In this document: positions 1-64,000 of the stretch, piece by piece
How the letters are laid out: every line of letters starts with the position of its first letter
Numbering within the stretch: position 1 is the stretch's first letter
Origin: Candidatus Latescibacterota bacterium
GTDB taxonomy: Bacteria > Latescibacterota > UBA2968 > GCA-2709665
Direction of reading: 5' to 3'
Length of the DNA: 64,000 nucleotides
Assembly: GCA_965237675.1 (NCBI GenBank)
Contig: OZ250150.1
Coordinates: 3,616,001 to 3,680,000, forward strand
Translations under genes and position numbers: made by a program
The notes under the pieces: model-generated
The model's database searches: none
Told to the model about the DNA's origin: nothing
The model's input: the letters and a program-made list of their open reading frames with translations, nothing else

Positions 1-660
1 AGTGATCAGCCAGAGGAGAAACGCAGTTCCGACCACCGGATGAATCCCTGTTGCCGCGCTGAGCCAGATGAATTGCATCGCGACGCCCAATGTCGCCGAT
101 ACCGGCGCTATTCTTCTAAGGGTTCCACCTACCCGCCACTGATATCGTGCGGCGACTGCCAGTGCGACCCCGGCCGCGGAAAAACCCAGCTTGCCGGTTA
201 TCCACCGAAGGTTATACGACAGGTTCAACACAGTGGCTTCGGTCGCGGCAGTAAGGCCGCCGGCTGAAATGGCCTCCGGCACCAGCTGAGACGCTATAAG
301 GATGGCAAAGGCTCCTGAAGCGACGGTGAAGCCACCCGAGAGAACGAACAGATACGGGACGATCGGCGTTGCCCAGCGCCCACGGATGATCCAGGTATGC
401 AGCAACAGCCAGCCTGCCACGAGCATCGTCAATCCGGAAATCGCGCGGGCAATTCCCGAGACGATGTACATCATGGGGTGTTCTGCGACAGCTTGAAGAG
501 ACTTCAACAGCGGTGCCTGGTCGGCGTCGGCAGTCACTCTTGTGTAAACCATCGCGACTGTAAAGAGCGCGGTTAGCAGCAAGAGGACGCCGGCGCACCG
601 AGCCGCGCGGTCGGGGGGATTTTCCGCCGCTGGAGTGGCCGATGCGATTTCATCCGACAT
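1..660 (-). CDS. Hypothetical multi-pass membrane protein (3' end runs off the window)
   Basis: Read manually; absent from the ORF track because there is no stop in the window. ATG at 660 with GGGAGG RBS; open for 220 codons (MSDEIASATPAAENPPDRAARCAGVLLLLTALFTVAMV...) with several hydrophobic segments. Confidence 0.8.
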   Translation of the reverse strand, partial: MSDEIASATPAAENPPDRAARCAGVLLLLTALFTVAMVYTRVTADADQAPLLKSLQAVAEHPMMYIVSGIARAISGLTMLVAGWLLLHTWIIRGRWATPIVPYLFVLSGGFTVASGAFAILIASQLVPEAISAGGLTAATEATVLNLSYNLRWITGKLGFSAAGVALAVAARYQWRVGGTLRRIAPVSATLGVAMQFIWLSAATGIHPVVGTAFLLWLIT

Positions 661-987
661 ATCGATATCCTCCCGTTAGTTCGCCCGTTAGTGGATTTCG
701 CCAGAATTGAAATGGACTGCTACGCTGACTCGCATCGCACGTTTGCTCGACCTTCGCACGATATTGCCATTGAAACTGCTCTCATCTTTCGGAGTTTCAT
801 ATCGTTTTATATCGGTATTGTGCATCGATACGTCAAGAGCTACATTGATGGTACGGACACAAGCAGCGTCCGCGGCGGCGTTCGTTGAATAATCAAAGTT
901 AAGGACCAGCTGGCTCCTCGCATCTTCTCGTCTCGCAACGGGCCCGCGTCGACCGGGTAGCCGGCACACCAGAGGAGGCTTGTACAC

Positions 988-1703
988 GTGGCACCGGAAA
1001 AACGGTTAGCTATCCGGTCAGAGCTCGTTCGCTGGCTCGTCGTCATCGTGTCTGTATACGTGCTGCTTGTGGCCGTTGGCCTGATCGGCAAGGGCTTTCG
1101 TCTGGAATTCGGCGATGCGGAGGGCCTCGAATCCCTGTTCGCACTTGCGACGAATCCGTTCGTCGGATTGGTTCTCGGCATACTGGCGACCGCATTGCGC
1201 CAATCTTCTGAGCATCCTGGTATTCCTGCCGTTGGAACTCGCGTTCGGCTTTCTTGAAAAACTGAGCGGCGTGATGACCCATATCATCGAGAATATCGGG
1301 TCTGTTGATGCAGGGGGAAAGGGCATAGTGTAGGTCGTCGTCGACCACGACAAGCATCATCGTGCCTTTAGCACGGTCAGGCGTGATCGGGCTTCGTCAT
1401 GTCTACCCGTTCACGCTCGGCGCCAACATCGGGACGACGATTACCGCGCTTCTCGCCGCGACCGCGATAACGGGCGCCACCCATGCCGTCGCGCACCAGA
1501 TCGCGATTGCCCACGTTCTCTACGATTTGCTGGGCGTTATCGTCATCTATAGCATCCCCTGGCTGAGGGAGATTCCGATCGCGGGAGCCGAGTGGATTGC
1601 ACGGCGGGGAAGTGAACGGAAATGGATGGCCATCGTATACATCTTCTGTGCATTTTTCGGCATTCCGGGTGCGTTCGTGTTTGCCAGTGCATGGCTGTCC
1701 TGA
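988..1703 (+). pseudogene. Degraded Na+/phosphate symporter (NptA/SLC34-like)
   Basis: Three fragments in different frames: ...NPFVGLVLGILATALRQSS, NLLSILVFLPLELAFGFLEKLS and SSSTTTSIIVPLARSG...PFTLGANIGTTITALLAA (QSSS/GANIGTT family motifs). Total length is far too short for the family. Confidence 0.8.
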
Positions 1704-1815
1704 GCGCTCCACGCAAGAGAGGGATGTAGACAAGGGAAGGAGGGCAGCGGGGCGGTCGCCTTCTCCCTCAAGAAGCGATGTGTTGTCAATCGCCTGGAAA
1801 GCAGGTTTGTGCCCT

Positions 1816-2844
1816 ATGTCATATGGTGTCGCAGTGCTGGGAACCGGCCGCATCGGCGGCAGGTACATCGACGTGGTAAAGAAGACGCCCGGCGTCGAAA
1901 TCAGGGTGGTGGCGGAACCCCGGGAGGACGCGGCCGCAGCGTGGCGTAACCGGCATCCCGACGTCGAATTCGTCTCCGACTACCGGGAAACCCTGGAACG
2001 TGACGAGGTTGACGTCGTCGTCGGGACGCTGCCGCACTGGCTCCATTACCAGGCCGCGCTGGATGCCGCGGCCTCCGGTAAACACGTCTACATGGAGAAA
2101 CCGCTCGCGGCCTGGGCGTGGCAGGCGGAGGAGATGCTTGCCGGGGCCCGCGAAAATGGCGTCAAGCTCATGACCGCCCACACCCAGCGTTACTTCCCGG
2201 CGGTAACGGCGATGAAGGGCATCGTCGAGCGCGGCGAGCTGGGCTCGGTGATCATGGCCTATGACATGTGGCACAAGTCTTACGGTCCGTACAACCGTCC
2301 GGAGTGGATGCTGGACCGCGAACGGGGCGGCGGGATGGGCCAGATGGACGGCACCCACCAGATCGACCGGCTGCTCTGGATCATCGGGAACGACGTCGCG
2401 ACCGTTTCGGCGCAACAGGGGCAGTTCACCTACCCGAAATCGGAACATCCCGCCATCAACTGCGACGACACGGGCATGTACTTTATCCGATGGAAGAGCG
2501 GTGTGGTGGCGACGGTCAGCCGCATCGCCTGGGAGCGCGGCGCCACCGAATACGGCGGCGACTGGTTCTTCACGAGGGGAATGGCGCGCTTCCGGTTGCC
2601 CTACGGCGGGGGAGATCCGCCGGCTCTATTCATCGCCGACACGGGCGACGGAACCTGGCGCCGCGAATCCGTGCCGATTCGCGACAGCCTGCAGGACGAG
2701 TTCACCGAGTTTATCGAATCGCTTGAACGAGGCGACGACGATACGCCGATACCCCAGGTTCACGGCCTGAACGTCCTTAAGGTGCTGGAAGCAACGGAAG
2801 CATCCGCGCGCACCGGGCGGGAAGTGGTTTTGGATCTGGAATAA
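1816..2844 (+). CDS. Gfo/Idh/MocA family oxidoreductase
   Basis: VAVLGTGRIG Rossmann motif, HVYMEKP, GGG..DGTHQID; start trimmed to ATG 1816. Confidence 0.9.
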   Translation: MSYGVAVLGTGRIGGRYIDVVKKTPGVEIRVVAEPREDAAAAWRNRHPDVEFVSDYRETLERDEVDVVVGTLPHWLHYQAALDAAASGKHVYMEKPLAAWAWQAEEMLAGARENGVKLMTAHTQRYFPAVTAMKGIVERGELGSVIMAYDMWHKSYGPYNRPEWMLDRERGGGMGQMDGTHQIDRLLWIIGNDVATVSAQQGQFTYPKSEHPAINCDDTGMYFIRWKSGVVATVSRIAWERGATEYGGDWFFTRGMARFRLPYGGGDPPALFIADTGDGTWRRESVPIRDSLQDEFTEFIESLERGDDDTPIPQVHGLNVLKVLEATEASARTGREVVLDLE

Positions 2845-2859
2845 AGATGGGAGGGTAAA

Positions 2860-3612
2860 ATGAACAAAATACGCACATTTTTCGAGGAAAATGGCTACTA
2901 CCTGGCCAAATGCGTCTTTTCGCCAGACGAAGTGGGCCGGCTTGAAGACGAATTTGATCGAATTGTACAACAACTCAACGAACACGACGACAGCGGCACC
3001 TCGAACAATAACGGTGTCATCAATACACGCAATGTGCAGCAGTATTCGGGGCGATGGATGGCGTCCCTGCTTCACGAAAAGTTCCTCAACATTGTTGAAA
3101 AGCTTATCGGTCCCGACATCGTTCTCAACCATACCACGCTCTTTGAGAAGCGGATGACAACTGCTCCAACACCCTTCCGGATGCACCAGGACTGGAGCTA
3201 TCTGCCAACCCGGATGAACACCATGATTGCAGGAATGATCCATGTCAGCGAAGCCACGGAGGAAATGGGCTGCCTCAGAGTCTATCCCGGCTCGCACAGA
3301 CACGGTCGCGTGGAAGGCTCTACTGCCGTTAATGCCGCGTTCCACAAACAGTTCCCATTTGAAGGCGCGACGGCGATTGAAGCCCAGCCGGGTGACGTCA
3401 CCTACTTCGATTACTTCATCGTACATGGTTCGACGTCCAACCGCTCTGAAACGCCAAGGAAGGTGGTGATTGCGCGGATGTTTTCCGGCAGGGACGAAAA
3501 GGAGGACATCTACCAGTACAGTGAGAATCTGGTGTTGCGCGGGTGGAACTACCATACGACCTCTGCAACGGCCATGAAAACGGTTTTCAGGCCTGAAAAG
3601 GTCACCGCCTGA
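2860..3612 (+). CDS. Phytanoyl-CoA dioxygenase (PhyH) family Fe(II)/2OG enzyme
   Basis: FFEENGY, MHQDWSY (HxD), GCLRVYPGSH, VHGS..NRS..PR; GGGAGG RBS. Confidence 0.9.
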   Translation: MNKIRTFFEENGYYLAKCVFSPDEVGRLEDEFDRIVQQLNEHDDSGTSNNNGVINTRNVQQYSGRWMASLLHEKFLNIVEKLIGPDIVLNHTTLFEKRMTTAPTPFRMHQDWSYLPTRMNTMIAGMIHVSEATEEMGCLRVYPGSHRHGRVEGSTAVNAAFHKQFPFEGATAIEAQPGDVTYFDYFIVHGSTSNRSETPRKVVIARMFSGRDEKEDIYQYSENLVLRGWNYHTTSATAMKTVFRPEKVTA

Positions 3613-3764
3613 CTCGCCTTGTCGACCGCCTCCGGCCGGACAGCTGAGTGCACCCCTTTTTCGTCAGCGTCATTTCAGATCAGCTTGCAGATCCACAGGT
3701 CGGTTCGCCCACCCGATTGCATCACATCCAATTGCAACCGACGGATGAACTATTAAATTTTTAG

Positions 3765-3793
3765 TTGACCAGGCGATAATAAATCGATATATT
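3765..3793 (+). promoter_or_regulatory. Sigma70-type promoter
   Basis: TTGACC-N17-TATATT in an AT-rich patch; TATTAA-N4-TTAATA palindrome at 3790-3805. Confidence 0.55.
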
Positions 3794-3865
3794 AAATTAT
3801 TAATAGATGCAATGGGGACCAGGGGATGGCTGAAGGAGTTTCACAGGCCTGCTGATCGGTAACGT

Positions 3866-4475
3866 TGTCATTCTGAGCGCAACCAAAGGGGAGCGGTTGT
3901 GCTGCACTTCAGTTCGGACCGAATGCCAGACGCTCGGGCATGATCCCATGCAGCAGGAGATGCTTCGTCAGCCTGGAGGCTTCCTCAGGATGACAGTTCA
4001 GGCGCAGGGATGATCGACGTGTTTCGCGGGTGTCGAATGCTAAACATGTCATTCTGAGCGTAGTCGAAGAATCCCCCGTCTATTCGATTGTCCTTAACGC
4101 AAAAACGCGGTAAACACATTTGCGCGGAGACATCGTCGGCCCTTTGGCTTCGTTAGCAGGACAGGATGGGCCAAACAGTGACCAATGCATTTCGCCAGTG
4201 GCTATTGGCATTGATATCACTCTCATCGCAGTCGAAGCGGGAGCGGTTGTGCTGCACTTCAGTTCGGACCGAATGCCAGACGCTCGGGCGTGATCCCATG
4301 CCGCAGTAGATGCTTCGTCGGCCAGGCGGCCTCCTCAGCATGACAGTCTGGGCGAACATGTGACGGATACGTTTCGCCAATGGTTATTGCAAAGCATGTC
4401 ATTCTGAGCGCAGTCGAAGAATCTCCCGCCCATTCCGTTTTGAAGTCCTGTGCCGACCCTTCGACAAGCTCAGGG
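3866..4475. repeat. Cluster of TGTCATTCTGAG...CTCAG(G/C)ATGACA palindromic elements repeated at 350-bp period
   Basis: Units at 3866-3995 and ~4216-4345 share a near-identical core. Half elements start at 4047 and 4397. CCCTTCGACAAGCTCAGGG at ~4457. Confidence 0.85.
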
Positions 4476-4509
4476 AGCGGCACAGTAGCCACGCGTAAGG
4501 AGGTCAAGG

Positions 4510-6054
4510 ATGAAAACCATCAGCCTCTTACTCTTCGCGTTGTTCCTGCCTGAAACGCTGTCGGCGAACGCGGCGCTGACAGTTGACGGCGCATCCACGG
4601 ACAGAACGATCACCATCAATTATGACGTTCCGGAGTCATCGCACGTACAGATAAAGGTATCTTCGACTGTGGGTGTACACGCCGCGCCGCAGCACGGAGT
4701 CCAGGCGCCCGGGAACTACAGGATCGTATTGGACAAATCCGGATTTCCCAGGGGCGATTACTCTGTAAGGCTGATACTGGATCATGATCGGGACAAGGTC
4801 ACCCGGCGCAGCTTTCTCCACAGCCCTTCGGGCAGGCCGGTTACCCGGACCAGGGAAGAACGGGATCTGTACAATCGATGCTATGCCGTCACCGGGTTCG
4901 ACCCAAAACAGGCCGTCGAACTCTGGAATGAGCTCCTCACCCGTTATCCGGACTTCGTGGATAGGGGCGTCGCTTTTCTCTATTCCATCATGGCCAGGAT
5001 TCCAGCGACCGACAGCGTCGACGTCCACGCGGCCGCCGACAACGCCGCAGCGTTGATCCCACGTTCGGGAACCTATCGCACAATCGGTCGTATTCTGAGC
5101 GGATTGGATGGGCTTGGTGAAGGCAAATATCCGCGTACCGCGTTGGCTTTTGCCGACAGGGCCATTGGACAAATTAGGGATGTGCCCGCACCCTACCGAA
5201 ACGACGCGCTCTACCGGTGCCAACACCTGAGGGGCCACTGTTTGCATCTCCTGGGGAGATTCGCAGAGGCCGAGGAGGCTTTCGGCGAAGCGATAAAGAT
5301 CCTTGAATCCCGCGGCTCAGACGGCACTTACTCAGATTTCCAGCAGAGCGTATGGGCGTACCGGGGTCTCGCCTCACTTCATGAACAGCGCGGCAGGCAC
5401 ACGGAGGCACTCGGGTTCTACAAAATGGCCGTCAAGAGTTACGCCAGGGATCCTGAACTCTGGATTGCATTGCAGCGCAACTTCAACCTTGTCCACGGGT
5501 CCAACAAGGGCTATGAGGAATATAGCCGAAAACTCGAGGCTGAGATACGAGGCGGCGCACCGGAGAAAGATCACGACCTCGTGGGCAAGCCCCTTCCGGG
5601 GTTTGTGTTGCAGCGGCTGGGCGGGGGCACGTTGTCGCTCGACGATATTAAGGGCACCGTGAGCGTCCTGAACTTCTGGGCGTTCTGGTGCCAGCCGTGC
5701 ATGGCTGAGTTGCCCGTGATAGCACGACTTGCGAGGGAAACATCCGGCAGCGGCGTGAAGGTGATCGCGATTCACACGCCACAGGGACTCGCTCCTGGCA
5801 TCACTAAAGAGGAATTTCCCAAAATTGTACAAGCCGGCGTGAGCAAGTACGACGGCTCATTCGACACCGTCTGGGACAGTAAGGAACAAGGCTTCTCTAC
5901 CCGATCCGGGATCAGATCTCTGCCGGTAACGCTGGTCGCGGACAAAACGGGGATCGTTAGATACCGGGTGGTCGGTTTCGATCCGGAAAACGCCTACAGG
6001 AAACTCAAGGCGGTTGTGGATAGCCTGAACGACGATTCGGCCGGGACCAGGTAG
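4510..6054 (+). CDS. Exported TPR-repeat protein with C-terminal TlpA/ResA-like thioredoxin domain
   Basis: Signal peptide MKTISLLLFALFLPETLSANA; short beta-rich N-domain; TPR-like helices (LGRFAEAEEAFGEAI); VLNFWAFWCQPCMAELP. Confidence 0.85.
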   Translation: MKTISLLLFALFLPETLSANAALTVDGASTDRTITINYDVPESSHVQIKVSSTVGVHAAPQHGVQAPGNYRIVLDKSGFPRGDYSVRLILDHDRDKVTRRSFLHSPSGRPVTRTREERDLYNRCYAVTGFDPKQAVELWNELLTRYPDFVDRGVAFLYSIMARIPATDSVDVHAAADNAAALIPRSGTYRTIGRILSGLDGLGEGKYPRTALAFADRAIGQIRDVPAPYRNDALYRCQHLRGHCLHLLGRFAEAEEAFGEAIKILESRGSDGTYSDFQQSVWAYRGLASLHEQRGRHTEALGFYKMAVKSYARDPELWIALQRNFNLVHGSNKGYEEYSRKLEAEIRGGAPEKDHDLVGKPLPGFVLQRLGGGTLSLDDIKGTVSVLNFWAFWCQPCMAELPVIARLARETSGSGVKVIAIHTPQGLAPGITKEEFPKIVQAGVSKYDGSFDTVWDSKEQGFSTRSGIRSLPVTLVADKTGIVRYRVVGFDPENAYRKLKAVVDSLNDDSAGTR

Positions 6055-6129
6055 CCTGGGCTATTCATGAACGCACTGTAACTTCACGCATCAGCGGCTT
6101 GACGAGCCATTGAGGAAGCGTGTATGAAG

Positions 6130-6417
6130 GTGGGGCAGACATTCCTGTCTGCCCTTTTCAGTGTCCCTCTGCCGGGATGCAGATAGATGAGAGGTTTTCA
6201 CCGCCTCTTTAGCGCCAATATTCGTGGTCACGCAGTCCAACCTTTGCAGGGTTCTCCGTGGCGTAACGGATGAAGCGCAACAGGCAGAAACTCATTGTCG
6301 TAAGGTATCCGCGTACTTGGGCGAGTAGGGGCAGGTTTGAAACCTGCCCCTACGTTTTGGGCATCGAACCGACGAGGATACGTATTTGAATGTGGGGCGG
6401 ACGTTCCCGGCTGCTCC
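6130..6417. repeat. REP-like palindromes
   Basis: GTGGGGCAGACATTCCTGTCTGCCC (6130-6154), GTAGGGGCAGGTTTGAAACCTGCCCCTAC (6325-6353) and a degenerate copy near 6392. Confidence 0.7.
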
Positions 6418-6897
6418 ACCATTTCAAACATTTGATCGAGGCATCAGTTAAAGGGATCAACGATCCGAGACAGACCGCCTGCACTCGCTTCCCTTACCAG
6501 AGTTGCAGGGTGCCACTGTCACCTGTCTTCGTGCGGTGACGCACCGGAAGGCTTGTCAGTACGCCGCCGTCGAAACCACCTTTCCTCTACTGGCCGTCTC
6601 GACAAGCCATTGTGCGGGGGTGGAAATGATTGATTCGAGAATAAAGCAGCATAGAGGTTGAATATGACGTGCGGCCTTGGAGGGGAACCGATTTTCCTTG
6701 AAGGCGTCCAACTATTGATGCAAAAGGCTTTACAGTGGCCGGGACCTTGACCGGCCGATGCGTCGGAACCCGTCGCAGAGAGGAGCCCTCCACGTGTTCG
6801 AAGGGGCATATACGCAGGCTGTGCAGCAGCCCGTTCTGACCGGCGAAATCTTCGTCACACGGGGTGATTCCGAGAACCATCACAGAAAGGCGCGCCG

Positions 6898-8616
6898 ATG
6901 AGAACAATTCCCGGGATTACATGCCTCTGGCTTTTCTGTACCGCATTTACAGCGGCCGGAGTTCGGGCGGAGACCGCTTCCCCGCTGCTGCAGGCCATGC
7001 GAGAGGAATTGACCCGCTCCGTCGACCTGCTCAAACGGCAACCGGTCCCGCCCTACTACCTCAGTTATGAGATCACCGAAACGCACCTGATCCGTGTCGG
7101 GGCTTCCTTCGGCGCGCTGTCCTACAACAACGAGAGACGCAGCCGCCTGCTCGACATCGATCTCCGGGTGGGGGACTACGCCTTCGACAATACCCACCAG
7201 GTTCGCGGCAGCATAACCAACTGGTCCGATCGCTATTCACGGATCGACATCCCGATCGAGGATAACGTCGACGCGGTGCGCGCGGTGCTCTGGTATCACA
7301 CCGACAGAAAGTACAAACGTGCCATTGAACAGCTCACCACCGTCAAGACCAACGTCCAGGTCAAGGTGGAAGAGGAAGACCGGTCTGACGATTTTTCCAG
7401 AGAGCCGGTCGAAAGTTACGTGGAAGAACCCGTTCTCCTCGATGTCGCCCGTGACGAATGGGCAGCCCGGGTGAAAAAGTACACGGCCCCTTTCGCCAAA
7501 GATGGAAACATATACGAAGCCAGCGCAAGTCTCCTGGCAACCGTTTCGACTCGCCGATACGTTAACAGCGAGGGGAGCGAGATCCAGACCTCACATGTGC
7601 TCTACCGACTGTACATCTACGCCTTCACGAAGGCTGACGACGGCATGGAGTTGCCGCGCTACGAATCCTTTTCCGCTTTCTCCCCGGAGGGTCTGCCAGG
7701 CGACGACGAGGTCCTCGCCCTGGTGGACCGCATGATCGCCGACCTCAAGGCTTTGCGCGATGCCCCTGTTGTGGCGCCATACGCCGGTCCCGCGATTCTA
7801 TCGGGACGCGCCAGCGGCGTCCTCTTTCACGAGATCTTCGGACACCGCATCGAAGGCCACCGCCAGAAGCGCGAGGAAGAGGGCCAGACCTTTAAGAAGA
7901 AAATAGGGGAGAGTGTTCTGCCCGAGACGTTTTCGGTGGTCTTCGATCCCACCCGGAAGAGCATCGCCGGCGAGGATCTGGTTGGCGCATACGCTTACGA
8001 CAATCAGGGCGTCAAGGCGCGGCGGGTGGCCGTTGTGGAGAACGGAATTTTCCGCCGCTTCCTCATGTCCCGTTCGCCCATCGAGAATTTCCCGCATTCC
8101 AACGGCCACGGACGAAAGCAGCCGGGCTACTCGCCGGTCGCGCGCCAGTCCAACCTCATCGTGGAGACCTCCAATCCGCTGAGCCGTGACCGACTCAAGG
8201 AAATGCTCATCGAGCAATGCCGGAATGAGGGTAAGGAATTCGGGCTCTACTTCGAGGATATTCAGGGGGGATTCACCATTACCGGACGCTTTTTCCCGAA
8301 CGCCTTCAACGTGCTTCCCATTATGGTCTATCGAATTTACACCGACGGGCGTGAAGAACTCGTGCGTGGCGTGGATCTTATCGGAACGCCGCTTACCGCC
8401 TTCAGCCGGATCGCCGCCGCCGACGATCGCATTGGCGTGTTCAACGGCACGTGCGGCGCCGAGTCAGGGGGCGTGCCGGTGGCCGCGGTTTCCCCCGGCA
8501 TCTTCATCTCCCAGGTCGAGGTACAGAAGAAACCCAAGTCCCAGGAACGGCGCCCCATCCTTGAAGCGCCCTCCTCCGAACCGGATGAAGAGAAAACGGA
8601 CGGTGACCTCCTATAG
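6898..8616 (+). CDS. TldD/PmbA family metalloprotease, catalytic TldD-like subunit with signal peptide
   Basis: LFHEIFGHRIEG (HExxGH), GHGR, RQSNL, GTCGAESG; N-terminal signal peptide ending VRA. Confidence 0.88.
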   Translation: MRTIPGITCLWLFCTAFTAAGVRAETASPLLQAMREELTRSVDLLKRQPVPPYYLSYEITETHLIRVGASFGALSYNNERRSRLLDIDLRVGDYAFDNTHQVRGSITNWSDRYSRIDIPIEDNVDAVRAVLWYHTDRKYKRAIEQLTTVKTNVQVKVEEEDRSDDFSREPVESYVEEPVLLDVARDEWAARVKKYTAPFAKDGNIYEASASLLATVSTRRYVNSEGSEIQTSHVLYRLYIYAFTKADDGMELPRYESFSAFSPEGLPGDDEVLALVDRMIADLKALRDAPVVAPYAGPAILSGRASGVLFHEIFGHRIEGHRQKREEEGQTFKKKIGESVLPETFSVVFDPTRKSIAGEDLVGAYAYDNQGVKARRVAVVENGIFRRFLMSRSPIENFPHSNGHGRKQPGYSPVARQSNLIVETSNPLSRDRLKEMLIEQCRNEGKEFGLYFEDIQGGFTITGRFFPNAFNVLPIMVYRIYTDGREELVRGVDLIGTPLTAFSRIAAADDRIGVFNGTCGAESGGVPVAAVSPGIFISQVEVQKKPKSQERRPILEAPSSEPDEEKTDGDLL

Positions 8617-8800
8617 TGACCTGCCCCAAAAATATCTCACCATTCTCCAGCCGATTCATCCCGTCTCGCTAGGTTGCTAAAAGGCGGTGAGACGGAAGAC
8701 GGAAGAGGTAAGCCGTGTAAGTAACTTTTCCGTATCACTCGTCCGCAAATGGACACTCGTTGTGCCAAACGAGAAGTGGATTGTGCAGCGGAGCGCGGGA

Positions 8801-8950
8801 CCTACCCCCTAACCCCCTTCCTGAAGGAAGGGGGAAACAGTCGTCGGTTGAAGACAGATTGATCGATGAATAAATCCAGGCGTCATATTGTGCCGGGGCA
8901 ACGCTTACCTCCCCCTTTCCTTTAGGAGAGGGGGCCGGGGGGAGAGGTAA
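8801..8950. repeat. Inverted pair of CCCCCT...AGGGG short palindromes between tldD and tldE
   Basis: CCTACCCCCTAACCCCCTTCCTGAAGGAAGGGG and CCTCCCCCTTTCCTTTAGGAGAGGGGCCGGGGGGAGAGG; GCTGA-type heptamer run follows near 8987-9011. Confidence 0.65.
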
Positions 8951-9098
8951 CGGCGCTGACGCCAACTGATCGGGTTTTTGGTTCAAGCTGACGGCTGAGA
9001 GCTGATAGCTGTTTTTGCTGCTTCTGATCGGCCGAATTCAGGTAACCACTTTCCGGGACAGAACACTAGAACCGATCCCACCCTGCAGGAGCCATCCC

Positions 9099-10871
9099 AT
9101 GCATAGAAAGATACTCTTCCACGTTGTAACGGCCGCAAGCCTTCTGACGGCTCCAGCGGTCCACGCGGAAAACAGCATCCTGCAGCGCGCCCTGCGCGAC
9201 GAATTGGCGCGCTCGATGAAGGAACTTCAGCTTGAAGACCTGGAACGACCCTACTTCATTTCCTGCCATGTGCACGAAATGAGGTCCAGAAGTAGCTCGG
9301 CGACGTTCGGCAGTCTGCTGACAAGTCAGAAGAGCCGCTCGCGCACACTCACTGTGGAAGTGCGTGTGGGCGACTACGCCCTCGACAACACCAACTTCCG
9401 CGCGTTCGCCTTCGGCGGAACCGGGGTGGTGCGCATGAGAGGGGGCAGCGTGGGACTGACTCTGGAAGACGACTACAATGAGTTGCGGCGCAAGATCTGG
9501 CTGGCCACCGACGGGGCCTATAAGAAAGCCCTCGAGGATCTTGCAAAGAAACGCGCCGCCCTGCAGAACAAGACGCGCACCGAGGAGATACCCGATTTCA
9601 GCAGGGAGGCACCGGCAACCGAAGTGGACGAAATGGCGCCGGCCGTATTGGATCTCGACACCCTGGACCGGCGGGCGCGGCACCTCTCCGCGCTGTTTCG
9701 CGAGATGCCCGATATCCATACCTCGCGCGTCCGATGCAGCGGATCCAACACCTCCGTCCACTACCTCAATAGCGAGGGTTCTTCCTTCTCCCGCTCGAGT
9801 TCCTTGCTGGCCTTCACCGCCGTCGCCGGAACGCAGGCTCCCGACGGCATGCCCGTGCAGGACTTCGTTGCCGTGTACGCGCGTTCAGCCGATGGCCTTC
9901 CCGACGACAAGGAACTGGCCGCCCGCATCGGCGCCCTGGGTGAGCGCCTGCGGAAGCTGCGCCTGGCTCCCCTCGTGGATCGCTTTACCGGACCGGTGAT
10001 CTTCTCGGGCCAGGCGGCCACGGAACTGTTCAGCCAGGGGTTTGTACCCTATCTGTTGTCCACGCGTCGTGCATTGACCGACAATCCGGATTATGAGCGC
10101 TTCTACCCCCAGGCGAAGGAAAACCCGTTCATGGACAGGATCGGCGTGCGCGTGCTACCCGATTTTCTCAGCGTTCGCGCCGCGCCGCTTACAGACGTCT
10201 ATAAGAAACGGCCATTGTTGGGCGGCTACAGGATCGACGACGAAGGGGTCCCCGCGCGCCAGACCCGGCTGGTGAGCAGAGGCGTGCTGGAGACCCTGTT
10301 AACGACCCGAACCCCGGTTCGAGGCATCGACCGGAGTACGGGAAGCCGGCGAGGACCCGGGATCGGGCCGAGCAACATCCTGGTTGAGCCGGAGAAGGGA
10401 TTGAGCGAAGACCAGATTCGGAGGGAATTCTTCAAACTGATAAGAAGGCAGAAGAAAGAGTACGGCTACATCGTCACCCACGTCGCCAACCCGTTATACA
10501 CAATAGGCGAAACGCCCAGTCTCTTCATTTCGTCAGGACCGTCAAACGAGGCAATCAAGGTGGAACACCCGGTCTACGTATACAGGGTCTACCTGGACGG
10601 ACGAAAGGAACTGGTGCGAAATGCGCAATTCGCAGGCATCGGCGCCCATACCTTCAAGGACATCGTGCAAGTGTCCAGGACGCACGCGGTAAACACCTTT
10701 CCCTTTCGCTCGCGGGACAATTCCTCGCCGTTTTCCGGCCGGCGGGGCCGTCAAGTCCTCGCAAGTATCGTCACCCCTCGAATGGTCCTTTTCGAAGACA
10801 TCACGCTCAAGCCGCCCAGCGGCGAGATTCCCAAAGCGCCGGTTTCCCCGCATCCCTACTTCGATAGATGA
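9099..10871 (+). CDS. TldE/PmbA-like partner subunit with signal peptide
   Basis: Paralogous to the upstream gene (DELARSM..L...PYFIS, VRVGDYALDNT, GPVIF, IDDEGV, ELVR) but lacks HExxxH. AGGAG RBS before ATG 9099; signal peptide ending VHA. Confidence 0.85.
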   Translation: MHRKILFHVVTAASLLTAPAVHAENSILQRALRDELARSMKELQLEDLERPYFISCHVHEMRSRSSSATFGSLLTSQKSRSRTLTVEVRVGDYALDNTNFRAFAFGGTGVVRMRGGSVGLTLEDDYNELRRKIWLATDGAYKKALEDLAKKRAALQNKTRTEEIPDFSREAPATEVDEMAPAVLDLDTLDRRARHLSALFREMPDIHTSRVRCSGSNTSVHYLNSEGSSFSRSSSLLAFTAVAGTQAPDGMPVQDFVAVYARSADGLPDDKELAARIGALGERLRKLRLAPLVDRFTGPVIFSGQAATELFSQGFVPYLLSTRRALTDNPDYERFYPQAKENPFMDRIGVRVLPDFLSVRAAPLTDVYKKRPLLGGYRIDDEGVPARQTRLVSRGVLETLLTTRTPVRGIDRSTGSRRGPGIGPSNILVEPEKGLSEDQIRREFFKLIRRQKKEYGYIVTHVANPLYTIGETPSLFISSGPSNEAIKVEHPVYVYRVYLDGRKELVRNAQFAGIGAHTFKDIVQVSRTHAVNTFPFRSRDNSSPFSGRRGRQVLASIVTPRMVLFEDITLKPPSGEIPKAPVSPHPYFDR

Positions 10872-10914
10872 GTCCAGGCCATGCCGCGAAGAGACGCCGG
10901 TCTCCGGTATGCGT

Positions 10915-11919
10915 TCAGACGCCGGTGAACGCTTTGGCTTTGTCCTCTTTCCTGGATAGCCTCGTCGGCCGTCGGGCGCGCAACTCGCCCCACAGGGCGA
11001 TAGCGATGCCCGAAAGGATAATACCTCCCCCGATGAGTTGCGCGGGCATGGGCACCTCGCCCAGGATGAGACCGGCGAAGAGCACACCGGCCACCGGCGA
11101 GAAGGAAGACGCCGTGGCGATGTCGGCGGGGCGCACGCGTTTGATGCCGGCAAACCACGCCAGTTGGCCGCAGGCCACAACGACCCCGCCGTAAAGGATC
11201 ATCCAGCCCCACAACACCGGGGAGATAATGTCGGCAAAGTGCTCGATCCCAAAAAGGTAAAGGCCGATTCCGAGGAAGAAAAGCGCACCGACGAGGTTAC
11301 GGTAGACACTGAAGATGCCCAGGGGGATCGTCTGAAGCTGCTTGCGCCCGATTTCGGCGCCGCACACGAGAAGTACGGTTGCGACCGCCGCGAAGACTTC
11401 ACCGCTGCCTAACCCGCTCCGCATTCGCGCCGCCGCCATGCTTTCGGGCGACGCTCCCATCTGCAGGACGAGCGTTGTGACCACGCCGCCGACGGCGCAC
11501 AACGCGCCCAGTACTGCGGTTCCGCTCGACTTCTCCCTGTAAAACATCCAGGCCAACAACAGTCCGAGTGGGATTTCTATCGTCTCGATCAGAACGATGT
11601 TGGTGACCGAGGTGCGCGAGATGGCCGTAAACATCATGGCCGGCGCGATGGCGCCGGACGTGAGGGCGAGGGCGGTCTGAACCAGCCACTGTCGGCGCGA
11701 CAGCTTGCGCAGATGGGAAGGGCGCCAATCCCGTTGATTGAGAGTCAGCAGGGTCAGCGCCGCCACGAGATTGCCGGCGAAGAGCAGGTTGCAGAAGGAG
11801 ATGGGATTGCGACCGTCGATCAGATGCATCTGTCCGATATCGACCAGGCGCGCCACCACCGAGGCTGCGGCGGCGAAGATCAGCACGGCAATCCACAGAT
11901 AGATTCGACCCCAGTTCAT
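10915..11919 (-). CDS. EamA/DMT family transporter
   Basis: About 10 TM helices in two repeats; SPVAGVLFAGLILGE...IGGGIILSG. Confidence 0.88.
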   Translation of the reverse strand: MNWGRIYLWIAVLIFAAAASVVARLVDIGQMHLIDGRNPISFCNLLFAGNLVAALTLLTLNQRDWRPSHLRKLSRRQWLVQTALALTSGAIAPAMMFTAISRTSVTNIVLIETIEIPLGLLLAWMFYREKSSGTAVLGALCAVGGVVTTLVLQMGASPESMAAARMRSGLGSGEVFAAVATVLLVCGAEIGRKQLQTIPLGIFSVYRNLVGALFFLGIGLYLFGIEHFADIISPVLWGWMILYGGVVVACGQLAWFAGIKRVRPADIATASSFSPVAGVLFAGLILGEVPMPAQLIGGGIILSGIAIALWGELRARRPTRLSRKEDKAKAFTGV

Positions 11920-12206
11920 CGCGGTCTACCGTTCAAGCTAAATGTCGTCCCGACGTCGCCCGCTCGCGTGGCTCCAGGGCCTGCGTGCGGAATGCAGGCG
12001 TGTCATTGGGTTAAGTCGCAACGAAGATGGAGAACACTTCGGACCAGCTATTTTACCCAAAGCTGCGCTTCCACGCAAACCCCTTGTCATGCCACCCGCG
12101 ACGATTCGCGCCACGCCGGAGGAACATCGGTATCCTGGCTTCATGGAGAAGAACCGGCCAAACCGGATCAACGCGGGCGCACGTCAGGTTTCGGAAAAGG
12201 AGAGTT

Positions 12207-12590
12207 ATGAATCCGACACCCTCAACAAGACTGACAGGCATGAGCCCGCAGTTGCTCGTGGCCGATCTGGACCGGTCCATCCGCTTCTATACTGAGCAGC
12301 TCGGGTTCGACCTCGACTTCCGGTATGAGCATTTCTACGCGGGAATCGTACGGGATGGGCACTCGATCCATCTGAAGCTCGCCCACGCGCCGCGTGACGA
12401 GAGGCAGTTCCGCCGGGAGAACGAACACCTGGACATCACATTTACAGTGGAGGATAATGACGCGGCGTACAGGGACGTACGAAACCGGACCGTCCCGGTA
12501 ACTCAGCCCCTCCGGGAAATGCCCTACGGTCGGGAATTCTACGTATCGGATCCCGACGGTTACATTCTTGCATTTGTCGAGACGAAATAA
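12207..12590 (+). CDS. VOC/glyoxalase-bleomycin resistance family protein
   Basis: LLVADLDRSIRFYTEQLGF and MPYGREFYVSDPDGYILAF; AAGGAG RBS. Confidence 0.9.
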   Translation: MNPTPSTRLTGMSPQLLVADLDRSIRFYTEQLGFDLDFRYEHFYAGIVRDGHSIHLKLAHAPRDERQFRRENEHLDITFTVEDNDAAYRDVRNRTVPVTQPLREMPYGREFYVSDPDGYILAFVETK

Positions 12591-12671
12591 CGCGGGCCGA
12601 GCATATGGGGTATATGGGAACGCAAATGACAGCTTCGGATTTTGACGCGCCCCATCTACCCGGTTCCGGCC

Positions 12672-12714
12672 TTGACATCGTCGTGATATTTTCTTATACG
12701 TATAATACACGTGT
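12672..12714 (+). promoter_or_regulatory. Promoter/operator of the TA operon
   Basis: TTGACA at 12672 and TATAAT at 12701; palindromes TTATACGTATAA (12694-12705) and ACACGTGT (12707-12714). Confidence 0.6.
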
Positions 12715-12751
12715 TGTTGTGTTCAATGTTGTCTGAATTGGAGAATCGCAT

Positions 12752-12982
12752 ATGCGCAAGAAGCTGACCATCACGATTGATGAGGAAGTGTATGCAGGCC
12801 TGCATCAGATTATAGGCCGCCGCCGCATCAGCCGCTTTGTCGAAACGCTGGTCCGGCCCCATGTGCTTCAACCCGACCTGGAACAGGCTTACGAGGATAT
12901 GGCGCAGGATGAAAAACGGGAAGCCGAAGCTTTAGAATGGGCGGAAGACACTGTGGGGGACGCATTCGATGGTCCGAGGTGA
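12752..12982 (+). CDS. Putative antitoxin (RHH-like)
   Basis: [14 protein letters not shown] beta-strand/helix start, acidic C-terminus, overlaps the toxin start. Confidence 0.8.
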
Positions 12983-13289
12983 AGTGTGGTGGGTCAATTT
13001 CAACCCATCCACAGCCGGTGAAATCCGTAAAAGACGTCCCGCGATTATCGTCAGTAACGACGCATCCAACAGGCATTTGAACCGTGTTCAGGTTGTGCCG
13101 TTGACGAGCAATCTCGATCGTCTCTACCCCAGTGAAGCCTATGTGACTGTAAAGGATCAAAGACGGAAGGCGATGGCCGATCAGGTGGCAACGGTGAGCA
13201 AGCGCCGGTTGAGTGCGCTGCAAGGACGTGTTTCTGCTACGGATATGGACCGCGTAGAACGCGCGTTAAGAGTGCAGTTAGGCCTGTGA
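12969..13289 (+). CDS. MazF/PemK family endoribonuclease toxin
   Basis: [27 protein letters not shown]...VVPLTS; [11 protein letters not shown]. Confidence 0.93.
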
Positions 13290-13435
13290 TGTGCGTGGCG
13301 CCTGTGTATATTGAGTGATATCTCCATGCGCCGGCACCGGTGCATTTCAGGGTGCAACACACGCGCTTCAGTCGGTGAAGTCTGGAATCGGCCGTATATC
13401 GGCAGTAAACAATAAGTAGGGGACAGACAAATACG

Positions 13436-14662
13436 ATGGCGACCATCAATTCCAATTACAGCAAGCTTTCAGCCGGCTATCTGTTCCCGGAAATCGCACG
13501 GCGGACAAGTGCGTATCTGGATGCCAATCCCGGGGTCAAGGTCATGCGTCTAGGCATTGGAAACACGACCGAACCGCTTCCACCGAGCGTGATCGCCGGT
13601 CTGCATGAAGCCGTGGAAAGACTTGCCGCTGTAGAGACCTATTCGGGTTACGCGGACGGAAGCGAGGGAGACGTTGGGCTCAGAGAGGCCATTGCAGGCC
13701 GCTACGCGGAGCGAGGCGTCGTGCTGGATCCGGATGAGATATTCGTGAGCGATGGAGGAAAGCCTGATTCTGCGAATCTGCAGTCTATCTTCGGCCTCGA
13801 CAATGTGGTGGCCGTGCAGGACCCGGCCTACCCCGTCTACGTGGATAGCAACGTGATTGCCGGACGTACAGGTCAAATGGTCGAGGGCCAATACGAAGGA
13901 ATCGTCTACATGCCCTGCACGGAGGACAATGGTTTCTTTCCCGAATTGCCCGGGGGAAAAGTGGATCTGATTTACATATGCAGCCCGAATAATCCGATCG
14001 GGTCCGTTGCAAACAGGAACCAGCTGCAGACGTTTGTTGACTATGCCCGCGATCAACGGGCGGTCTTGATTTTCGACGCGGCCTACTGTGCCTATATTTC
14101 GGATCCTGATCTTCCGCGCACCATTTATGAGATCGATGGCGCCAAAACATGCGCGATCGAGATCAACAGTTTCTCCAAGGATACCGGGTTTACCGGCGTG
14201 CGGCTGGGCTGGTCGGCGGTCCCGCAGGATCTGGTTGTGGAAGAGGCCGAACCGGGTGTGGTGAACGGGCTCTGGCGCAGACGGCAGAATACGATGTTCA
14301 ACGGCGCCTCCAATATTGCGCAGGGAGGCGCATTGGCTGTGTTCACGGAAGCCGGGAAGGCGGAGTGTGGCGAGATGGTGGCCTATTACATGGCCAATGC
14401 AGGGCGCATTCGGTCGGGGCTCGAAGGCCTGGGCCTGACGGTCTATGGCGGCGTCCACGCGCCGTATCTCTGGATGAAGACGCCCGGGGGTATGGGTTCG
14501 TGGGTTTTTTTTGACAAGCTGCTTTCCGAGGCGCACGTTGTGGGGACGCCAGGGGCGGGGTTCGGACCCAGTGGTGAGGGATTTTTCAGGTTGAGCGCGT
14601 TCGGACATCGTGAGGATATCGAGTTGGCCGTGGACAGCATCGAAAACAACCTGAAGCTATAG
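13436..14662 (+). CDS. dapL: LL-diaminopimelate aminotransferase
   Basis: YLFPEIARR, LGIGNTTEPL, YPVYVDSNV, CSPNNP, SFSK.GFTGVR, TPGAGFGPSGEGFFRLSAF. Confidence 0.95.
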   Translation: MATINSNYSKLSAGYLFPEIARRTSAYLDANPGVKVMRLGIGNTTEPLPPSVIAGLHEAVERLAAVETYSGYADGSEGDVGLREAIAGRYAERGVVLDPDEIFVSDGGKPDSANLQSIFGLDNVVAVQDPAYPVYVDSNVIAGRTGQMVEGQYEGIVYMPCTEDNGFFPELPGGKVDLIYICSPNNPIGSVANRNQLQTFVDYARDQRAVLIFDAAYCAYISDPDLPRTIYEIDGAKTCAIEINSFSKDTGFTGVRLGWSAVPQDLVVEEAEPGVVNGLWRRRQNTMFNGASNIAQGGALAVFTEAGKAECGEMVAYYMANAGRIRSGLEGLGLTVYGGVHAPYLWMKTPGGMGSWVFFDKLLSEAHVVGTPGAGFGPSGEGFFRLSAFGHREDIELAVDSIENNLKL

Positions 14663-14695
14663 TGTCCCGTCTCCGGAAATATGTCGCCATTCATC

Positions 14696-14945
14696 CCTGT
14701 CTGCGTGCGTGAGGCTGGACGCACAGGCAGGCGCCGGTTCATCCCGTCTCGCTGAATTGATGTCCGTTGAGCTTGTCGAAACGCGCTCGTTGCTTGCTTT
14801 AAACTTCTCGAAACGATCTTGTTGGAACGAAATTGGCAAAACGTGGTCATTGAGCTTGTCGAACTGCCCGCGTTTCGCTACCGTTCGCCGACCCTTCGAC
14901 AGGCTCAGGGCGCCGGCTCAGGGAGCGGCTCAGGGCTCAGGCGCC
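14696..14945. repeat. GAGCTTGTCGAA / TTCGACAGGCTCAGG palindromic repeat cluster
   Basis: GAGCTTGTCGAA twice (~14769, ~14853), then CCCTTCGACAGGCTCAGGG and further GGCTCAGG copies; same family as the copy at ~4457. Confidence 0.7.
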
Positions 14946-15000
14946 TTGCGAGCAGGGCGCTGCAGGCCTGCTGCAAGCGCTAGTGATTGGAAGGATGGAT

Positions 15001-15957
15001 ATGCGATTGAGTGTCCTGGTTTTCTGTATCTCGCTGGGGATTGCCACCGCGGGGATTTCAGGGGAGAAGAAACCGTCGCCGAAACTTACCGTTGCATTCC
15101 GGTTCGCGTCGGCTTTCGGACAGAAGGGGGGCGGGGTGGGGCACTTTCATGAAGCGTCCGCCATCGCCCTCGATACATTCGGTAATCTCTACGTGGCTGA
15201 TACCGGCAACGACCGCATCCAGAAATTCGATGCGGAGGGGAGGTATCTTTCGGAAGTGGGTACCTTTGGCTGGGATCCGGGTCAATTCAGCCAGCCGACG
15301 GGCGTTGCGGTGGGGCAGGGCGGGCTCGAGGTATACGTTGCGGACGGGAGAAACAACCGAATCCAGATCTTCAGCCCGCATTTCCGGTTGCTGGGCGTGG
15401 TTGGCGGACGAGACGTCGATGGTCCGATTCGGCTGGGGAACCTTGGCGGGATTGCGGTTTCCGACGCCGGCGAGTTATATGTGTCCGATACCGATGCCGA
15501 CCAGGTGGTTCAAATCAGCAACTACAGCCCCCTGGAAAACCAATTCGGGGGATACGGATACGGCGCCGACCGGGTCCGGCGCCCTCTGGGACTCGCCATT
15601 GGACGGAAGGATGAAGTCTATGTGTGTGACAGCGAAAACGATCGGGTCGCGGTTTTTGACAGGTACGGAAATTTCAAGAAGAGCCTGGCGGAAGGGTCGC
15701 TTTCCGAACCGGCGGGCGTATGTACCGGGCCGGACGATGTACTGTTTGTCGCGGACACGGGGCATCACCGGGTGGTGGTTCTGGACCTGCATACCGGTGA
15801 CGTGGCTGCGCTGATTGGGGGCCCCGACGCGGGACAGCGGCCGGGCGCGTTCAAGGCGCCGAAAGACGTGGTCTTCGGCCCGGGCAATATCCTCTATGTG
15901 CTGGACGGAGGCAACCATCGTATTCAGAAGTTCGATATGATGATCAGCAGGAGGTAG
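15001..15957 (+). CDS. Exported NHL-repeat beta-propeller protein
   Basis: Signal peptide; about six repeats such as GNLYVADTGNDRIQKFD and VYVADGRNNRIQIF. Confidence 0.92.
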   Translation: MRLSVLVFCISLGIATAGISGEKKPSPKLTVAFRFASAFGQKGGGVGHFHEASAIALDTFGNLYVADTGNDRIQKFDAEGRYLSEVGTFGWDPGQFSQPTGVAVGQGGLEVYVADGRNNRIQIFSPHFRLLGVVGGRDVDGPIRLGNLGGIAVSDAGELYVSDTDADQVVQISNYSPLENQFGGYGYGADRVRRPLGLAIGRKDEVYVCDSENDRVAVFDRYGNFKKSLAEGSLSEPAGVCTGPDDVLFVADTGHHRVVVLDLHTGDVAALIGGPDAGQRPGAFKAPKDVVFGPGNILYVLDGGNHRIQKFDMMISRR

Positions 15958-16116
15958 CAGTCCGTTGATAAAGGTCTCTGCAGGAGAGGCCGAGCCATTG
16001 CGATCGAAGACAAGACGCGCGACCGAGTCGAATCGGGGGATTCGGGGAGGGAGCGCAACGCAGTAATTCGGCCACAAGAGCCGGCCGCAGCCCGGATGGA
16101 CTTTTTCAACGGGCTG
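15958..16116. mobile_element. MITE-like element, family A, copy 1
   Basis: Terminal inverted repeats CAGTCCGTTGATAAAG / CTTTTTCAACGGGCTG (14/16); close copy at 23991-24150. Confidence 0.85.
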
Positions 16117-16236
16117 GGAGGGGGCGCAGTCCCCACGTCCATTCCAGGAGTCGGGAGTCAGGAGGGGCTGCCCGCGGCGTCATAGAGGCCAGGGGGAGAA
16201 ACCGATTTTTCCGACTCCCGACTTCTGCTTGTTTAT

Positions 16237-19200
16237 ATGTTCAAACGCATTCCCATTCGGCTGATTTTCCTGATCTGCGCAGGTTTCTGCGCCTCGGCGG
16301 GCGCGGCGCCGCCGCCGGAACAGTTGACCCTCTTCGATCTGGAGCGGTCCTTTCGGGCCGATGGCAGTCGGGGTCCCTATCGACTTTACTGGAGGGCACC
16401 TGGGTCCCATACTGGAGGGCAGCGAAGGGGTCTGGGTCGGCGACAGCCTGCTAGTTCGGGGCCTGGACTACGAAATGGACCACGCCGCCGGGTTGCTGGT
16501 GTTGGCGCAGGAACGCCCCCGGGGCACCGAAATTCTCGTGCGGTTTCGGCAACTGCCAGAGGTTCTGGCCCAGGTCTACAGACGCCGTGAGCGAAACCTT
16601 CAACGGGCCCCGGAACGGCCGCCCCCCGCCCGGCGTCGAAGGCGTCACACAACGGCTGATGCGTCGGAATCGCATACCGAGGCCTTGTCGCGGCTGGATG
16701 TGGGCGGCGCCAAACGCATTCAGGTCACGGTGGGCGGAAATAGGGACCTTGAACTGAGCCAGGCGCTTCGGGTGCATATAACGGGGCAGATGGCGGATGG
16801 CGTCGAAGTGGCCGCAATGCTATCGGATCGTAACCTCCCGTTGGGACTCGAAGGCAGCACCCGTAACCTTCAGGAACTGGATCGCGTGATGTTTCAGATT
16901 CGTTCCCGGAAGGTTTCGGCCTCGCTTGGCGATCTGGACGTCGCATTTGACGGCACCACGTTTGGACGGTATCGCCGTAGGCTTCACGGTGCGCATCTCG
17001 CGCTCTCGTCTTACGGCGCGGACGTCGAATTGTTCGGGGCCGTCGCCAACGGACGTTGGATAAGCCACCGTATCCTCCCCATTGAAGGATACCAGGGCCC
17101 GTACCGACTGCCCGGCGACACCGCGGCTCCGGGAGGGCACATTGTCGCGGGTTCCGAGCGGGTATATCGGGACGGACGTATGCTGCGCCGCGGCGAGGGC
17201 CAGGATTACGTCGTGGACTACGAATTGTCCACCATCACGTTCACCCCCGTCATGCCGATCAACGGTCAGAGCCGCATAACGGTGGAATACCAGTTCGACG
17301 TGCCTGGTTCCCGCCGGCGCCTGATGGGTGCGCGCGGCACGCTGGCGCTATCGGACGACCGGTTGCAGGTTGGGGGCACGTTTATCCGTGAGGCAGACCG
17401 GGAAGGCGGCGTCCAGGGTGTCGGTATTTCCGTACCACCCTTTCGACCCTCGCGGCGGCAGTTGGCGGTGCTGGATGCCGCTTATTCTCCAATTGGGGGC
17501 GTCCGGCTCGATGGCGAACTGGCGATGAGCGCGTTACCCTCGGAGGCGGGCGCGCGGAAGCAACGACGAGGGCGGGCTCTTCGGCTCGGATTGGACCTGT
17601 GGCCGGCCGCGCTGCGGTTGGGCGGTTATGCCCTGGGGCGGTTTCGAATAACGGGCGCCTACAGGCAGGTCGGCGCAGAGTTCAGTGCGGTCGATCGGAT
17701 CGTACAGGTAAATCGTGAGGGGCGGTGGGGCTGGCAGGCCGACGCGCCGGGGGCGGGAGACCGGATGAGCGAAGTCGCGTTGCATTACGCGCTGAAGCCC
17801 GGTATCCGGTTCGATGCCGGCTATGGGCGACGACGGGGAAAAGTAACGGCGACCCGGCGCGAGGTCGGCGTGCAGATTTCCGATTCAAATGCGCCGCAGG
17901 TGTTCTATCGGTTCGACGAAGTGTCCCACGGGTCCGGGCTGTTTGCCAGGCATCAGGGCCGCGTCAGGGCTCCGATGCGATGGATCACGCCGGGATTCCG
18001 GTTCGAGTCGGAGACGGCAACGGGGTCGGCTGTTTCACATTCGACGCTTTTCTATGCATCGGTCGTGGATTCGGCGCCAGGCGGAATACGCATCAGGGCG
18101 GGCACGTGGGATCTATCCACACGCGTGATGGGCGTCCTGGCGTGGACGTCGGAAATCTCGATTCGGCGTATACACCTGCTGGAGCGTGCCTGGCAGGACA
18201 GCCTGCGGGCATGGACAGCAACCCACCGCGCCGGGATTTCCGGCTGGCGCGGATTGTCGTTTTCCGGCGAGTACAGCCGGAGCAGGACAAAATCCCCATT
18301 GCATCCGACGACGGAACGCGTGACGGACCTGGCCAGAATAAGGTGGGGGTACGCCGTTTTAAACGGCGCCGTTTCCCACAGATTTTCCTATCGGATTTCC
18401 AGCACGGGGGCGCCCAACAGACAGCCGGTGTACGTCGTCCTCGGGCCGGGTCGAGGTACGCATGTCTGGGAGGACGTGGATGGCGACGGGCTTCAGGATC
18501 CGGAGGAGTTTGTGGCAGACGTGGACGGCGAATATATGCGGTATTTCAGCCCGGCCATCGGATTTCGTCCGGTGCGTGACGCCGCCCTCTCTGCCCGGAC
18601 GGAGTTGGTACTGAAGCGGTTGCTGCGATCTCCCGCTGGTAAGTGGATGCGTATCCTGGCCGGGATGTCGCTGGACATCTCCCTGCATGCCGACCGGCAG
18701 GTGCCGCCGGCCCAGGCCGGCGTGGCGCCCTGGAATATGTACGGTTTCGGTTCTGGCGAGGGGATTCTCCACGGACGGCGCGAATTGGAAACGCGACTTT
18801 ACCTGTTTCGATATCGCCGTCCGGCCACCTTCCGTCTATCCACCCGCCAGGGTTCCCGCGTGGATCGGGCCTTCACCGACGGCGGGATGGAGACGACGTC
18901 GCAGGTGTCCGCGCAGGGACGGTTTGCCGTGGGACGGGCATTGTCTGTGGAAGTGGAAATGCACGGAGAACAACGCGACCGACCCGGCGATGGACCGTTT
19001 TTTTACCGGATTCGATCCCGGCGAGCTTCCATGAGCGCGTATCGGCACAAACCAGGGGCGTGGCAGACGCGGATGGAACTGGCGTTCGGACGAGACCGGG
19101 AGCAAAACCGGGCGCTGGTGGCCCGTTTTCTGTCGGTGCGCCCGGAATTGCGGCGAGCGCTGCCGGGTCGCGGGCGGTTGCGTACCTCCTGGGATTGGAC

Positions 19201-19402
19201 CCGCGTCTTCTCGTCGGGATCCCTGCCGCTGTTCCTGGGAATGGCCCGTGGTAACCGGGCGGGAAATAACATGGGCTGGCGTCTGGGTGTGGACTATCGG
19301 CTGGGTCGGTATCTGACGGCGATGATCGTGTACGACGGACGTAAACGTCCTGACAAACCGGTCCTGCATCTGGGGCGTATGGAGATGCGGGCTTTATTCT
19401 GA
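16237..19402 (+). CDS. Large predicted outer-membrane protein, frameshifted near 16390-16410
   Basis: The signal peptide is in ORF 16237; the body is in ORF 16361..19402. The GPYRL...GSE.V..D...RG.DY..D motif occurs twice, once split by the frameshift. DVDGDG Ca-binding-like loop; amphipathic strands; C-terminal Phe. Confidence 0.75.
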
Positions 19403-19591
19403 GAAGCTGTTTTGAAATTCCCGGTGCGTTCCCGAGCGCGAGCGAAAAGGTGTCGGTCCAGGCGGGCGGACCCTCCAATATCTGAAGATACGGGTGGGTT
19501 CGACCAACGACGACCGACGCTTTTGCAGCCGCCTGCCTTGCCTGCGGCAGCAGGCAGGCGCGAAGACCGCTGGGGGTTTTAAGACAGCTTC
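19403..19591. mobile_element. MITE-like element, family B, copy 1
   Basis: GAAGCTGTTTTGAAATTCCC ... GGGGGTTTTAAGACAGCTTC inverted ends, flanked by TGA on both sides; shorter inverted relative at 33731-33844. Confidence 0.8.
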
Positions 19592-19697
19592 TGAAAGGCG
19601 CGGCGTGTTTCGGTATGGATGTCAGATCACCCACGGACTCTTGTTCAGGGTAATGGGCCGATGCTTGGTGCCGGCTTCGACACGGCCGCTCCCATTC

Positions 19698-21410
19698 ATG
19701 GGGAATGGACGTGTATGGCTCTATTGCCTCGTTATTCACCTTCTGGTAGGGGTATCGGTGGAAGCGTCCGCGATGGATCGCGTCCTCGCGCGTAACGTGC
19801 GGATTGAAGGGGCGGCCCGGATTTCCGAGGATCGCGTTCGGAGCTGGCTGGTAACGCGCGTCGGGCTGCCGGTTGACAGCCTGTTTCTTCAGAAGGACAT
19901 GGTGCGAATTCTGGATGGATATCGAGACGAGGGGTACTGGCAGGTATCCGTTGCGTTTCCGGAGGTGGACGTGCATCGCGGGCGTGTGCGTTTTCGAATC
20001 GAAGAGGGACGGCGGACGGTCATCGATAGGGTCGAAATCTCAGGAAACGAACATGCGGCAGCGGACTCCCTGATCAACGCGATGATCACCCGTCGGGGGG
20101 CGCCGCTGATAAGGAAATCCCTGGAGTCAGACCTGGAGACGCTCGTTCGTTTTTACGAAAACCGCGGGTATCCCCATTGTTCTCTGGCGCCGGAGGTGAC
20201 GGTGTCGCCCGGGAGCGACACGGTGGGGTTTCGGATAGAGGTCGATGAAGGCCCCTTTGTACGGGTGGATACGATTCGCTTCGTGGGCAATCGGATCACA
20301 CGTGTCGAGACACTGCTTCGGGAGATGCGTATGGCGCAGGGGGAGCCTTACGATCAGCGCCGGGTGGACAGGGCTCTGCTTGCGCTGAAGCGTCTGCCGT
20401 TTCTGCTGGGTGTGGATGACGCGACGTTGAATACCGAGTCTGACGGACGTGCGGCACTGGTGATTTCCGTCCACGAGGCGCCGCCGGGCCGGGCCCAAGG
20501 AGTTGTGGGCGTTGCGCCCGCATCAAGAGACCGTGCGCAAGGCCTGACCGGATCGTTTGCCATCGCTTTCAACAATTTGCTGGGAACCGGACGGCGCACG
20601 GACGCCTCGTGGACGCGTCGTGGGAACGCGGCGTCCGATCTGGATCTGCTCTATGTGGAACCCTGGATTTCGGGTCGGCCACTCGACCTGGAGGCGACGC
20701 TTCTGATGCGCCAACGGCCCGGGTTTGCCGAGAACCGCATGGGGCTTGGAATCAGTTTGTCCACGATCAGCGGCGCTGACGTTCGGTTGGGCGTTTCCCG
20801 GGGCGGCGTCCGGCCGAATTCAAGCGGGGCGAGCGGGTTTGTGAAGGGCGGTCTGTGGTCTCTGGACGGTTTGCTCGAATTCGACCGCCGGGATGATCGG
20901 TGGAATCCGATGTCGGGTTCACTGTATGGCATCGGGATCGTCTGGAGTCGCGTGTCACAGGACAGCCGCACCGGCCATCGGTTGCGCTTCGAGGCGGATC
21001 TGCATCGGTATTTGGCGTCAGGGCGGCGCACAGCGTTTGCCGCCTCTCTCCATGGCGCGGGAGTGGTGGAAAACGGCGTCGCCCTTCCGGATGGACCCTT
21101 GCGATTGGGGGGAGCGACGTCGATTCGAGGTTACCGCGAGGAGGCGTTTCTGGTGAATCGGGCAGTCTGGATGAATCTGGAGTGGCGGCTTATTCTGGCA
21201 GGTCGATCACGGGCGTTTCTGTTCGTCGATGCCGGCATTCTGGGGGATGCCGCCGTGGATGAAACGAATGGCTTGCACTTCCCCGTAGGGTTCGGGCTGG
21301 GGTTGCGAACCGTGTCCCGGCTGGGGACCATCGGACTGGATTACGGTTTGACAAGAACGGATAATCTGGGTAGGGGAAAAGTGCACGTGCATATGGTGAA
21401 TGCGTTTTAG
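19698..21410 (+). CDS. Omp85 (BamA/TamA) family outer-membrane protein with POTRA domains
   Basis: POTRA repeats (VRIEGA, VEISGN, IRFVGN), NLLGTG, LGGATSIRGY, FVDAG, C-terminal F. Start trimmed because the longer ORF begins in the MITE. Confidence 0.88.
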   Translation: MGNGRVWLYCLVIHLLVGVSVEASAMDRVLARNVRIEGAARISEDRVRSWLVTRVGLPVDSLFLQKDMVRILDGYRDEGYWQVSVAFPEVDVHRGRVRFRIEEGRRTVIDRVEISGNEHAAADSLINAMITRRGAPLIRKSLESDLETLVRFYENRGYPHCSLAPEVTVSPGSDTVGFRIEVDEGPFVRVDTIRFVGNRITRVETLLREMRMAQGEPYDQRRVDRALLALKRLPFLLGVDDATLNTESDGRAALVISVHEAPPGRAQGVVGVAPASRDRAQGLTGSFAIAFNNLLGTGRRTDASWTRRGNAASDLDLLYVEPWISGRPLDLEATLLMRQRPGFAENRMGLGISLSTISGADVRLGVSRGGVRPNSSGASGFVKGGLWSLDGLLEFDRRDDRWNPMSGSLYGIGIVWSRVSQDSRTGHRLRFEADLHRYLASGRRTAFAASLHGAGVVENGVALPDGPLRLGGATSIRGYREEAFLVNRAVWMNLEWRLILAGRSRAFLFVDAGILGDAAVDETNGLHFPVGFGLGLRTVSRLGTIGLDYGLTRTDNLGRGKVHVHMVNAF

Positions 21411-21439
21411 TGGCGTGTCCCGGGAATCGATCTGCCCGT

Positions 21440-22255
21440 TCAAAAAGGGAATAGTACGGGGATATTTTCGGGTGTGAGATCCGCGCCGTATTCGCATACC
21501 TGAAAGGCCTCCGCATACCGGATCTGCCGTCCACGTCTATCCCCGTATCGTCTCACGAGAAGGTCGCGGTGGCGGTCCGCAACGGCCTTGAACTGCTCCA
21601 GCCTGTGTTCCAGCCATTTTCTGCGTTCGCGGGATGATTCCGGTACTCCGTCGAGTATGCCGGCATTGTAGGGTAGCCACTCGTACATCTGGGAGGTGTG
21701 GCAATGCAGTATGTCGAGTTTCTTGTCGACGACGGCGTCGATGTCGATTGCCACTTCGGGCGTAAAGGGTGCGGGAGACCTGAAGTTATCGCTCATGTAG
21801 GCGATCACGGGGTTGTAAGATAGCGCAGGTACGTCCGTACAGACGTTGGGGACCGTGACCATGTAGGCGGCGTCCTGCACGAGAATGGCCGTGTACCGAT
21901 GGTCCGGATGGTAGTCGTTGGGCCGATGGGTGAGGATGAGGTCCGGCGTGTAGGAGCGGATCATACGGATGACGTTCTTGCGGTTTTCCAACGTGGGCTC
22001 CAGCTCTCCGTCGTGGTTGTCCATCACGTGATATTCGATGCCGGCCACGGCGCCTGCGGCTTCGGCTTCCGCACGGCGCCTGCGCGCGAGAGCGATGCCC
22101 CCTATCTCATGATGGCCGGCGTCTCCGTTTGTCACGGAAACGAAACGCACCTCGTGGCCGAGAGCCGCGTAGTTGATTGCAAGTCCGCCGGCTTTGATAT
22201 CGCAGTCGTCGGGATGCGCCCCGAAGACGATGATTCTGAGGGGTCGTTTCGGCAC
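21440..22255 (-). CDS. PIG-L/LmbE family N-deacetylase
   Basis: FGAHPDD, TNGDAG, RRAEAEAA, DYHPDH, H.SQ; GTG start at 22255. Confidence 0.92.
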   Translation of the reverse strand: MPKRPLRIIVFGAHPDDCDIKAGGLAINYAALGHEVRFVSVTNGDAGHHEIGGIALARRRRAEAEAAGAVAGIEYHVMDNHDGELEPTLENRKNVIRMIRSYTPDLILTHRPNDYHPDHRYTAILVQDAAYMVTVPNVCTDVPALSYNPVIAYMSDNFRSPAPFTPEVAIDIDAVVDKKLDILHCHTSQMYEWLPYNAGILDGVPESSRERRKWLEHRLEQFKAVADRHRDLLVRRYGDRRGRQIRYAEAFQVCEYGADLTPENIPVLFPF

Positions 22256-22262
22256 GGTGTGC

Positions 22263-23975
22263 TCAGTTCGAGTTCGGGTGGTAAACGGCCTGGATCGAAA
22301 TGTCCGTCCGGTCCCCGGGAATGGACACGAGGCTGACGTTTTCACGGTATCGGACATCCACATCCGGACGCGCCGCGTTGCCATCCACGAGGATCTCATT
22401 GATTGGCGCGCCGGCGAATTGTTGTGGAATCAGGATGCGGAGATCGGGGTGAGGCGAATGGCCTTGAAGGTTGAAGCTCAGAACTGAACCGTTCCAGTCC
22501 AGGTCGGTGAAAAACCACGTATCGCGTGCACTCCAGAAGGCCGCCCACTGGTCGAAGGACCAGATTGGCAGGCCTTTTTCGTTTGCCTGACGGAGCAGTT
22601 CCCTGCCCTGTGCTTCCGAAAATTTCACCCAGTTTCCCGGGTGGATACAGACGCCGTAGGGTGTGTGGAACCGGGTCGTAATATCGGTGAAGATGCGCTC
22701 CAGCATAACCGAGAATACAGGTGGTGACAGCTTGTAGGAGTAATCCTGCGGGCCGAACATGCCGTCGTCGATGGCGTGGGTGTGCTGCTGGTAGACGTTG
22801 ACGAGGCGACCGTCCGGGTGGCAGAAGCGCATGGGAAGTGCCGCGCCGAAGGACGCGTAGGGCGCGCCCTCCCTGTCTCTCATATAGGTTCCCGAAAAGT
22901 AGTTGCCGTCCATCAGCACACCGAGTTTTTCCATGATGTCCACGAGATCCAGGTAGCCGGCCCACGCGGTGCAGTGATTGCGCAAGGTACGTGCGGGAAT
23001 TCGGAACATCTCTTCGAAAAGGCGGATCTGACGCTCAAATTCCGCGACGCGTTCCTGTACCGGACGGCCATCCAGCGGGCGAAGGTTCGGGTGCGGTCCG
23101 ATATCGTGGGTTTTGGCATATCTCGCAACGTCCTCGGCCGTGGATTTGGTGTGGGTGGGGATGATGTACAGGCTCATGCGTCCACCTGCACCGGCGACGC
23201 CGTCGAACTCATCCTCGTTCGACGCCACGTCGGCATAATCCTCGTCTCCGGAGTAGAGCAGGATGCCCCGGGCGGTGTGGGGCAGGTGGGACAGAAAGGG
23301 CGTCGGCGCAGGCAGGTAACGGCGGGCCAGGTCCACCAACAGCCGGGAGAGCAGGTCGGCGTGAGGGATCCAGCCGGCGTCGTGTGGGCCCACGCGGGCG
23401 GCCATGTGCGATGGCCGGGCGCAACCGTCTCCGTCGGGGATGCATTCGGCAAGGTCGGGGTCGCCCTGGCGAAGCACCAGGACGCAGCGGGGCAGGTCAA
23501 AGGCGAAGGCAACGATTCTCCCACCGCCGAGGCGGGTTTCCGAAATGCCCACGGTTTCGCCTTCATAGCGCCCCGGGTGGGACAGAAAGGCCAGCGGTTT
23601 CGCGGTTTCCGCGTGTTCCCACGCCTGGACGTCACCCAACACGGGAACGCGTTCGCCTGCCAGGCCGCCGGTGGGATACGCGGTGTTGCGCAGACGTAGC
23701 GGCGGTTTTTTCGCGCCCAGGACCGTCAATCCGGCCGCGCCGGCAAGCGTCTTTTCTGGAAGGAAGCAGAGGACGGTGCCACCCCGGCGGGCGTAGTCCA
23801 CGAGCGGGGCTTCGTCCTGATGTGCCGGACAGACGAGCACCGGGATATCGGCCGGTTCCAGGGTGGGAACCCGGTCGTGGGAAATGGCCCGAAAGAGCGG
23901 CAAACCCCAGGTCTTGAAAATCTCGGCAATGTACGCCGAAAGGTTGGACGGGTCTGTCAGAATACCAATCTGCAT
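22263..23975 (-). CDS. Hypothetical protein with probable polysaccharide-deacetylase-like barrel
   Basis: LLYSGDED, HDIGPHP, RNHC and CIHP match the layout of deacetylase-fold motifs. ATG at 23975; the longer ORF-track start reads through the MITE. Confidence 0.7.
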   Translation of the reverse strand: MQIGILTDPSNLSAYIAEIFKTWGLPLFRAISHDRVPTLEPADIPVLVCPAHQDEAPLVDYARRGGTVLCFLPEKTLAGAAGLTVLGAKKPPLRLRNTAYPTGGLAGERVPVLGDVQAWEHAETAKPLAFLSHPGRYEGETVGISETRLGGGRIVAFAFDLPRCVLVLRQGDPDLAECIPDGDGCARPSHMAARVGPHDAGWIPHADLLSRLLVDLARRYLPAPTPFLSHLPHTARGILLYSGDEDYADVASNEDEFDGVAGAGGRMSLYIIPTHTKSTAEDVARYAKTHDIGPHPNLRPLDGRPVQERVAEFERQIRLFEEMFRIPARTLRNHCTAWAGYLDLVDIMEKLGVLMDGNYFSGTYMRDREGAPYASFGAALPMRFCHPDGRLVNVYQQHTHAIDDGMFGPQDYSYKLSPPVFSVMLERIFTDITTRFHTPYGVCIHPGNWVKFSEAQGRELLRQANEKGLPIWSFDQWAAFWSARDTWFFTDLDWNGSVLSFNLQGHSPHPDLRILIPQQFAGAPINEILVDGNAARPDVDVRYRENVSLVSIPGDRTDISIQAVYHPNSN

Positions 23976-23990
23976 TATCCGGTCCCTTCT

Positions 23991-24150
23991 CAGTCCATTG
24001 AAAAAGTTGCTCTGCAGGCGAGGCCGAGCCATTGTGACCGAAGACGAGGCGCGCGACCTAGTCGAATCGGGGGATTCGGGGAGGGAGCGCAACGCAGTAA
24101 TTCGGCCACAAGAGCCGGCCGCAGCCCGGATGGACTTTTTCGACGGGCTG
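23991..24150. mobile_element. MITE-like element, family A, copy 2
   Basis: CAGTCCATTGAAAAAG ... CTTTTTCGACGGGCTG; long stretches identical to 15958-16116. Confidence 0.85.
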
Positions 24151-25311
24151 TTAGGGCATAACGCCATTGGGCCTGGCGTCCGTGGGGCGGAAGTCGGGCA
24201 CCTTCATGGCTTGGGTCCCCCGGTCGATGGAATCCGCCGCGAGGATGGCCGGCGCGGCGGTCTCGATGGCACGGTAGACGTCGAATTCCATCGCCTTCCC
24301 CTCGCGGACGGCGTCACGGAACGTGGCGTGCACGTAATAGTCGGCATCGCCGTGGCCGCTTGACACCGCTTCGGGCGGCGCGTCGGTACACTCAAAGCGC
24401 CAGTCGACCTCGGCCATGTCGTGCATATGGTCGTCGGCCAGCCACATGAGCGGACGCCCTCTTTGTGAACGTTTCCACTCAACACTGCCCCTTGTACCGA
24501 GCACCTGGTACCAGTGGTGGCCCCTGCGGCTGGGGATTTTCTGTGTGAATCCCGTGGCCATCCTCAAAATCGCATCCTTTTCGGTTTTCATCAGGGCCAC
24601 CTGGATGTCGGGCTGGCCGATTTCGGGATGGGAATAACTGGGCTTGCCGGTGCTCATGGCCGTCACCTCCACCACCCGGTCGTTCAGTACCCTGAGCATG
24701 GGACTGAGTTCGTGAGGAAGGTAGTGGATGGGCGGCATTTCGTGAATCCAGGTCGGTCTGGCCCCGGGGTGCTCGCCCAGTTGCTCGACCGTACAGAATT
24801 CACCATTGTTCGGATCCTGAAAGAACTGCCGCGTGCCGTAGTAGCCGATATACTGGCCTTCGCAGAAGGTGACCCTGCCCAGCCGGCCCCGCGCCACAAG
24901 GTCGCGCCAGGTTTCCACGAAACCCCAATACCTCGTTTGCTCGGCCAGTTGGTAGACCAGGCCGGTGCGTTCTACCTGAGTAACGATCCGCCAGCAGTCT
25001 TCCAGAGTGTGGGCGGCGGGCACCTCGGAGTTCACGTGTTTACCGGCTTCAAGGGCCCTGGCGGCCAGCGCGCCCTGTTCTTTGCAACGGACGCACAGGG
25101 CAATGGCGTCCACATTTCCGTCCGCCAGGATGTCATCGTACGCCGTATAGGCAATGGTCGGATTGTCAAGCGCGGCGAGCGCCCGGTCGTGCAGCGCGGC
25201 GATGGGGTCGCACAAGGCGGTGATGCGGTAACCGCTGAGACGTTGTAAGAGGCGCAGCCAGTGCAAGCCCCGGTGTCCGAGGCCGACGAGGCCGATGCGT
25301 ATGTCATCCAT
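24151..25311 (-). CDS. Gfo/Idh/MocA family oxidoreductase
   Basis: IRIGLVGLGHRG, GKHVNSEVP, GHGDAD; GGAGG-like RBS region. Confidence 0.88.
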   Translation of the reverse strand: MDDIRIGLVGLGHRGLHWLRLLQRLSGYRITALCDPIAALHDRALAALDNPTIAYTAYDDILADGNVDAIALCVRCKEQGALAARALEAGKHVNSEVPAAHTLEDCWRIVTQVERTGLVYQLAEQTRYWGFVETWRDLVARGRLGRVTFCEGQYIGYYGTRQFFQDPNNGEFCTVEQLGEHPGARPTWIHEMPPIHYLPHELSPMLRVLNDRVVEVTAMSTGKPSYSHPEIGQPDIQVALMKTEKDAILRMATGFTQKIPSRRGHHWYQVLGTRGSVEWKRSQRGRPLMWLADDHMHDMAEVDWRFECTDAPPEAVSSGHGDADYYVHATFRDAVREGKAMEFDVYRAIETAAPAILAADSIDRGTQAMKVPDFRPTDARPNGVMP

Positions 25312-25481
25312 GGAGGACCTCTTGAACTTGACAGGCGGACCGCAGATTCCAGGCCCGCATTCAAACTCGGGGGCGGGAACCCCTCCGAATATACGGATCT
25401 ACATGCGACGCGCAAGTGTCCCATCGTCCGGCACGCCACGGCGCCGGCGCCCATTCACGGGCGGACCTGCGCAGGACGAAC

Positions 25482-26753
25482 CTATTTGACGCGTTTTGCG
25501 GGCCGTGGATCTGTGGCTCGATGGAAGTAATAGAGGCCGATACCGCAGGCTACCGCGCCCAGGGCGAAGACGGTGCCGATAGCGAAGGGTAACGCGGGGC
25601 CCCAGTCGATGAGTTTGCCGCCGCCCAGGCTGCCGGAGAGCATGCCGGCACTCCATGCGACGTGCGCGCTGCCGACCACGCGCCCCTTTTCACCCTCGCC
25701 GGCGGTTAACTGGAGGATGCCGGGCATGGTGGTGGAGAGAGACCACGCGAAAACGGAAGCCATAATGCCAAACGTGTACAGGCCGGCAAGTGTGTGGGCG
25801 GACAGCGTCAGACCGACCGCGCTGACGGCAACGAACGAAGATGAGATAAAAACGGGTTTCCATCGGCCGATACGATCAACCAGCCGCCCCGTCAGTAACT
25901 GCGAGCCGCACGCGGCAACCAGGCTGATGGCGCTGTACGTGGTCACGGACGTGTTGGTTCCGGAGATGCGATAGATGAGCAACGGGATGAGAAGGCTCAC
26001 GGCGCCCCAATAACTCGTGGGCAGATATCGAATGCCCAGCAGCAGGCGCACCTCCCTGCGCCGGCAAAGGTCGATATAACCGGCAAGAGATCGGGTGGCC
26101 GATCTACCGGCCTCCGGGGGGCGCGGAAGGCTGGGCAACAGAACGAGGGTAAGGACGATAATCCCCACGGCGGTAACGCAGGCGAGATGTCCCAGCCGCT
26201 CGTATCCCATCGTGTCCGCGACGGGTCCGGCCAGAAGGTTTCCCGCGGCGCTGCCGAGCGTACTGCTGAGGAAATAACCGGCTGAGGCCGTGCCCATAAC
26301 CCGCGCGGAAGCGGCGCCAAGCAGATAGCTCTGCCCGCCCGTACTGCTGAATCCGAACGTCATGCCCAGACCGATACTGAGTGCCGACAGCAGATAGGGG
26401 TCGCCGGTGAGAAAGATGGCGCCCACCAGCAGCGGCCCGAATTGACCGAGAATAAGCACTCGCTTGATGCCGAAGGTGTCGCAAAGCATGCCGGCGGGCA
26501 CGGAGCAGAGCCCTCCCAACAGAAAGAAGAGGCCGCGCAGGCCGGCGGAAAAGAGGGGGGACCGGGAAAGACCCGCTTCAACGTAGACGGGAAGGAGAGA
26601 GGAATAGAGGGGTGCGGAAACAAAACTGGCAAGGAAAGATACGACAAGAAGGGAAACGAAGCGGCGGTTCAGTAGTTCGCAATCGTCTGCGGCGGGTGTG
26701 TCGGACATTATCGAACCGGGTTGGGGCGATTCGCGTTCGAAAACGCTGGACAT
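25482..26753 (-). CDS. MFS transporter
   Basis: About 12 TM helices; GMLCDTFGIK and GRLVDRIGR motifs. The true start may be 26708. Confidence 0.9.
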   Translation of the reverse strand: MSSVFERESPQPGSIMSDTPAADDCELLNRRFVSLLVVSFLASFVSAPLYSSLLPVYVEAGLSRSPLFSAGLRGLFFLLGGLCSVPAGMLCDTFGIKRVLILGQFGPLLVGAIFLTGDPYLLSALSIGLGMTFGFSSTGGQSYLLGAASARVMGTASAGYFLSSTLGSAAGNLLAGPVADTMGYERLGHLACVTAVGIIVLTLVLLPSLPRPPEAGRSATRSLAGYIDLCRRREVRLLLGIRYLPTSYWGAVSLLIPLLIYRISGTNTSVTTYSAISLVAACGSQLLTGRLVDRIGRWKPVFISSSFVAVSAVGLTLSAHTLAGLYTFGIMASVFAWSLSTTMPGILQLTAGEGEKGRVVGSAHVAWSAGMLSGSLGGGKLIDWGPALPFAIGTVFALGAVACGIGLYYFHRATDPRPAKRVK

Positions 26754-26957
26754 CGGGATACCGCGAAAACATATTTAGGAAGCGTTTTCGGGGCGACGGC
26801 ATATAATGGACGAAAGACGCCGTGATGTCAACAGAAAAGAGCATTCAGGGTTAAGCCGACCTCCGGCGGCAATGATTTCGCCGTCGCGGCCCTTGTTGTC
26901 CCGATTCGCGGGCCGGTATTCGGTATACCCGGGACAGGCGATGTGCAGGAGTCTGGT

Positions 26958-27488
26958 ATGGCTGATTCAGAGATGAGGGTGGTTCCGGGCTGGCGGGGAA
27001 GGTGCTTTGAGGATTTCGACGTGGGCGACGTTTACCGGAGTCGGTTCGGGCGGACGGTAACGCAGTCGGACAACCAGCTTTTTACGCATCTGACGATGAA
27101 TACAAACCCACTGCATTTTGACGAAGAGTACGCCCGGCGGACGCGCTGGGGAAAGATTCTTGTGAACAGTACCTTTACGCTGGCGCTGATTGTCGGAATG
27201 AGTGTGCAGGACGTAAGCGAGCAGGCGATGGCGAACCTGGGCTGGAGCGAAATCCGGCTTCCCAACCCTGTGTTTGTGGGCGATACGCTATATTGCGAGA
27301 CGGAGGTACTCGGAAAGCGAGCGTCGAAGTCCATTTCGGAAGTGGGCATTGTGAAGGTGCGGTCGAGGGGAGTGAATCAGGACGGCCGCGTCGTCATCAA
27401 TTTGGTTCGCAGCGTGATGATTTATAAGAGGGCGCACGCGCCTTCGGAAGATGCCTTTCCGAAGATTCATGAGGAGACAGACGGGTGA
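26958..27488 (+). CDS. MaoC-family (R)-specific acyl-CoA dehydratase
   Basis: FEDFDVGD, RTVTQSDN, NPLHFD, PVFVGDTL; AGGAG RBS. Confidence 0.9.
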   Translation: MADSEMRVVPGWRGRCFEDFDVGDVYRSRFGRTVTQSDNQLFTHLTMNTNPLHFDEEYARRTRWGKILVNSTFTLALIVGMSVQDVSEQAMANLGWSEIRLPNPVFVGDTLYCETEVLGKRASKSISEVGIVKVRSRGVNQDGRVVINLVRSVMIYKRAHAPSEDAFPKIHEETDG

Positions 27489-28345
27489 AAGCGATGCGTT
27501 CCTGGCTCTTCGTACCGGGCCACCGCCAGCCGATGATCGATAAGGCCTTGGGCCTGCCGGCGGATGTCCTGATATTCGATCTGGAGGACGGCGTCCCGGA
27601 GGCCGGGAAGGACGTTTCGCGTCGGCAGGTGGCTGCCGCGTTGGGCCGCGCGCCTGGCCGCGCCCTGCGATTCGTGAGAGTTCATAGCGCCGGATCTTCC
27701 GGATTGGACGCCGATATGGGGGTCATTACGCGGGCAGGGTTACACGGACTCGTGTTGCCCAAAGTGCAATGTCCGGAGGATGTGCTCCAGATGCAACGGT
27801 GGCTGGATCGGCACGAGACGAAAGTTGGGATTCCCTCCGGCGGCGTCAAGCTTCTGGCAACCATTGAGAGCGCTCGGGGACTGGTTCACGCGCCTGCAAT
27901 CGCTTCTGCCACATCCCGGCTGGTGGGGCTCCTGTTTGGCGCGGAGGATTTCGCGCTGGATCTGGGCCTCTTTTCACACGCCGGAAAGGGATTGCTCAAC
28001 TACGCGCGGTCGGCGCTGGCGGTGGCTGCGGCAAGCGGACAGATCCGGGCCATAGACAGGGTTTTTACCGAAATTCGGGATCCCGACGGACTCGCCGTCG
28101 ACGCGCGCCATGCCCGGGAACTGGGGCTATCCGGAAAAGCCGTGATACATCCGGATCAGATCGACGCGGTGAATGGGATTTTCAGCCCCTCGGATGTCGA
28201 AGTGACGCGAGCCCGCCGGATTGTAAATGCTTGCGGACAGCGGACAGACGGCGGTGCGACGACCGTGGACGGCCGGATGGTGGACCGTCCAGTTGTGGAA
28301 CGGGCCCGATGGATTCTGGAACGCCTCAAAGAAGAGCGTGCGTGA
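27485..28345 (+). CDS. CitE/HpcH family acyl-CoA lyase
   Basis: RSWLFVPG, DLEDGV, LPKV, IESARG, FGAEDF, GKAVIHPDQI, DGRMVD. Confidence 0.92.
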   Translation: MKAMRSWLFVPGHRQPMIDKALGLPADVLIFDLEDGVPEAGKDVSRRQVAAALGRAPGRALRFVRVHSAGSSGLDADMGVITRAGLHGLVLPKVQCPEDVLQMQRWLDRHETKVGIPSGGVKLLATIESARGLVHAPAIASATSRLVGLLFGAEDFALDLGLFSHAGKGLLNYARSALAVAAASGQIRAIDRVFTEIRDPDGLAVDARHARELGLSGKAVIHPDQIDAVNGIFSPSDVEVTRARRIVNACGQRTDGGATTVDGRMVDRPVVERARWILERLKEERA

Positions 28346-28493
28346 GGCGTAACGGCCGGTAGACCGGTCGCGGAGAGTCTGCCTTTCGTGCATTCTCCCG
28401 AACGAGGATGAAACGGAGCGAGCCAGGGCGGAGTCACGAGACGCCCGAGGTGGGTCGCCAGCGGCAGTTCGGTTCGAGGAACGAGAGGGTCTC

Positions 28494-29699
28494 TTGCACG
28501 ATCAACACCGACACCCGCCCCTGAGTGGAATCCGGATTGTCTCCGTGGAGCAGTTCGGGGCGGGACCGTGGGCAACGATGATGCTGGCGGACCTCGGGGC
28601 GGAAATCATCAAAGTCGAGAACCCGGAGACCGGTGGCGACGTCGCACGTTACGTGCCGCCATATACCGCTGAACAGGATAGCGTGTATTTCCAGAGTTTC
28701 AACCGAAACAAGATGAGCATGACTCTGAATTTGCAGCATCCGGGAGCCAGGGAGGTGTTGCATCGGCTGGTGAGGATTTCGGATGGGGTGTTCAACAACC
28801 TGCGCGGGGATCTGCCCGGCCGGTTGGGGCTCGACTATCCGGCTCTGAGGGAGGTCAGGTCTTCGATTGTATGCTGCTCCCTTTCCGCCTTCGGACGCAA
28901 TGGGTCTCGAGCAGGCGAGCCAGGTTACGATTATCTGATGCAGGGATATGCCGGATGGATGAGCCTTACGGGCGATCCGGACGGCCCGCCGACAAAAACC
29001 GGACTGTCGCTCGTGGACCTGGGCGCGGGCGCCATGGCGTCTCTGGGCATGGTCAGCGCGATTTTCAGCGCCAGACAGACGGGCCTGGGGTGCGACGTGG
29101 ACGTGAGTCTGTTCGATACTGCGCTGGCGCAACTCGGATATGTGGCGGCGTGGCATCTGACGAAGGGTTATCAGCCGCAGAGGATGCCGGACTCTTCTCA
29201 TCCGTCGCAGATTCCATCCCAGGTGGTGCCGACCAAGGACGGATGGCTCGTGGTAATGTGCGCAAAGGAGAAGTTTTTTCGAAATCTGATACGTATCCTG
29301 GGTGTGCCGGAACTGGCGCAAGACGCGCGATTCCGGTGTTTTTCGGATCGTCTGGAGAATCGGGATGTGCTGATTCCGATCCTTAAGGATCTGTTCAGGA
29401 AGAAAACAACTCTCGATTGGCTGGGGCTGCTCAAGGGCGAGGTGCCTTGCGCCCCGGTGAATACGGTGTCGGAGGCCTTTGCCGACCCTCACGTGGTCGA
29501 AAACGATATGGTACTGGAGTTACCGCATCCGGAGTTCGGTACCGCCCGGGTGGTGGCGAGTCCCATCAAGGTCGGCGGCGCATCGATTGAACACCGGCGA
29601 GGTCCCGCGCTGGGAGAACACAACGAGCCGATTCTGGGGGACTATCTCGGATTTTCAACCGCGGAGATTGAGAAACTCCGCATTGATGGCGCCATTTGA
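28494..29699 (+). CDS. Class III (CaiB/BaiF) CoA transferase
   Basis: PLSGIRIV, AGP, LADLGAEIIKVE, NRNKMS, GYDYLMQ, PALGEH. Confidence 0.93.
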   Translation: MHDQHRHPPLSGIRIVSVEQFGAGPWATMMLADLGAEIIKVENPETGGDVARYVPPYTAEQDSVYFQSFNRNKMSMTLNLQHPGAREVLHRLVRISDGVFNNLRGDLPGRLGLDYPALREVRSSIVCCSLSAFGRNGSRAGEPGYDYLMQGYAGWMSLTGDPDGPPTKTGLSLVDLGAGAMASLGMVSAIFSARQTGLGCDVDVSLFDTALAQLGYVAAWHLTKGYQPQRMPDSSHPSQIPSQVVPTKDGWLVVMCAKEKFFRNLIRILGVPELAQDARFRCFSDRLENRDVLIPILKDLFRKKTTLDWLGLLKGEVPCAPVNTVSEAFADPHVVENDMVLELPHPEFGTARVVASPIKVGGASIEHRRGPALGEHNEPILGDYLGFSTAEIEKLRIDGAI

Positions 29700-29773
29700 A
29701 TGACCGGGTCAACGTTGACCACCTGCGCGGACTCGTGGGGTGACGGATCCGCCGCCACAGCAAAGGAGGCCTA

Positions 29774-30619
29774 ATGGGCGAAATGTTAACACTGCCTGCA
29801 CACTACTACCGTCAGCACGATGCGGATCTGGGCGCGGACATTCCAGGGCGCGGTTACGCCGGTTGGACCACGCGGATGCTGGACGTGCCACTTGAAAGGA
29901 CGGCGCTGGTCAGCATGCACGCGTGGAATCCCGGTCTGGTAGACGAAATCCCACCCGGGCCGGGGTCGCCGTACGACGGCTGGTTCCGCATGGTGGAGTA
30001 TCTGCCGAGGGCGATGAGGATTTCGCAAAACGTCTTTCCGCCGCTTCTGCGGGCGGCAAGGGAGGCCGGGCTGTCTGTGATTCACGTGGGATCGAGCGAG
30101 AGTTATACGGCGTCTTACGACGAATACCAGCGCATTAAGACGGTGGCTGGAGGGGAGCCGAAAGCGGCGCCGGGCGCGGTGGACGATGCGTTGAAGAAAC
30201 AGTGGCAGGCGGATCGGGGCAGGCAGATGACCGGCGCCCACAACCAGCCGGACATCGCGGCCGGGTTCAAGCATATCGATTTTGCGCCGCAGGCGATTCC
30301 GGAAGCCGACGAGGCCGTGGTGATCAATTCCCACCAGCTCAACGCGGTCTGCCGGGAGCGGGGTATCTGGCACCTGATCTATATCGGGTTTGCCATCAAC
30401 TGGTGCCTTCTCGCCAGCCCGGGAGGTATGATCGATATGGGACGGATGGGGTACGTGTGCTCGACCATCCGTCAGGCGACAACGGCGGTGGAAAACGGGG
30501 AAAGTTGCACGGATGAACTGGCCAAGGAGATTGCGCTGTGGCGGGTGGCATTGATGTTCGGTTACGTGTTTGACGTGGATCCGGTGATAGACGCTCTCGG
30601 TCAACTGTCGGATGGATGA
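29774..30619 (+). CDS. Isochorismatase-like cysteine hydrolase family protein (divergent)
   Basis: RTALVSMHAW, LLRAAREAGLSVIH, LIYIGFAINWC; AAGGAGG RBS. Confidence 0.7.
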   Translation: MGEMLTLPAHYYRQHDADLGADIPGRGYAGWTTRMLDVPLERTALVSMHAWNPGLVDEIPPGPGSPYDGWFRMVEYLPRAMRISQNVFPPLLRAAREAGLSVIHVGSSESYTASYDEYQRIKTVAGGEPKAAPGAVDDALKKQWQADRGRQMTGAHNQPDIAAGFKHIDFAPQAIPEADEAVVINSHQLNAVCRERGIWHLIYIGFAINWCLLASPGGMIDMGRMGYVCSTIRQATTAVENGESCTDELAKEIALWRVALMFGYVFDVDPVIDALGQLSDG

Positions 30620-30695
30620 TGGCGAGTGTGGGAATCGAAACCCGTCCCTCAAGACACGATTGGTTGGCGGTTCAGGAGAGAATTTCCTGCCGTCG

Positions 30696-32729
30696 TCAGA
30701 ATTTGTGATAGTCGACGGATCGTGATTCGGAAACGACGAGATTCCCTCGAACGTCGAGCAGGGAACCGGCGGCGACGAGGCCGGCGTCGATTTCATCACC
30801 CGCGGCTCGGACGTGCGCGAACTCGGCATCCGTCCGGATGCCGTCGAAAGCGAACGTACTGTCGGGCCCCGCGGTCAGGACGGTGTCGGCCACGTTGCCA
30901 CGACGAATGCGAATGGCGCAGCCTTCGGCGTTTCCGCTGGCGTCAATCTCGGGTGGGGAGGCGTTCTTGTGGTACGGGACGAGCGCCACAATACAGAACA
31001 GCGGGCTCCAGAACCAGTCGTAGCGCAACCGGGGATGGTCAAAGAAAGTTTCCTCGCGCCAGCGGCCCGGCCACGGGGTCGCGATCTGGACGTCGCACCG
31101 GTTTTCCCGCGTGCCGCCGACGATGGAGACCCGGTCCCGACCGCACTCGAGGCGATTGCCGGCCGCGGTGTGCAACAGCCAGGACAGCATCGGACGGTCG
31201 TGCATCTCAAAGTCCAGACGATCGACGATGATCACGGCGGCAGGCGCGCCGCGATCATCCGGCAGGCAGAGCACCCGTCGGACGAACCGTTGCGCGCAGG
31301 CGTAGCTATCGCCCGCTTCCGCCTCGATATAGGGGAAGGACCCCTGGATGTCCGCACGGACGATGCCGTCGTTGCGCGCGGGGCCGCGACGTTGCATTTC
31401 ACCCATGACAAGAGGCAGATTGTGGGCTTCACCCAGCGCGCCCAGGCGAAGGACTTCGGTGGTGCCGGGAAGCCTCTCGAGGGCGTATCCGGAATCGCAG
31501 GCAAAGCCCTCTCCGAGGGCGTGCAGAGCGAAGTGGTTACGATCGGCCTGCCGGTGGCCGCCTGCGGGAAAAACGTCGCATAGAAATGAGAGAAAAAAAT
31601 CGCCGGGCTGCCATCCGGAGCGGACGTCCACCAGCCCCCTGTTGCGAAAGTGCCTGACACCCCGTAGGTCCAGGCCATCCGGCGACACGGGTTCTACCGA
31701 CGGATCGAAGTACAGCAGGTAACGGGTGACGGTGTCGACCCAGGCTTCGTCCGGGGCCTGCCAGAATTCACCGTGGGCCGGAGGATTATCGATACGCTGC
31801 CAGAGCCACTGGGCGAGGCCGTTCTTCTGTTGAGAAGCCAACAGGGAAAGCCATTCGATGTGAAACTGGTCACCGCAGTCGTTTAGCGGATTCGGCCGCC
31901 CCGTGGCGGGTATGAGTTCATACGCCAAGCCTTCCGCGATGCGTTCCCACCCCGTATGGTCTGTGAGTTCCCGATCTCCGCAGACGGCCAGCGCCAGGGC
32001 GAACGGGGCGAGGTAATGCAGTGTGGCGCCGCCGTAAGCCGGGCCTTCGTAAAAGGCGCCCTCGCCGTCGTGACCCCTGTCGAGGAAGAGAAGGCACCGC
32101 TTTTTGGCGGACTCCAGCGCCCGGTTGAATCGGGACTCGTCCAATACGCCGTAATTGCGTAACACCAGTCCGAGCAGGCCGAGGCCGATGCACCCGATGG
32201 CGCCCATATTCCAATCGGGGCGGGTCTCTTCGGGGTCGGGCGGATTCTCCAGCGTGTAGTCGATAAACGGCAGACAGTAGGCTCCGATCTCCGTTCGTTC
32301 CGCTTCCGACAGTGTCGGCCGAAGCAGGTCCAGTCCGATAGCCAGCACCGTGGAACTGGCGCCGGCATCCAGGCAGTTGTCCCGCCACGTGTGGTAGGGG
32401 CGTCCGTAATTCGTGCCGCCGCAGTTTTCTACGATGCGATGCCTGACAATGGTACGCAGGATGTTGCAGGCTTCATCCGTGTACCCATCGTCCAGCAGAA
32501 TGCCGCCGACGGAAAGGGTCTCGATCGATTTGGGAAGCAAACGGCCGCCGCTGCGGGTGAACCAGTAGTCCGCACTGCGTTCGGTATAGTCTATATATGC
32601 CGGCGAGTCGGGATTGAGATGGTCTTCGCAGGCCTGCCGGAGGTTTTGTTTCAGCGAGCAAACAATGGGGTTGGGATCAACCCTTCGACTATCGAGAATG
32701 GAGCGAAAGAGAGAGTCCGGAATTCTCAT
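30696..32729 (-). CDS. Heparinase II/III-like protein
   Basis: Helical N-part with DWN, EGPAYG and LND; then VRSGW, GHRQADRNHF, DSG and AHN motifs. No obvious signal peptide. Confidence 0.75.
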   Translation of the reverse strand: MRIPDSLFRSILDSRRVDPNPIVCSLKQNLRQACEDHLNPDSPAYIDYTERSADYWFTRSGGRLLPKSIETLSVGGILLDDGYTDEACNILRTIVRHRIVENCGGTNYGRPYHTWRDNCLDAGASSTVLAIGLDLLRPTLSEAERTEIGAYCLPFIDYTLENPPDPEETRPDWNMGAIGCIGLGLLGLVLRNYGVLDESRFNRALESAKKRCLLFLDRGHDGEGAFYEGPAYGGATLHYLAPFALALAVCGDRELTDHTGWERIAEGLAYELIPATGRPNPLNDCGDQFHIEWLSLLASQQKNGLAQWLWQRIDNPPAHGEFWQAPDEAWVDTVTRYLLYFDPSVEPVSPDGLDLRGVRHFRNRGLVDVRSGWQPGDFFLSFLCDVFPAGGHRQADRNHFALHALGEGFACDSGYALERLPGTTEVLRLGALGEAHNLPLVMGEMQRRGPARNDGIVRADIQGSFPYIEAEAGDSYACAQRFVRRVLCLPDDRGAPAAVIIVDRLDFEMHDRPMLSWLLHTAAGNRLECGRDRVSIVGGTRENRCDVQIATPWPGRWREETFFDHPRLRYDWFWSPLFCIVALVPYHKNASPPEIDASGNAEGCAIRIRRGNVADTVLTAGPDSTFAFDGIRTDAEFAHVRAAGDEIDAGLVAAGSLLDVRGNLVVSESRSVDYHKF

Positions 32730-32833
32730 TGGCGGGTCCTTCCAAAGAGTGGATCGCCGCACTGGCGACGTTCCGGTTAGGTCCGGGCATAAATCCGTTC
32801 GGCAGTATTGTCGCTTGACCGGACGACGCGGGA

Positions 32834-33598
32834 TCAGGTCCCGTCCATACCCGGTGGCATGAAGATTTCCCTTCGTCTGCCGTCGCGGTATCCCTCGACG
32901 TCGCTGAGCACCGCGCCCGGGCTGGCAAACGCCGCTCTGACGATTTGGCGGTTGAAGGAATGGACGTGGTCTGACGTCAGATATTCTTCAATGGACATCC
33001 AGAGACATTCTTCGATTTCTTCGGGTTGGGGTATGATTTCGTAAGTGAGCGGTTTCAGGCGGCAGACAAAGTATATGTCGGATTTGCCGTGGCGGTAGCC
33101 GTGCCAGTGACGGAAACACACCATCGCCTCGAATGTGGTCCGGATTCCAGTCTCTTCGTGGATTTCCCGTACGACCCCTTCGGCCAGGTGTTCGCCCGGG
33201 TGCAGCGCGCCGCCCGGCAGCTTATAGTAAGGCCTGCTGCTGCCGCGGTGCTTTTCGCAGACCACCAGGATCTCATCGTCGTCGTTAACCACCACCCCGC
33301 CAGCGCCGATGTAGTGGGTGGCATAGCCGGGGATAAATGCATTTTCGATCAGCGGCCGCGTGAGCATCAGATAGGTTTCGCCGCTGTGGTGAAATGAGAA
33401 ACCTGCCTGCACTGCAATGGGAATGAATTCGGATTTCCCGATGGGCACTTCCAGCCACACAAGTTGATGCCCCGATTTTTTCCAGGTCTTCATGGACCGC
33501 GAGAGGCGTTCGCTGAAAATCCGTACCTCCTCGGGAAGGCTTTCGGGGTTGATTATGACACCGTTGAATGGATTGATGGTGTGTTCGAGGACTTCCAT
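32834..33598 (-). CDS. Nudix hydrolase, NUDT6-like with pre-Nudix N-domain
   Basis: GFSFHH, ATHYIGAGGVV, PGGALHPGEHLAEGVVREIHEETGI Nudix box, GKSDIYFVC. Confidence 0.9.
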   Translation of the reverse strand: MEVLEHTINPFNGVIINPESLPEEVRIFSERLSRSMKTWKKSGHQLVWLEVPIGKSEFIPIAVQAGFSFHHSGETYLMLTRPLIENAFIPGYATHYIGAGGVVVNDDDEILVVCEKHRGSSRPYYKLPGGALHPGEHLAEGVVREIHEETGIRTTFEAMVCFRHWHGYRHGKSDIYFVCRLKPLTYEIIPQPEEIEECLWMSIEEYLTSDHVHSFNRQIVRAAFASPGAVLSDVEGYRDGRRREIFMPPGMDGT

Positions 33599-33699
33599 AG
33601 GAGGATCCCCCGGATCCGCGTTGGCAGGGATGTTGTCGAACTGAATGTAAACAGCCCGAAGCAGCTATACAAGTGGTTTTGATACGGAGAGGTTTTGGC

Positions 33700-33728
33700 T
33701 TGACAGGGTGAAGGCCGCGGTGGATATT
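33700..33728 (+). promoter_or_regulatory. Possible sigma70 promoter
   Basis: TTGACA-N17-GATATT directly upstream of the family B element. Confidence 0.5.
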
Positions 33729-33730
33729 AA

Positions 33731-33844
33731 AAAGCTGTCTTAAAACCCCAGCGGTCGTCGCGCCTGCCTGCGTGCTCCTCGCGCCTCAGAACCGACCCCA
33801 TTTCGCGCGCGCGGGAACGCACCGGGAATTTTAAAAACAGCTTC
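33731..33844. mobile_element. MITE-like element, family B, copy 2 (inverted, shorter)
   Basis: AAGCTGTCTTAAAACCCCAGCGGTC ... GGGAACGCACCGGGAATTTTAAAAACAGCTTC is the reverse complement of both ends of 19403-19591. Confidence 0.8.
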
Positions 33845-33943
33845 CGAGCGAAACGACGGTCGCTTTGGGTGTCCGATCACGGAATTGTCGTCTCTATATT
33901 TACGCACGTATGGCGTGCCGGATCAACGTTCAGGAGGGAGTAG

Positions 33944-35143
33944 ATGGCCAATGTGTATCAACGCCTCGGTGTTCGCACCATCATCAACGCAGCCGGACCC
34001 GCAACACGGTTGAGCGGGTCGATTCTGCCGGAGGAAGTGGCGCAGGCCATGGCGGAAGCCTCCCAGCACTGTGTGGACATCGCCGAGTTGCAGGCGTGGG
34101 CGGGCCAGGCGATCGCTCACATGACGGGCGCCGAAGCCGGGTACGTGACGTCGGGTGCGGCGGCGGGGATCATGCTGGGCGTCGCGGCGTGCGTGACCGG
34201 TCTCGACCCGGGCAGAATGAACCGGCTGCCCGATACGGAGGGGATGAAGGACGAGGTGATTATTCCACGGAGCCACCGGAACTTTTACGACCATGCCATT
34301 CGAGCGGTGGGCGTGAAGCTCGTCGAGGTAGGGATCTCCGACCGGTTCAGCGGAGCCGGAGTTCGGGATACGGAGGCCTGGGAGATTGCCGACGCGATTA
34401 CGGATCGGACCGCGGCGGTCGCATATGTGATGAATGCCCGGGCGCGTCCGCACCTGGAGGATGTGGTGGAAGTGGCCCGCCAGCGGGGGGTGCCTGTCGT
34501 GGTGGACGCCGCCGGACAGCTTCCGCCCCAGGCAAACCTGCAACGATTTGTCGAGACCGGCGCGGATGTGGTCTGTTTCAGCGGGGGAAAGGCCATACGC
34601 GGACCGCAGAGTTCGGGCATCTTATGCGGGCGGAAAGATCTGGTTTCCGCCGTCGCGCTGCAGCACCTGGACCAGGATGTGTTTCACGATCTCTGGAATC
34701 CGCCGTCTTCGCTGATCGAAAAGGATCGCCTGCCGGGTGCGCCGCAGCACGGGCTCGGCAGACCGTGCAAGGTGGGCAAGGAAGAGATTGTGGGCCTGAT
34801 CACGGCACTCAGGTTGTTTGTTGCGGAGGGGGATCAGGCGCGCCACACCCGTTGGACGGCAGCGATACAGAGCCTGGCCGAAGTCATGGGAGAATTACCG
34901 AACGTTCGCGTGACCACCAGCATTGATCCCGGTCGGCCGATACCCGGATTGAGGCTCGAGATCGACGAGGCTGCGGCGGGCATTACAGGGCTGGAACTGG
35001 CGCGCCGCCTTATCGGCGGGGAGCCGAGTATCCACTGCAATACGGCGGAAGTGTACGAGGGTGTGCTGGGGTTCGGACCCATGTGTCTCCGGGAAGGGGA
35101 CGTGGAGGCCATCGGAAAGAGGCTGGGAGAATTGTTGGCTTGA
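33944..35143 (+). CDS. SelA-like PLP enzyme (DgaE / D-glucosaminate-6-phosphate ammonia-lyase-like)
   Basis: IINAAGPATRLSGS, VTSGAAAG, VVVDAAG, FSGGKAIRGPQSSG, GRPCKVGKEEIVG. Confidence 0.85.
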   Translation: MANVYQRLGVRTIINAAGPATRLSGSILPEEVAQAMAEASQHCVDIAELQAWAGQAIAHMTGAEAGYVTSGAAAGIMLGVAACVTGLDPGRMNRLPDTEGMKDEVIIPRSHRNFYDHAIRAVGVKLVEVGISDRFSGAGVRDTEAWEIADAITDRTAAVAYVMNARARPHLEDVVEVARQRGVPVVVDAAGQLPPQANLQRFVETGADVVCFSGGKAIRGPQSSGILCGRKDLVSAVALQHLDQDVFHDLWNPPSSLIEKDRLPGAPQHGLGRPCKVGKEEIVGLITALRLFVAEGDQARHTRWTAAIQSLAEVMGELPNVRVTTSIDPGRPIPGLRLEIDEAAAGITGLELARRLIGGEPSIHCNTAEVYEGVLGFGPMCLREGDVEAIGKRLGELLA

Positions 35144-35341
35144 GAGAAGAGAGAGAAGACACCGGGAAACACGTGCTGAACCACAACCATGTTTCCGGGA
35201 CGAACAGATGAGGAATCTCGTGGAGGCAGTCAAGCCGGCGAGCCCCTCGCGAGAATGGCGCGCCGGAACCGTCCCTTCCGCCGTGCCCGACGCGGAAGCC
35301 GGGGCGCGGGCAGAGACGGATCGGAATTTGGAGACACAACC

Positions 35342-36688
35342 ATGAACCTGGATTGGGAACAGGCGGGCAGGGAGGCGGTGGACTGGCTTTGCAGACTGCT
35401 TCGATTCGACACCACGAATCCGCCGGGGAACGAGATGCCTCTGGTACAGGATGTCGCCGGGGCGCTGGCCGCGGAAGGGCTGTCCCCTCGAATTCTGGAA
35501 TCGGCGCCAGGACGCGGGAATCTGGTTGTCCGTCTTGAGGGCGATGGATCGGAACGGCCCGTACTGTTGTTGTCGCACCTGGATGTGGTTCCGGCGGAGC
35601 CCGATAAATGGACCCACGCCCCGTTTGGCGGCGAGGTGGCGGCGGGGTATGTCTGGGGACGAGGGGCGATCGATTCCAAGCTCACGACGGCGGTGGGACT
35701 TCAGGTATTGTTGATGTGCAAGCGGCTGGGAATTCCGCTGTCGCGGGACCTGGTTCTGGTGGCAGCCGCAGACGAGGAACTCGGGGGGGTGCACGGAGTG
35801 CGCTGGCTTAACGCCAACCACCCCGAGGTGTTCGACGCCGAATACGGCATCAATGAGGCCGGCGGCTTTGCATTGCTGATCGACGGTCGACCGGTATACA
35901 CGTGCCAGGTGGCCGAAAAGGGAAGTGCCGAGTTGAATCTGGTTGCGCGGGGACAACCGGGACACAGTTCCGTGCCCCACAACGACAATGCGGTATTTCA
36001 CTTGGCAAGGGCCCTGGGGAATTTGAGCGAAACGAAAATGCCTCACCGCGTTACCGCCGCGGTCAGGGCGTTTTTCGAAGGCGCCGCGGGTGCGCAGGTC
36101 AGGGACGAGGTGGCGGATATGCTCCTGGGAGTACTGGACCCGGAACGCTGCGATGGCGCTTTGTCCGTCTTGCCGGTTGACGAGCCGACCCGGCTGATGT
36201 TCGACGCGATGGTGCGCAATACGTGTGCACCGACCATTCTCGAGGCCGGCGTGAAACGCAATGTGATCCCTTCCGAAGCCGTGGCCAGGCTGAGCGGCAG
36301 GCCATTGCCGGGGGCGGATGAGGCGGGGTTTGTCCGCGAAGTCCGCGACCTTGCGGGCGAGGGCGTTGCCTTGGAGATGGGAAGCGCCTTCAGGCCGGGC
36401 ACGGAGTTCGACCATCAGACGCCGCTGTTCGACGCCATCCGGGCGTCAATCGTCCAGTTCGATCCCGAAGGGGCCGTGGTCCCATATATGCAGACGGGTG
36501 GTACGGATGCGCGGTTTCTGCGGGATCGCGATATCCACGTATATGGATTCATACCCATGCGGTACGAAACGGGTGAGGCCTTTTTCGAACTGTGCCATGG
36601 CCACGACGAACGGGTGTCCGTTGCGAATGTGCGTTTTGGGGTGCAGGTACTATTCGATGCCGTGTGCCGGTTGAACGGTATTGTGTAG
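35342..36688 (+). CDS. M20/M25/M40 family metallohydrolase (ArgE/DapE-like)
   Basis: TTNPPGNE, SHLDVVP, WGRGAIDSK, ADEE, GHSS, GGTDAR, HGHDER. Confidence 0.92.
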   Translation: MNLDWEQAGREAVDWLCRLLRFDTTNPPGNEMPLVQDVAGALAAEGLSPRILESAPGRGNLVVRLEGDGSERPVLLLSHLDVVPAEPDKWTHAPFGGEVAAGYVWGRGAIDSKLTTAVGLQVLLMCKRLGIPLSRDLVLVAAADEELGGVHGVRWLNANHPEVFDAEYGINEAGGFALLIDGRPVYTCQVAEKGSAELNLVARGQPGHSSVPHNDNAVFHLARALGNLSETKMPHRVTAAVRAFFEGAAGAQVRDEVADMLLGVLDPERCDGALSVLPVDEPTRLMFDAMVRNTCAPTILEAGVKRNVIPSEAVARLSGRPLPGADEAGFVREVRDLAGEGVALEMGSAFRPGTEFDHQTPLFDAIRASIVQFDPEGAVVPYMQTGGTDARFLRDRDIHVYGFIPMRYETGEAFFELCHGHDERVSVANVRFGVQVLFDAVCRLNGIV

Positions 36689-36716
36689 CGACTGAGCGGG
36701 TGATCGCCCGCCGCGT

Positions 36717-37613
36717 CTACAGGTTCAATACGTGCCGCAGCGCGGCATCCAGTTCCGGGTGTCGAAATTTGTATTCGCTCTCCTGCAGCCGGGAGGGCAG
36801 TACGCGGGTGCCGGACAGCAGCAGGGCATCCGCCATTTCCCCGAAAGCCAACCGGGCGGCAAAGGCCGGCATGGGAAGAAGAGTCGGCCGGGAGAGTACA
36901 CGTCCCAGCGTTCTCGTGAATTCCCGGTTCGTAACCGGACCGGGCGACACGGCGTTGACCGGCCCCCGCAGCGTTTCCGTGTTGAGCGCGTGGCTGATGA
37001 TTCGAACCAGATCGCTCAGAGAGATCCAACTCATATACTGATCGCCGCTGCCAATCACACCCCCAACGCCCATTTTAAAGGGAAAGAGCATTTTGGCGAG
37101 GGCGCCGCCGTCGGCGCTGAGCACGATTCCGATTCGGAGGTACACGGTACGGATGCCCGCGCCCGATGCGGGCTGCGCGGCATTCTCCCAGGCGATGCAT
37201 GTCTCTGCCAGGAAGTCGGATCCCGGCGGGCATTCTTCGTTGAGTATTTCCTCGCCGCGGTTGCCGTAGTAGCCGATGGCCGAAGCGCAAACAAAAACCG
37301 CGGGAGGCGTTCGCATTTCCGCAAGGCCTTCCGCAAGAGTCCGGGTGCCATCTTCGCGGCTGCTGCGGATTCTGTTTTTCTTTGCTTCGTTCCACCTGCC
37401 TGAGGCAATGTTCTCGCCAGCCAGGTGTACTACCGCCTGGATTCCTTCCAGGTCGGCAGCCTTGAGTAACCCTGATTCAGGATCCCACTGGCGTTCGAGG
37501 TCGCTCTTCGGGCTCGTGCGAACGAGCCTACAGACACGGTGGCCGCTGGCTTCGAGATACGGAATGAGGGCCGATCCGACGAGCCCGGATGAACCCGTTA
37601 CGAGTATGGTCAT
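36717..37613 (-). CDS. TIGR01777/YfcH family NAD-dependent epimerase-like protein
   Basis: ILVTGSSGLVG, HLAGENI, SAIGYYG, GSGDQYMSWI, GPVNAVSP. Confidence 0.92.
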   Translation of the reverse strand: MTILVTGSSGLVGSALIPYLEASGHRVCRLVRTSPKSDLERQWDPESGLLKAADLEGIQAVVHLAGENIASGRWNEAKKNRIRSSREDGTRTLAEGLAEMRTPPAVFVCASAIGYYGNRGEEILNEECPPGSDFLAETCIAWENAAQPASGAGIRTVYLRIGIVLSADGGALAKMLFPFKMGVGGVIGSGDQYMSWISLSDLVRIISHALNTETLRGPVNAVSPGPVTNREFTRTLGRVLSRPTLLPMPAFAARLAFGEMADALLLSGTRVLPSRLQESEYKFRHPELDAALRHVLNL

Positions 37614-37631
37614 GGGATGCCTCCTTATCTG

Positions 37632-38045
37632 TCAAAGTCGGTATAGCATCACGTAAACGATCACACCGGTGATACAGACGAACATCCAGATCGGCAACAC
37701 GTAGCGTGCCAGGCGTCTGTGGGTCTGGAACTTGCCCTGGACGGCAAGCCACACAACAGCCAGAACGAACGGCGCATTCAAGCCGGCAAGGATAACATGG
37801 GGTATCAGGATAGCAAAATAGACGCCGCGGGTCCAGTCGTGGTGAGGGTAGGGCACTGACCCGATCTGTAGATGATAGACGAGATACGACACCAAAAACA
37901 GAGCTGAGAAGATCAGGGCGAGAACCATCATTCGCCTGTGCTGCCGGATGTTGCCGCGCCTGATTTGCAGATAGCCCAGCGTGAGAAAGCCGGCGCTGAT
38001 CGTATTGAATATCGCATTGAGGGCGGGCAGATCGCTTACGGCCAT
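37632..38045 (-). CDS. DUF420 family membrane protein
   Basis: LPALNAIFN, HRRMM, FLVSYLVYH, HRRLAR, W...TGV.VY; GAGG RBS before ATG 38045. Confidence 0.88.
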   Translation of the reverse strand: MAVSDLPALNAIFNTISAGFLTLGYLQIRRGNIRQHRRMMVLALIFSALFLVSYLVYHLQIGSVPYPHHDWTRGVYFAILIPHVILAGLNAPFVLAVVWLAVQGKFQTHRRLARYVLPIWMFVCITGVIVYVMLYRL

Positions 38046-38231
38046 CCGATCCTCTTTAAACGGGGGTAGGGCTCCGAACCTAAGTGTACTCATTTTTACG
38101 TTTTTTTGCAACCGTATGAGCATCCGCAATCGGGAAATCCGCGGCTGCGAGGGTGTCGAACGACAGCATATGGAACCGCTGCGCCATGGCGGTGCGCTCC
38201 TGTTCCGTGATCCGCGGGCGTCCGTACCCGG

Positions 38232-38260
38232 TTGACAAAAGGCCGAAATTCGGTTATTTT
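38232..38260 (+). promoter_or_regulatory. Sigma70 promoter
   Basis: TTGACA-N17-TATTTT with a CCGAA-A-TTCGG palindrome in the spacer. Confidence 0.55.
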
Positions 38261-38309
38261 CATTTCCATGAAATGTATTTAAGCCGAATTAAAACAGGAG
38301 GATATCGGG

Positions 38310-38513
38310 ATGTCTGCAACGGGCGGCCTGTGGATGACACCCGGAGAGATCGACGAGGCTCTGGGACGAAGAAAGTCCAGAGAGGTATTTGAAGATCTGA
38401 TATACGACCGGCGCACCCGGCGTGAGATTCTGGATCTTCTGATCGAGGCCACCGGCTGCAACGGGTTTTCGGCCGAGGATTTCCTGAGGGAAATTGTGAA
38501 GACAAGGCAGTGA
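38310..38513 (+). CDS. Small hypothetical protein (67 aa)
   Basis: AGGAGG RBS, upstream promoter, helical amphipathic sequence. Confidence 0.75.
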   Translation: MSATGGLWMTPGEIDEALGRRKSREVFEDLIYDRRTRREILDLLIEATGCNGFSAEDFLREIVKTRQ

Positions 38514-38695
38514 TTCCGGTTGTCGTGAAATTGAACGGCCGGCGCCGCGTTGTGTGCGGGCTGCCGGCGTGATGGACGAGGTCCCGTTGCGAGGAGGGCT
38601 TTGCAGGGCAGTGACGATCGATCGCGTTACGGAATACGGAGTTTCAATCTGTCCGCGCGCAGCCGCTTCAACGGTTCCGGAAGGGAAATTGGATC

Positions 38696-40351
38696 GTGTC
38701 CGACGTCTGGGAAACCGACTATCTGGTCATAGGCAGCGGTATCGCCGGCCTGTCCTTTGCGCTGAGAGCAGCGGAGTCTGCCTCCGTAGTCGTGATTACC
38801 AAAAAGGAGTCCGAGGAGTCAAACACCAACTATGCCCAGGGAGGCATTGCCGCCGTGTTCGATTCTGACGATTCTTTCGGCCTGCACGTGGAGGATACAC
38901 TCGCCGCCGGCGCCGGGCTCTGTCGCAAAGACGTTGTGGAGTTGGTGATTGGACAGGGGCCACGGATGGTCCGGGAATTGATGGCCTGGGGCGCCGCGTT
39001 TACGAAAGGGCCGGACGGCCGCCGCCTGGCGCTTGGGCGAGAGGGTGGGCACACCAGGCATCGGATTGTCCACGCGGCGGATCTGACCGGAAAGGAAATC
39101 GAACGGTCACTTACGGACGCGATCGAGGCCCATCCAAACATAACGCGGTTCGAACATCACATGGCGGTCGACCTGATTACGGAACACCATCTTTTCGGCG
39201 CCAAGAGTGAACCACAGGGACGGATCCATTGCTTGGGCGCCTACGTCCTGGACGCGGCATCCGGCCAGGTCAGGCGGTTTCTGGCGCGGATCACGCTTTT
39301 GTGTTCCGGCGGGGCCGGGCAGATCTACATGCACACAACCAATCCGGGCATTGCAACCGGCGACGGCATCGCCATGGTGTACCGGGCAGGCGCATCGATC
39401 GCCAACCTGGAGTTTATGCAGTTCCACCCCACCACGCTCTACCACCCGGAAAGTGACTGCTTCCTGATTTCCGAGGCCGTGCGCGGTCACGGCGGCGTTC
39501 TGGTTGACCGGAGCGGACGGCCGTTTATGGACGCGTATCACGAAATGGGAGGGCTCGCGCCGCGCGATATCGTCGCCAGGGCAATCGACAACGAATTGAG
39601 GAAAAGCGGCGCTCCCTGCGTATATCTCGACATTACTCACGTTCCCGCCGGCCAGATTCAAGAGCGTTTTCCGAATATTTACCGGCGGTGTCTGGCGTTT
39701 AATATCGACATCACCGAACAGCCCATCCCCGTTGTTCCCGCCGCCCATTATATGTGTGGCGGTGTGTCGACCGACGTCTGGGGCCGCACGGAAATCAACG
39801 GGCTCTACGCCTCCGGCGAAGTGGCCAACACCGGCTTGCACGGCGCCAATCGCCTGGCCAGCAATTCGCTTCTGGAGGCGCTGGTGTTCTCGGATCGGGC
39901 CTATCAACACGCGTCCCGGCACCTGGACGCCGGAATGGCCTTTCCCGCGGTACCAGACTGGCAGGACGACGACGTGTTCAACGCCGAGGAGTGGGTGCTG
40001 TTGGCGCACGACCGCCTGGAGGTTCGGCGATTGATGTGGGATTACGTCGGCATCGTGCGTTCCGACTTCAGGCTGAAACGGGCCGCGAGACGCATTGGCG
40101 TGATTGCCCAGGAGGTAGAGGAGTTCTACAAGCGGACCAAGGTCACGGAAGCACTGTTGGAGTTGAGAAACATCACCACGGTGGCCGCGCTGACGGTTCG
40201 CTGCGCGTTGAGACGAAGAGAAAGTCGTGGGCTCCACTATAACGTCGACTGCCCGGCGGATGGTTCGGCGACGCCTAACGATACGGTTTTGTCCGCCCGT
40301 GAGACCTGGCAATCTTCCGATATCGTCTGGCAGGCCGCCATGGAGATCTGA
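38696..40351 (+). CDS. nadB: L-aspartate oxidase
   Basis: IGSGIAGL, SNTNYAQGGIA, REGGH..HRIVHAAD, QFHPT, AHYMCGG, GLHGANRLASNSLLE, ESRGLHY. Confidence 0.96.
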   Translation: MSDVWETDYLVIGSGIAGLSFALRAAESASVVVITKKESEESNTNYAQGGIAAVFDSDDSFGLHVEDTLAAGAGLCRKDVVELVIGQGPRMVRELMAWGAAFTKGPDGRRLALGREGGHTRHRIVHAADLTGKEIERSLTDAIEAHPNITRFEHHMAVDLITEHHLFGAKSEPQGRIHCLGAYVLDAASGQVRRFLARITLLCSGGAGQIYMHTTNPGIATGDGIAMVYRAGASIANLEFMQFHPTTLYHPESDCFLISEAVRGHGGVLVDRSGRPFMDAYHEMGGLAPRDIVARAIDNELRKSGAPCVYLDITHVPAGQIQERFPNIYRRCLAFNIDITEQPIPVVPAAHYMCGGVSTDVWGRTEINGLYASGEVANTGLHGANRLASNSLLEALVFSDRAYQHASRHLDAGMAFPAVPDWQDDDVFNAEEWVLLAHDRLEVRRLMWDYVGIVRSDFRLKRAARRIGVIAQEVEEFYKRTKVTEALLELRNITTVAALTVRCALRRRESRGLHYNVDCPADGSATPNDTVLSARETWQSSDIVWQAAMEI

Positions 40352-40502
40352 GCGTGGTCGACAACGTGTGGCGAGCGCCTGTCCATTGCGGCGGCAATGG
40401 GTCGAAAGACCCCATCCGCACAGGCCGGTGCCCCGGCCCCGTCGCATCGGAGCCGCCCGTCTTGTTCTTCAGTCGGGACCGCTGCCGCATGGAGGAGTAT
40501 GC

Positions 40503-42302
40503 ATGAAAAACGGCATTGCCGTGCTGGATTTCGGCGGGCAATACGCCCACCTGATTGCGAACCGCATACGTCGGATGCGGGTCTATTCGGAAGTCTTCGT
40601 TCCCACTGTCGATCCTTCTGACATCGATGGTTTTTCAGGTCTGATTTTCTCTGGAGGTCCCGCGAGTGTCTACGATCCGGATCAGCCCGCGTTCAATCCT
40701 GCACACCTGCATTCCGGGCTGCCCGTGCTTGGGCTCTGTTACGGCCATCAACTGGTGTGCCAGGAACTGGGCGGTGAGGTAGCCCGGGGCGATATCCGGG
40801 AATACGGATCGGCGGAGCTACGGATTCGATCGAGCACCGGGCTCTTTGAGGGTATGGAGGCGTCTCAGGTGGTGTGGATGAGCCACGGCGACGTTGCCAG
40901 CCGCCTGCCGGAGGGGTTTGAGGTGCTGGGTACGACGGAAGATTGCGCAACGGCCGCAGTGGGGGACGTACGTCGCGACATCTTCGGGCTTCAATTCCAC
41001 CCCGAGGTTGCGCATACCGCTCGCGGAATGGAAATGCTGGATAATTTCCTGAATATTTGCAATGCCTCGCGTACCTGGACTATGGCTGGATACGCTGAAT
41101 CGGCGATGGAAGAGATTCAAGAGCAGGTCGGTCACAAACGTGTGTTTCTGCTGGTTTCAGGCGGTGTGGATTCAAGCGTGGCCTTCGCGCTGTTCAACAG
41201 GGCGTTGGGACCGGAGCGGGTGCTGGGACTGCACATCAACAACGGGTTTATGCGCAAGGGGGAGTCCGACGCGGTGGCGGAAGCGCTTCGGGCGGAGGGA
41301 TTCGAGAATCTGATTGTCGAGGATGCAACCGAGGAATTCCTGCTGAGTGTGGAGGGCCTGGTCGAGCCCGAACGGAAACGGCTGGCGGTTGGCCGGGCGT
41401 TTCTCGAAGTCAAGGACCGCGTGCTGGGCCGGATGGAACTGGATTCGGACGGCTGGCTGTTGGGGCAGGGAACACTCTACCCGGATACGATCGAGTCTGG
41501 AGGCACCGAGCACTCGGCGGTAATCAAAACCCACCACAATCGCGTGGATAGGGTTGAAGAACTGATCGCCCGCGGACTGGTGATCGAGCCGTTGGTGCAT
41601 CTGTACAAAGATGAAGTGCGCGAACTGGGGCTCGCGCTCGGCCTGCCCCCGCATCTGGTCTGGCGTCAACCCTTTCCCGGACCGGGGCTGTCCGTGCGCT
41701 GCCTCTGCTCCCGTGGCGAACGGTCTGGTGCGGCAGATGCTGATGCCGAGGAAGCGGCGCACGATATCGCCACCCGGGCCGGGCTTGGGCTCCGTGTGCT
41801 GCCGCTTCAGAGCGTGGGCGTACAGGGAGACTTCCGTACCTACGCACACCCGGCGGTGGTTTGGGGAGACGCGGATTGGACGATGCTGGAGGATGTTTCC
41901 ACGCGAATTACGAATGCCGTACGTTCGATCAATCGGGTGATTTATCTGCTGGCGCCAGCGTCACCACCGCCACTGAAGCTGAAGCGGGCATTTCTGACGC
42001 GGCCCCGTCTGGACCTGCTGAGAGAGGTGGATGCGCTCGCGATGGCTGCCCTGGAGCGTGAGGGCCTGTTGATGTCGGTCTCTCAGATGCCCACCGTCTT
42101 ATTGCCGCTGACATCCGACGGCATCGCGGAAACCGTGGCCTTGAGACCTGTGGAGACGCCGGACTTTATGACGGCGCGGTTTTCCGCGCTGTCGTTTGAT
42201 TTTGTGCGGAAACTTGCAGGTGAGATTCTGGCTGAAGAGGGCATCGAGGCGGTGTTTTACGATGTGACGCACAAACCGCCCGGTACGGTCGAGTGGGAAT
42301 AG
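40503..42302 (+). CDS. guaA: GMP synthase (glutamine-hydrolysing), long form
   Basis: LDFGGQY, GLCYGHQ, QFHPEV, SGGVDS, QGTLYPD.IES, IKTHHN, FPGPGL, KPPGTVEWE. Confidence 0.96.
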   Translation: MKNGIAVLDFGGQYAHLIANRIRRMRVYSEVFVPTVDPSDIDGFSGLIFSGGPASVYDPDQPAFNPAHLHSGLPVLGLCYGHQLVCQELGGEVARGDIREYGSAELRIRSSTGLFEGMEASQVVWMSHGDVASRLPEGFEVLGTTEDCATAAVGDVRRDIFGLQFHPEVAHTARGMEMLDNFLNICNASRTWTMAGYAESAMEEIQEQVGHKRVFLLVSGGVDSSVAFALFNRALGPERVLGLHINNGFMRKGESDAVAEALRAEGFENLIVEDATEEFLLSVEGLVEPERKRLAVGRAFLEVKDRVLGRMELDSDGWLLGQGTLYPDTIESGGTEHSAVIKTHHNRVDRVEELIARGLVIEPLVHLYKDEVRELGLALGLPPHLVWRQPFPGPGLSVRCLCSRGERSGAADADAEEAAHDIATRAGLGLRVLPLQSVGVQGDFRTYAHPAVVWGDADWTMLEDVSTRITNAVRSINRVIYLLAPASPPPLKLKRAFLTRPRLDLLREVDALAMAALEREGLLMSVSQMPTVLLPLTSDGIAETVALRPVETPDFMTARFSALSFDFVRKLAGEILAEEGIEAVFYDVTHKPPGTVEWE

Positions 42303-42404
42303 AGTCAGGATCCCGGAACCTCATCCCGGCTGCGACGGTTTCATCCGTGGCGCGGTCCGGACCATCGCAACCTGGCAATACATCCGCAAGTGGAGGAGCG
42401 GACC

Positions 42405-42842
42405 ATGAATGAAGTCAACTATATCGCTGTCTTGATTGCCGGTATTGTACCGATGATCGTTGGCGCCATCTGGTATGGCCCGCTGTTTGGAAAGCGGTGG
42501 CTTGAATACATGGAGACGACCGAGGAGGAGATACGGAAGGACTTCAACCCGGTCAAGACATACGGCGTGAGCTTTTTGCTGGCGCTTATCACCGCGTACA
42601 TCCTGGCTCAGCTTCTCGCCGGTATGGGCGGGCCCGGGAATGTCTCTTCAATGACGGGCAGCGGAGGGAATGGGATGGTTGGCCTCCACCTGGCGCTGAT
42701 GGCGTTGATCGCCTTTGTGTTGCCCGTGGCGTACCAGTCTGTGGCGTTCGAGGGGCGGAAGTCGGGCCTTTTCTGGCTCAGCCTGGGGTACAACGGGGTC
42801 GCGCTTTTCGGACAGGCGCTGGTCATCGGGATTTGGATCTGA
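42405..42842 (+). CDS. DUF1761 family membrane protein
   Basis: NYIAVLIA...GAIWYGPLFGKRW; four TM segments; GGAGGAG RBS. Confidence 0.85.
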   Translation: MNEVNYIAVLIAGIVPMIVGAIWYGPLFGKRWLEYMETTEEEIRKDFNPVKTYGVSFLLALITAYILAQLLAGMGGPGNVSSMTGSGGNGMVGLHLALMALIAFVLPVAYQSVAFEGRKSGLFWLSLGYNGVALFGQALVIGIWI

Positions 42843-43037
42843 CGCGATGCCCCCGCCGTCTCTCAGTTCACAGCGGCTCGAATCGTGGTCGGACCGGGCG
42901 ACGGCGCGATCCGTCACGCGGTGCGCCTGAGATGAAGCGCGAATACGGGAAAGGGGGATGGCAAGAAGCCGGGGGAGAATACAAAGACGTCGATTCGGAA
43001 CGGGAGAGGTATCGAAGTCGGTTGTGGATCCGACCGG

Positions 43038-43712
43038 TCAGTCGGAGGCGACGGCCGTTTTTTCGTCCAGTGCAAAGCGATCAACTGAGACGGATTGCTC
43101 AAGAAGCCGGTGGCGGGCGGCAAAAGCGGCCTTGACCCTGGAACCGAGAAGGACGCAGGTGAAGAAGACGGCGCCGCCGGCGAGCATGAGGTTGGTCAGG
43201 TTGAGCAGGTTGCCAATCATGACAATGAGCAAATACCGCGGAAATCGACCGAGGAACACGGCGACGAGGTATCTCGGGAAGGGATAACCGCTTGCGGGAC
43301 TGAGAATCCGGAATATGTAGAACGGTATGAACGGAACCAGCGCCGCGAACCAGATCGAAAAAAAGGGCGCTTTCATGAAATAATGGACAGCGCCCTTGTA
43401 GACATCGCTCTCGCGGGTCCGCTTGATCCTGGGGTTCCGAAAGGCGAAGTTGATGGCCCGATAATCCACGAAGCAGGCGATCATCGTGCCCGCAACGGCG
43501 GCGAACGCGGCCACGACGGGATGGTAGGATCGGCCGAGGAAAACGAGCGCGGCTTCATGGGGGAAGGGAACGAAAGAGTTGGCGGGAATGCTGTAGAAGA
43601 AAAGAAGCGAAAGGTTGCGGTAATCCGGCAACAGGAGCGCCATAACGCCGGCCACTGTGAACAGGCCGGCGGACGCACCGAGAAACCTTTTCCAGCCCTG
43701 ACTGATTTTCAT
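43038..43712 (-). CDS. VTT/DedA (YqaA-like) membrane protein
   Basis: VPFPHE, AVAGTMIA, VPFIPF, AVFLGRFPRY. TTGACA-N17-TATATT promoter at 43782-43754. Confidence 0.8.
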   Translation of the reverse strand: MKISQGWKRFLGASAGLFTVAGVMALLLPDYRNLSLLFFYSIPANSFVPFPHEAALVFLGRSYHPVVAAFAAVAGTMIACFVDYRAINFAFRNPRIKRTRESDVYKGAVHYFMKAPFFSIWFAALVPFIPFYIFRILSPASGYPFPRYLVAVFLGRFPRYLLIVMIGNLLNLTNLMLAGGAVFFTCVLLGSRVKAAFAARHRLLEQSVSVDRFALDEKTAVASD

Positions 43713-43856
43713 AGCGGACAGACCCGTGTTCGGAAGGGAAATTCAGACGTCATAATATAAGTAGATCTTTTGAATGTGTCAATGTGTTTTTAGTGGGCGT
43801 TCTGAATGGTACCGATTTGGCGACGTAATACCGATGCTGTCCGCGGTGTACGATAC

Positions 43857-45209
43857 CTAAAACGTGCTATCCGTTGTGGTTTCCGGGCACCAGCGGGCCG
43901 TGGTCAACGCCGGGATGAGGGCGTTCAGCGCAGCGGAAGTACCGATTCGTCTGAGCGCTTCGGCCGCGTTGCCGCGCACGTACCGGTTGCAGTCCGCAAG
44001 CGCAGCGAGGAGGTCCGGAACGGCGGATTCCGCTCCCGGTCCAAGCTTGGCCAGGGCCAGTGCAGCGGTGCGACGCGTGTCGCCCGAGGCGTCGTCCAGT
44101 TGTTTGCTCAGGCCTGAAATCACGCCAGGTTCAGCAACGGCGATATTGCCCAGGGCCTCCGCAGACCAACGGCGGACGTCCGGATTTCCGTGTTCGAGCG
44201 CGTCGACCATGGGGGGTACGGCCTCGTTGGCGCCTCCTCCGATATCCGCCAGGATCTCTGCGGCGATGGCCGGGCCGTTTTCAATCCTTTCAATCACACT
44301 GGGAACCGCTGGCGCACCCATCGCACTAAGGGCATAGGCCGAGTTGCGGCGAACCGATTCCGTCTTGTCTTCCAGAAGTTTCATAAGGGTCGGTATGGCG
44401 GGTGTCCCGATCGCGGCGAGCCGGTAGGCCGCATTCAGGGCGATGTCTTCGTGTGCGTGGCAAAGGTCGCGCGCAATACCGTCCACCGGAGCGTTTACGG
44501 CACTTGTGGAGGAACGTCCCCGGTGCCAGTGCCAGAGGTGGTCCCAAAGCCGGGAGCGTGGTTCCGCGTCATTCCAGCCATTCAGCGTCCGGCACCCGGA
44601 CGCTGAATGCTGCCAGCTTGGACTGACAGGTTCCTGCATTCGCACAAACAGGAATTTCATCATGTAACGGGACCGGTCGGCGGTATTCGACATCGCACGG
44701 TGCCAAAGGTCGTAGTGTACGATCGTGACGTCACCCGCCTCACCGCAAAGTGGCAGTTCGTCGCTATCGTCTGCGCTATAGGTGTTGTTGAAGTGACTGC
44801 CCGGCACCACGCAGGTGGGGCCCAGGCGCTCCGGCGTCGGCTGAGGATAATAAAACGCCATGGCCCATCGTGTATGGTGGTGCCGCCGGCTCCAGCCGTC
44901 CTTGTGCATGCGTTGGCCGGGGCTATCCGGCGGGTTGCGATGGCAGTGTCGATGAGGATGCATATAATAGTCGGTACCCAGAAGACCGGTGAGCGCGCCG
45001 GCCACGTTCGGGTCATCGAAGACCTGCCTTATTGCGGGTAACCTGGGCAGAAGGTTATTGCCGGGGTTACCCTCTTTTGTGAATATGCAATCGGTACGAT
45101 CGTAGATGTCTTTGTGAAACTCCGGAGGAAGATCGGTCCCAACGGTAATGAAACCGTTGACGACGTAGAACCGCATCTGTTCGTCTGTGAGCAGCTTGAT
45201 TTCCCGCAT
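43857..45209 (-). CDS. PhyH-family dioxygenase fused to C-terminal HEAT (PBS-lyase-like) repeats
   Basis: FYVVNGF, MHKDG, GPTCVVPGSH, DLWHRA..N...RYM; then about six repeats like VRRWSAEALGNI. Confidence 0.88.
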   Translation of the reverse strand: MREIKLLTDEQMRFYVVNGFITVGTDLPPEFHKDIYDRTDCIFTKEGNPGNNLLPRLPAIRQVFDDPNVAGALTGLLGTDYYMHPHRHCHRNPPDSPGQRMHKDGWSRRHHHTRWAMAFYYPQPTPERLGPTCVVPGSHFNNTYSADDSDELPLCGEAGDVTIVHYDLWHRAMSNTADRSRYMMKFLFVRMQEPVSPSWQHSASGCRTLNGWNDAEPRSRLWDHLWHWHRGRSSTSAVNAPVDGIARDLCHAHEDIALNAAYRLAAIGTPAIPTLMKLLEDKTESVRRNSAYALSAMGAPAVPSVIERIENGPAIAAEILADIGGGANEAVPPMVDALEHGNPDVRRWSAEALGNIAVAEPGVISGLSKQLDDASGDTRRTAALALAKLGPGAESAVPDLLAALADCNRYVRGNAAEALRRIGTSAALNALIPALTTARWCPETTTDSTF

Positions 45210-45231
45210 GGAAGAACCTCTCCTTCCGACT

Positions 45232-46419
45232 TTACATCGGCCGACGACCGGATTGCCGAGGGTGCGCCAGCAGGGCTTCCTCGACGACTTCCGTGCCCCA
45301 GCCCGCACCGGCGGGGATGGCCATACGCCCATCGACGATCCGGGGCGGGTTCGTAACCAGGTCGTCTTTCCACGGCACGTCGTCGATGTCGATCTCCATG
45401 ATACGAACGTTGGGCAGCACGGCGCAAAGGCTCGCGCTGATGAACGATGCGAGATGGCTGTAGTAGTTGTGCGGTGCCACGTTCAGCTGATAGACTTCGG
45501 CGAGGTCTCCAATCTTCTTTGTCTGCGCGAAGCCGTTCCACGGTACGTCAACCATGAACACGTCGGCCGCGTGGCGTTCAAAATACGGGATATAGCCGCG
45601 CATGTGGAATAAATTTTCGCCGGTGCAGATGGGGGTGGTGGTGGACTGTTTGATCCGCAGGATGGCCTCAGGGTTGTACATGTCTATTTCAAGCCAGAGC
45701 AGTCTGAACGGTTCCAGGGTTTTCGCGATGCGCATGCACGCTTCCGGTTTGAAGTTGAAGTTGAGATCCAGGTTGAGGTCGAAATCGGGCCCCACGGCGT
45801 CCCTGAGGGTTCCCACGAGGGCTTCGATATGGGTCAGCATGCGTGTGGAAATGGCCTGGTCGGTCGTCCCGGGTCCCCCGGAAAAACCGGGAAAGTAGAC
45901 CGAACCGGGATTGCCTGGCAAAAGGATGTTGGTCTTGAGCGCGGTGAAGCCGCGTTGAACGACTTCCCGGCCCAGCGCGGCTACGTCACTCAGGTCTCGC
46001 ACCGGCGGCGTTCCGATGAGTTCGTGCGCCCGGATGCGGCTCGTGCCGCAGTGCGACCAGTAGAGACGGATATCGTCACGGGTCGGACCCCCGAAAAGCT
46101 CGGTTACGGATATCCCGAGGGACCGTGCTTTAATGTCGACGAGGGCCAGTTCTATTCCGGCGATGGCTTTGGCGGTCGCGCCGTCCGGGCTCTGGCGGCC
46201 CCACCGGGCCATATCCCAGAATCGCATTTCAAATGGACGCGGATCCCGGCCGATGAGCACGGGCTTGAGGTCTTCGATGGCGCCCTCGATGCTGAGGGGC
46301 ATTTTGTCGTCGCTGCATTCGCCCCATCCGGTGATACCGCTGTCGGTCTCGACCTTGACGAATAACCAGCAACGCCAGCCCGCGTCGACGTGGAACGTCC
46401 GGATGTCGGTGATTCTCAT
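45232..46419 (-). CDS. Mandelate racemase/muconate-lactonising enzyme family protein
   Basis: FVKVETDSGITGWGE, AGIELALVDIKAR, GFTALK, CTGEN, APHN. Confidence 0.92.
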   Translation of the reverse strand: MRITDIRTFHVDAGWRCWLFVKVETDSGITGWGECSDDKMPLSIEGAIEDLKPVLIGRDPRPFEMRFWDMARWGRQSPDGATAKAIAGIELALVDIKARSLGISVTELFGGPTRDDIRLYWSHCGTSRIRAHELIGTPPVRDLSDVAALGREVVQRGFTALKTNILLPGNPGSVYFPGFSGGPGTTDQAISTRMLTHIEALVGTLRDAVGPDFDLNLDLNFNFKPEACMRIAKTLEPFRLLWLEIDMYNPEAILRIKQSTTTPICTGENLFHMRGYIPYFERHAADVFMVDVPWNGFAQTKKIGDLAEVYQLNVAPHNYYSHLASFISASLCAVLPNVRIMEIDIDDVPWKDDLVTNPPRIVDGRMAIPAGAGWGTEVVEEALLAHPRQSGRRPM

Positions 46420-46634
46420 TGTACCTGCCCTTTCCGCGATTCAGTACCGCCCGGTGGTGTACCGCGATTCGACCCGTCCGCCAGTGTCCGCGTTTCCGTT
46501 GTCACGCGATGATTACCGCGATCGGGTGGGGAACGGCGGCTAACTGGTTTCTATCCGGTTTTTCGCTTTCGTTACGCACTCTGTTCAATGAAATGATACT
46601 TCAGGGTGAGGCCCTGCTCCGTTAGGCGCCACAT

Positions 46635-46672
46635 AAAGAAACAGGGGGTGCTGTTCGCCCCCCTGTTTCTTT
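46635..46672 (-). terminator. Rho-independent terminator after glnA
   Basis: AAAGAAACAGGGGG...CCCCCTGTTTCTTT hairpin. Confidence 0.8.
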
Positions 46673-46698
46673 AATTGCGTGTTGTCTGCTGTTGGGAA

Positions 46699-48117
46699 CT
46701 ACGCGTCGAAATAAAGCGCGAATTCGTAAGGATGCGGCCTCAGTCGGAGCGCGTCGATCTCGTTCTCCCTCTTGTAACTGATCCACGTATCGATCACGTC
46801 TTTCGTGAAAACGTCACCCTTGAGAAGGAATTCGTGATCGGCTTCCAGCGCGTCGATGGATTCGGCCAGCGATCCGGGAGTCTGGGGAATCTTGGCCAGT
46901 TCTTCGGGCTCCAGTTCGTAGAGATCCTTGTCCAGGGGTTCGCCCGGATCGATCTTGTTCCGGATCCCATCCAGGCCGGCCATAAGCATGGCTGCGAATG
47001 CCAGGTAGGGGTTACACGTGGGGTCCGGACAGCGAAACTCGATCCGCTTGGCCTTCGGGCTGGGGGAATACATCGGGATGCGCACGCACGCGCTTCGATT
47101 GCGCTGGGAGTACGCCAGGTTGACCGGGGCCTCGTATCCGGGTACGAGACGTTTGTAGGAGTTCGTGGTGGGCGCGGCGAAAGCCAGCAGCGCCGGTGCG
47201 TGCTTGAGGATCCCGCCGGCGTAATGGAGCGCCGCGTCGCTCAAGCCCGCGTATCCGGAGCCCGCGAACAGGGGGTCGTCGCCGTTCCAGAGGCTCTGGT
47301 GGACGTGCATCCCGGTGCCGTTGTCTTCAAAGAGCGGCTTGGGCATAAATGTGGCGGTCTTGCCGTGCCGTTTTGCGGTGTTCTTCACGATCCACTTGTA
47401 CTTGATGAGTTGATCGGCGCACGATACAAGCGGTGCGAAGCGGAAATCGATTTCGCATTGGCCGCCGGTCGCCACTTCATGGTGGTGCGCTTCCACATTG
47501 ATTCCGCAGTCGATCATATGCAGGATCATTTCGCTCCGGATATCCTGCAGGGTGTCGGTGGGAGGCAGTGGAAAGTACCCCTCCTTGTAGCCGGGCTTGT
47601 AACCCAGGTTCGGGCCCTCGTCGCGACCGGTATTCCATCGGCCTTCCACGGAATCGACGTGGTAGTAGCCCGAGTTGGGGGTCTGGTCGAAGCGGATATC
47701 GTCGAAAACGAAAAATTCGGCCTCGGGGCCGAAGGTGGCCAGATCCGCGATTCCCGTGGATTGCAGGTAATTCTCGGCCTTTCGCGCCACGGTTCTCGGA
47801 TCGCGTGTGTAGCGTTCTCTCGTGATCGGGTCTTCAATGTCACAGATCATCGCGAGCGTGGGGATTTCAAGGAACGGATCGATAAACGCCGTATTGGAAT
47901 CGGGCACGACGAGCATATCGCTTTCGTCGATGGACTGCCATCCCCGGATGCTGGAACCGTCGAAGCCGAGGCCGTCTTCGAAGGTGTCCGCATCGACTTC
48001 GCCCGCGGGCAGGGAAAAGTGCTGCCACTGCCCCGGAAAGTCCGTAAACCGGAAGTCTACGATTTTAACGTCGTTTTCCTTGATCATGTCCAGGACTTCT
48101 TGAGACGTTCGGCCCAT
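46699..48117 (-). CDS. glnA: Glutamine synthetase type I
   Basis: [52 protein letters not shown] adenylylation region. Confidence 0.97.
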
Positions 48118-48277
48118 TCTGCGGCTCCTTTCGCGCGTTGGGAGTTTATGCGGTCTTTATATTTATGTCAGAACGAATCCGTTACGGAGCAAATATACGG
48201 GACATATATTTCGTTTATATTTCTATTTTATTAAATCTATGTTAATAGATGCGTCTGCGGGCCAGGCAGGGATATCG

Positions 48278-48294
48278 TGGCAGATGCATTGCCA
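48278..48294. promoter_or_regulatory. Candidate sigma54 -24/-12 site readable on both strands
   Basis: TGGCAATGCATCTGC on the minus strand (toward glnA) and TGGCAGATGCATTGC on the plus strand; both are GG-N10-GC. Confidence 0.45.
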
Positions 48295-48356
48295 CCGGCA
48301 TTGCGGCACAGGCGCAGGGACTCGATTTTCCCCGTTCCGCCGCTGCCCCAAAAGGC

Positions 48357-48385
48357 TTGACAATGCAGTTGCATTCGTTTATCAT
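48357..48385 (+). promoter_or_regulatory. Sigma70 promoter of the hrcA operon
   Basis: TTGACA-N17-TATCAT with an AATGCA-GT-TGCATT palindrome between the boxes. Confidence 0.7.
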
Positions 48386-48590
48386 TTCTTGGAATATGGC
48401 GTTAGCCAGGTTCCGAAAACTGAAACAGCCTCCTGCCATCCGGGTTGGTGTTGCCGTACGGTATGCATTGAACGCCGCCCTTCATGCATTGTAATTCTCC
48501 CCCGGAAGAAGCCGTCGAAGGGTTATTTTCTTCTACTTAACGGGCATCTCCCCCGGCCCCCGCGGTTTTTCTCTGACTCCAGGAGAAGGG

Positions 48591-49631
48591 GTGGGTCGTA
48601 TGTTGCAGTTACAGCAGCGGGAAGTAGCTATTCTGGATATTCTCGTCAGTACGCATGTCAGTACCGGTGAGCCCGTCGGATCGCGGGCCATCGCCAGGTC
48701 GGGGATGGGTCTCAGTTCGGCCACGGTGCGCAACTCGATGGCCGACCTGGAGGATAAGGGCCTGCTCACCCAGCCGCATACGTCGGCCGGCCGCGTGCCC
48801 ACGGATAAAGGCTACCGCTATTACGTCGACAGAGTGATGCCCAGAGAGATGCTGGAGGAAGAGGAATGCGATCAGATTCGCGAACGGGTACGTGCCGCCG
48901 TCCGGAAGGGTGATGTCGAGGTATTGCTCGAGCAGATGTCCAGAGTGATCGCCGATCTCTCAATGAATCTGGGAATGGTTCTCTCGCCGAGGTTCGAGCA
49001 GGGGGTTTTTGACCGCCTGGAAATAGTCCATCTTTCCGAGGGCAGGCTCCTTCTGGTGCTTGCGATCAGGTCCGGGCTGGTGAAGACGATGGTGATGGAG
49101 GTGGACTCGGCCATCACGCCCGGCGAATTGGACGAGACGTCACGAGCGGTAAACGAACGCCTATCCGGTCTCAGTGTTGCGGAGATTCGAGATTCGGTCG
49201 CCGAGCGGCTCCGGGCGGTTTCGCATGGGTCTCCCAGGCTGCTGCGTGTGCTGTGTGATAGCGCGCCAAACCTTTTCCGGTTCCATAGCGGGATGGATCT
49301 GCATTTCGGCGGGGCCGGCAACTTCATTATGCAGCCGGAGTTCAGCCGCAAGAAAAACGACCTGGCCGCACTGATGGAATTGCTTGAAGCGCGGGAACCG
49401 ATGATTACGATCCTGGACGAACGGACCGAACAGGACGGAATATCCGTTACGATCGGCACCGAAAACGGTCCGCCGGAACTCCGTGGCTGCAGCGTACTTA
49501 CGTCAAGATATAAGGTTGGCGCCATCTCCGGGGTCATCGGGCTGATCGGCCCCACCCGTATCCCGTACGCGAGGCTGATTCCTTTGACGCGGTATATGGC
49601 AGCCCTGGCCGAGGAAATGTTGGATCATTAG
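48591..49631 (+). CDS. hrcA: Heat-inducible transcription repressor
   Basis: EPVGSR, SSATVRNSMADLE, PHTSAGRVPTDKGYRYYVD, IGPTR. Confidence 0.96.
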   Translation: MGRMLQLQQREVAILDILVSTHVSTGEPVGSRAIARSGMGLSSATVRNSMADLEDKGLLTQPHTSAGRVPTDKGYRYYVDRVMPREMLEEEECDQIRERVRAAVRKGDVEVLLEQMSRVIADLSMNLGMVLSPRFEQGVFDRLEIVHLSEGRLLLVLAIRSGLVKTMVMEVDSAITPGELDETSRAVNERLSGLSVAEIRDSVAERLRAVSHGSPRLLRVLCDSAPNLFRFHSGMDLHFGGAGNFIMQPEFSRKKNDLAALMELLEAREPMITILDERTEQDGISVTIGTENGPPELRGCSVLTSRYKVGAISGVIGLIGPTRIPYARLIPLTRYMAALAEEMLDH

Positions 49632-49652
49632 CAGGAGGAAACACGGGCGCAT

Positions 49653-50246
49653 ATGGTAAATTCTGACGAAGTGAGCGGCGAGGAAACCCAGGAGGAAACC
49701 ACCGAAGCGGAAGCTTGCGAGGAAGCGGAGGCGCCGGATCCTCTCGCAGAGGCCCTCCGTGAGTCGGAACAATATAAGGATCGGTGGCTGAGGCTGGTGG
49801 CCGAGTTCGACAACTACAAGAAACGGAGGTCAAGGGAGTTCGATGCTCTGGTGCGTTCGGCCAGCGAGAACCTGATTCGAGACTTGCTGCCGGTTCTCGA
49901 TTCGGTTGCTCGAGCACTGGACCATCGCGCCGGCGGCCAGGAGGATTCCGAGGGATTCAAGCAGGGCGTCGCCATGATTATGGAGCAATTCCCCAAAGTC
50001 CTCCAGCGCCGCGGTCTTTCGGAGATCGAGGCCGCGGGCGAGCCGTTCGACCCGAACTTTCACGAAGCGTTGATGCAGATGCCTTCGGACGAACACGCCG
50101 AGGGGCTGGTGATGGACGTGGTGGAACGAGGGTACTGTCTCGGCGATAAGGTGATCCGGCCCGCCAGGGTTGTTGTGAGCGGGGGGAGCGCGGCGGAGGA
50201 ACCCGAAAGTGACGATGAAGCGGAGAACGAGAGTGAAGCGCGTTAA
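49653..50246 (+). CDS. grpE: Nucleotide exchange factor GrpE
   Basis: AEFDNYKKR, LLPVLD, FDPNFHEA, GY...VIRPARVVV. Confidence 0.96.
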   Translation: MVNSDEVSGEETQEETTEAEACEEAEAPDPLAEALRESEQYKDRWLRLVAEFDNYKKRRSREFDALVRSASENLIRDLLPVLDSVARALDHRAGGQEDSEGFKQGVAMIMEQFPKVLQRRGLSEIEAAGEPFDPNFHEALMQMPSDEHAEGLVMDVVERGYCLGDKVIRPARVVVSGGSAAEEPESDDEAENESEAR

Positions 50247-50303
50247 TCCTGAGCAGGGCCGGAATTCGGCTCTGTTGTCTGTTTTGCCCGACAGGAACGG
50301 ATA

Positions 50304-51461
50304 ATGTCCAAACGGGACTATTACGAGGTTCTCGGATTGCAACGCGAGGCAACCGAGAGCGACATCAAAAAAGTCTACCGAAAACAGGCGATGAAATTTC
50401 ACCCCGACCGAAATGCGGGGGATGAAGAGGCCGCGGCCAAATTCAAGGAGGCCGCCGAAGCATACGAGGTCTTAGGCGATGCCCAGAAACGGCGGGTCTA
50501 CGACCAGTATGGGCATGCGGGCCTGGGCGGCCCGTTCCAGGGCGGCGGATTTCAATGGTCCGACTTTACCCGTGCAACCGATTTCGAGGATATCTTCTCC
50601 AACCTCGACGACGTGTTCGGTGGCGGCATCCTGGGGGATCTGTTCGGCCGTCGCGGCGGGCGGCGGGCCCCCCAGCGCGGGGAAGACCTCCGTATTCCGC
50701 TCAGGTTGAGCCTGGAGGAGATTGCATCCGGCGTCCAGAAAAAGATCCGGTTTGCCCGGATGGACAGGTGCGACACCTGCGGTGGCAGCGGAGCTCGATC
50801 CGGCGCGGGCGCCAGGACATGCGGCGTTTGCAACGGGATGGGCCAGGTGCGCCAGGCCACGCGATCTTTATTCGGTCAGTTTGTGAATGTAACCACGTGC
50901 CCCCAGTGCAACGGCGAAGGCAAGGTGATCGGCGACCGCTGTCCCGACTGCGGCGGCGAGGGAAGGGCGAAAAAGACCGTCAGTCTGGCCGTCAATATTC
51001 CGGCGGGCGTCACCGACGGCAACTATATTCCGTTGCGGGGGCAGGGCAGCGTCGGACCCCGAGACGGCGCCGCCGGAGATTGCATGGTTCTGATCGAAGA
51101 GGCGGAGCACGATCATTTCGAGCGGCACGGCAACGATATCCTCTATGAGTTGCCCATCGGCTTCAGCCAGGCGGCGCTGGGCGCCGATGTGACGGTGCGC
51201 ACGTTGAACGGCAGGGCGGAAATGAAGATTCCGGCAGGAACCCAGTCCGGGCAGATTTTTCGCCTGAAGGGCAAAGGGATTCCCGAAGTGAATGGATATC
51301 GTACCGGAGACCAGCTTGTCCGTGTGATGGTCTGGACACCTGCACGTCTCAATGACGAAGAGAAGGAGCTGTTCCGGCAACTCGCGCAACTTGAGAATAT
51401 ACAGCCGCCGGAGGGCGGAAAAGGCCTATTTGAACGCATGAGGGAGGCGTTCAGCGGGTAG
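50304..51461 (+). CDS. dnaJ: Chaperone DnaJ
   Basis: DYYEVLG, HPD, G/F-rich linker, four CxxCxGxG repeats. Confidence 0.97.
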
Positions 51462-51601
51462 GGGGAACCCCCTCAATAACTCCAGGGCCGCATCGCGAAA
51501 GCCGCCAACGACCGCGCTGGCGCCGGATTGCGATCCGGATTACCGGCGCCTGGCGCGGATGAGCCGGGTGGGTCCGGCCGTTCGTCAATTTTCCCGGACC
51601 A

Positions 51602-53038
51602 TCAGGTCAGCCTGGGGAAGAGCGGTTGACTCTTCCGGATCACGGGTCTTGAGAAGCTGCTCTCGATTCTCCCGGCGGTTCGTGGAAGAAAGGGTTTCAG
51701 GCTCCATGCTATGGCGTGGACCGACCCGACCCACGCCGAGAGGTGTTGTCTTAACCTCTCGGCTTTTTGTTGTTTCAGAAGTTCCCATGGGCGGGCCGCG
51801 TCGATTTCCCGGTTCAGTTGAGCGATCTGCCGCCAGATGGACCGGAGGGCCGCGGCGAAGTCGAAGCTGTCCCGGACGTCCTTCAGGTCCGGTGAAATGC
51901 GGGTGCGAGGCGTTTCCGCACGACCGTAGCCGGCCTTTTCGCAAAGGGCTTCGAGCCGGCGAACGAGGTTGCCCAGGCCGTTCGCAAGGTCCGAGGTGTA
52001 GACTTCCCGGAGCCGGGCTTCGGAGACGTCTCCGTCCCCTCCGGAGCGGACGGCGCGGAGCAGGTAGTACCGGACGGCGTCAGCGCCGTACCGCTCGATC
52101 AGCGGGAATGGATCGACGGCGTTGTCCAGCGACTTGCCGATCTTGCGGCCCTCTACGGTCAGGTGGCCATGGACGAAGATGGCCCGGGGCAACGGCAGGC
52201 CGGCCGAAAGCAGCAGGGCTGGCCAGTATACCGCGTGGAATTTGAGGATATCCTTGCCGATTACGTGGATCCTGTTGGGGCAGTTGCGCCAGTACCGTTC
52301 GAAATCTTCGAACCTGGAGCCGTAGCCCAGGCCGGTGAGGTAGTTGGTCAGGGCGTCGAACCAGACGTACATGACTTGGGTGGGATCTCCCGGCACAGGC
52401 ACCCCCCAGCCTCCCGAACGTTCCCGATTGCGGGAAATACTGAAGTCGTGCAGGCCCTGCCGGATGAATCCCAGCGCCTCGTTTCGCCGTGTTTCCGGGA
52501 GAATGCGGAGCTTTCCAGACACGATCAGGGCCTCCAGCGGCTTCTGATAGTTGGAAAGACGGAAGAAATAGTTCGTTTCTTCGACGTTCTCGGGTTCGAC
52601 ACCATGTACAGGGCACCGTCCATCCGCCAGGTCCGGTTCCAGATAGAAGTCCTCGCAGCCCACGCAATACAGACCGCGGTACTGTTTGAGGACAATATCC
52701 TCTTGCCGGCAGGCCGTCCAGAATCTGGAAGCGCCGCGGAAGTGGGCGTCGGAGGAGGAGCGGATGAAGCGGTCGGAAGCGATGTCGAGGGCCTCGACAA
52801 GGTTCAGGAAGACAGCGGCGTTCCGATCGCAGAACTGGCGGGGGGCCAGGCCTTCCCTTGCAGCGGCCTGCACGTTCTTGAACGCGTTCTCGTCGGTTCC
52901 GGTCAGGAAAAAGGTGTCGTCGCCCAGGAGCCGGCGCCACCGGGCAATCGCGTCGGCCTGTACGAGTTCCAGAGCAAAGCCCACGTGGGGGCGGGCGTTG
53001 ACGTAGGGGATGGAGGTCGATACATAGAAGGTGTTCAT
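51602..53038 (-). CDS. metG: Methionyl-tRNA synthetase, short form without C-terminal tRNA-binding domain
   Basis: PYVNARPHVGF, GTDE, CVGC/CPVH knuckle, YVWFDAL, IGKDILKFH, KIGKS (KMSKS equivalent), LANGLGNL. Confidence 0.92.
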   Translation of the reverse strand: MNTFYVSTSIPYVNARPHVGFALELVQADAIARWRRLLGDDTFFLTGTDENAFKNVQAAAREGLAPRQFCDRNAAVFLNLVEALDIASDRFIRSSSDAHFRGASRFWTACRQEDIVLKQYRGLYCVGCEDFYLEPDLADGRCPVHGVEPENVEETNYFFRLSNYQKPLEALIVSGKLRILPETRRNEALGFIRQGLHDFSISRNRERSGGWGVPVPGDPTQVMYVWFDALTNYLTGLGYGSRFEDFERYWRNCPNRIHVIGKDILKFHAVYWPALLLSAGLPLPRAIFVHGHLTVEGRKIGKSLDNAVDPFPLIERYGADAVRYYLLRAVRSGGDGDVSEARLREVYTSDLANGLGNLVRRLEALCEKAGYGRAETPRTRISPDLKDVRDSFDFAAALRSIWRQIAQLNREIDAARPWELLKQQKAERLRQHLSAWVGSVHAIAWSLKPFLPRTAGRIESSFSRPVIRKSQPLFPRLT

Positions 53039-53112
53039 GGCAAGTCCTTTCCATTTGCGGACTGAATAAGGATAAAGCGACGCATTTCGGCTCGGAACAG
53101 GACATGCGCATG
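53036..53112 (-). promoter_or_regulatory. Predicted RBS-sequestering hairpin of metG
   Basis: mRNA CAUGCGCAUGUCCUGUUCC (53112-53094) can form 16 pairs with GGAAAGGACUUGCCAUG (53052-53036), which holds the SD and start codon. Confidence 0.6.
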
Positions 53113-53277
53113 TAAGAGATACCGCCGGTGCTGTGAGATAAACAGTTGAACATTCGGTTTTCCCCCATAAAATTGGAGCGGTTCAGGCCTTGGGACACCG
53201 TTTCGTCAATTTGCGATCCGGACCCGTGGCGTCAGGCGCGATACGTGGCCAGAAATGAATGAGGACTGTTTTTGCAC

Positions 53278-53314
53278 AAATTAAAACCCACCGCCGATCC
53301 GTCGGCGGTGGGTT
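53278..53314 (-). terminator. Intrinsic terminator / attenuator hairpin in the metG leader
   Basis: 13-bp perfect stem AACCCACCGCCGA-CGGA-TCGGCGGTGGGTT followed by TTAATTT on the minus strand. Confidence 0.8.
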
Positions 53315-53343
53315 GGTCGATTCAGGTACAGGTGTGATTCAGT

Positions 53344-53502
53344 TCAAGTCAGGGGATGGTCCGCCGCCGAAAACCCGGTAGAAAAGGAGGCCATCATGTA
53401 CATAGATATATCGTCGACACGTGTCGACGGCGTGCCGTTGAAGGCGGGAAAAGCAGACGTGTTCGAACTCGTTGCTTTATTTGGCTTCAGATCCGGCGTC
53501 AT
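53344..53502 (-). CDS. Putative Met-rich leader peptide (52 aa)
   Basis: AGGAG RBS; MTPDLKPNKATSSNTSAFPAFNGTPSTRVDDISMYMMASFSTGFSAADHPLT; lies between a consensus promoter and a terminator. Confidence 0.6.
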   Translation of the reverse strand: MTPDLKPNKATSSNTSAFPAFNGTPSTRVDDISMYMMASFSTGFSAADHPLT

Positions 53503-53530
53503 GGCAGGCTCCTGTCTTTGCGTTCGCGGA

Positions 53531-53559
53531 AATATAGAATGCTGGGTGGGAAATGTCAA
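53531..53559 (-). promoter_or_regulatory. Sigma70 promoter driving the metG leader
   Basis: TTGACA (53559-53554)-N17-TATATT (53536-53531). Confidence 0.75.
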
Positions 53560-53837
53560 GTCTGCCGATCGCATTTCGGTTTTTCGGCTGGCGCCGCGAT
53601 CGCACAGGTAACCGTTCAATGTCCGTGAATATCGTAGCTATTTGGCATGAGTGTGTTCCCGGCCCATCCGGGTTGCGCCCGTCGCGGGATTTTCATCTTC
53701 CCCTTGTCCTTTTGGCGGGATGGGCTTACATTGTCGCAGATAGGAGACCTGGTGGTCGGCTTGCCAGTTGTCTGGTTTTAAGCCTGTACCAGGTGTGCAT
53801 CGACTTTCGCGAACATTACAAGAATAGGGACTCGGTC

Positions 53838-54887
53838 GTGCTTTACTGGTTGGGGGAGCGTTTCGCGGATATTTACGGGCCTTTTCGGCTGTTAACGTCC
53901 TATCTGTTTCTGGCCGTTCTCGGCACGGCGCTGGCAGGACTGTTTACCTGGCTGCTACTTCCAAGATTGTGGATGCGGTTGCCCAAAGACCGGGGCCGCG
54001 CGTTTGCCGTCGAGAACGAGCAAAGCCACGGCAAGCCCGTTGGCGCGGGCGTTATTTTCATCCCTATCTATCTGGTCGTGTGTTTGCTGATTCTTCCGCC
54101 GGGATCCCAGTACTGGCAGATTCTCGGCTGTGTTTTCCTCGCGATGCTGGCCGGTTTTCTGGACGATCGAAGCCCGGGAGGGTGGGGCGAGTATCGCGTG
54201 GGGGCCATCGACCTGGGCATTTCGTTACTGGGCGCGATGGTCATTTGCCAGTTGGCGTCCGTCGACGTCTGGTTGCCGCTGATGAAGACGCCGGTATCGG
54301 TTCCGCCGTGGATTTTTGTGCCCGGAGCCGCATTGTTGATCTGGGTTTCAATTAATGCCACCAACTGTACCGACGGCGTGGACGGGCTGTCGGGCAGCCT
54401 GAGTGTCATGGCTTTTGTCTATCTGGGCACGATTCTATACGGGATTGTGGGGCACCGGGACATTGCCAGGTATCTACTCGTGCCGCATTATCCGGATGGT
54501 GCGGTCTGGGCGCTGTTTGCATTTACAATGGCCGGATGTCTGGCCGGTTATCTGTGGTACAACGCCTATCCGAGCGCCGTACTGATGGGAGACGCCGGTT
54601 CCCGGCCAATGGGCCTCTTGCTCGGGACGCTGGTTCTGGCCTGCGGCAATCCGTTTCTGATCGTCGTCGTTGCCGGGGTGGTTCTGGTGAATGGGGCTAC
54701 GGGGCTCCTGAAAGTGGCGTTGCTGCGGTTCTTGAAAATCGGGATCTTTAAGACGGTTCGTTATCCGCTGCACGATCATTTTCGGCACAAAAAAGGTTGG
54801 TCGAACACCCATGTGCTTGTGCGGTTTATTCTGCTTCAGGCGTTTGTGACGCCAATTCTGCTGGTTCTGCTGGTCAAGATCCGTTAA
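53838..54887 (+). CDS. mraY: Phospho-N-acetylmuramoyl-pentapeptide transferase-like protein, outside a dcw cluster
   Basis: GFLDD, NATNCTDGVDGL, LWYNAYPS.VLMGDAGS, PLHDHF..KGW; GTG start at 53838. Confidence 0.85.
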   Translation: MLYWLGERFADIYGPFRLLTSYLFLAVLGTALAGLFTWLLLPRLWMRLPKDRGRAFAVENEQSHGKPVGAGVIFIPIYLVVCLLILPPGSQYWQILGCVFLAMLAGFLDDRSPGGWGEYRVGAIDLGISLLGAMVICQLASVDVWLPLMKTPVSVPPWIFVPGAALLIWVSINATNCTDGVDGLSGSLSVMAFVYLGTILYGIVGHRDIARYLLVPHYPDGAVWALFAFTMAGCLAGYLWYNAYPSAVLMGDAGSRPMGLLLGTLVLACGNPFLIVVVAGVVLVNGATGLLKVALLRFLKIGIFKTVRYPLHDHFRHKKGWSNTHVLVRFILLQAFVTPILLVLLVKIR

Positions 54888-54920
54888 GGCGCGCGGCGAC
54901 GTGGTGCGTGAGAGGTGTAT

Positions 54921-56279
54921 ATGGACGGAAAAGAGACGTTGAAGCGGAAAATCTGCGAGGCTATCGACCGGCGGCGCGGACAGATTGAGCGGATCGGGGA
55001 CCACATCATGGCCCATCCTGAAACCGGTTTCAAGGAATTCGATACCTCCAGGCTGGCGAAAAGTACCATGGAGGAGTTCGGGATTTCGCCGGAGACCGGG
55101 CTGGGGATTACAGGCGTGAAGGGTACCCTCCGCGGCGCGAGGCCGGGGCCAACGGTGGCCCTGATAGGTGAGCTGGATTCGCTGGTGGTGTCGGATCATC
55201 CGATGGCGAATCCCGAAACAGGAGCCGCCCACGCCTGTGGGCACAACGCACAGGTCGCCGGACTCCTGGGCGCGATGATGGGTATGATCGACAGTGGCTT
55301 GGCCGAATCCCTGGCCGGTAACGTCGTGTTCTTTGCCGTGCCGGCGGAAGAGTACGTCGAGGTCGAGTACCGGATGGGGCTTGTGAAGGAAGAAAAGATT
55401 GAATTCCTGGGAGGGAAACCGGAACTCGTCCGGCTCGGGCATTTCGACGACATCGATATGGCAGCGATGATCCACACGCACAGCGACGCCAACATGAAAA
55501 AGGTGGCGATTTCCGCGTCGTGCAACGGGTGTCTCGTGAAGATGATCCGTTTCATTGGCCGGGCGGCGCACGCCGGTGGGGCCCCACACAACGGGATCAA
55601 CGCATTGAACGCCGCCCAGATCGCTTTGATGGCAATTCACGCGCAGCGGGAGACGTTCCGGGATACAGACTCGATCCGGGTGCATCCGATTATTACCAAA
55701 GGCGGCGATATCGTGAACGTGGTGCCGGCGGAGGTTCGGATCGAGACCTACGTCAGGGGGAAGACCAACGAAGCGATGTTGGACGCCAATGAAAAGGTGG
55801 ACCGGGCGATCCGAGCCGGGGCGATGGCGGTGGGCGCGCGGGTGGAGATCCAAACGCTGCCGGGGTACTTGCCGCTTCGGAACGATCCGGCGTTGAGCGC
55901 GGTATTCGAAGCGAACTCGAAGGCGTTGTTCGGGGACGACGAGTTCTGTGAGGTCTCACATCGAACGGGATCGACGGATATGGGGGATCTATCCCACATC
56001 ATGCCGGCTATCCATCCATATATGTCCGGTGCAGCCGGCGCGGGTCACAGCGCGGAGTGGCATATATCTGATAAGGAAATGGGGTATCTGGCTCCCGCGA
56101 AATCGCTGGCACTGCTGGCGGTCGACCTGTTGTACGGCGACGGAGAAACAGCGAAGGGCCTTCTCCGGGAATTCAAACCGGCGATGTCGAAGGACGAATA
56201 CCTGGCTTTTCAGCGGGGGCTGTTCAAGACGGAGATGTACGACGGGACGCGTGGCGGGGAAAGCAGGAATCAGGATTGA
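54921..56279 (+). CDS. M20D amidohydrolase
   Basis: HPETGFKE, GELDSL, HACGHNAQ, PAEE, AHAG, GSTDMGD. Confidence 0.92.
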   Translation: MDGKETLKRKICEAIDRRRGQIERIGDHIMAHPETGFKEFDTSRLAKSTMEEFGISPETGLGITGVKGTLRGARPGPTVALIGELDSLVVSDHPMANPETGAAHACGHNAQVAGLLGAMMGMIDSGLAESLAGNVVFFAVPAEEYVEVEYRMGLVKEEKIEFLGGKPELVRLGHFDDIDMAAMIHTHSDANMKKVAISASCNGCLVKMIRFIGRAAHAGGAPHNGINALNAAQIALMAIHAQRETFRDTDSIRVHPIITKGGDIVNVVPAEVRIETYVRGKTNEAMLDANEKVDRAIRAGAMAVGARVEIQTLPGYLPLRNDPALSAVFEANSKALFGDDEFCEVSHRTGSTDMGDLSHIMPAIHPYMSGAAGAGHSAEWHISDKEMGYLAPAKSLALLAVDLLYGDGETAKGLLREFKPAMSKDEYLAFQRGLFKTEMYDGTRGGESRNQD

Positions 56280-56396
56280 AGGTCTGAAATGGGCGGCGGC
56301 TGAAGCCAGTCGCGGCTGAGGCATCCAGTTCAAATTTGGATACGCGCGGCGGCGAGTCAGGTAGACCGAACTCGCGACGAGGTTCTTTACTTCTGC

Positions 56397-57575
56397 TCAG
56401 ACAACGTTGATCTCGCGCGTGTTGGCGCTCCCGATCCGTTTCGGACCATCCCTCTCGAGTACGGCCAGTTCTTCCACCAGCCAGGACCCCTCCAGAGAGA
56501 GGACGTTTCCCTCCTCGAATACGATTTCAGGAGCGATGCGTTCGTGACCCGTGGGGTAGGCGGAACTCATCCTGGGTTCCTCGTGAACGTCCATTCCCAC
56601 CCCGTGAATCAACCACAGGGGAGCATCCGTTTTTTCGGCGCCGAACTCACGCCGGCAGGCGTCGTAGACTTCCCGTTTGGTTTTTCCGGGACGTACGACG
56701 TCGTACATGAACGCCACGCGTTGGACGTGGGCATTCACGGTTTCAACCGCTTTCAGTGGCGGCTCCTTGAAACACAGGGGAAGTTTAAAGTCGCTTACAT
56801 ATCCCTGGTAGCATATGTTCCAATCAAGGCGGGTTGTCCCGACGTCTCGTGGAGACGCCTGTGGCGCGGGCCATCGGGTAAGACCCTCGGGTTCCCAACC
56901 CATGGCGTCCGGTGTCGGGCCCTGTACGGGCGCCTGGTTGAGGATTGGCGAGTGCTCGAAATCGGTGCAAATGAAGTCGAAGGGGTTGATCTGGTGCGGC
57001 GCCGCTCCCAGGTTCAGGACGGCCCGGGCAACGGCCCGCCCTGCGGCCGACCAGGACTTCGCACGTCGCATTTCGTCGCGGGCGTCCTCGAATGCCTGTT
57101 CGGCAATGTGTACCGCTTTTCGCATACACGCGATTTCTCGTGGGGTTTTCACGGTTCGCGTCCGGACCATCAATGACTCCGCGTCTTCGAACCGGGCATC
57201 GGGCAGGCCATCCTGCAAGGCGAACATCATCCCCGGAGCCAATCCAGCGTCCAGACCGATTCGGCCTCGATGCAGGTTCCGGTTTTTCAGTTGCTCGATC
57301 ACCACGGCAAGATAGTCGTGCAGATAGTCGTCGGTCCCGTAGGTTTCTGCCGGTAGGCCCGGCAGATTCAGGCCACGGGCACCCACGGTAAAGGAGTTGT
57401 CGGGCGGTGCGATCACGCAGAGCATCAATATCCATCCGTCGTTGGTGCTGTTGTACATCGCATCCCTGAAGAGGAGGTTGCTGCGTAGGTACAGGGTGTT
57501 CTTGCGTCCGGCAAGGATCAGGGCATCGATTCCGCTCTCGGCGATCAGCGATTTCAACCTCTGAATATTGGCCAT
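56397..57575 (-). CDS. M24 (Xaa-Pro peptidase/creatinase) family protein
   Basis: Creatinase-like N-domain, RTVKTPREI, GYVSD, HGVGMDVHEEP, LSLE. Confidence 0.85.
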   Translation of the reverse strand: MANIQRLKSLIAESGIDALILAGRKNTLYLRSNLLFRDAMYNSTNDGWILMLCVIAPPDNSFTVGARGLNLPGLPAETYGTDDYLHDYLAVVIEQLKNRNLHRGRIGLDAGLAPGMMFALQDGLPDARFEDAESLMVRTRTVKTPREIACMRKAVHIAEQAFEDARDEMRRAKSWSAAGRAVARAVLNLGAAPHQINPFDFICTDFEHSPILNQAPVQGPTPDAMGWEPEGLTRWPAPQASPRDVGTTRLDWNICYQGYVSDFKLPLCFKEPPLKAVETVNAHVQRVAFMYDVVRPGKTKREVYDACRREFGAEKTDAPLWLIHGVGMDVHEEPRMSSAYPTGHERIAPEIVFEEGNVLSLEGSWLVEELAVLERDGPKRIGSANTREINVV

Positions 57576-57657
57576 GCTGGTGTCTCCGCATTACCGATTC
57601 TTGTTGTCATGAATCGGTCAGAAGGAAGAGGTAAGAGGTAAGACGGCGCCGCTCGGC

Positions 57658-57776
57658 GCGGGGCCGGTTTTTCCGCGAATTTCCCTAAGGGAAACAACAA
57701 GCGTCATTGCCCTGCGACCGCTTGGAGCGATTCAGAACAACGTTGCTGGACGGAACAGCGCGGAAAACCCCCCCAC
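57658..57776 (-). repeat. Family C ~120-bp structured repeat, copy 1
   Basis: Its reverse complement aligns along its length with 63022-63137; TTTTCCGCG ... CGCGGAAAA inverted ends. Confidence 0.75.
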
Positions 57777-58098
57777 TCCACCGTTGTTGCATTTTGCGTC
57801 CATTTTGGTCGCGTCAAAAGGAACTCGCCGAAGGCAGGGAATTTGGGGAGCAGTGGATGTTGAACAATGTATCCATACAAGGAATTCGAAACAAGCGGTT
57901 TGTGGCCCGAATGCGGCTTCCTTGCGCGCACGTGGGGAATTTTGGGTGGGGATAATATCCATGATTGATTGTCGCATTCCCATCTTGCCAATAGGATCCG
58001 TGGGTGGCGCGTCAGTTGGCGGTTGTGCTGAGAAGCCAGCCACCCGATGGTTGCAGAACGGCGATTGGGGCGCGGGCGTCCGGTAAAGGAGAGAGAGT

Positions 58099-59727
58099 AT
58101 GTCGCATAGGAATGGCGGAAAGATAGGCTGGAATGCTGTCAGCAGTACCGGCGTTGTTGCCGCGGGCGGTGAAGGGGCGGTGGCGGCTGGAATCGGGATC
58201 CTCGACCGGGGCGGGAATGCGGCCGACGCGGCGGCAGGCACCATCCTGGCGCTGAATGTGACCGATCACGGTGCGTGCTCCATCGGCGGCGAGGTTCCCG
58301 TAATGATCTACGATGCGCGCAAACGGGAGGTCAAAACGCTCTCCGGGCAGGGCCGTGCGCCGCTCTCGCGGGAAGCGATTGACTGGTACATGAAAAACGG
58401 CATTCCCGACAAAGACATCAAGATGGCGCCGGTCCCGTCGGTCGTGGATCTGTGTACGACGCTGCTCCGGCGGTATGGTACCAGAACGTTTGAGGAGATT
58501 GTTACGCCGACGCTGGCGATCCTGGATGCCGGGGAGGAGTCCTGGCATCCCAGACTCGCCGTGACGCTGCGCAGGCTGGTCGACGCGGAGCAGGCCGCAC
58601 GCGGCAGCCGGGAGGAGAAATTGACGGCCGCGAGCGACCGCTTCTATGGCCGGAACGGAGCCAGACAGGACGTCGCCGATGAGTTGGAGGCGGATTATAT
58701 CGAAAAGGGTGGTTTCCTCCGCAAAGCAGACCTCGCGGCGCACCGGACGCTGATTGAAGATCCGGTTGTGGTAAACTACAGAGGATACGACGTGTATAAA
58801 TGCGGTCCGTGGACACAGGGGCCCTATCTGTGCCAGGCTCTGCGCCTGCTGGAGGGCTTTGATCTGAAATCCATGGGCCACCTTTCTGCGGATTACGTAC
58901 ATGTGGCAGTCGAAGCGATCAAGCTGGCGATGGCCGACAGGGACGCGTATTACGCGGACCCGGACTTCGTCGCCGTTCCGTTGTCCGAACTGCTGTCGGA
59001 CGCCTATTCCGAAATTCGCCGGCCGCTGATCGATATGGACGAGGCATCCGTGGAAGCCCGTCCCGGCGATCCGTACGGACTGAAGCCACTTGGGGGGAAG
59101 GGTGTATTCGAACCGGGTATCGGCGGTACGACCACCTGTGTGGTCGCGGACCGCTGGGGGAATGTTGTCGCGGCAACGCCGAGCGCGAATGTATACCGTG
59201 GTGAAACACCCCTGGGCGGGCGGACGGGGGTTTCTTACGGGAACCGCTTGAGAAGCCTCAATACGACCCCGGGTCATCCGAACTGTATCCAGCCGGGGAA
59301 GCGTCCGCGTATCACGTTGACCCCGACGCTGGTTTTAAAGGACGGTCAGCCGGTTCTGGCGATCAGCGTCGCGGGCGGAGATTTGCAGGACCAGGCAACG
59401 CTGAATCTGCTTCTGGATTTTATTGAGTTCGACATGCTTCCCGAAGCGGCCGTCACCGCGCCGCGCTTCGCCACGGCGCACCACGAGGACTCGTTCGATC
59501 CCAATCCGGATCGGGCCGCAACGTTTAAATCGGTCGGTTCCCTGTCGATTAGCGACCGTGTCAGCAGGGACGTCCGTGCCGAACTCGCCGGGCGCGGGCA
59601 TCGCGTCGCGTCGAGCGCGTCACCGATCGCGACACCCGTGATGCTCTTCGTGGACCGGGAGAGCGGGCAGTTTCACGCCGCGGGCGACCCCGACGCCGGG
59701 CGTCACGCGGCAGGACTGACGGGATAA
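58099..59727 (+). CDS. Gamma-glutamyltransferase family Ntn-hydrolase
   Basis: GGNAADAA, SIGGE, KLAMADR, GTTTCVVADRWGN, PGKRPR.TL.P, GGD.Q.Q, APRF. Confidence 0.92.
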   Translation: MSHRNGGKIGWNAVSSTGVVAAGGEGAVAAGIGILDRGGNAADAAAGTILALNVTDHGACSIGGEVPVMIYDARKREVKTLSGQGRAPLSREAIDWYMKNGIPDKDIKMAPVPSVVDLCTTLLRRYGTRTFEEIVTPTLAILDAGEESWHPRLAVTLRRLVDAEQAARGSREEKLTAASDRFYGRNGARQDVADELEADYIEKGGFLRKADLAAHRTLIEDPVVVNYRGYDVYKCGPWTQGPYLCQALRLLEGFDLKSMGHLSADYVHVAVEAIKLAMADRDAYYADPDFVAVPLSELLSDAYSEIRRPLIDMDEASVEARPGDPYGLKPLGGKGVFEPGIGGTTTCVVADRWGNVVAATPSANVYRGETPLGGRTGVSYGNRLRSLNTTPGHPNCIQPGKRPRITLTPTLVLKDGQPVLAISVAGGDLQDQATLNLLLDFIEFDMLPEAAVTAPRFATAHHEDSFDPNPDRAATFKSVGSLSISDRVSRDVRAELAGRGHRVASSASPIATPVMLFVDRESGQFHAAGDPDAGRHAAGLTG

Positions 59728-59812
59728 TATAAATGCAAGAAATACGGCAACACCTGGAAGTGTCGCCTGAATACAGCATGGGCGGCACCGCCGCATTTTC
59801 GGACTCTGTTAC

Positions 59813-59850
59813 AAAACGACGGCCCTGCTGATATTCAATCAGCAGGGCCG
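59813..59850 (-). terminator. Terminator downstream of the tRNA
   Basis: CGGCCCTGCTGAT...ATCAGCAGGGCCG hairpin followed by a T-run on the minus strand. Confidence 0.75.
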
Positions 59851-59870
59851 ATTCGATTGGCAGACTGATC

Positions 59871-59946
59871 TGGTGACCCCGAGGGGAGTCGAACCCCCGT
59901 TTCCAGGGTGAGAACCTGGTGTCCTAGGCCACTGAACGACGGGGTC
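59871..59946 (-). tRNA. tRNA-Glu (anticodon CTC)
   Basis: GACCCCG acceptor stem, CCAGG-TTCTCAC-CCTGG anticodon arm, GGTTCGACTCC T-arm, encoded CCA. Confidence 0.96.
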
Positions 59947-59965
59947 ACCCGGTCAAAGCGGCGGA

Positions 59966-59994
59966 AATGTACCAAAAACAGCCGGGTGTGTCAA
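59966..59994 (-). promoter_or_regulatory. tRNA promoter
   Basis: TTGACA-N17-TACATT. Confidence 0.75.
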
Positions 59995-60054
59995 GGGAAT
60001 TAAGAATAAAGGAGTTAGACGCCATCTCGGCCCCTGGCGTCAGCTGCCGGACTT

Positions 60055-60426
60055 TCAATCTCGTGGTGGAACGGCGCACAGGAAGCTGAAGGGTTCTTCG
60101 CCCGTGTTCTCGAACTGATGTTGCTCGTTCGGGGGTATGTACACAATATCGCCGGGGCCGATTTCGAACACCTCCCAACCCATCAGAAGGCGGGCGGTGC
60201 CCCTGAGGACGTAGACGCCGTGGTCGTGGTCGTGGCGATCGAAGGAGGTCTGCCCGCCGGGGGCGATTTCGTAGTACCTCATGCCGAAGTTGACGGCGCC
60301 GTCTTTCTTGCCGATCACGACCTGTTTCGTGCCCCCCACGGCCCCGCCTTTGTCGTACGGCTCGACGTTGACGCCTTCCCACGTGTAGCAATCTTCCGTG
60401 CCGGAAAAACGGTGTAACACGCCCAT
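60055..60426 (-). CDS. Cupin domain protein
   Basis: HDHDHGVYVLRG and GDIVYIPPNEQHQFEN cupin motifs. Confidence 0.9.
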   Translation of the reverse strand: MGVLHRFSGTEDCYTWEGVNVEPYDKGGAVGGTKQVVIGKKDGAVNFGMRYYEIAPGGQTSFDRHDHDHGVYVLRGTARLLMGWEVFEIGPGDIVYIPPNEQHQFENTGEEPFSFLCAVPPRD

Positions 60427-60528
60427 GGGTATCCCTGGGGGAATCCGTCCCCTTGCAATGCATCCGGATCGGTTTGAGGTCGGAAAACGGGTAAAGCGGC
60501 AAAGCTGGCTATTGGGGTGCCAGGACAC

Positions 60529-61572
60529 TTACATGAAATTCCTTACGCCGCTTCCGTGGAGTTCGGAAATGCGGGCGGCGGTTTCCGCGTCGAAGCCCAC
60601 CTGGATCAGTTCACGAATACGTTTGTTGTGCATCATACTGTAAAGGTCGCGCACCAGGTCACGGCCCTTTTCGATTTGTTCCGGTGAGGACCCGCCGCCG
60701 GCGAGGGTCATCATCGCGTTCAACACAAAGGGGCTGGCTCCCGAAACCTGCTGCAGAAAGGCGGTGCGTTTTTCCGCGGCGCTGGCGAGCCGGTCAATGA
60801 CTTCGGGGCGTTGCTGGACGTGGTAGCCGATGTGGGAAAGACCGTAACCGACGTGCCGGCCCTCGTCCTGGCGGACGAGTTTGAAGACCCGCGCGGTCAC
60901 GGGGTCGGGAGACACTTCCTCCAGGAACCTGAGCAGTTCCATAAAGGTGCCTTCGCCCAGCACGTGGAGGAGGAAGGAGGCGTCCGTGAAGTCGTCCTGG
61001 GCGAGCAGGCTCTGAAGAGACCATTCCGTGGCGGAGGAAACGTATTGAAGGCCCCCGCCGTTGGCCAGCGCCCGTTTGGTGAAGACTTCAACGTGCCTTG
61101 CCTCGTCCATTATCTGGCTGGAGAGAAACAGGATGACTTCCGAAAAGCATGGGTCGATGCGTCCGATGAACTTGGCGGGAAGGTACAGGGCCAGGTATTC
61201 GTTCTGGATCATGAAGGTGCAGATTTGACAGACCGCGCGTTCCAGGTCTTCGGGAAGTTCGGACAGGTCGTGCCATGGGATATCCGTAGTGGCATTCCAC
61301 TGACCCTGTTTGGCCTGTTCCACCAGGTCGGCGATATTCTCCGCCCACACCTCGGTTTTTTGGTCGATGCCGAAGTCGAAGGCGGGGGTTTTGGGGTCCA
61401 CAACCGAACCGCGTTGCGCGAGGCCGTGGTTGGGCGGCGCCCGGTCCGGGACGCTGCCGGATTTGCCGACAAGACAGTCGGGCAGGAGAATTCCCCGGCC
61501 GTCGCGCGGCGGTACTTTAATACCCCAGTCCGGGTCGCCCCACGAGGATGTATCGGGAACGATTGGATCCAA
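60529..61572 (-). CDS. Ferritin-like di-iron protein
   Basis: QWNATTDIPW, QNE, DEARH, LGEG, DEGRH ligand pattern; GAGGAG RBS before TTG. Confidence 0.85.
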   Translation of the reverse strand: MDPIVPDTSSWGDPDWGIKVPPRDGRGILLPDCLVGKSGSVPDRAPPNHGLAQRGSVVDPKTPAFDFGIDQKTEVWAENIADLVEQAKQGQWNATTDIPWHDLSELPEDLERAVCQICTFMIQNEYLALYLPAKFIGRIDPCFSEVILFLSSQIMDEARHVEVFTKRALANGGGLQYVSSATEWSLQSLLAQDDFTDASFLLHVLGEGTFMELLRFLEEVSPDPVTARVFKLVRQDEGRHVGYGLSHIGYHVQQRPEVIDRLASAAEKRTAFLQQVSGASPFVLNAMMTLAGGGSSPEQIEKGRDLVRDLYSMMHNKRIRELIQVGFDAETAARISELHGSGVRNFM

Positions 61573-61620
61573 GGACGGTTACTCCTCTGATATGCGGAGG
61601 GCCCGGTACCGCGCCTTCCG

Positions 61621-62787
61621 TTATTGCCCGTTGTTGAGAACAAGCTTGACGAAGTCGCCGAAGTCGGTTGTCTCATAGGTCCTGAAGGAGGTCAGCATGG
61701 ATGGCGTCCACTCGTCGTGCCAGATCCAGGCGGTCCATCCGATGCTGCGGGTCCGGCAGAAATCGATCAGGGGCCGGCCGTAGTCCTGTCTGATTCTTCC
61801 GGGATCTTCCGAATGTCCGTACCCCCATTCGCCCAGGAAGACCGCTGCGGTTTTATCCAGATCCCCAAGAACGCCCTTCCACGCTTCGCCTTTCCAGGGA
61901 TAGGGATGGGTTTCGTAGACGACGTTGGGGCGGTCCACCGGGTCGTCGAGGGCCCCGCTCAGGTCGTACCCCCAGTCGGTGCCGGAAACCAGGACGAGCG
62001 CCAGGGGATCGACGGCGTGGATGACGTCCACCAGCGATTCGGCGATGGGGCGCCATTCGTTCCAGGTGATGAATGCGGGTTCGTTGAACGTGCCGTATAT
62101 GACGTTGGGCACGTCCCGGTATCTTCGGGCTAACTCGTCAAGAGCCTCAATTGCCAGGGTCAGGTCAGGGTTGTACGGATTGCCTCGCCAGGGGTGCCGG
62201 TACCCCCATTCGGGGTGTTCCGTCTGCCCGGTGAGCGGGTTCCCGTGCGCGTGCCAGCCAAGGAAGATGTAGACGCCACGCCGTTGTCCCCATGCGACGA
62301 TCGGATCGACGAACGCGGGCAGGTAGTCCCGATACCGTTGCCAGAGGCCGGGATGAATGGGCACCCGGATAACGTCCACGTTCCATTCGTCGGCCAGGAT
62401 GTCGAGTGCGTCCGTGCCCCGGCGGGTGGCGGCGGCCAGAAAGTACGGATCGATCACGGCAACGCCGCGCAGGACGGCGTCAACACGCTGACCGAACGCG
62501 TCCGCGAACGCCAGAAAGTCGGCGAAATCGACGCTGCCGCTGCTGTCGAGGTCGTAATAGACGTTGAACGAGCCGTAGGCGTCCGCAAACAGCAGAAAGT
62601 CCGAAAGGTCCACGTGCCCGTGGCCGTCAAAGTCCGCGGCTGCGGCGTTCACACTGATTATTCTGTTTCCTTCAACCCGCAGTCTCGACGGGTTTTCGCC
62701 TGCACCCGCCAGGGCCGGCGTGAGGGTCAGGGCCAGGATCAGTATTGCAAAGACATAACTTCTGATTTTCCAGACGGAATTGGACAT
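61621..62787 (-). CDS. Exported GH5-family glycoside hydrolase with an inserted dockerin/EF-hand-like pair
   Basis: Signal peptide; VIRVPI, WH, FNEP, HPYP, LGEWG, GWTAW; DFDGHGHVDLSDF and DLDSSGSVDFADF. Confidence 0.88.
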   Translation of the reverse strand: MSNSVWKIRSYVFAILILALTLTPALAGAGENPSRLRVEGNRIISVNAAAADFDGHGHVDLSDFLLFADAYGSFNVYYDLDSSGSVDFADFLAFADAFGQRVDAVLRGVAVIDPYFLAAATRRGTDALDILADEWNVDVIRVPIHPGLWQRYRDYLPAFVDPIVAWGQRRGVYIFLGWHAHGNPLTGQTEHPEWGYRHPWRGNPYNPDLTLAIEALDELARRYRDVPNVIYGTFNEPAFITWNEWRPIAESLVDVIHAVDPLALVLVSGTDWGYDLSGALDDPVDRPNVVYETHPYPWKGEAWKGVLGDLDKTAAVFLGEWGYGHSEDPGRIRQDYGRPLIDFCRTRSIGWTAWIWHDEWTPSMLTSFRTYETTDFGDFVKLVLNNGQ

Positions 62788-62810
62788 ACCGGAACGTGAA
62801 CTAAACGCAA

Positions 62811-62928
62811 TGTCATGCTGAGGAAGCCGCCAGGCGGACGAAGCGTCCGTCCGTATTCGTTAGCGAGGGCTCTTGCCGCACTTACAATGGAATGGACGGG
62901 AGATTCTTCGACTACGCTCAGAATGACA
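62811..62928. repeat. TGTCATGCTGAG...CTCAGAATGACA palindromic element
   Basis: Its reverse complement carries both end types found in the 3866-4475 cluster. Confidence 0.8.
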
Positions 62929-63021
62929 GCGCAGCGGATCATCAGGTCGGCGAAATCCCTTCAATGATCCCTGAAATGCATCACCGGATTATGCGCGAAA
63001 TGCGTCCGTCCGGTCCGGGTG

Positions 63022-63137
63022 GTGGGGGCTTTTCCGCGTTATTCCGTCCAGCATCGTTGTTCTGGCTCGATCCAAACGTCCGCAGGGCAACGACGCTCGT
63101 TATTTCCGTGAGGCGATTTGCGGAAAAGCAGCCCCGC
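63022..63137 (+). repeat. Family C ~120-bp structured repeat, copy 2
   Basis: GTGGGGGCTTTTCCGCGTTATTCCGTCCAGCATCGTTGTTCTG...CGCAGGGCAACGACGCT...GCGGAAAAGCAGCCCCGC. Confidence 0.75.
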
Positions 63138-63402
63138 GGCGCCCTTCTTTTTCGCCCTTTTTCTTGGGCGATGCAAGAAAAAGGGCAGGGGATAGGGGAC
63201 GTTAGAGGGTGGTGGAACTTCAACCTCACGGGTAGCGTAGAGCGCATCTCGACAGGCTTAATCGAAAGAACGGTGAAATATCGCTGGGACTAGACCCGGC
63301 GCAGCAGGCAAGCCGGAAATACCACGCTCTACCCTTGGCCCTTTATCATTAACACGAATCCCTGAACAAGCAGCGTGAACAAATATATACACATTTTGCA
63401 AG

Positions 63403-63427
63403 GTGGAGCGGACATTCTTGTCTGCTC
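63403..63427. repeat. REP-like palindrome
   Basis: GTGGAGCGGACATTCTTGTCTGCTC, same family as 6130-6154. Confidence 0.65.
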
Positions 63428-63761
63428 ACATACATCAACCCGAATCCTGGGAATCCTGTGTCCGGACACACCACGACTCGTCGCCGTCTCACCCACTGCA
63501 AAACGGACGGCGCTATTTATCGGATCACCTTAAACTCACGGGCGTCACCGGGACTTTCCGGCTCGACGAGCCATTGTACCGGGGCGTAAGATGATCGATT
63601 TGCGAATAACCCAACTTAGCATCCCGTCTGCGAAAGATAGGGATAAACATGGTGCCTGGCAAGGTCGAATGGGATTTCGACAATGGTTGGTGAATCTTGA
63701 CTTCGCAAGATAAACATCGTAATTTGAAAAAGTAGACATCAAGAATACAGATGGGGGCCGT

Positions 63762-63989
63762 GTGATTGCCGAACTCACCTCGCGCATGATTTCTTTGTCG
63801 CGTGTGATTGCCAGAGGCGAGCGAATCCGCGAACTTCGGCGATTGGTACATACTTTTGGCGGTAGGAAATCCAGGTGGACAAAGAAGAGCAGCCCGCGTT
63901 TTGAGATAGATGGTCACCTGTATGAGTATCACTGGTACGAACATCCCGATGTGGGCCGGGTCGAACTGAAAAGGAAAAGGGTCGCCTGA
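63762..63989 (+). CDS. Small basic hypothetical protein, possibly first gene of a TA-like pair
   Basis: IARGERIRELRRL..FGG...W.K....HWYEHP.VGR.E.K. TTGACT-N17-TAATTT promoter at 63697-63725; next ATG at 63991. Confidence 0.7.
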   Translation: MIAELTSRMISLSRVIARGERIRELRRLVHTFGGRKSRWTKKSSPRFEIDGHLYEYHWYEHPDVGRVELKRKRVA

Positions 63990-64000
63990 AATGACGGTTA

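Follow-up and report, generated by a model that had tools for sequence, protein, structure and literature searches.

What does an upstream open reading frame (uORF) do that begins behind the terminator of a methionine-rich leader, carries methionine codons of its own and then continues in another frame past the start of metG, a gene for methionine--tRNA ligase (MetRS)? We addressed this question in a window, i.e. the whole stretch of 64,000 nucleotides that was analysed, from the uncultured phylum Latescibacterota. The leader with its terminator is referred to as tier 1, and the uORF with the helix that masks the ribosome-binding site (RBS) of metG as tier 2. Leader-peptide control is textbook knowledge in the case of Trp, His, Phe, Leu, Thr and Ile/Val; for MetRS genes, a full-text literature search, with subscription journals outside its scope, returned no description of a leader with methionine codons. 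We found the uORF to be a genuine, conserved element, and the predicted helix hides the SD and AUG of metG in six of the seven genomes that have the uORF. We consider tier 2 a novel variation on known leader-ORF control, which most likely turns on metG translation when charged methionine tRNA is short. The setting would be new: two serial ribosome-based checks that apparently act on a second MetRS.

The second MetRS gene and its first leader

The regulated gene and the elements of tier 1 are the following:

51602..53038, minus strand: metG, second methionine--tRNA ligase paralog of the genome, 478 aa, with a match to TIGR00398
53038-53036, minus strand: metG start codon ATG
53052-53045, minus strand: metG SD, GGAAAGGA
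53531..53559, minus strand: sigma-70-like promoter (TTGACA / 17 nt / TATATT; 11/12 matches), candidate driver of the leader and metG
53344..53502, minus strand: tier 1 leader ORF, 52 codons and a stop, with Met codons at 53403-01, 53397-95 and 53394-92
53275..53314, minus strand: tier 1 intrinsic terminator, a 13-bp stem (53314-53285) followed by a T-rich tail

The metG product scores 394.9 bits against TIGR00398 metG (cut-off 336.35). The other MetRS paralog of the same contig, a 634-aa frame, is 39% identical to it, and a Met-rich leader, looked for upstream of that paralog, is absent there. We infer that the target of tier 2 is a second, conditionally expressed MetRS gene. A scan of the minus strand between the sigma-70-like promoter and metG yielded no second promoter-like site.

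Downstream of its regulatory codons, tier 1 (53502-53275) has a terminator and, as folding suggests, an antiterminator that competes with it: when the 3' arm of the terminator was omitted from the fold, the CGGCGG of the leader paired with the 5' arm. Homologous Met-rich leaders, with their Met clusters ahead of a terminator, were found at 17 of 19 orthologous loci; they carry three or four Met codons each and share the motif I/F-S-Met-x-Met-Met-Ser, a Met context similar to that of the tier 2 uORF. A search of the whole G000 genome for a second copy of the leader peptide returned the self-match only. Tier 1 fits attenuators of the type of E. coli pheST, a synthetase gene with a leader-peptide transcription attenuator, well in that the leader of a synthetase gene is rich in codons for the synthetase's own amino acid. 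Such attenuators have also been predicted at Streptomyces trpS and leuS (in a passage of PMC1262725) and at hisS paralogs in bacilli (in a passage of PMC2965389); going by the latter passage, the bacilli hisS genes also offer a parallel for the control of a paralog and not of the housekeeping copy. Met-rich leaders upstream of the same MetRS type were seen in other phyla as well.

The tier 2 reading frame and the helix over the metG start

Between the tier 1 terminator and metG, and into the latter, we delineated the following elements:

53161..53165, minus strand: SD-like GGGGG of the uORF, seven bases ahead of its ATG
52080..53153, minus strand: tier 2 uORF, with its regulatory part at 53153-53039, reading on past the metG start in another frame
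53100..53138, minus strand: conserved peptide core of the uORF, SHSTGGISYMRMS, family motif GG[IVL]xxM[RC]xS
53109..53111, minus strand: conserved Met codon, proposed stall site, Met in 7/7 genomes
53103..53105, minus strand: second Met codon, not conserved (Met in 3/7; Leu, Thr, Val and Thr in the others)
53089..53112, minus strand: helix 5' arm, a mimic of the rRNA anti-SD, in the Met-Arg-Met-Ser codons of the uORF
53036..53059, minus strand: helix 3' arm, which holds the metG SD and AUG

An earlier note on this DNA had placed the start of the uORF at 53153 and had described the frame as open through the metG start. Both points were confirmed: the ATG lies at 53153-53151 on the minus strand, the translation (MFNCLSHSTGGISYMRMSCS...) agrees with the ORF table, and the first stop is found at 52080, 319 codons beyond the metG ATG. 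The caveat of the same note that the SD of the uORF is weak went too far, as the 3' end of the genome's own 16S rRNA (...CACCTCCTTTCT) can pair with GGGGG, with one G-U. The uORF is SD-led and lies at least 130 nt inside the predicted transcript in the window, and thus is not a leaderless frame. No terminator-like site was found between 53153 and 53036; whereas attenuators of the pheST type act on a terminator, the target of tier 2 would be the RBS instead.

The pairing that had been proposed between the Met codons of the uORF and the SD and AUG of metG was recovered in the MFE fold of 53030-53125, in which 53112-53094 pairs with 53052-53036 (17 pairs including one G-U). Twelve core pairs have probabilities of 0.94-0.99 and two more of 0.68-0.69; the four CAUG/CAUG pairs at the metG start codon have 0.30-0.38. 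The warning that one segment is palindromic was correct: CATGCGCATG equals its own reverse complement. The energy of the whole region is ordinary, both for 96 nt (z = -0.68; 46/200 shuffles equally stable) and for 261 nt (z = +0.76 against shuffles). Because these z-scores were not significant we adopted RBS-specific opening energies. In the window the RBS (-14..+3) takes 13.4 kcal/mol to open, where dinucleotide shuffles average 8.9 (sd 2.0); this cost is reached by 2/100 of the shuffles and lies above that of 92/100 synonymous recodings of the uORF. The notion of a hairpin favoured in folding was thereby borne out for the sequestration of the RBS, which exceeds that of the shuffles, and not for the energy of the whole region. 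A modelled ribosome footprint at the Met codon 53111 lowers the opening cost in the window from 13.4 to 10.4 kcal/mol.

Conservation across Latescibacterota

The comparison set comprised 19 Latescibacterota genomes with the second MetRS paralog, all metagenome-assembled; locus L018 (G037; 49% identity, in-frame TGA) was left out of the analysis. The tier 2 uORF was found in 7/19 orthologous genomes (G000, G010, G012, G015, G017, G079 and G077), and in 5/7 of these it is preceded by a Met-rich leader and a terminator. Searching 168 genomes of the phylum with the element by BLAST gave matches only in G000, G012, G017 and G015, with G010 missed; a covariance model (R1), run on 132 genomes of the class, recovered the four BLAST genomes, G010, G079 and, weakly, G077 (E 0.012). 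Thirteen further R1 hits that were returned as loci (L230-L242) were rejected, since none of them adjoins a MetRS gene; most of them are stretches of DNA that encode a GGIGIM-type peptide and that were taken, by eye only, for permease genes. A metagenome scan with the MetRS protein yielded one close relative, L190 (78% identity), of which the element is identical to that of G079, and 79 remaining loci with 41-58% identity.

The start, the frame and the peptide core of the uORF are retained in all seven genomes, which belong to two families. The start codon is ATG or GTG and follows a G-rich SD-like run by 4-8 nt (7/7). The frame in which the uORF passes over the metG ATG is identical in the seven genomes, with length differences of 9 and 21 nt only, i.e. 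multiples of three; between the conserved Met codon and the metG AUG lie 17-24 codons without a stop (7/7), and the uORF ends 23-319 codons inside metG, with no stop before it in any of the seven. Within the core the codons for Ser, Gly and Ile vary synonymously, and changes are mostly synonymous or conservative; the per-site variation at codon positions 1, 2 and 3 is 0.29, 0.17 and 0.35. Of the two Met codons that had been put forward as stall sites, the one at 53111 is conserved in 7/7 genomes and the one at 53105 in only 3/7; a third (-55) is present in 2/7. Two other candidate roles, that of a uORF-metG fusion made by frameshifting and that of a small protein acting in trans, were dropped: the distal uORF is unconserved and its tail varies between 23 and 319 codons.

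Opening energies for the tier 2 loci were compared with 100 shuffles. In six uORF loci opening the RBS costs 11.2-19.7 kcal/mol against shuffle means of 6.2-9.2, and the observed cost was reached by 0-5/100 shuffles and by 0-8/100 synonymous uORF recodings; in the 12 orthologs without the uORF the cost is 4.7-10.6 kcal/mol. With 80 or 160 nt upstream included in the fold this separation was stable; with 220 nt, L016 (10.4) came to lie just under the tier-1-only locus L011 (10.6), and L190 fell to 6.5. With a modelled footprint that has its A site at -79 to -49, the opening cost in the six loci decreases to about 4-12 kcal/mol. The conservation of the anti-SD pairing in homologues, which the earlier note had called for, was thus found in 6/7 uORF genomes and failed in G077, which has kept the uORF without predicted sequestration of the RBS (its 5.3 kcal/mol is below the shuffle mean, 6.5, and 66/100 shuffles are as high). 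In the consensus fold this helix has 21 pairs, and 90.5% of the cells are paired; sliding the partners brings this share down to 32-41%. Five helix pairs vary on both sides, a number reached by 3/500 shuffles; this covariation is to be read with the limits that it comes from six related sequences, that the structure was derived from the same six, that 9/21 pairs are invariant and that coding and SD function constrain the two arms as well.

Contigs of sequencing runs were also compared with the locus, namely from three RNA-library runs (two studies) and one run of unknown kind. No run contig covered 53070-53258 at 85% likeness. The RNA-library contigs show neither transcription, ends nor strand and were used neither for nor against the preferred reading. 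The contigs of a G012-like relative in runs X21 and X22 (one study) span metG, the 3' arm and the loop, and also the tier 1 leader through the terminator; their loose ends were matched to L016 by eye.

Proposed mechanism, alternatives and relatives

The reading that we prefer, with a probability of roughly 0.55, sees in tier 2 a translational attenuator based on a leader ORF, reporting the charging of Met-tRNA and stacked behind a classical attenuator. Transcripts that extend past the tier 1 terminator would include the uORF, which starts at 53153, together with its SD. On the resting mRNA its Met-Arg-x-Ser-x-x codons (53112-53089) would mimic the anti-SD and pair with 53059-53036, so that a 30S start on metG is barred. 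As long as Met-tRNA(Met) is plentiful, ribosomes on the uORF would run through, crossing the metG start out of frame, and the helix would re-form behind them. When charged tRNA(Met) becomes scarce, whether methionine is short or MetRS activity does not suffice, a ribosome would pause with the Met codon 53111 in or near the A site; its footprint would cover the 5' arm, SD and AUG would open and metG would be translated. Tiers 1 and 2 would in this way be two serial checks on one signal. We infer the translation of the uORF, the stalling at Met and the direction of the regulation. The attenuator reading is favoured by MetRS as the regulated gene and by a Met context like that of the tier 1 leader; against it count the single conserved Met codon, which makes a weak sensor, and the conserved residues ahead of Met (GG[IVL]xx), which would be superfluous in a plain hungry-codon model. 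Further points against it are the ordinary energy of the whole region, the weak sequestration in G077 and, with 220 nt of context, in L190, the uORF without a stop ahead of metG, on which unstalled ribosomes would translate 23-319 codons out of frame, and the 12/19 orthologous loci that do without tier 2 and so show it to be dispensable.

These conserved residues are what an arrest of the nascent chain would explain, in which the peptide senses a small molecule (free methionine, an analogue or an inhibitor) and not tRNA charging, with the helix still the output. The motif GG[IVL]xxM[RC]xS is kept at the peptide level, over about nine residues of a would-be exit tunnel and with synonymous codon changes, only one Met codon is conserved, and a related motif is common to the tier 1 leaders. 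Nevertheless we hold such an arrest unlikely, since the tools used gave no match to a ligand or to an arrest motif already known, Met-tRNA is the signal to be expected from the regulated gene and from the Met clusters of tier 1, and the RNA pairing constraint can account for part of the peptide conservation, because Ser is encoded by TCC in 5/7 genomes. It is also unlikely that the uORF works mainly by ribosome traffic, whereby its out-of-frame passage blocks the metG SD and AUG and a pause or weak initiation on the uORF clears them, or by coupling, with the helix secondary. The conserved frame over the metG start, with its stop-free 17-24 codons and its indels in multiples of three, would fit, as would G077 with uORF and overlap and no predicted sequestration, and overlapping uORFs that act by coupling or RBS occlusion are reported from Sinorhizobium (PMC13285730). 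Traffic alone, however, does not need an RBS that is sequestered beyond shuffles and recodings, as it is in 6/7 genomes; the stop in metG is not conserved in position (23-319 codons), and where orthologs lack the uORF the corresponding frame is equally open (48-377 codons).

The remaining two readings deny the uORF a function. Tier 2 is missing from 12/19 orthologous loci, which would agree with a decaying, functionless duplicate of the tier 1 leader of which the pairing with the RBS is incidental; the ordinary z-scores of the whole region and locus L017, by eye an apparent degraded copy that has lost the Met codon and lies in another frame, point the same way. Decay is nonetheless very unlikely in view of the 112 nt of the element that are 73% identical between genera with zero indels, against about 75% identity of the MetRS proteins, of the start codon, frame and peptide core retained in seven genomes of two families, and of the RBS sequestration above shuffles and recodings in six. 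Alternatively the helix could be the operator of a factor acting in trans (MetRS itself, uncharged tRNA in the manner of a T-box, or a metabolite in that of a riboswitch), with the uORF irrelevant. The autoregulation of thrS is a precedent. Some synthetase genes are controlled in such ways, and translational T-boxes occur at actinobacterial ileS (a passage of PMC1262725). We rate such an operator as highly improbable: the Rfam scan of 52500-54200 with E up to 10 gave no T-box, SAM riboswitch or other match save a chance-level 'hya' inside metG (E 9.4; 16.5 bits against a cut-off of 56.8), the loop is poorly conserved (0.44-0.54 differences per site), and the conserved stretch shows coding-type variation and a conserved start.

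A further proposal, tentative and rather doubtful, concerns both tiers. The motif shared by the tiers (small-small-[IVL]-x-x-Met-Arg/Cys-x-Ser in tier 2) may be a dedicated nascent-peptide module that sensitizes the ribosome to Met-tRNA(Met), a MetRS inhibitor or methionine. Evolution would have plugged this one sensor, like the aptamers of riboswitches, into two outputs, namely the terminator/antiterminator and the RBS-masking helix with an out-of-frame overlap that also occludes the start, sometimes in series, so that a back-up MetRS would be switched sharply. If so, the Met-rich leaders in other phyla would represent a widespread, undescribed class of 'Met leader'. Apart from this proposal, the coupling of related sensor peptides to a terminator or an RBS-masking helix offers a way to study the exchange of expression platforms in leader-peptide systems, and leaders of this kind may flag conditionally expressed back-up synthetases with a candidate role in starvation responses or in natural tolerance to synthetase inhibitors.

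Among the known systems, cat-86/cmlA and ermC are controlled by translational attenuation, in which a stall in the leader frees the RBS of the regulated gene. Tier 2 shares with them an SD-led leader ORF and a hairpin with its 5' arm in the leader codons and its 3' arm formed by the SD and start of the gene, and its single-hairpin layout is nearest to that of cat/cmlA. In cat and ermC, however, the signal is a ribosome-targeting drug and the gene a resistance gene, whereas in tier 2 the signal would presumably be the supply of Met-tRNA and the gene encodes a tRNA synthetase. The leader ORF of cat/ermC (about 9-19 residues) ends before or within the hairpin, whereas the uORF runs 23-319 codons into metG, and a never-stopping leader ORF that overlaps the regulated gene out of frame is a design foreign to cat or erm. 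Tier 2, unlike cat/ermC, also sits behind a transcriptional attenuator. The ermC/cat-type attenuation suggested in the earlier note is upheld as regards the conserved SD-led uORF, the RBS-masking helix (6/7), the relief by a footprint in silico and the stacking (5/7), and departed from in the absence of a stop before the gene, the second Met codon (3/7) and G077 without the hairpin. A passage of PMC2965389 mentions ermC as well.

An experimental precedent is provided by the mycobacterial polycysteine sORFs, on which stalled ribosomes block structures that sequester a downstream RBS (according to a passage of 10.1101/834739). As far as that passage goes, a stall at cognate codons relieves the masking of an RBS there, as it would in tier 2 according to the modelled footprint; the sORFs are leaderless with runs of Cys, whereas the uORF is SD-led with a single conserved Met codon in a conserved peptide context, and phylum, amino acid and gene class differ. 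The LEU element upstream of actinobacterial leuA, a candidate leader peptide with regulatory codons that pair with the downstream SD, resembles tier 2, going by a passage of PMC1262725, in this direct pairing; it involves a pseudoknot, and its authors thought leader-peptide attenuation unlikely and favoured a protein factor. Stacked leaders, i.e. transcriptional plus translational attenuation or two short ORFs, are reported for B. subtilis vmlR (PMC9226507) and Salmonella mgtCBR (PMC3641672). The signals and genes in those leaders are others, and the two tiers of the window apparently encode related peptides and probably respond to one signal.

The metG leader and its neighbourhood

The regulated gene encodes a methionine--tRNA ligase (MetRS; TIGR00398, 394.9 bits versus a cut-off of 336.35) and is the second paralog on the contig; upstream of the other MetRS there (a 634-aa frame, 39% identity) a Met-rich leader was not found. 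The minus strand carries metG and every leader element, both of tier 1 (a Met-rich leader ORF with an intrinsic terminator) and of tier 2 (an upstream ORF, uORF, with a helix masking the metG ribosome-binding site, RBS):

53559-53531 (-): strong sigma-70-like promoter (matches 11/12)
53502-53344 (-): tier 1 leader ORF, 52 codons, with Met codons at 53403, 53397 and 53394 (...ISMYMMAS...)
53314-53285 (-): tier 1 terminator, 13-bp stem and T-rich tail
53165-53161 (-): SD-like GGGGG of the uORF, 3' of the spacer that follows tier 1
53153 (-): uORF start ATG, frame MFNCLSHSTGGISYMRMSCS...
53112-53089 and 53059-53036 (-): 5' and 3' arms of the tier 2 helix
53052-53045 (-): metG SD GGAAAGGA
53038 (-): metG ATG

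In tier 1 a CGGCGG segment pairs with the 5' arm of the terminator once the 3' arm is omitted from the fold, and may thus serve as antiterminator. The earlier note had placed a uORF start at 53153 behind GGGGG with no stop before metG, and this is borne out: the frame passes the metG SD and ATG out of frame and first stops at 52080. Its SD had been called weak, a judgement that we revise, since, by the 16S rRNA 3' end in this genome (CACCTCCTTTCT), GGAAAGGA is a good SD, GGGGG can serve as one and the 5' helix arm mimics the anti-SD.

A further terminator-like hairpin with a T-rich tail (52979-52996, minus strand) lies in metG codons 1-20 and is probably a coding-sequence match due to chance. 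The divergent neighbour (53553-54887, plus strand, 444 aa) is an MraY-like transferase that scores below the mraY cut-off (116.3 versus 192.05 bits); the match begins only at residue 158, leaving a long N-terminal part unmatched, and the listed start falls within the metG leader promoter.

Predicted masking of the metG ribosome-binding site

The proposed pairing of uORF codons with the metG SD and AUG is present in the minimum-free-energy fold of 53030-53125 (17 pairs). Twelve core pairs have probabilities of 0.94-0.99, a further two 0.68-0.69 and those over the AUG 0.30-0.38. That the hairpin is favoured in folding holds for the RBS but not for the region as a whole, of which the folding energy is ordinary (z = -0.68, 46/200 shuffles equally good, and z = +0.76). 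We took as the relevant measure, instead of whole-region energy, the cost of opening positions -14 to +3 around the metG start, which in the window is 13.4 kcal/mol versus 8.9 ± 2.0 when the 104 nt upstream are dinucleotide-shuffled; 2/100 shuffles reach the observed cost.

Cost of opening the metG RBS
Six tier 2 loci: 11.2-19.7 kcal/mol
Dinucleotide shuffles of these loci: means 6.2-9.2; observed value reached by 0-5/100
Peptide-keeping synonymous recodings of tier 2 loci: observed value reached by 0-8/100
Twelve tier 1-only orthologs: 4.7-10.6 kcal/mol

As the recodings rarely reach the observed cost, masking is favoured by codon choice, beyond the peptide alone. The tier 2 and tier 1-only costs stay separate with 80 and 160 nt of context; with 220 nt, one tier 2 locus (L016, 10.4) comes slightly under a tier 1-only locus (L011, 10.6) and another (L190) drops to 6.5. 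RNAalifold on the six sequences gives the same helix as in the window, with 90.5% of 126 cells paired versus 32-41% when the partners are slid. Both-sided changes occur in 5/21 pairs (matched by 3/500 shuffles) and 9/21 pairs are invariant; this covariation is suggestive only, because the structure was derived from these same six sequences, themselves relatives, and the energetic evidence is the stronger. The predicted conservation of the pairing thus holds for six loci but fails in G077, the most distant tier 2 genome, which retains the uORF and its peptide, has a loop shorter by 21 nt and shows no RBS sequestration (5.3 versus a shuffle mean of 6.5; 66/100 shuffles equally high).

Distribution of the tiers and conservation of the uORF

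We compared 19 genomes in which this paralog has an ortholog; a MetRS homology search supplied 17, and a covariance model of tier 2 (R1), run over 132 genomes of the class, added G079 and G077. Locus L018 was left out, and metagenome contig L190 was not counted as an extra case because it is identical to G079 across the element. Tier 1 occurs alone in 12/19 loci, its terminator abutting the metG SD in 11 of them and separated from metG by ~110 nt in the twelfth (L017). Tier 2 stands behind a transcriptional attenuator, as had been proposed, in five of its seven genomes (the window's own G000, G010, G012, G079 and G077), but tier 1 is absent from G017 and G015.

In all seven the uORF starts with ATG or GTG 4-8 nt past a G-rich run and crosses the metG ATG in one common frame (...RTCHE); lengths differ by multiples of three only, and the stop lies at an unconserved position 23-319 codons inside metG. 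Within the peptide core GG[IVL]xxM[RC]xS the Ser, Gly and Ile codons vary synonymously between genomes. Variation at codon positions 1, 2 and 3 is 0.29, 0.17 and 0.35, and the distal 14 codons are unconstrained (0.44-0.54). Several Met codons had been proposed as the sensor; the first is invariant (7/7) and the only one so, but the second is Met in just 3/7. Conservation beyond chance is seen for the uORF, for the masking helix and for the way the tiers are stacked.

In G079 the uORF is set apart from the tier 1 terminator by ~200 nt of apparently truncated coding sequence; the tiers are therefore separable by inserted DNA. The G012 ortholog keeps both leader tiers although its metG is matched as two pieces in different frames (residues 1-134 and 137-478), the cause being either a frameshift in the gene or faulty assembly. 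At L017 (genome G016), ~60-100 nt 5' of metG and past the terminator, a short ORF (MDALGGLGAHS...) has DNA resembling the tier 2 core by eye, with the Met codon gone and a different frame relative to metG; R1 found no match there (E up to 1). The ORF is perhaps a tier 2 remnant. Weak R1 matches (L230-L233, L235, L237, L238, L240) were rejected as leaders and have no MetRS nearby; the DNA encodes ...VVGGIGIMNIML... in ABC-type permease genes (judged by eye only), and its likeness to the GGIGxM core is one of coding sequence.

Proposed mode of control and known systems

With a modelled 28-nt unpaired ribosome footprint (A site -79 to -49) the opening cost falls to about 4-12 kcal/mol, and in the window from 13.4 to 8.2-11.2. 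This range takes in -73, where the conserved Met codon lies (53111), so that the modelled geometry fits a single-hairpin, cat-type translational attenuator, an interpretation of tier 2 that is partly supported. That the uORF is translated, that a ribosome stalls on it and the direction of control are steps that we infer. The stall signal would most simply be the supply of Met-tRNA(Met), because the gene encodes MetRS and the motif resembles, as the earlier note had observed, the tier 1 leaders with their three or four Met codons 5' of the terminator. A hungry codon alone does not account, however, for the residues kept ahead of the Met or for the metG overlap, which is also conserved, and for this reason we retain two other explanations: traffic or occlusion by uORF ribosomes, which we consider improbable, and an arrest-peptide reading of the conserved uORF peptide, to which we give slightly less weight still.

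As an attenuator, tier 2 would work like the cat-type and polyCys-type systems. The cat/erm family is defined in part by a short leader that ends before the regulated gene, whereas the uORF here runs on into metG. Published reports describe RBS-sequestering structures blocked by ribosomes stalled in polycysteine sORFs in mycobacteria (10.1101/834739), Leu codons paired with the leuA SD in the actinobacterial LEU element and predicted attenuators of trpS and leuS (PMC1262725), predicted His leaders of hisS paralogs (PMC2965389), and coupling or occlusion as the mode of overlapping uORFs in Sinorhizobium (PMC13285730). Our literature search returned nothing relevant on MetRS genes with a Met-codon leader, nor on MetRS in Latescibacteria.

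Met-rich short ORFs also occur in other phyla, ~130-290 nt 5' of the starts of distant homologues of this short MetRS type (L057, L073, L087, L088, L186-L188, L191, L197, L207, L209, L213, L215), with three Met in at most seven residues (e.g. SMSMVMRM, MAMGMS, MSMPMRG). The hosts are labelled Anaerolineae, Ktedonobacterales, Chloroflexota and Pelagibius sp., the others being metagenome contigs, and a hairpin with a T-run was seen by eye 3' of the ORF in all eleven of the loci inspected. Where 300 nt or more of upstream sequence was available (141 loci), Met clusters were found on the sense strand in 17 (four being Latescibacterota genomes already counted) versus 3 in the antisense control; sequence comparison thereby suggests a widespread 'Met leader' class without an Rfam family.

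Follow-up and report, generated by a model that had tools for sequence, protein, structure and literature searches.

A candidate methionine-codon transcription attenuator upstream of an auxiliary methionyl-tRNA synthetase gene in a Latescibacterota bacterium

Introduction

In classical attenuators, the regulatory codons lie in segment 1 of the leader RNA, and the helices that its four segments can form (1:2, 2:3 and 3:4) are mutually exclusive. In the pheST system of Escherichia coli, the pheM leader is rich in Phe codons and precedes an intrinsic terminator that competes with an antiterminator. To our knowledge, none of the classical attenuators, i.e., those of the trp, his, leu, thr, ilv and pheA operons, is methionine-specific. 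In translational attenuation of the ermC and cat type, a translated upstream frame holds a strand that sequesters the downstream ribosome-binding site, and a stalled ribosome frees this site. Some synthetase genes are also autoregulated via their leader RNA, e.g., E. coli thrS, where regulation acts on translation.

The literature searched includes a general description of classical attenuators (PMC1183508), a study that names pheST as the model for synthetase attenuators (PMC1262725) and a mention of ermC as a translational leader (PMC2965389). Candidate classical attenuators were reported for leuS and trpS in Streptomyces (Seliverstov et al. 2005, PMC1262725), and the same study reports no conserved RNA regulatory structure for methionine operons. 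The gene for an auxiliary, indolmycin-resistant tryptophanyl-tRNA synthetase (TrpRS) of Streptomyces coelicolor is under ribosome-mediated attenuation (Vecchione and Sello 2010, as cited in PMC4787780), and the citing source describes few duplicated synthetases as empirically characterised. Leader-peptide attenuation in the literature searched concerns Trp, His, Leu, Thr, Ile/Val, Phe and few others, and not methionine. A preliminary description of the locus studied here knew of no characterised Met-codon attenuator, and we found none in the literature searched, which comprised the main text of openly accessible articles and included sections of PMC4833913, PMC1262725, PMC2965389 and PMC13236596.

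The locus resembles pheST in that a synthetase gene stands behind a short frame rich in the codons of its own amino acid and a predicted terminator/antiterminator. It differs from pheST in having Met rather than Phe codons, in a leader of 52 codons with the cluster at codons 34-37, in a second, translational stage proposed to follow, and in controlling an accessory paralog rather than the only PheRS. It shares the four-segment design with the trp, his, leu, thr, ilv and pheA operon attenuators, which control biosynthetic operons rather than a synthetase gene. The S. coelicolor TrpRS gene is likewise reported to be an accessory synthetase paralog under a leader-peptide attenuator that reads the charging of its own tRNA, with Trp in place of Met, and antibiotic resistance is established for the TrpRS paralog only; the Streptomyces leuS and trpS candidates are also predicted attenuators before synthetase genes outside Proteobacteria, but with Leu and Trp codons. 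A second upstream frame, and this frame only, is like ermC and cat in that the sequestering strand lies inside a translated upstream frame; there, stalling is caused by antibiotics and the frames end before the start codon, whereas here a Met codon is the likely stall site and the frame runs across the start. The metS/metG T-boxes of Firmicutes and the SAM riboswitches also read methionine status or tRNA charging, but in these the RNA binds tRNA or ligand directly, without leader translation.

In this study, we analyzed the locus by comparative genomics and RNA folding. We propose that it is a ribosome-mediated (leader-peptide) transcription attenuator, which responds to how much charged elongator Met-tRNA is available and governs an auxiliary methionyl-tRNA synthetase (MetRS) gene, a reading to which we assign a probability of about three in four.

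Results and Discussion

Leader parts at the locus

The window, i.e., the whole stretch of DNA analysed (64,000 nucleotides), carries the following leader parts:

53531..53559, minus strand: leader-transcript promoter (-35 hexamer 53559-53554, 17-base spacer, -10 hexamer 53536-53531)
53509..53513, minus strand: ribosome-binding site of the leader frame
53344..53502, minus strand: leader reading frame, 52 codons plus stop (stop included)
53392..53403, minus strand: Met codon cluster, Met-Tyr-Met-Met (Met at codons 34, 36 and 37), the proposed regulatory codons
53386..53395, minus strand: segment 1, 5' strand of the anti-antiterminator helix in the RNAalifold consensus, overlapping the last two Met codons
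53355..53369, minus strand: segment 2, in which 53365-53355 pairs with segment 1, or 53369-53361 with the terminator 5' arm
53299..53314, minus strand: segment 3, the antiterminator target (terminator 5' arm 53314-53302 plus loop bases)
53285..53297, minus strand: segment 4, terminator 3' arm
53275..53284, minus strand: T-rich tail of the terminator

The promoter, ribosome-binding site, 52-codon frame, Met cluster and 13-pair terminator all lie where the preliminary description had placed them. In a promoter scan, the leader promoter matched the consensus at 11 of 12 positions and was the sole minus-strand promoter-like site in 52500-54500; both strands of this region together hold three such sites, against 0.9 expected from shuffles. 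The internal Met codons of the leader are 53403-53401, 53397-53395 and 53394-53392, with no others inside the frame. The terminator stem (53314-53285) consists of 13 pairs, 9 of them G-C, with a four-base loop, and is followed by the T-rich tail; the MetRS paralog starts at 53038, 246 bases 3' of the stem.

The locus contains neither a T-box nor a SAM riboswitch. The T-box covariance model (RF00230) had no match at E up to 10 in 52800-54200, the SAM riboswitch models had none in this region or in the whole window, and RF00162 (SAM-I) had none genome-wide. All Rfam families, searched at E up to 10 in 52800-54200, yielded one chance lncRNA match, and the whole window at gathering scores yielded nothing relevant to the leader. 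This whole-window scan also placed a tRNA at 59874-59946, and one sub-threshold T-box-like match occurs elsewhere in the genome. The leader peptide and the peptide of the second upstream frame matched no family in Pfam or NCBIfam. A search of the genome with the leader sequence returned only the locus itself and short chance matches, and thus gave no sign of a wider regulon.

Mutually exclusive pairings

The pairing of 53378-53361 with 53311-53294, claimed at the outset, was counted again by hand with the same result, 15 of 18 pairs including three G-U. When the stretch that follows the Met codons was paired with the 5' arm and loop of the terminator, the best duplex had an energy of -20.6 kcal/mol, compared with a mean of -12.6 for dinucleotide shuffles, and its strength was reached by 7 of 1000 shuffles. 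Across 14 sequences of the genus, 93.7% of alignment cells are paired in helix 1:2 (at most 65.1% with slid partners), 94.4% in helix 2:3 (at most 77.8%) and 100% in helix 3:4, the terminator (at most 58.8%). These three helices are mutually exclusive, and helix 1:2 completes the classical four-segment design. As a point against the model, the antiterminator is short, with 7 to 9 G-C pairs and an energy of -17.0 kcal/mol, versus -25.8 for the terminator. It sits in a three-base repeat, such that sliding by three columns still pairs 77.3% of cells, versus 82.4% in register.

Folding with and without a ribosome constraint had been proposed as a check in the preliminary description. The free fold contains helix 1:2, which belongs to the minimum-energy fold of the window, together with the terminator, and helix 2:3 appears once the terminator 3' arm is omitted. 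When a ribosome mask was applied to the full leader, the minimum-energy structure did not switch, because the terminator is the most stable element. The switch, if real, would thus be kinetic. A ribosome parked at the stop codon would leave all but the final few bases of segment 2 exposed, and the 2:3 pairing persists in the fold under a simple mask; therefore, termination in plenty would have to rest on timing.

From these parts we infer every stalling step, and the response to methionine, as follows. Transcription would start at the promoter 53559-53531, and a ribosome would begin the 52-codon leader. With plentiful Met-tRNA, it would cross the Met codons and segment 2 to the stop, segments 3 and 4 would form the terminator, and most transcripts would end near 53285. 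With scarce Met-tRNA, the ribosome would stall at codons 34 to 37 and cover segment 1; the free segment 2 could then pair with the emerging terminator 5' arm, no terminator would form, and RNA polymerase would read on. Without any ribosome, segment 1 would pair with segment 2, and the terminator would form. Methionine is special in this respect, as the same enzyme charges the initiator tRNA that is needed by the leader itself. That the leader start requires a charged initiator tRNA made by the same enzymes also speaks against an attenuator.

An auxiliary MetRS gene

The gene downstream of the leader is:

51602..53038, minus strand: auxiliary MetRS paralog, 478 residues, without the C-terminal tRNA-binding appendix

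This protein scored 394.9 bits against TIGR00398 (cut-off 336), also matched PF09334, and had 2csx as its best solved relative (E 4.8e-108). It contains the catalytic and anticodon-binding domains of MetRS. Its first signature reads His-Val-Gly-Phe, where His-x-Gly-His is usual, and the second is Lys-Ile-Gly-Lys-Ser. The genome also encodes a canonical MetRS of 634 residues, with which the paralog shares 39% identity. Hence, while the attenuator reading of the preliminary description is supported, the gene is not the housekeeping metG that it had named but a second MetRS. Beyond this genome, the paralog was found in 13 of 14 members of the genus, in 3 of 7 others of the family and in 2 of 3 genomes of one further family, and a canonical-type MetRS is present in all 61 genomes searched. 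The paralog is thus an accessory copy, and plausibly an inducible one.

Conservation in the genus and sister clades

The promoter, ribosome-binding site, frame, Met cluster, segment 2 and terminator are kept in all 14 genus loci. The -35 and -10 regions are invariant or nearly so, a purine-rich, GG-containing site precedes the leader start codon by 6-8 bases in each aligned leader (14/14), and every locus has a leader frame with a Met cluster, 50 to 57 codons long from the first ATG. The leader stop (TGA or TAA) falls in the same alignment column in 13 of the 14. Conserved Met clusters in homologous leaders had been named as a check of the model, and three Met codons within four codons were found at 13 of 14 loci, with two at the remaining one; the first two cluster codons are invariant (14/14) and the third is kept in 13. 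The central six bases of segment 2 are also invariant in all 14 sequences, despite two four-fold degenerate Ala codons.

At 11 of the 14 loci, 79 to 88 bases separate the leader stop from the gene start, and the terminator tail runs into the ribosome-binding site of the gene. Transcription must therefore read through the terminator at these loci, where there is no room for a downstream promoter and read-through is the only visible route of expression. This bears on a different reading of the locus, in which the leader is a small gene in its own right, encoding a small protein or a small RNA and closed by the terminator, a different promoter serves the MetRS paralog, and the Met codons have no regulatory meaning. 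A frame of 52 residues is long enough for a small protein, and the 246 bases between terminator and gene in the window offer room for a promoter. However, a promoter of the gene's own below the terminator, which the preliminary description had said would speak against its model, has no space at those 11 loci, and the spacer of the window contains no minus-strand promoter-like site. In its N-terminal half, the peptide of the window differs completely from that of most of the genus; moreover, frame and terminator travel with this MetRS type across phyla (see below), and the genome holds no second copy. We therefore regard a separate small gene as very improbable. The 246-base spacer could still hide a promoter missed by the consensus scan.

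Covariation in the genus alone was not significant: the scores of helices 1:2, 2:3 and 3:4 were reached by 99, 149 and 36 of 500 shuffles, respectively, because the helices hardly vary there. Three leaders from sister clades (L021, L022 and L023), put in register by a MAFFT alignment, keep the Met clusters and have a changed terminator sequence with compensating changes. When they were added to the genus sequences, 5 of 13 terminator pairs were changed on both sides (14 cells), and the covariation score was reached by none of 500 shuffles, a cross-clade signal that is carried by three sequences and may reflect only one or two events. The expectation of covarying stems was thus borne out for the terminator across clades and not within the genus. 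For the antiterminator, two pairs changed on both sides across clades, and 13 of 500 shuffles reached the score; this covariation is modest, and the pairing register is ambiguous. In L021, L022 and L023, the duplex between each leader's own upstream strand and its own terminator arm was reached by 8, 19 and 11 of 1000 shuffles, respectively. Among 81 genomes searched for further orthologs near the sister clade, none was new.

A second upstream frame

Between the terminator and the MetRS paralog, the RNA has a second set of features:

53036..53153, minus strand: second upstream frame (start 53153-53151, ribosome-binding site 53166-53161, Met codons 53111-53109 and 53105-53103)
53093..53112, minus strand: 5' strand of a sequestering helix, beginning at the conserved Met codon of the second frame
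53036..53053, minus strand: 3' strand of this helix, containing the ribosome-binding site and start codon (53038-53036) of the MetRS paralog

The second frame crosses the MetRS start out of frame. It was found in nine sequences from at least four lineages, each with a ribosome-binding site, and both indels inside it are multiples of three. Only one of its Met codons is conserved in all nine, and this codon is also needed for the pairing to the start codon. RNAalifold predicted the sequestering helix independently, and it is the minimum-energy fold in the window; 91.7% of cells are paired (slid partners reach 40.3% at most), both sides have changed in 5 of the 16 pairs, and the covariation score was reached by 1 of 500 shuffles. 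The ribosome-binding site of the synthetase is thus sequestered by a strand inside a translated upstream frame, the arrangement of translational attenuation, which suggests a second, translational stage between terminator and gene. In read-through RNA, the Met region of the second frame would be paired to the ribosome-binding site and start codon of the synthetase. A ribosome held on the second-frame Met codon would open this helix, providing a second, translational check of the same signal.

The leader and second-frame peptides share an Ile-Ser/Gly-x-Met-x-Met-Ser-like core. A nascent arrest peptide could account for such a core: it would operate the same RNA switch but respond to a ligand in the ribosome tunnel, such as free methionine or S-adenosylmethionine, instead of to the supply of charged tRNA. 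Consistent with this idea, the C-terminal half of the leader and the core of the second frame are conserved as amino acids across lineages, and the leader is much longer than classical leaders. However, the conserved peptide stretches coincide with the RNA strands of the helices, which alone is sufficient to explain their conservation. In one leader (L015), the last codons are shifted out of frame by the loss of one base, yet the RNA strand is kept. Leaders of other phyla, described below, have only the Met clusters in common, with no shared peptide motif. An arrest peptide thus appears improbable, if slightly less so than a separate small gene. The unusual length of the leader, together with its conserved C-terminal half, could nevertheless point to a peptide-specific role and counts against the attenuator to that extent.

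Met-rich leaders in other phyla

Frames with at least three Met in eight codons, followed by a terminator hairpin, were found before related MetRS genes in Chloroflexota (four loci), Myxococcota, Rokubacteria and Alphaproteobacteria. In metagenomes, where the frames alone were scored, Met-rich frames lay upstream at 12 of 80 loci among the matches listed. As a control, frames with at least three Met in eight codons occurred in 8 of 68 upstream sense regions, in 1 of 68 antisense regions and in 19 of 816 other tiles. On the MetRS tree, which includes a MetRS clade of 39 members, the leader label was clustered (15 changes, versus 27.2 in shuffles, with 0 of 500 as low). The duplex test, in which the terminator arms of five leaders were set by eye, was not significant for six of the seven other-phyla leaders (177, 290, 975, 321, 207 and 215 of 1000 shuffles); L064, at 23 of 1000, was the sole one under 50.

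The recurrence of Met enrichment in unrelated leader sequences is also relevant to control without a leader ribosome, i.e., a terminator regulated by an RNA-binding protein, such as the synthetase itself, or by a small ligand on the leader RNA. Autoregulation of synthetases through leader RNA has precedent, and the stretch from leader stop to terminator is strongly conserved in the genus. On the other hand, besides the recurrent Met codons, the leader matched no known RNA family, and the position of its alternative helices with respect to the Met codons is that needed for a ribosome switch. We consider this kind of control about as improbable as a separate small gene and retain the Met-codon attenuator as the preferred reading.

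More tentatively, and at rather less than even odds in our judgement, the locus might be a two-stage methionine sensor, in which a Met-codon transcription attenuator and then a translational attenuator on the same RNA gate an inducible, horizontally acquired auxiliary MetRS. The leader would belong to a cross-phylum class of Met-tRNA-sensing leaders that travels with one MetRS lineage, and the paralog might be a back-up, high-affinity or inhibitor-insensitive enzyme, made only under conditions in which the housekeeping MetRS fails to maintain charged tRNA-Met. If the preferred reading of the locus is right, it would add a new amino-acid specificity to leader-peptide attenuation, place the mechanism in the little-studied, uncultured phylum Latescibacterota, link attenuation to duplicated synthetases, and provide a naturally occurring example in which transcriptional attenuation is followed by translational attenuation. 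It would also give a rule for annotation, by which a short, Met-rich frame upstream of a MetRS gene is read as a regulatory leader rather than a hypothetical protein.

Matches in public RNA data

Three public metatranscriptome RNA runs shared 4-5% of words, and their contigs, which cannot show transcript ends, strand or level and possibly include DNA present in the libraries, covered parts of the locus in relatives. One RNA-library contig of 333 bases covers 53306-53475 and runs past the terminator side with letters like those of L020; another, of 4785 bases, covers the 5' end of the MetRS paralog up to 53060.

The gene under proposed control

Our analysis supports reading this minus-strand locus as a putative methionine-specific leader-peptide attenuator controlling an accessory MetRS, probably backed by a translational stage. 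The attenuator interpretation, first put forward in a preliminary description of the window, draws its support from parts conserved across the genus, mutually exclusive helices and compensating changes in a sister clade. That description called the gene metG. Its identity as a MetRS stands, but it is not the sole MetRS of the organism: a canonical copy elsewhere in the genome (a 634-residue open frame with the usual signatures) is 39% identical to the shorter paralog, whose features are as follows.

53038-51602, minus strand: MetRS paralog, 478 residues (TIGR00398, 394.9 bits; PF09334)
about 52990-52976, minus strand: first class I signature, His-Val-Gly-Phe (residues 17-21)
about 52144-52130, minus strand: second class I signature, Lys-Ile-Gly-Lys-Ser (residues 299-303)

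The best solved relative of the paralog is 2csx (E 4.8e-108), and the C-terminal tRNA-binding appendix is absent. The Phe that stands in for the second His of the first signature recurs across this lineage of MetRS, many candidate-phyla-radiation and small archaeal genomes among them, and is therefore no sign of a dead enzyme. Canonical-type MetRS was present in all 61 searched genomes of the class, and no Met-rich frame was found in the 500 bases upstream of the canonical gene in the window's own genome. The short paralog occurs in 13 of the 14 other genus genomes (in one of them as two split pieces), and in 3 of 7 other genomes of the family; of two more families, one has it in 2 of 3 genomes and the other in 0 of 5, and the 31 genomes of a sister family include two matches at 50% identity, each partial or interrupted. 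In L020, the closest relative by leader sequence (genome G012), the paralog is split into separate frames covering residues 1-135 and 137-478, owing to a frameshift, pseudogenization or misassembly.

Elements of the leader

Every leader element of the preliminary description was found at its minus-strand position, confirming that the observation is real.

53559-53554 and 53536-53531, minus strand: -35 and -10 hexamers of a promoter-like site, 17-base spacer, 11 of 12 consensus matches
53513-53509, minus strand: leader ribosome-binding site
53502-53344, minus strand: leader frame, 52 codons
53403-53392, minus strand: Met codons 34, 36 and 37; the frame has no other internal Met codon
53314-53285, minus strand: terminator stem of 13 pairs (9 G-C) with a 4-base loop, then a T-rich tail

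By consensus scan, 53559-53531 is the sole minus-strand promoter-like site within 52500-54500. A recount on the sequence agrees with the proposed antiterminator pairing, 53378-53361 forming 15 of 18 pairs (3 G-U) with 53311-53294. For the stretch that follows the Met codons, the best duplex with the terminator 5' arm and loop has an energy of -20.6 kcal/mol, which 7 of 1000 dinucleotide shuffles (mean -12.6) equalled or bettered. The leader region matched 0 Rfam families, T-boxes and SAM riboswitches included. Outside the window, the same genome carries a T-box-like match at G000:C1:3070072-3070377 that lies below the cut-off (77.7 vs 93 bits, E 8.8e-17); a search of that genome for SAM-I riboswitches gave 0 matches.

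Conservation within the genus

The upstream regions of 14 genus loci, including the window, were aligned over 291 columns (81% mean identity). Little or no variation was seen in either promoter hexamer region, in the ribosome-binding site GG, at the start codon and first two Met codons, across the terminator stem or in six bases at the centre of the antiterminator strand; 13 loci keep the third Met codon. The leader stop (TGA or TAA) also occupies the same column in 13 of the 14, and in the remaining locus, L015, loss of one base shifts the final leader codons while the RNA strand is preserved. The six invariant antiterminator bases fall on two Ala codons with freely variable third positions, and their constancy despite this degeneracy points to constraint at the RNA level. 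The N-terminal 30 or so leader codons (53404-53502; columns 60-158 of A3, the genus leader alignment) are wholly different between the window and L020 on one side and L006-L017 on the other; the distance from start codon to Met cluster is nonetheless constant.

In 11 of the 14 loci, the MetRS start follows the leader stop by 79 to 88 bases and the terminator tail enters the ribosome-binding site of the gene, so that terminator read-through is the only visible transcription route there. A separate promoter below the terminator, named at the outset as a finding that would speak against attenuation, therefore has no room in these loci; the window itself has a 246-base spacer after the terminator, in which a consensus scan, which could miss one, detected no minus-strand promoter.

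Alternative helices and switch geometry

We numbered the Met-codon strand, the antiterminator strand, the terminator 5' arm with loop bases, and the terminator 3' arm as segments 1 to 4. For the 14 leaders, RNAalifold predicted the terminator together with a hairpin, 53395-53386 with 53365-53355, whose 5' strand takes in Met codons 36 and 37 and the codons that follow; when the terminator 3' arm was withheld, 53369-53361 paired with 53308-53299.

Table. Alternative helices in the 14 genus leaders (share of alignment cells paired; highest value with slid partners; number of shuffles that reach the covariation score; energy in the window)
Helix 1:2: 93.7%; 65.1%; 99 of 500; -12.7 kcal/mol
Helix 2:3: 94.4%; 77.8%; 149 of 500; -17.0 kcal/mol
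Helix 3:4 (terminator): 100%; 58.8%; 36 of 500; -25.8 kcal/mol

Because the helices hardly vary, the genus evidence is one of conservation, not covariation. The free window leader folds as 1:2 plus terminator, and 2:3 forms once the 3' arm is left out; switching would need to be kinetic, as it is in classical attenuators.

The geometry of a stalled ribosome fits the segment layout. With its A site on codon 37, a ribosome would reach some 13 to 15 bases further and leave the segment 2 core exposed. One that has arrived at the stop codon would shield no more than the final few bases of this segment; termination in methionine plenty would therefore depend on the timing of transit, i.e., on the ribosome crossing segment 2 while segment 3 emerges.

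Leaders of the sister clade

Three sister-clade orthologs (L021, L022 and L023; proteins 59 to 66% identical) differ from the genus in leader peptide, in which 2 to 4 Met codons occupy successive alternating positions, and in terminator sequence. MAFFT placed their leaders in register with those of the genus (17 sequences). Met codons and alternative pairing, which the preliminary description required of homologous leaders, are retained in both groups. Covariation, proposed there as a test, was borne out for the terminator across the clades, modestly for the antiterminator, and not by the genus leaders taken alone. All terminator cells are paired in the 17 sequences; both partners have changed in 5 of the 13 pairs (14 cells), giving a score that 0 of 500 shuffles attain. 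The antiterminator strand changes together with its partner arm (82.4% of cells paired, 2 pairs changed on both sides; score reached by 13 of 500 shuffles); it is a three-base repeat, and a three-column slide still pairs 77.3%. In their own duplex tests, 8, 19 and 11 of 1000 shuffles were as good for L021, L022 and L023, respectively. As these loci are kin, as few as one or two events may lie behind the changes.

A second frame and a start-site helix

Between the terminator and the gene lies another frame with a Met-containing motif.

53166-53161, minus strand: ribosome-binding site of the second frame
53153, minus strand: its start
53114-53103, minus strand: Tyr-Met-Arg-Met

This frame, which crosses the MetRS start out of frame and ends very differently among genomes (56 to 357 codons), was found in nine sequences (window, L010, L020, L018, L019, L021, L126, L023 and L128), in L018 and L019 without the first leader. 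All nine have a ribosome-binding site, and both internal indels are multiples of three. Unguided RNAalifold paired 53112-53093 with 53053-53036, i.e., with the MetRS ribosome-binding site and start codon. In this helix 91.7% of cells are paired, against at most 40.3% in slid controls, and both partners have changed in 5 of the 16 pairs (9 cells), a count matched by 0 of 500 shuffles; the covariation score is attained by 1 of 500. For the window's own sequence the helix is likewise the minimum-energy structure, at an unremarkable energy (z -0.57). A single Met codon is conserved in all nine frames and is itself part of the start-codon-pairing strand, making Met sensing at this stage less secure than the sequestering helix. 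We put at about even odds that the second frame is a translational attenuator, opened by a ribosome slowed at this codon.

The spacer holding the second frame has been lost in most of the genus. Contigs from one public run (X3) join 53054 to 53283, omitting 228 or 222 bases; that sample therefore includes relatives lacking the second frame, a layout shared with most of the genus. In the sister clade, a PF14572 match between terminator and second frame (L125:631-774, also in L021 and L126; E 5.5e-6, 26.9 bits vs a cut-off of 27) marks a C-terminal remnant of a phosphoribosyl-pyrophosphate synthetase-like gene; the spacer has therefore been rebuilt by insertion.

Relation to known attenuators

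Control by leader-peptide attenuation is reportedly on record for an auxiliary TrpRS, likewise an accessory synthetase; the gene proposed to be so controlled here encodes a MetRS. PMC1262725 gives pheST, and trpS and leuS in Streptomyces, as synthetase-gene attenuators known or predicted, and reports no conserved RNA structure for methionine operons. The present locus resembles these synthetase genes in its proposed arrangement and differs in its predicted methionine specificity. Our search of openly available full-text articles found no Met-codon attenuator.

Met-rich leaders in other phyla

Upstream frames with at least 3 Met in 8 codons were scored as Met-rich. Among the 80 species-genome loci listed with the nearest MetRS relatives, 10 have such a frame, seven of them outside Latescibacterota (four Chloroflexota and one each of Myxococcales, Rokubacteria and Alphaproteobacteria). 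In all seven a promoter-like site is present and the frame is followed by a terminator hairpin; one reached significance in the simple duplex test, so a comparable switch geometry is only putative in these phyla. The scan of the 450 bases immediately upstream of the candidate-phyla-radiation genes gave no Met-rich frame. Among 80 listed metagenome loci, 12 have a Met-rich frame, most sharing a leader peptide pattern. A control at the same loci gave such frames in 8 of 68 sense stretches upstream of the gene, in 1 of 68 antisense ones and in 19 of 816 tiles taken elsewhere. The leader-linked MetRS was one of two homologs in all five such genomes tested.

In a FastTree phylogeny of 169 MetRS rows (no bootstrap), the Latescibacterota paralogs (21 rows) have as their sister group a clade of 17 rows, among them the leader-bearing genes of Chloroflexota. 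Both sit in a 39-row clade (local support 99) with 24 rows labelled as having a leader, 13 without and 2 unjudged; this crude label has false negatives, as L016, L021, L040 and L050 have leaders by eye. A further leader-bearing group falls in a separate 16-row clade. The label changes 15 times on the tree, compared with 27.2 in shuffles (0 of 500 as low), which suggests that the MetRS gene and its leader have been inherited and transferred together.
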